22,349 bases of DNA from the NCBI GenBank assembly GCA_009103225.1, contig RHPI01000810.1:1232391-1254739 (forward strand), given 5' to 3'. The translations under genes were made by a program, and so were the position numbers. Source of the DNA: Chlorokybus atmophyticus. Taxonomy: Eukaryota; Plantae; Mesostigma and Chlorokybus algae. The notes beneath the pieces are model-generated. The model saw only the letters and a program-made list of their open reading frames with translations, did no database searches and had not been told where the DNA came from. This document shows positions 1 to 22,349 of this stretch, piece by piece; position 1 is the first letter of the stretch, and every line of letters begins with the position of its first letter.

Positions 1-1748
1 CCTTCACCCCCTTTTTGCGTGGGCGCAAGGTTGAGACGATAAATAATGTTGTGCGTGTTGAAGGCGCTTACCACGATGTGCGCAGCTTGCCACCACTGTC
101 AACGACCGCGCACGACAAGGATAGCTTTTCTTAATATTAATCATTATTGTTGCTGCGTCAATGATAGAATGTGAGAGAAGAGAGTTGCACTACTTTCGAA
201 AGAATGGTAATGCAGTGGCATTGGGCCGTATAAGAGATAGCTCTTGCACATTTAAGGGGTTGCACGCAATTAAGCTTCAGGCCCGTCAGGTTTGGGCGCT
301 GCTGATGCGAGAGGGTGCTGCTTGTAGGTTATGACGACAAAGATGAGAAGGGCAGGAGAAGAAGGAGGGCAGAACTTGGCAACGACATTCATTCCGCAGC
401 GCACAAGCAGACCACACAATAGACCTCAAGCTAGGTTAATACATTTTGACATCACATTACGATAATAAAAACCGCGCGGTTATACGTTAAGTTGTATGTC
501 ATGGTAACATCACCTACAAATAACAACTCTTGCGTGCATATTTTAATGCACGCAAGAGTTATTATTACACGTTTTTGTTGTGTTGTTAGTTGGATACATT
601 GTATCCGATATTGTATCTGCGAAGTACCTAAAAATGTTATTGACAACCTATTGAACCATTTACATATTTCAACTGGCGTTGACAACATTGGCGACGGCAT
701 TAGTCATACTACCATGATGGCGGCGGTGGTGGGGTGCAGCGATCAATCTTTGCCGACCATATGCCACGGTGGTTGCAACGGTTTCATTGATCGCCGCTAG
801 CAGAGCGAATAAAACTCGCTTTACGCAGTTGAAGATAAGGCCGCTTTAACCTGCTCCAATTTTGGATACGTGTCCCGGTCCCAGGAGAAGTTCAGCCTAG
901 TCCACACGAGCTGGCTAATCTTCATAAAGTTGTAAAGTTGTTGGTTGTTGTCAAGAGATAGCCCCTTCAACAGCGATACATCGCACTTGCTTTCAATAAT
1001 AGCAATGGAACCCAAAGCATTTCATGGTTTTTCCATGTCATGCGACTGCAGGAGTTAAAAGTTGTATTAGGGAAATATTGCCAACAACAATATACATGCC
1101 ACTTATTAAGCTGATAAACACTTTTTAACATTGATTGCCAGCTGTACTCTTTTTACTATTTGCCAACCGCAAGCACTTAGAAGTGTATGGTACATTTTTT
1201 GATTCCAAGTGTTGCACTTCTCAAGCCACGATATCAAGAAAGTATACATATTGTAGTACGTGCTACACAACGTGCAACGTATACAACGTCACGGTACACG
1301 GTATGCCGCGAATGCAAAATTGAAAGGCAGCACAAGAAAACAATGTTTAAATTAAATGGCGTGCAGTGCAGCACTCTCAAAGTTTTAAAGTAATTGCATC
1401 ACTGTCAATGCAGCATGCACTTGGTGTGTAAACGTGAATAACATTTACCACTTAACATTAGACAACCGTACTTTTATAAGTACCTTTACTTATTCAAGTA
1501 TCGAGCATCGGACTTTTGGGGCTGCAAGATTTAAGAAACCGTTACGTTTTGTGCAACATGCCGCATATTAATATAAGATATTTATATTGTGTAAATTATA
1601 TGACATATGTTATATGGAGGCTATATCTAAACGTTTAAGCTTGAAAACAGCTGGCTGGGTATGTTCGTTGGCGCACAAATGCCAATGCTAGCAATCAATG
1701 TGTTTAGCATATTATATTATTAAGCAAGCTGTCACTTGTATGTTTGGA

Positions 1749-4700
1749 TCAACCATTTTTTGCTCTGCCATGTGATAATGTCCCAACCCGCGGCAAAACA
1801 TGTAATGGCTTGAAGCACAGCGTGCACATATGCTCCTTCCCCTTTTCCTTCTCATTGTGGTGACACGCCTTGCATTTGTGCATAACCTACGCTAGCAATC
1901 CTCCATGTAACCACTGCAGTACTTGCGGGAGCATCTGCCTGAGCTTGCCAAGTAGACAGAGGATTTAGTCTGAACATTAGGGTATACGTAAAAGTAGCCT
2001 TCATCCTGTAGGTTGCAGGCTTTGCGTCGCTCACATTCTCCACGAGGCTTAGAGGAGCCAAATAAACGCAGATGAGTTAACACAGTTGACTTCCGCAGGC
2101 AACCACTCACGCAACCCTCAGCAACCACCAACGAGCAATAGCACTGACCACCCAACACTAACCAGCAACAACAACCATATTTGTAGTCTAGCGCAGACTG
2201 GTGAGTCTCCAAAGTGCTTATTCGCACACATTCCCAGCCGTCTATGCAGCTTGACAATCAGCACCATACCTGCTGACTGCTTGCAATAGCATTGCATTAC
2301 CACCATCCCGGCCCCGCTTCATGCTGCTTCCGCAACCTGGCAGTGAAGAGAGTGCTTCAACTAGTAGCCTCTTTGCTCTTGTGTTTTGCACGGTGCAGTC
2401 AAAGTGTGTCACATTGCAAGCACGATGATCAACTCGTACTTGCAGACAGTCTCAACTACCTACCAATGCTTGCATTCATGCTGCAGCCCGGAGTTGGACA
2501 CCGGTCAATTGCGGATGGTGCACTAGTTCTTCGAGACTAGCCACCACTTTACAATTGCTGATGGTGTGCCTCTCCTTGTAGATAGCTAATGCATGCACAC
2601 AGCTGCCAGCGCCGTAGCTCAATTACCTCTTTGACACCAGCACATTTCATGATGTGGTAGCTATTTGCCATACCTCCCGCCCCCAGCATTTACTCCCCCC
2701 CCGCACTTTTTCGCCATCGCCACCGCCATAGAGCATGCCCTGTAATTGCATGTGCAGTCAATGCGACATAAGTGTTTCGCCTCTTGCGACAGTCCTCACT
2801 TGCAAATTGACTTTGCTTGCTGTCAGCTGCGGACCCAATGCTGCATTTGTTGCATGTTGCCCAAGTTACAATAAGTCATGAACAGCTGGCTATGTGCTGG
2901 TCTTTTGGCTACATGTACTACCAGTAGCCCAAAACTTGCAGTCTAGCACTTTAATGTTTTAGAACATGTCGCAAGAAGACTTAATTGAACAGAATGTAAT
3001 GCAGTAAGAAGCACGCACAACGCACAAAGCATGAACACACGCTTGCTGCGTTAGTAATGAGAGCAAGATAAAGCAATGCTCTGTCTGTGTATTCTGAGCG
3101 CTCACTAGTACTGCTGGCATCAATTTGGTTTAGGCTCTCAACAATGCGCATGCCGCATAGCGATAAACGGAAGTAAACTCCCGCTGGGGACTAACTGCCA
3201 TGTCTGTATGAGCATACTTATAGACATGCAGTCAGACATTTTCCACAGCAGTGCCCCACCATCTGCAGATATAACCCTTCTTAACACACGTGGAGGCGGT
3301 GATGTGGGCGGAGGCGAGGGGAGAGTCGGTTCAATCTGCTGCTGCTGTCACAATTAGCTGCTAACCAACACCCATGGTGCAGGTAACCAAAACTAAGCAT
3401 GCTTGCATGTCTAACAGGGTGGGGTAGTTGTGGAGTTATTGTAGTAAGTAGCCCGGTGGTCGGAACGTGTAAAGTAATTAGGTAAGCATGTGTGTTGTGA
3501 GTGTACAATACATAGGGTTGCGGCATGCATGGGAGTGTTTTTTATGTATCATGTACCAACCATGTGTGTGATGCACTATTGCATGCACGCAATAGCGTCT
3601 TTAATTTTGTGTACACATTCAACAATTCAGGCTGAATTGAATTTACTCCTGCTATGCAAGCGTGCTCCTCCTCCTTGTTGCAACAACAATCATGGTGCAG
3701 CAGCTTGCGCTGCAGGCGGAAGAAAGTGTCATGCTGATGCTGCACCCTGCACAGTGAAGACCACATGCACCGGAGGAGCAGCTGAATGAGGTGCGCAGAA
3801 GATTAGCATAAGGCAATAACAACCGTGTTGATCAGCACGCGCAATGTTGCCTGTTGCACGCTGCGTTGGCCGAAGCAGGGTGAAATACCAAGATGTCCAG
3901 TCCAAAGTTGCTATGCATAATTGTAGTGACATGCCATCAGCTACGACAAGCGTGTATTCCAGGCAATATGTGTGACAAAGTAACACACGTTGATTGCAAA
4001 CAATAGATGTAAAGCAGCGCTTTGCTACTCAACCAAGCTAGCCGTTGATGACAGAGCGAGATGCAAACAAGAACAATGTGCGCATGAGATGGTGGTTTTA
4101 AGTGGCAGCACATACATCAACTGCTCTTTCATATGTTGTAGCTGACAAATGAAGCCAGTGGAAAATAAGTGCTTTGGTGGAATTAGCTCCCAATTGCTTG
4201 TTGTCCCGCAGCAACTTGACTTACGGAACAACACTCTCATCAGCTGCTCATCATCACCAACCGCTTGAGAATATTTGCGTCCCCTAGCAAGCATCAGCAA
4301 GCCAAATTTTGTTCACAAGTATTAACGACAGGGTCACCTGCAGCTACTCAGCAACTTCTGGCATCAGTTTGTCTATGTCTATATACATGGATGAACCCAA
4401 AGCCATCACCACTGCGTAAGCATAGGTTACTGAATAATGTCATACAACTCCTCCATGCTGCGCAGGTGGCAATAAGACATTGTAACCTCACCATGTTAAG
4501 TCTTCTAAGAATCCTCTTACGCATCCAAGTCTTCATGGACGAGGAGATGCCGTTTGCCATCACCACATCCATGCAGCTTTGACAATGACAATCGCGTGCA
4601 TCGCATGCAAACATGCCTGTAAGCTGCAAGCAGGCATCGCAACCTAGTAGACTCGTAACATAGTGTCGCGTTTTTGTCTCTAGCAATCTTACAAGCCAAG

Positions 4701-7700
4701 CCTCCTCCTCCACCAACCCGCCCTACTCGCGTTTGGCCCACTTGTCTGACTTTTGCTGCGCGTTGCTTGTTATCCGTTGCGGCTTCAGGTTCCTCACCCA
4801 GCTTGTTGTTGATATTGTCTGGAGAGCGGTCACTGCCACTGTCAACATTACTGCCGATCCCTCCCCAGCCAAGTGCCACCTGCGAGCAATACATTACACG
4901 TATCTCTGACAACACTCTGCATGTTTGTTGTCAGAATATTCACCTATGCTCAACTGCAGATGCGCATTGATTTTATGCAGGCAAAAAGGTTGTGCAGAGA
5001 TGCATGGAAGAGCCATGCAATTGCTTGTCATGACTTGTAATAGAGTTGAATAAGATGTGCATGTAGCAAAAGGGAGGGCACTTGTCACCTTCGGCTCGGC
5101 TTCATGATTGTCCACACTAGCTGCCAGCATGCGCTTTTTCGCGAGCTTCTGGTCAGCATCCACTGTCCCTCCTTTTTCAATCAGTCCCATGTACGCATGC
5201 TGCTCATATCGCTGCCTGACCGCATTTGGCTTGTTGTCACCGTTATGTGTGCTAGGCTACAACTACCCGCATTTCGGGCATGATCGCATGGCTACCCACA
5301 TTCACATTTGTACATATCTTCCTCAGCACGCTGCTCCTTGGCAAACTTCGTTTGCGTGAGCCTCGCGCTTTAAGTATAACAAATCGCTGATTGTGACGAT
5401 TAGCGCCATCAGGTTTGCTCTTCATCTTTCATTTCTTCGAGGCCCTGTGAACACCAAGTTAATATCTAATGTTAATTGCAGAACGGTGCACTTAGCAAAA
5501 GTATGCACATAACAAAGCTAAACATGCTGTGCTTGCCTGATGACAATGGCTTACTTTGCTGGCAAGGGGATGACAGCGTCGTCAACATCCCGTTGTTGGG
5601 ACATTGAGATCCTCAGCTCTTTTCCACTCCATTCACGTGCTCCCAAGTTATGTTCCACGCGCTTGACATTCAGTACCTCGTCATCACTTGTATCCTGCTC
5701 GTGGTTGTGGTGATTGATGTTGCCATTGCCAACTTGATCCTCGCTTGTGTGATTCTTGTGTGGTACTGTTGGCAATGCTCCCTATGTTGCGCTCCATGAA
5801 TTGCGTAGTAGGTAAGCTTGGCAAGCCCATTGCCCTTGCCAAATATGCCATTAGCAGGTTGCGTGTGTCAAACACATTCTTATTCCGTTGCAAATGCACG
5901 GACCAGACGTACGCTACTGGCGCTTTTTGCATGTATATAATAGCCAACATGCAACACACTATGTGCACACGTTGTCCATGTAAATAGTGCGGTATGCAGA
6001 CAGCCTACCTGTGCTGTGCCTGAGGGCTTTATACTTGGAAATCAGCAAGGCCACACGAAACATAGCGCGTAGTGCGGCCTGCACAATGGATGCCATGCCT
6101 CTGTTTATTCCTTGCGAGCTGCAACACAAATTGTGTGCGTGGGTACGTTGAGCTATCACCGCTCATTGTGCCAACCTATAATTTATGGACACAGCTGCAT
6201 AAATTATAGCATACGCGCACATGCGCTTACGGGCATGTACGTACACATGCGCATGTGCGCAGATAAACGAAAAGCACGTTTGCATACAAGCACAAATGCA
6301 AGCATACGCACGCGCGCAGTCGTACACGCATGCGCACACAGTCACAAGTACAAGCGCACGCACACACGCACATACAGGCGCGCTCAGCACCTAAAAATGC
6401 TTCTGCCGCTCCCTCACCTTCTTCTCTAAGCGGACATCCTCCTCATGCTTTATCTCGTTCTGCTGCTTCTGTATCCTTGCCCGTAAGTGTTCTTGTGCTG
6501 CTTTGTGGTACCAAAGAGCATGCAGTTTGTGTGCATGTTAAACATTGTCACTTTTGTGAACGCATACACCGTGTATGTCTGACACTGGCCCACCAACCTG
6601 CACAACCCAACCGATGTTTGCAAGGTCAAGATCTGGCCGCTAAATTAGTGGCAATAAGCACCGCAAATTTGGCGCTGATGAAGGTGGACAATGCCCCCCA
6701 CTCTCTTTTACTTAGCCATTTTGCCATGCAGACACGACACAGGAATGCCTTGGTGCAGCTGCCACATTGCTTTATGTGCAAACTGTACCTGAAGCAATGA
6801 CAGCAACAATACCTCATAGTCGCTATAAGCCACAAGATTCTGGTGGCATAAGCAATGCTCATAAAAAAGTGGCCGCATGCAGTCTCTACCTGCTTGCAAG
6901 AGGCGAAAAACACGAGGGACTTGGCATTCCGATGAGTTGAGGTGATGAAAAACCATAGAAGGTGCAGTTTCAATGCAGCATCGCACACCATGTAGCTCGA
7001 TGGACATCCACATCACAATGCCACAGCTTACACTATGATCAATTCCAACATTCCGCAAAATTTCCTGTTTGAACACCCCAGCTTGCTTGATAAACAGCTG
7101 CATGCATGCTAGCGTTCTCGTCATGCATGCTGCTTCTTCCACACAGGAAGCAGCATGCATGGAGAGAACGCTCGAACGACTTTGCCTGTTGAAAACACAA
7201 GCTAGCTTGACAGCCGACTGCATGCAGGCTAGCGTTTTCTGCATGCATGGAGAAAACATGAACAAAGCATGAAGGAAGCTGGACTCGGAACGGAACGGAA
7301 CGGAAGCAGCATGCATGGAGAGAATGCTAGCCTACTGAATTGCAACAACAACATACTTTTGCTGATGCGCATGCCCCCTTGTTCCGTTGACAGCAGCAGC
7401 TTGAAGCCAACCCCCTTGCCTCTCGACCTCCTGGTTCTTGTCGCCCTCCTCCTCTCCCCCGCCGCCCCGACCACCTCTAAACCACGATGTCTTGGAAATC
7501 ATTCACCAATTAGTCTGTTATAGCACAGAAGTCTTAAAACCCTGGCAGCTCCGGCCATGGCACAGGCCAAGGCGGGGGCGGGGTGGTGGTAGAGCAGGAG
7601 CATGAGGTAGGGGTTGGAGGGGGCGGCCCGGTTGTTGCAGGCAGGTGCGGTGTCGATTGCCTTGTGCAGCATGGCCGCTGTGGCCGGCGAAGACGTCACG

Positions 7701-7950
7701 TGCTTGCGGTAGCTGAGTCCCGCAACCTCAGACAGGCGGTTGTTCCTGAACTACCCGGTAGTGCCAGTCAACACCCGCTTCACCAGCTCGCCGTGCTCGA
7801 CAGCCTAGTCTCCAAGTCGCTTGGAGCTTGTCGCTTGGAGCTTGCAGTCTTGCAAATCCAGTGACGGCTTGAAGGTTAGGCTTGTCGTCGAGCACAGCAG
7901 CGAGGTGGTCGAGCAAGTGTTAATTGACACTGCCAGGCAATTCAGCAATT
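1749..7950 (-). pseudogene. Remnants of an unidentified multi-exon gene or intron-containing transposase
   Basis: Several minus-strand splice-like junctions (exon 6009-6118 with TTGCAG| and CAG|GTAGG; donors at about 5554 GTAAGC, 4221 GTAAGT, 7356 GTATGT; CTAAT plus CAG acceptor near 3782) flank short protein-like stretches, broken by stops. No continuous reading frame could be rebuilt. Confidence 0.3.
7061..7335. repeat. Composite direct and inverted repeat (MITE- or foldback-like)
   Basis: Arms 7111-7136 and 7147-7172 form a 26-bp hairpin with 2 mismatches; a further inverted arm copy lies at 7303-7331; 7061-7118 recurs imperfectly at about 7184-7240; short CGGAA tandem at about 7286-7305. 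Confidence 0.75.
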
Positions 7951-8580
7951 CCGTAAACGGATTGATGACGTAAGTTATCACCACTCGCTTTCAATGACGG
8001 CACCATGATGTTTGAACTTTACACGATCCAAGTACCATAGGTCTCGCAGCATCAGTTCAGGCAACGACGACTAACAATGGTATGTCTTTTTTTTTATTGT
8101 TTGGCTTGCTCATTGAAGTGAGCATAAATAAAACATGCACGCATTGCTTTTCGCGTGGATTTACAATCACAATAAAAGTGCTACAGGCGCGAAAGTCGAT
8201 CAAGCTTGCATTGACGGGTGCAAGATCCCACGTCAACTCTGCTATCACTGATGCTGCAGGATTAACACTAGCCTGACCGGTAACTGTTACAGTGCATTTT
8301 TGGTAATAGGCTCTATGCAATGTATGCGTAAAAATTAAACCCTCTTAGGAGAGCATTCGTAATGTTGTGTAGATACATGGAAAACTATTCGTTGAGCCAA
8401 TCAACACATGGGGATCTTGTGAAAAATCCTCGAGTGCATGTAGGTATACAGGCTGCGCACTGTTCCACTGTGCTGTCACACATACAGCTGTGACAAGTCG
8501 ATACGAGTTGCACAAATGAATAATACTTATGTTTGGTGACTTGTATTGAGGTTATTGCTTGGTTGCACAAGTAAGTGGCC

Positions 8581-8634
8581 TTACAACTAACATGGCATAT
8601 GTCACTTTTTATTGCAAATAGAGTCACACTTACA
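8581..8634 (-). promoter_or_regulatory. Two TGTAA motifs, candidate chlorophyte-type polyadenylation signals for the transposase mRNA
   Basis: TGTAA at 8630-8634 and 8581-8585, about 70 and 120 nt downstream of the stop; short motif, could be chance. Confidence 0.35.
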
Positions 8635-8998
8635 AGTTGTGCTAGTAAGGGGTTGTGCGCAACTTGGCATGGTGTGACAAATACTCAACATAGTGTCACT
8701 AGTCTATACACTCTCCGCTATGCTCCTTCTCTTGCGCTTGGCCCCCACATCGATGCCAGTAATTGCACGGTCAGTATGGTATCTTTGGAAGCATGCATCC
8801 TTGCACAAATACACATTACAAGGCTCACACCAAAAGTACGATTTTCTGCCTCTGCCCCTTGCTTCCCCGGGCTGCAACTCTGCATTCCTTGCCTCCGCGC
8901 TACAAACCAAGCACTATCTTTGCTTGTTGGATGGATGTTTGCTTGTGAAATGGCGTCCGGAGAAGCGCCCAATCACATCCTTGTATGCATCTCGGTGC

Positions 8999-9501
8999 CT
9001 ATGGGGGCAGGAGGATGGTGATAAGGGGTAGTTGATAATGAGAGTGAGGGGCAGCATGAGGAGGGGGCTAGCAAACTGCCTGGCTGAGTGGGGGTGAGAT
9101 GATGGCAAGAATGAGGGTGGGGCATGCGCAAACTGATTGAGGGAGATGAGCATGAGGGTGGGCAGCATAAGGAGGAGCAGGGCGGAAACTGACTGAGGGA
9201 GAGGGGGAGAGGATGCGCATGAGGGTGAGGAGCAAAGGGAGGAGCATGGCATGGGCAAACTGACTGAGGGAGAGAGGGAGAGCATGAGGGTGAGGAGAAA
9301 GGGGAGTGCATGCGGAAACTGATTGAGGGGCAGGGGGAGAAGAGCATGAGGGTGGGAAGCAAGGGGAGTGCATGCGGAAACTGACTAAGGGAGAGAGGGA
9401 GTTGATGAGCATATGGGTGAGGAGCACGGGGATGAGCAGGGCATGCGCAAACTGATTGAGGGGGAGGGGGGAATGAATGAGTGACTGAAATTGCAACATA
9501 C
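8999..9501 (-). other. Intron 2 of the piggyBac transposase (503 nt, phase 2)
   Basis: Donor AG|GTATGT, acceptor pyrimidine tract plus CATAG|G. Removal joins ...GESTRR to HRDAYKDVIGRFSGRHF in frame, linking the core to the Cys-rich domain. Confidence 0.85.
9040..9470. repeat. Degenerate minisatellite, about 7 copies of 56-71 bp, G-rich on the plus strand
   Basis: Anchor AAACTG(A/C)(C/T)TGAGGG recurs at about 9073, 9130, 9186, 9257, 9316, 9378 and 9449, with GAGCATGAGGGTG between most copies. Confidence 0.9.
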
Positions 9502-10907
9502 CTCCGAGTTGACTCTCCAACCGGCCGCGCGTTGAGTGTGTTGTGCACAAGTTGCTCTTGTAGTTTGAGAACAAACTCCATGCGCGTGTACGTCGGGTTG
9601 GCGTGCACAAAGCACACCCACATGTTACCAACCGCCCCGTCAAACAACCCCCACCAGGCGCGGTGCCACCACTTCACCGCCTTCGATTGCTTTTGTATAC
9701 TATAGTTTGTCTTCAAGCAATACTTGTCATATTGATCAACGGCATCCTTGTGTAAATTATACACGACCGCACATTCCGGAGCAACTACATCAGCACGCCG
9801 ACCATCGTTTTGCAAGCGACTCACGACACCGCGATTCACACCATGACATGTGGAAAGGAAGAAGACGGGCTTCTTGTCCTCTTGTCTTCTTGTTCTTGTT
9901 GCGGTGTGTTTCCAACACACCGCAATCAAGCCATCACTAGGGGCAATAGCACACCTAAATGTTCCTTGCACGGCATGATTATCTAGTGTTATCATAGTAG
10001 AGGGATAACCCACACGGTTAGCCACGATAGTTCCCGTGCCATTGTATCCTTGTGATCTCAACCATATTAGTACTTTAGGTGAGGTAAACCCACGATCAAG
10101 GACAATGTGATGGTGTTCATACGGCACATTAGCTACTAGTTCTTTCACCACCCATGTGTGCAACTCGGGTCCAGGAAGCTTATCACAAATAATGAAATCG
10201 TAACAATAATATGTCTCCAAGTCACACGCTTGAAATACCTCAATACCAAACTTGTATGGTTTGCTAGGATTGTAGATACGAATAGGGCACATCTTATTAC
10301 GCATAGGATGGTGCGCTCATCAATGGTTATGTGTTTGCCGGGCTTATAGTTTTTACGAAATGTTTCACGTAGTGTATTGACTGCGGGTAGTATATGCCAT
10401 AGTCGGTATTCACGCGTGGCATGATCACTAGGGCGTTGGCTATTGTCATTCAAGTGAAAGTAGCGTTTTAGCTTGATAGCGTTTGAATGACATAAACCTT
10501 GCAAAGTTAGGAAATGTTATTGCCCCCATCAGACCGGTGCGCCCATAAGATTGCATGTCATTGGGTGTGTGGCATGCCATGGCTAGCGTGACCGACCCAT
10601 CGCAACAACTCTTGGCGTTTATCAGGAAGCCAAGCACGCCCTGTTTCCGCATCAATCACTGTGCGCTGTGCACTAGCGTATAGATTGGTTTGAATCACCG
10701 CATGATTCCAAAATGCCAATGGTAGGAAAAGGAGGAAGAGTTGTAAAGGTTTTTTACCACCTAAGTTTTGAATGCATGGACCAGTACGCCCCACAAATGT
10801 ATCAGCAGCAAGCCAGGTGTATACTTCATCTTCTCCACCCACACGCCAACGCACAGCACGCGGATCCACATCGGCATATGCATCACCACCCACTTCGTCA
10901 TCCATGC

Positions 10908-10953
10908 CTGCTAGTGTAATGCACAATATGTGTTGTGTTGTGGTGTGGCGTGT

Positions 10954-11010
<57 letters not shown>

Positions 11011-11024
11011 GTGTGAGTACACAC
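10908..11024 (-). other. Probable intron 1 of the piggyBac transposase (117 nt, phase 1)
   Basis: Donor CAG|GTGTGT, acceptor TAGCAG|G; contains the (CA)n microsatellite; removal gives ..DEEAETG-MDDEVGG.. in frame. Confidence 0.62.
10955..11015. repeat. (GT)n/(CA)n microsatellite, about 30 units with one interruption
   Basis: Seen directly in the sequence. Confidence 0.98.
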
Positions 11025-11195
11025 CTGTTTCAGCTTCCTCATCTGTAAGGAGAGGGGGTGCTCCTCCTCCCTTTACTCCCCTACCCCAACACCGCCACCA
11101 GCCACGCCGACCACACCGCCGCCGCCAGGGGCAACCGCCGGAGCAGAAGATCCCCTGGTTACGGCGGCTGCTGCGTTAGCAGTGCCGCCATACAG

Positions 11196-11235
11196 CTGAT
11201 ATCGACATGAGACATGAGTCTCATGTCGATATCAG
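11196..11235. repeat. Perfect inverted repeat with 18-bp arms and 4-nt loop
   Basis: CTGATATCGACATGAGAC-ATGA-GTCTCATGTCGATATCAG. Confidence 0.97.
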
Positions 11236-11381
11236 TGTTACAGTTAAGTAACACTACATTAGGGCCTTAACACTAGGTTAACGGCCCTAATACGGCTTAA
11301 TTGGCTGTATATACCCGTTGGGACCCTTATTTGATCCTAAATAAGGGCGGGGAACCTCTATAGAGGTAGCACTCCGTTACA
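11236..11381 (-). repeat. Putative short 3' LTR of the older element (146 bp)
   Basis: Begins TGTAAC right after the PPT, ends TGTAACA, contains TATATA at 11308-11313. Partner LTR not in window, so the left boundary is unconfirmed. Confidence 0.6.
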
Positions 11382-11390
11382 TTCCCCCCC
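11382..11390 (-). other. Polypurine tract of the older element (GGGGGGGAA)
   Basis: Purine run directly before TGTAACGG, about 115 nt after the pol stop. Confidence 0.8.
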
Positions 11391-11504
11391 ACTTAGGTTT
11401 CAATGTCCTCATTGAAGGGTTAGCAAAGCCCCACCCTGAGCACCGAGAACCAAAGCAGTGAGAGAACCAGGGCCGAAGCGGTAAAGATGTCTGCCAGCAC
11501 CCTT

Positions 11505-13841
<2,337 letters not shown>

Positions 13842-14513
13842 TGTGACGGTGCTCGTGCCTTGTTACCGGTGAGTTGGTCCAATCCACAACCCTCTCACCA
13901 AGACACGGTATTCACACCGGAACCTTGCCCCCTCTGCCAAGCACACACGCGCGCCCCGCCACTCGCGTACGCACGCGCATGCGCTCGAAGCTACACACCG
14001 ACTTGTGTAGCGCCTTGGATCGTCACACAAGCAAGCACACACCGGTGGGCACACGCTAGCAACCCCTGCTAACCACCACCAAGCTTGCACACAAGAAACT
14101 AGGGAGCTAAAGGTTGTATTGCAAGTTGTAGAATGTCACTTTTATACCTACCAGTCTGCACATGCTACTGTCTAGACGATTCTAGCGCTAGACGGAACTA
14201 GAAGCTAAGTTATTCTTGCAGAATCTTGTAGTACACTTCTAGACCTTTCCAACGCACCAAAGATCTCCTATTTTGCTGCTCATATGGTCAAGTTATACTA
14301 CTTGGCGCCAGGCCCTTCCAGAAATCTGGTCGAGCCCTTCTCGACTGGCCCTCCGTTTTCTGGCACCTTCCGGACTGGTCTTGGGGCCCCGGTCGATATC
14401 CGCGGCAGACTCATAACTCGCCGATATCCGCCACAAGTCATTAAAAACATGTACCTTACAAATAAGGCCTAAAACGGCCATGAAAATCACAGAATTTGGC
14501 CTTGACTGTTACA
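13842..14513 (-). repeat. 3' LTR of the young chromovirus (672 bp)
   Basis: Direct repeat of 19219-19889, immediately preceded on the minus strand by the polypurine tract. Confidence 0.97.
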
Positions 14514-17500
14514 CTCCTCCCCCCCCAGGTGAGCTTCGTCCTCGAAGCTCGCGAGGGTGTCGTCGAGCAAGATAGGCACGCACAACGTCTTGAGCATTAG
14601 TCAAGTGTGCCTCTGGCTCCCAGGATGCTTCATGCAACGGATAGCCCTTCCATTTCACTAAGAACTTGCGTACGCCATGCACAAACTTCTCACCAAGGAT
14701 GTCTTCTACCTCCCACTCGGGTTCACCGTCTGTGCCAACTTCGGGGGGTGGCCTTTCTGGCGGTTGTCCTCGATATGCTTTCAGAAGGGAGACGTGAAAA
14801 ACGGGGTGCACACGCATGGTGTCGGGTAGCTCCAACTTGTACGCCACGTCCGAGATAACTTTGCTGACCTTAAATGGTCCCAACCAGCGTTCATTCAGCT
14901 TGCGAACTCCCGTACGCACCTGGACGTGCTTCACGGAGAGTAACAGAATGTCGCCTTCCTGAAACGTGAGATGTCGGCGATGCGCGTCCGCGTACTGCTT
15001 CTGCCGATTTTGTGCCACCAATAACGCATCCCTAGCTGCCTTGTTAATGTCCGCGCACTTTGTAAGGAAATCATTAGCTGCCTCCACACGCACGTCATGT
15101 CGTCGCGGTGTCCATGCCGTCAACGGTGTCAATGGATGTTGCCCGTAGTTCATAAGGAAGGGAGTGACACCTGTGCTTGCATTGTGGTGGTTGTTGATCG
15201 CAAACTCAACCAACTCAAGCAGCTCCTCCCAATTGTCTTGTCGCGCGTTAACGTAGCAACGCAGCATGTCCTCGATCACACGGTTGGCCCGCTCCGTTTG
15301 CCCATCAGTTTGCGGGTGGAATGCCGTGCTAAACTTCAGTGTGGTACCCAGTGCACTATGCAGCGCCTCCCAAAACTTACTTGTAAAGCGCGGGTCGCGA
15401 TCACTCACAATGCTTCGTGGTAATCCATGAGAACGAAATACATGCTTCACGAACAAGCGTGCTGCCTCCGGTGCCGTGCAAGACTCACTACACGGTGCCA
15501 AGCGTACCATTTTGCTGGTTTCATCGACGAACACAAGTATAGCGTCGTACCCTTCTTTTGTCTTTGGTAGCCCCGTGATAAAGTCCATGGTAACTTGCTC
15601 CCACTTGGACAATGGCACAGGGAGAGGTTGCAGCAACCCACCTGGCTTTTGGTTGCTTGCCTTCACCCTTTGGCATGCGTCGCACAACGCCACGTAGTCG
15701 CGCACATCGCGATGCATCTCTCGCCAGTAAAAACGCTGTTTTAAGCTTGCCAAAGTCCTTTCCAACCCTTGGTGACCAGCAATGGGCACGTCATGAGCTT
15801 CCTTCAGCAACTTCACACGGATATGCGCGACGTTGGGGATGTACAAGCGCCCATGGTGCCACAGCAGCCCGTCGCGCATTGACCAGTGCCCACTTGTGTC
15901 CGTAGCTGTATTTTTCAGCTCTTGCAACACTTTCATACCCTCCGTGTCTTCACGAAGCACTTGCCGAATCTGGTCGGTCCACTCGGGCTGCACTTGAGCG
16001 AGTGCCTCAATTGCATTAAGCCGGCTCAGCGCGTCAGCAACACCATTTGACGTACCGGGCTTGTACTTGATATCGAAGTTAAAAAGTTGAAAGAACTCAA
16101 GCCATCGAGCTTGTCTGCGACTCAGATGAGGTTGTGTTTGTAAGTACCTCAGTGGAGAGTGATCCGTCTCAAGCACGAACTTTTTGCCTTCTAAGAAACA
16201 ACGCCATTGTCGTAGCGCCATGACTTGCGCTAAAAGTTCCTTCTCGTGCACGGGGTAATTCAACTCCGCACCACTCATCTTCTTGCTGAAGAATGCTACT
16301 GGTTGAAGGCCGTTGCCATGGTCTTGCTGCAAAACAGCTCCTACGGCTGTGTCGGACGCGTCGCAAGCCAAAATAAATGTCTTTTCCATGTTGGGGTGAG
16401 CCAGGACTGGTGCCTCCGTCAGCGCCTTCTTCAACGCAGCAAATGCATGTTCCTCTGTTGCTGACCAGCTCCAATGCTTTCCCTTCTTGAGTAGGGTAGT
16501 CAAGGGAGCAGCTATGCGCGAAAACCCCATGATAAACTTGCGATAATACCCCGCAAGGCCTAAAAAGGACATCACCTCCTTTACATTGGTCGGGGCAGCC
16601 CACTCGCGCACCACCTGCACTTTGTTGGGGTCCGGCTTGATGCCTTCATGCGACACAATGTGGCCTAGGTACTCCACCTCTCGAAGCAAGAATTTGCACT
16701 TCTGTAGCTGGGCGTACAACTTGTGTTCGCGCAAACGCTGCAACACGCGCCGTAGAAGTGCCACGTGCTCCTCCTTTGTTGTCGCGTACACCAAAATGTC
16801 GTCGAGGTACACGAGGACTCCCTTACCAATCAAGTCAGCAAAAACGCTGTTCATAAGCGTTTGAAATGTTGCCGGTGCGTTCGTAAGTCCGAAGGACATG
16901 ACCAACCACTCGTAGTGCCCATAACGTGTGTTAAAAGCTGTTTTCTCCACATCCTCGGGCGCGATGCGAATTTGGTGATAACCTCCAGCAAAATCAAGTG
17001 TTGTGAAGTACTGCGCACCTTGCAATTGCTCCAGCAACTCGTTGATACGTGGGAGTGGAAAGCAATTCCTCTTCGTGATGTTGATGAGAGCTCGGTAGTC
17101 GACGCACATGCGCAAGCTCCCGTTCTTCTTTCGTACAAACAAAATAAGTGCACGATAGGGGGACTTACTAGGCCTGATGTAGCCTCTTTTCAGCAAGTCC
17201 GCCACCTGCCTCTCGGCCTCTTCCAGTTCCAAAGGTGACAACTTGTATACGGGTCGATACGGTGGCTTGTGCACGCCCTCAATCAGCTCCACACGGTGGT
17301 CTACGCTCCGTGGAGGTGGTAGACCAGATGGAAGTCCGTCCACCATGATATCTTGATATTCTTTAACAAGTTTACACACCTCGGGGTCCATAGTAGCCGT
17401 CTGAACATCGTCACTCAGCTCCGGTGCTGACTTTGCAGTGTTTTCGCGCACCACGCACAACCATGCAGCCTTTGCCTTCCGTGGAGACAATAACTTCCTC

Positions 17501-18117
17501 AATTGCACATGAGAGATCTGGGCAATTGTCGTACCACCTAATTGTGCGTGCCGCGCCTCGATGATGTCCGATGCAGCTTGAATGGACTCTCCACCGTTTC
17601 GCTCGATGGTGAGCACGCGCTTCCTCCAATTGATGGCTGGATTATGTTGCCATAGCCACGGTAGTCCCAAAATCCCATCAAACCCGTTCCGTAGGGTGAT
17701 GCAGCAAAATCGCATGCTCTCCTTCATCTTCCCAATGCGAACGCACAACTCTTTGGTCATAAACGCAGCGCCATCACCTCCAGAGGGTGGCTCTCCATCA
17801 GCGAGCTTCACTTCACCTCCTCGTAATGACGAAAGCCAACCGTAACGCCGCGCGATATCAATACTCATGAAGTTGCTGTTGGCACCGCTATCAATCATGA
17901 GCTTACACTCTCTCCATCGTCCTTGGTCATCGCAAATGTGTGCTCGAAGCCCGAAGTACTTTGTTGTCTCCTCGTTTGCATAACTCACCACCATTGGCGC
18001 GTTCAAAGCCATCTCTTCTTGCTTCTTTAATGGAAATGTCACAGCATCCGTCCGTGCATGAGGCTCCTTCCTATCCCCAGCAGTAGCCTCCTCACCTACT
18101 GGGGGAAGTCGTTTTCC
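14509..18117 (-). CDS. pol: Pol polyprotein (protease, RT, RNase H, integrase, chromodomain) in the -1 frame relative to gag; frame open from 18156
   Basis: LMIDSGANSNF (PR); CVDYRAL, GYHQ, FGLTNAP, YLDD (RT); DASD, EKELLA, TDH, ADALSR (RH); H..H..C..C, MDF, SDRD, GQTER (INT); GPF; WEVEDIL..FLVKWKGY...SWEP (chromodomain). No internal stop over 1177+ codons. Start coordinate given is the predicted slip site. Confidence 0.97.
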   Translation of the reverse strand, partial: GKRLPPVGEEATAGDRKEPHARTDAVTFPLKKQEEMALNAPMVVSYANEETTKYFGLRAHICDDQGRWRECKLMIDSGANSNFMSIDIARRYGWLSSLRGGEVKLADGEPPSGGDGAAFMTKELCVRIGKMKESMRFCCITLRNGFDGILGLPWLWQHNPAINWRKRVLTIERNGGESIQAASDIIEARHAQLGGTTIAQISHVQLRKLLSPRKAKAAWLCVVRENTAKSAPELSDDVQTATMDPEVCKLVKEYQDIMVDGLPSGLPPPRSVDHRVELIEGVHKPPYRPVYKLSPLELEEAERQVADLLKRGYIRPSKSPYRALILFVRKKNGSLRMCVDYRALINITKRNCFPLPRINELLEQLQGAQYFTTLDFAGGYHQIRIAPEDVEKTAFNTRYGHYEWLVMSFGLTNAPATFQTLMNSVFADLIGKGVLVYLDDILVYATTKEEHVALLRRVLQRLREHKLYAQLQKCKFLLREVEYLGHIVSHEGIKPDPNKVQVVREWAAPTNVKEVMSFLGLAGYYRKFIMGFSRIAAPLTTLLKKGKHWSWSATEEHAFAALKKALTEAPVLAHPNMEKTFILACDASDTAVGAVLQQDHGNGLQPVAFFSKKMSGAELNYPVHEKELLAQVMALRQWRCFLEGKKFVLETDHSPLRYLQTQPHLSRRQARWLEFFQLFNFDIKYKPGTSNGVADALSRLNAIEALAQVQPEWTDQIRQVLREDTEGMKVLQELKNTATDTSGHWSMRDGLLWHHGRLYIPNVAHIRVKLLKEAHDVPIAGHQGLERTLASLKQRFYWREMHRDVRDYVALCDACQRVKASNQKPGGLLQPLPVPLSKWEQVTMDFITGLPKTKEGYDAILVFVDETSKMVRLAPCSESCTAPEAARLFVKHVFRSHGLPRSIVSDRDPRFTSKFWEALHSALGTTLKFSTAFHPQTDGQTERANRVIEDMLRCYVNARQDNWEELLELVEFAINNHHNASTGVTPFLMNYGQHPLTPLTAWTPRRHDVRVEAANDFLTKCADINKAARDALLVAQNRQKQYADAHRRHLTFQEGDILLLSVKHVQVRTGVRKLNERWLGPFKVSKVISDVAYKLELPDTMRVHPVFHVSLLKAYRGQPPERPPPEVGTDGEPEWEVEDILGEKFVHGVRKFLVKWKGYPLHEASWEPEAHLTNAQDVVRAYLARRHPRELRGRSSPGGGGV
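14514..14526 (-). other. Polypurine tract GGGGGGGGAGGAG
   Basis: Pure purine run directly abutting the TGTAAC start of the 3' LTR. Confidence 0.93.
18060..18117 (-). promoter_or_regulatory. Predicted -1 ribosomal frameshift signal: G_GAA_AAC, 6-nt spacer, H-type pseudoknot
   Basis: Heptamer 18117-18111 is in the gag frame within the 61-nt gag/pol overlap. Stem 1 is CCCCAG (18104-18099) with CTGGGG (18080-18075); stem 2 is GAGGCT (18090-18085) with AGCCTC (18065-18060). Confidence 0.72.
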
Positions 18118-19124
18118 TGCTCCACGCCATTTTGCTCCATGGTGTTGACGCGACGATCACGGCGAGGGTTGCCATCCGGTGTTGGCCTTTGCGTGCTTCG
18201 TTTGGGGCATCCGTACGCCAAATGCTCCGTCGACCCACACGCATAACACTTGCGCACACCTTTACCTCTTTCACCACGTCCGCCGTGCTTCGCCTCACTT
18301 CCATGCGTGTGTATGGCACCCACCTCCATTGGTGCAGGCCCAGAGTCAGCTCCACCTCCATTGGCAAGTGCTGAACTTGGTTCTCCTCGTCTCCATGCAT
18401 GTTGAAAGCCTCCCCGGGGCTGATCACCATGCCTTTGCCTCCAGTCAGTGTTTCTTGTGGTGGACTTGAAGTACAACGCGTCGAGACGCTCCGCGATGCG
18501 TATAGCCTCCGCGAGTGTCTTCGGGTCCCGTAGCTCCACTTCTTTACGCCCCAAAGGTTTTAAACCACGTGTATACCTGTCCAACTGCTCCTCCTCGGTC
18601 ATATTGGGTATGGACATCACCAATCGCTGAAACGCGGCCGTGTACGCCATCACCGACCCCATTTGCACAAGGGCTGCAAGTTTGTCGCGTGCGGCCTTCA
18701 CGCTCTCAACGGGAACAAATTGATGCCTGACCTCCAGTGCCAACTCTTCCATGGTGGTCAATGGTAGCGCCAACCCGTTTGCAACACGCGTACATCGATG
18801 CCTCCACCACACAAGTGCTGCACCTTCAAGCAATGTCGCTGCAACCTCCACGTGCAGATGCGTGGGCACCTCCGTGAGCTTCAACCAAGACGATACTTGA
18901 AAAATCCATTCATCCACTGCATCTCCATCACGTTGACCCTTGAATGGCTTGGGCTTTGGCACCTTCACATGCACGCGCGAGCTTGATGCCATGGGAATTT
19001 GTACACGCGCCATCGCATGCTCATACGCCTCGCGTTGTGCTTGTGCCGCCGCTTGAGTGTGATGAAGCTCTTCCCTCAGTGCCAAGATGGCAGCTTGAAG
19101 CTCTTCCATGCGAGCATCCTCCAT
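18096..19124 (-). CDS. gag: Gag of the young chromovirus (about 342 aa from ATG 19124; the ORF track starts upstream at a GTG)
   Basis: N-terminal coiled-coil-like segment, KVPKPKPFKG..DEW capsid-type motif, CCHC zinc knuckle CYACGSTEHLAYGC, TAG stop. Confidence 0.95.
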   Translation of the reverse strand: MEDARMEELQAAILALREELHHTQAAAQAQREAYEHAMARVQIPMASSSRVHVKVPKPKPFKGQRDGDAVDEWIFQVSSWLKLTEVPTHLHVEVAATLLEGAALVWWRHRCTRVANGLALPLTTMEELALEVRHQFVPVESVKAARDKLAALVQMGSVMAYTAAFQRLVMSIPNMTEEEQLDRYTRGLKPLGRKEVELRDPKTLAEAIRIAERLDALYFKSTTRNTDWRQRHGDQPRGGFQHAWRRGEPSSALANGGGADSGPAPMEVGAIHTHGSEAKHGGRGERGKGVRKCYACGSTEHLAYGCPKRSTQRPTPDGNPRRDRRVNTMEQNGVEQENDFPQ

Positions 19125-19198
19125 CTCCACTAACACACTACACTCCGCTTCCGAATGAAAAGTGTAAACGCCCACACACTTCCTCTCTCACCTTCGTA

Positions 19199-19216
19199 AA
19201 CCGTGCTCCGATACCA
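19199..19216 (-). other. Primer-binding site, tRNA-iMet type (TGGTATCGGAGCACGGTT)
   Basis: Starts 2 nt after the 5' LTR with TGG (complement of the tRNA CCA end); one base differs from the common plant iMet PBS TGGTATCAGAGC. Confidence 0.88.
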
Positions 19217-19218
19217 GT

Positions 19219-19889
19219 TGTGACGGTGCTCGTGCCTTGTCACCTGTGAGTTGGTCCAATCCACAACCCTCTCACCAAGACACGGTATTCACACCGGAAC
19301 CTTGCCCCCTCTGCCAAGCACACACGCGCGCCCCGCCACTCGCGTACGCACGCGCATGCGCTCGAAGCTACACACCGACTTGTGTAGCGCCTTGGATCGT
19401 CACACAAGCAAGCACACACCGGTGGGCACACGCTAGCAACCCCTGCTAACCACCACCAAGCTTGCACACAAGAAACTAGGGAGCTAAAGGTTGTATTGCA
19501 AGTTGTAGAATGTCACTTTTATACCTACCAGTCTGCACATGCTACTGTCTAGACGATTCTAGCGCTAGACGGAACTAGAAGCTAAGATATTCTTGCAGAA
19601 TCTTGTAGTATACTTCTAGACCTTTCCAACGCACCAAAGATCTCCTAATTTGCTGCTCATATGGTCAAGTTATACTACTTGGCGCCAGGCCCTTCCAGAA
19701 ATCTGGTCGAGCCCTTCTCGACTGGCCTCCGTTTTCTGGCACCTTCCGGACTGGTCTTGGGGCCCCGGTCGATATCCGCGGCAGACTCATAACTCGCCGA
19801 TATCCGCCACAAGTCATTAAAAACATGTACCTTACAAATAAGGCCTAAAACGGCCATGAAAATCACAGAATTTGGCCTTGACTGTTACA
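19219..19889 (-). repeat. 5' LTR of the young chromovirus (671 bp)
   Basis: Minus strand reads TGTAACAG...CCGTCACA. Direct repeat of 13842-14513 with 5 substitutions and one 1-nt indel by manual alignment. Followed by the PBS. Confidence 0.97.
19517..19523 (-). promoter_or_regulatory. Candidate TATA box (TATAAAA) in the 5' LTR; copy at 14140-14146 in the 3' LTR
   Basis: GGTATAAAAG on the element sense strand near the LTR midpoint; position plausible but untested. Confidence 0.55.
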
Positions 19890-19894
19890 CTGCC
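19890..19894. repeat. Target-site duplication CTGCC, right copy
   Basis: CTGCC directly follows the LTR CA and matches 13837-13841. Confidence 0.95.
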
Positions 19895-21347
19895 GGCGCA
19901 TTAGTCAATCCAAAAGGTAACACTTTGTATTGATAATGGCCCGACGGTGTTCTGAATGCTGTTTTGTAAACATCAGAAGGATGAATCCGGATTTGATGAT
20001 ACCCACTTGTCAAGTCCAACGTATTAAAGTACGCATTTCCCGACAGTTTAACAAACACATCATCAATCCGGGGCAACGGGTATCGATTCTTTACCGTGAT
20101 CTTGTTCAAAGCACGGTAATCCACACACATGCGCAGCTTTCCATTCTCTTTTCATCACAAACAAGATGGGCGCGCCGAAGGGTGAAGAACTCGGTTCAAT
20201 CAATCCCTTTTCCAATAACTCTTTGATTTGAGTTTCCATTTCCCCCCTCTCTCGGGGGCTCAGCCTATATATAGGCCGAAACGGAGGCTCACTGTCAGGA
20301 ATGAGTGGTATTGTGTGTCCGACACCTCGATTAGGAGGTAAGCCTGGCAATTCATCTGAGAACACATTTTGATACTTCTCAATGATGTCTGCAACACCTT
20401 CTGTGTTTCTCGGCACAAAGTCGTCCGACGACGTTAAGTGTACCAGAAAAGCCGGTGTGTTTTTGCGCAACGCACGTTTCACTTGCAGTGCAGTGAGTAG
20501 CGCAGGGTCGGGCTGCTTGTGGTCCAAGCTATGTGACCCTTTCACAGACAATGTTACACGCTTACGACCTTTCTTTACCGTGCACAAACGTGCGCCAGTA
20601 TCCAATGTCATTTTGACATTTTCCTGCCATTCCTGTCCTAATACCACATCAACACCTGATATGTCGATGGATACCACTATGAAAGTAAGAGTGGCATGAT
20701 AATTACCAATCTTTACTTTCATTTTTATTTCCCCTTTCACTGGCAACGCACCCCCCNTTCACTGGCAACGCCCCCCCCGCACAGGCAGCTGAAACTGCTG
20801 AGGGTTTACACGCTATCTTGTTGCGCACAACCCATTGTTCCTCAACGAAGTTGTGTGTTGCACCAGTGTCAATCAGGAACGAACTGTTTACACCTTGCAT
20901 TGTGCCACTAAATGTCCACAACAGAGGTACCACCCGTCCTTGAAATGTAGCCAAGAGTCCGTGACTAATGCGAGGGTTGATCAATATGGCTGACAACCGT
21001 ACTGTCCTTGTTTCACGCTTGCTGAATTGCTTCAACACAGACCCTCCGCGAGTATGTTTTAACCATGGGCCATGATACTTTGGCACCATCACCACCATAC
21101 TCAAGGTTCTGTGCTTATTCTGCAACTCAGTCAATGCATGCAACACATCGGTAAGCATGTTGAACTCCACATGTACAAGCACACAAGCATTCTTTTCCAC
21201 TTTTTCAACATCAAAGAGTGGCAACTTGTCATGTGCTTGCCATGCATGTGTCATTACATGCACTTGAGACAGATCATCAAACCAGTTTGCTGCTTGCATC
21301 TCAAGCAACTGGCTATCAACCGCATCTACATCAGTCACGGCATAATC
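19890..21347 (-). pseudogene. pol: 5' part of the older pol: ~140-aa unknown region, aspartic protease, RT N-terminal half
   Basis: FLIDTGATHNF (PR), [49 protein letters not shown]. Frame breaks at about 20757 (duplication around an N) and about 20155 (one extra A). Confidence 0.93.
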
Positions 21348-22349
21348 CTATTCAACCTTCTTGGCCTTGCCCTTCTTGGCGGGGCAGTTCTTCGCAATGT
21401 GGCCCGGCTGGTGACAGACGTAACAGGTGCGAGCCGCAGCGGGTGTAGCACCACCAGCAGATGTGCCACCGGTCGGAGGCGTGTATGTCTTCGCTTTCTT
21501 TGCCGTGTGCGCACTCGGCTGAGGGTAACGCTTTCCTCCCACCCCGTGCGGCTTGGCCGCAACTGCCACATGTGCCTTTTCCTGCACCGCCGTGTCATCA
21601 TTGTACAGGTACACGCTCAGCTTCTGCAGCTGGGCCAAGTCCTTAGGAACCCAAGGAAGTCCCGTTGCCGTGTTGTACTGCAGCTGATCGCGCACACGCG
21701 CATCCAAGCCGCGCTTGTACAACTCAAACTGCTCAGCCTTGTCCATGGGCATGAGGCCACTGTTCACGCGGCCCACCAACGCTTGGAACTCCTGCAGATA
21801 GACTGAAGCCGTTCTGCCATTCTGTCGCAGCTTGTTGAGCTTGTTGCGAGCCTGAGTAGCTGGATCCATGCCACCATAGCGCTCCACAAGGAACTTGAAT
21901 AGTGCCTCCACTGTCTTAGTTGCACCATCCTCTGTCTGCCTCGCCCACTCGGCGAGAGCGTCAGATGGCATGAGCAACTCAGCAACAGCAATGTGCTCAC
22001 CAACTGGGCGCTTCAGTGCTGTCAAATAGTGCTCAACAGTAACCACCCAATCATGGATGCTGACACTGCCGTTGGGCTTGAACTTCTCAGGCTTGTTCAG
22101 TGCTGTAACCGGCAGCCCCGCTGATGCACCAGCTGCTGAAGTAGCACCCGCCACCTGTTGGCGCAGCGCCACCAACTCAGACTGCATAGCATCAAGGCGT
22201 GCCGTCAACTGCACTCGGCCAGTCAACTTGTCTTCCAAGTTAGGTCCCAAGTACCAGAACACGTCCTTGCAACGCTGTGAGGTTTCCACTCCCAAGTTGG
22301 CCAAAGCCTCAAACGCCATTCGCTTGCCTTGGTAAGGGAGAGGCTTATC
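21348..22349 (-). CDS. gag: Gag of the older chromovirus (first ATG in window 22319; frame stays open to the window edge)
   Basis: LNKPEKFKPNG..IHDWV capsid-type motif, ARNKLNKLRQ, YKRGL, zinc knuckle CYVCHQPGHIAKNC, TAG stop. Confidence 0.92.
   Translation of the reverse strand, partial: DKPLPYQGKRMAFEALANLGVETSQRCKDVFWYLGPNLEDKLTGRVQLTARLDAMQSELVALRQQVAGATSAAGASAGLPVTALNKPEKFKPNGSVSIHDWVVTVEHYLTALKRPVGEHIAVAELLMPSDALAEWARQTEDGATKTVEALFKFLVERYGGMDPATQARNKLNKLRQNGRTASVYLQEFQALVGRVNSGLMPMDKAEQFELYKRGLDARVRDQLQYNTATGLPWVPKDLAQLQKLSVYLYNDDTAVQEKAHVAVAAKPHGVGGKRYPQPSAHTAKKAKTYTPPTGGTSAGGATPAAARTCYVCHQPGHIAKNCPAKKGKAKKVE

Follow-up and report, generated by a model that had tools for sequence, protein, structure and literature searches.

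Is a piggyBac transposase gene of the green alga Chlorokybus atmophyticus divided by spliceosomal introns, and does it belong to a transposon or to a former host gene? An earlier note on the 22,349-nt stretch of DNA analysed here (the window) had described such a gene with two introns and had proposed either an intron-bearing piggyBac family or a once-domesticated gene now decaying. In the searches the exons were queried separately, and a script translated candidate junctions solely to count frame-compatible GT-AG pairs.

Identity of the gene

Profile and sequence comparison identified positions 8704-10905 of the minus strand as a piggyBac-superfamily transposase gene. In the search against PF13843 (DDE_Tnp_1_7), which the earlier note had named as a check, the catalytic core (9504-10304, minus strand) scored 67 bits with an E-value of 2.4e-18, the Pfam cut-off being 22.4. 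This match and the 100% identity of the transposase to the JGI Chlorokybus model Chlat1/612 confirm that a piggyBac transposase is present in a green alga. The family profile also matched piggyBat (9c0f, E = 4e-48) and the Trichoplusia ni transposase (6x67, E = 5e-32), and its alignment to 6x67 placed the DERT, LDRGF, and VDQ(F/Y)D motifs of the family at D268, D346, and D447/D450. Codons for the Asp residues that correspond to T. ni D268, D346, and D447(/D450) are found at 10321-10319, 10097-10095, 9737-9735, and 9728-9726, respectively.

On the minus strand, the gene begins with an N-terminal piece in frame -3 (10588-10905; MDDEV...VRWRV...KKPLQLFLLFLPLAFW...), which was delimited by tblastn with P0006, P0003, P0005, and P0010 and in which 10905 is the first ATG in the homologous frame. 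It is followed by the frame -1 piece LAMACHTPNDMQSYGRTGLMGAITFPNFARFMSFKRYQ (10473-10592), placed by tblastn with P0007 and P0002 and by reading of the sequence, and by a frame -2 piece (10307-10498; ...RYFHLNDNSQRP...ITIDERTI) carrying the first catalytic Asp (D1), which was recognized from the tblastn frames, its D268 equivalence, and a weak PF13843 match covering profile positions 85-135. Since a phmmer search of the PDB with this 66-aa piece alone returned no match, the family profile was used instead. The DDE/RNase-H-like core with the second and third Asp (D2 and D3/D4) occupies 9502-10304 in frame -1. Farther downstream, a linker exon part in frame -3, (R)HRDAYKDVIGRFSGRHFTSKHPSNKQR (8917-8998), is collinear with ...QQAAFKDPQGRFRGGHFPDKHPSSKQR of the paralogue P0002, and the C-terminal Cys-rich domain (8707-8913; CLVC...WCEPC...LC...C...H) ends at the natural stop codon 8706-8704. 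In the family alignment this finger keeps all seven invariant Cys/His residues; Pfam zf-Tnp_2 matched it with an E-value of 1.8e-4 and 22.4 bits, slightly below the cut-off of 24. In other piggyBacs, the finger binds the transposon ends.

The domain layout of the ancestral gene, from an acidic N-terminus to the finger, is well established. The acidic N-terminus was followed by a DDD RNase-H-like core with an insertion domain, then by a linker of about 34 residues and a CxxC...CxxC...C...C...H finger.

Decay of the copy

According to tblastn, the reading frames along the gene run -3, -1, -2, -1, which corresponds to three frameshifts, located at about 10587, at about 10475-10498, and at 10307 (a 1-nt deletion, ~10307). 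Because the gene is broken by these frameshifts, D1 does not share a frame with D2 and D3, so that the earlier statement that all three Asp motifs survive holds for the codons but not for one continuous frame. Between the end of the linker (...KHPSNKQR) and the first CxxC there is an in-frame TAG nonsense codon (8914-8916, minus strand), at a position where the paralogues P0002 and P0023 have W and Y, respectively. The core additionally contains an in-frame 30-nt insertion encoding HTATRTRRQE (9879-9908, minus strand), derived from an 8-bp repeat (TRF 9872-9893, period 8), which is missing from relatives; CWK|DKKPVFF is unbroken in P0002 and P0003.

The intact transposase ORF expected of an autonomous piggyBac-like element was accordingly not found, and the earlier description of a decaying gene is borne out by the three frameshifts and the TAG at 8916-8914. 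Frameshifts, a nonsense codon, and slippage products inactivated the copy; the lesions responsible are the three small frameshifts, the one nonsense codon, and slippage at the 8-bp repeat and a CA microsatellite. The copy is a pseudogene, probably of a cut-and-paste DNA transposon of the piggyBac superfamily in Chlorokybus, extending over 8335/8704-11270 of the minus strand. It is flanked by nested Ty3/gypsy elements. Public annotation has the locus as gene Chrsp103S01034, a model that would be a truncated pseudogene artefact, and a single dead copy is without functional effect on the alga.

A candidate intron between core and linker

The core and the linker are separated by a 503-nt segment (8999-9501, minus strand) with the properties of a candidate phase-2 spliceosomal intron (donor AG|GTATGT, acceptor CCCCCATAG|G). 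GTATGT stands directly after AG and CATAG directly before G, and the segment, which is 76% pyrimidine on the coding strand, contains a pyrimidine tract. Excision of 8999-9501 carries frame -1 into frame -3, reading on into ...HRDAYKDVIGRFSGRHF... and the Cys-rich domain; the RP..GRF spacing at the excised junction is then 16 residues, equal to that of P0002, and the linker has 34 residues versus 33-35 in relatives. The donor, pyrimidine tract, and YAG acceptor of a U2-type GT-AG intron are thus all present, and both frame and collinearity are restored by the excision.

Over both strands of the window (44,698 positions), AGGTATGT was found once only, at the core/linker junction, and the looser pattern AGGT[AG][AT]GT three times. 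There are 18 frame-compatible GT-AG pairs nearby, among which the 9501/8999 pair has the best signals. The JGI species-trained model (P0001) uses the same donor with another acceptor (8900), an agreement that is not independent of the sequence signal used for 9501/8999.

Most of the segment is a minisatellite of about five 62-bp units (9143-9470; TRF, direct-repeat family D2); neither the window nor the fetched loci contained a further copy of it. All three frames are open through the minisatellite because the strand is 76% pyrimidine. A 443-aa ORF reading through it was considered as a real protein and rejected, its extension being without a homologue.

An intron at the core/linker junction was absent from all seven relatives with DNA (environmental L001-L004, Adiantum L007, L008, and Klebsormidium L016). 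Since the relatives are contiguous there, a lineage-specific gain is needed. The ends and the in-frame fusion described in the earlier note were reproduced, but the position is shared with none of the seven. Elsewhere in the gene, three clear GT-AG introns interrupt the copy of the relative L002, and two of these start with GTATGT/GTATGC donors, which shows that introns do occur in the green-lineage clade. The Klebsormidium gene model, in turn, splices out a conserved in-frame motif, which indicates that introns in models of this family can be spurious.

Judged from its sequence signals, the segment 8999-9501 is probably a lineage-specific spliceosomal intron swollen by the 62-bp minisatellite. 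The Chlorokybus lineage of the element would have acquired the 503-nt intron between core and linker, the minisatellite would have expanded inside it later, and, as long as the element was active, splicing at AG|GTATGT...CATAG|G would have connected the core with the linker and finger.

It is rather unlikely that the segment is instead a minisatellite-bearing insertion or expansion in an already dead copy, with GT...AG ends arising by coincidence. Such an origin would agree with the other slippage products in the copy (the 8-bp repeat, 9872-9893, and the (CA)n tract, 10929-11015), with a segment that is nearly all tandem repeat, and with the empty site in the seven relatives, and a GT-AG pair is cheap because 18 frame-compatible pairs lie nearby. 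However, the sole AGGTATGT sits exactly where a boundary is demanded by the frame and by the spacing in the paralogue, and a strong donor would fall by chance within the slack of about 25 nt with a probability of around 0.2%, given 3 looser matches among 44,698 positions. Moreover, the segment ends without a target-site duplication or a terminal repeat, save for a 2-nt AG.

It is improbable, and less likely still, that an introner-like mobile element inserted into the transposase gene and supplied the splice sites itself. Although such an insertion would account for the required intron gain at a site where relatives have none, and the repeat-rich segment does have strong splice signals at its extreme ends, no second copy was found in the window or the fetched loci, and the segment has neither terminal inverted repeats nor a target-site duplication. 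It is likewise doubtful that the transposon gained a new spliceosomal intron in the Chlorokybus lineage in this manner, perhaps through a repeat-bearing introner-like insertion with its own splice sites; if true, this would provide a dated, traceable instance of a mobile element gaining an intron in an early-branching streptophyte. The favored lineage-specific intron, if confirmed in sister copies, would be a clear illustration of a transposase gene acquiring an intron in one lineage, of some interest for work on the origin of introns, while leaving current views unchanged.

The CA stretch upstream of the first in-frame ATG

The second intron of the earlier note, 10908-11024, is a (CA)n microsatellite of 117 nt on the minus strand (GTGTGT...(CA)n...CAG; TRF 10929-11015) with a composition of C49 A48 T11 G9. 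Its GTGTGT...CAG ends were confirmed, yet its 3′ end is poor in pyrimidines (17% T, 42% C). Frame -3 is open throughout, with or without the stretch. As the 117 nt amount to 39 in-frame codons, removal of the stretch restores nothing. Between 11175 and 11022 the frame has no ATG, GTG, or TTG, and an upstream exon starting with an initiation codon could not be defined; the ATG at 11191, previously taken as the start, meets a TAA after 10 codons. Most likely, a microsatellite has simply expanded here, in a leader or in the acidic N-terminal region, and the intron assigned to the stretch is not supported.

Element ends

In a mobile piggyBac-like element, a TTAA duplication flanks short terminal inverted repeats starting with CCYT. 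A weak candidate 5′ end, TTAA followed by GGCCCTAATG, is located at 11270-11257 of the minus strand and has no matching 3′ inverted repeat; a motif search found its mirror copy, ATTAGGGCCGTTAA, at 11279-11292 of the plus strand. The 5′ subterminal region holds a perfect 18-bp palindrome with a 4-nt spacer (11196-11235; inverted repeat I4). The candidate 3′ TTAA (8338-8335), also weak, is preceded on the coding strand by ...CTAAGAGGGT, with AGAGGGT directly before it, and reads inward as TTAA+ACCCTCTTAG. When every TTAA in the window was compared with every other, the best pair matched at only 8 of 13 positions, and inverted-repeat, TTAA-pair, and motif searches found no convincing TIR/TTAA pair in the window. 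Without a matched pair, the limits of the element are uncertain. The contigs of the relatives L001-L003 contained no usable TTAA pairs.

Family and origin of the copy

Two paralogues of the window copy were found in Chlorokybus, P0002 (Chrsp57S06834) with 74-76% identity and P0023 (Chrsp80S07896) with 56% identity. The three cluster at 98-100 SH-aLRT and nest in a group with a support of 97 together with Klebsormidium and environmental copies, with Adiantum nearby. On sequence comparison, the transposon is assigned to a clade found in streptophytes, comprising the three Chlorokybus copies, Klebsormidium, the fern Adiantum, and environmental contigs. A metagenome search with the family alignment returned relatives at 22-33% only, which are unsuitable for comparing intron positions.

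The literature on piggyBac with Chlorokybus or streptophyte algae contained no description of these elements. Green-lineage piggyBacs were reported in 2025 as "Group 4: fungi, land plants and algae" (PMC13461360), of which we infer the window family to be a member. The view that the superfamily is scarce in the green lineage is dated. To this little-studied branch, the locus adds a documented Chlorokybus member with three diverged paralogues.

A formerly domesticated, intron-bearing PGBD-like host gene in decay, the second proposal of the earlier note, is very improbable: the locus is annotated as a gene, and the intron-containing piggyBac derivatives PGBD5, PiggyMac, and TPB2 are domesticated genes (PMC5381638), but instead of an intact, conserved single-copy host gene of the PGBD type we found a broken ORF in a nest of retrotransposons, three diverged and individually damaged paralogues of one clade in one genome, catalytic and finger residues conserved as in mobile relatives, and TTAA-CCCT-like candidate ends.

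Comparison with known systems

The transposase resembles T. ni piggyBac and Myotis piggyBat in its DDE_Tnp_1_7 core, DDD(+D) residues, Cys-rich finger, and domain order, but identity is only about 30%, and the window copy is broken. While piggyBac-like elements (PBLE) have 13- to 19-bp CCYT inverted repeats and a TTAA duplication, the window copy has weak candidate ends only, and whereas a classic PBLE has one uninterrupted ORF, the window copy has a probable intron between core and finger.

The copies of Klebsormidium nitens, Adiantum nelumboides, and the environmental contigs share 41-49% core identity with the window copy, are alike in linker length and finger pattern, and group with it in the tree, but differ from it in their contiguous core/linker junction. 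In many of these green-lineage copies the N-terminus is extended by a long stretch that includes a conserved FG..WAK module, in which no Pfam domain was found; a search of the window for the module gave only noise.

Like PGBD5, PiggyMac, and TPB2, in which piggyBac-derived coding sequences are interrupted by one or more spliceosomal introns, the window copy has a candidate intron. These three are intact, conserved host genes, whereas the window copy is a decaying member of a transposon family with a catalytic triad of the mobile type.

Identity and affiliation of the transposase

On the minus strand, six-frame ORFs and the sequence itself revealed a transposase-like reading divided among several frames. 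The exons were searched individually rather than as a joined model. The core (9504-10304, minus strand) matched the Pfam family DDE_Tnp_1_7 (PF13843) over profile positions 139-347 of 349, with an E-value of 2.4e-18 and a score of 67 bits (cut-off 22.4). On the same strand, a weak match to positions 85-135 of this profile was found at 10307-10504, and a zf-Tnp_2 match slightly below the cut-off at 8707-8910. The family profile aligned with the solved transposases piggyBat (9c0f, E 4e-48) and T. ni piggyBac (6x67, E 5e-32), with T. ni D268, D346, and D447/D450 corresponding to the family motifs DERT, LDRGF, and VDQ(F/Y)D. By this equivalence, the catalytic Asp codons are 10321-10319, 10097-10095, 9737-9735, and 9728-9726 (minus strand). 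The C-terminal finger retained 7/7 of the columns invariant among relatives (C, C, C, C, C, C, H). The HMM search, the profile alignment, and the finger columns thus confirmed that the gene is piggyBac and that the three Asp residues and Cys-rich domain described in the earlier note are present. Its "green alga" host was also correct, being more exactly an early-branching streptophyte, as the core was 100% identical to the Chlorokybus JGI model Chlat1/612 (Chrsp103S01034).

An exhaustive phmmer search returned 1,780 cluster representatives at E<=1e-3 and only 17 at E<=1e-30, which indicates a small, distinct branch of the piggyBac superfamily. The named relatives were two Chlorokybus models, Chrsp57S06834 (74-76%) and Chrsp80S07896 (56%), several proteins of Adiantum nelumboides, and a "transposase" of Klebsormidium nitens. 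A quick maximum-likelihood tree placed Chrsp57S06834 as sister to the window copy (support 100), with Chrsp80S07896 joining the two (98); this Chlorokybus clade fell within a group (support 97) that also holds Klebsormidium and environmental sequences, and the fern copies lay close by. Both paralogue models look damaged, as judged from their sequences: Chrsp57S06834 has lost the finger and contains one scrambled stretch, and in Chrsp80S07896 the linker is shortened and the sequence is gapped internally.

An N-terminal module of about 60 residues, FG..WAK...W.V.F (residues ~15-100 of P0006, P0024, P0025, and P0027; 394-567 of the environmental contig L002), recurs in many full-length relatives, where it precedes an acidic/AT-hook-like region. 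The module had no Pfam match and was not found in the window copy; it might serve for targeting or for reading chromatin.

Decay of the window copy

In tblastn comparisons with relatives, the homologous reading passed through four frames on the minus strand: frame -3 from ATG 10905 to ~10590, frame -1 to ~10480 after the first frameshift, frame -2 to 10307, and frame -1 for the core piece (10304-9502). This implies three frameshifts, namely a net +1/-2 change near 10587 (WVGH|LAMACH), one within or close to an A-run at 10475-10498, and an absent C at ~10307 (DERTI|PMRNKMCPIR). Past a 503-nt segment, the reading continued in frame -3, where an in-frame TAG (8916-8914) separates ...KHPSNKQR from the finger's first CxxC (CLVC); the Chlorokybus paralogues have W or Y at this position. 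The core also contained an in-frame 10-residue insert, HTATRTRRQE (9908-9879, minus strand), derived from an 8-bp tandem repeat (TCTTGTCC on the plus strand) and without counterpart in relatives. Because of the frameshifts and the in-frame TAG, the window copy is a pseudogene, in agreement with the earlier description of a decaying gene.

The public model Chrsp103S01034 (328 aa; window 8900-10292) starts only downstream of the last frameshift. Its intron (9501..8900) has the donor 9502|9501 and an acceptor at 8900, and omits not only the TAG but also the finger's first CxxC and conserved residues of the linker. The model looks like a truncated artefact, a stop-avoiding prediction rather than a real product.

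The candidate intron at 8999-9501

The 503-nt segment (8999-9501, minus strand, phase 2) reads ...CGGAG|GTATGTTGC...CCTGCCCCCATAG|GCACCG. Its coding strand is 76% pyrimidine, and about five copies of a ~62-bp minisatellite fill most of it. Every GT...AG pair in the neighborhood of the segment was checked for an open, frame-correct junction; among the 18 retained, the 9501/8999 pair had clearly the strongest donor and acceptor. Across both strands of the window (44,698 positions), AGGTATGT occurred just once, at this donor junction, and the looser pattern AGGT[AG][AT]GT three times. Of the 18, the 9501/8999 pair was also the one that reproduced the spacing of Chrsp57S06834 (RP-16 residues-GRF), with G, R, A, K, and D identical at corresponding positions, and it gave a linker of 34 residues versus 33-35 in closer relatives. 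That the species-trained JGI predictor used the same donor was counted in favor, as was the occurrence of introns in the clade. As read from Logan contig SRR11558593 (L002), intron-bearing members exist in an environmental eukaryote: the N-terminal part of its piggyBac gene (product P0005) contains three clean GT-AG introns (L002:~827-1093, ~1275-1604, and ~2167-2306) with donors GTACTT, GTATGC, and GTATGT, T-rich bodies, and YAG acceptors.

Comparison of intron positions counted against an intron here: the core/linker junction was uninterrupted in all relatives with readable DNA, comprising the K. nitens locus (L016), two A. nelumboides loci (L007, L008), and four environmental contigs (L001-L004). 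Since these seven are contiguous there, an intron at 8999-9501 must have been gained inside the Chlorokybus lineage. In K. nitens, the 78 nt annotated as an intron (L016:4592-4669, DF237378.1) keep the reading frame and code for the conserved LTPLQVFLYLVPLEWF motif; this annotation is probably an artefact in a single unbroken ORF. A model that excises LTPLQVFLYLVPLEWF shows that predicted introns of this family can be wrong, a further point against.

On balance, the segment is probably a true former intron enlarged by the minisatellite. A repeat insertion into an already dead copy, with GT-AG ends by chance, would suit a decayed, slippage-prone locus, which was counted against the intron; given the unique donor, the best of 18 pairs, and the restored spacing, we consider it unlikely. 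Introner-like delivery of the segment seems very improbable. For the favored former intron, the earlier coordinates and the restored frame into linker and finger stand, and its spliceosomal nature is only probable.

The CA repeat and the N-terminus

The second intron proposed earlier (10908-11024, minus strand) is a (CA)n microsatellite (TRF 10929-11015) with GTGTGT before it and CAG after it. Its 117 nt equal exactly 39 codons and frame -3 is open throughout, so removal restores nothing; toward the 3' end the sequence is rich in A and C, not in pyrimidines (T 11, C 49 of 117). Splicing and simple microsatellite growth are indistinguishable here, and the intron reading is unsupported and doubtful. 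The first ATG in the homologous frame (10905) lies three bases past the proposed acceptor, with no start codon upstream as far as 11175, to which the frame is open. ATG 11191, the earlier start, fails with a TAA after ten codons. Immediately upstream of the repeat, acidic residues (TDEEAET) look similar to the acidic N-terminus of relatives, and the CA stretch may thus lie inside former coding sequence.

Element ends and genomic context

Searches of the window for inverted repeats, TTAA pairs, and motifs yielded no convincing terminal inverted repeat pair. The best 5' candidate (minus strand) is TTAA 11270-11267 followed by GGCCCTAATG; on the 3' side it is ...CTAAGAGGGT with TTAA 8338-8335 directly after. 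Both contain CCCT, with which piggyBac ends usually begin (PMC10175614), and the match between them is weak. A few bases upstream of the 5' candidate, a mirror-image ATTAGGGCCGTTAA faces GGCCCTAATG and may be the end of an adjoining element. A perfect 18-bp palindrome was found at 11196-11213/11218-11235. Within 11196-11296, the mirror pair ATTAGGGCC-GTTAAC-CTAG-TGTTAA-GGCCCTAAT surrounds several TTAA sites and could represent two abutting piggyBac-type ends.

The flanks are retrotransposons, with nested Ty3/gypsy chromoviruses at 11621-22319. A complete young chromovirus with gag (18099-19175), chromodomain-bearing pol (14512-18042), and 99-100% identical LTRs at ~13842-14515 and 19219-19891 (LTR-like segments 13842-14141/14350-14515 and 19219-19518/19726-19891) is inserted within an older gypsy element, which comprises gag and protease (20706-22319) and RT, RNase H, and integrase (11621-13882). 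The older integrase (11621-12712) terminates just upstream of the piggyBac copy. Because of these flanks and the single Chlorokybus clade of damaged paralogues, the window copy fits a member of a resident transposon family, and the once-domesticated gene suggested earlier is unlikely.

Comparison with known systems

We found no description of piggyBac in Chlorokybus in the literature. The domesticated piggyBac derivatives PGBD5, PiggyMac, and TPB2 contain introns (PMC5381638). Whereas those introns lie in domesticated genes, the candidate intron of the window copy lies in a transposon-family pseudogene, and this probable lineage-specific intron is its sole unusual trait.
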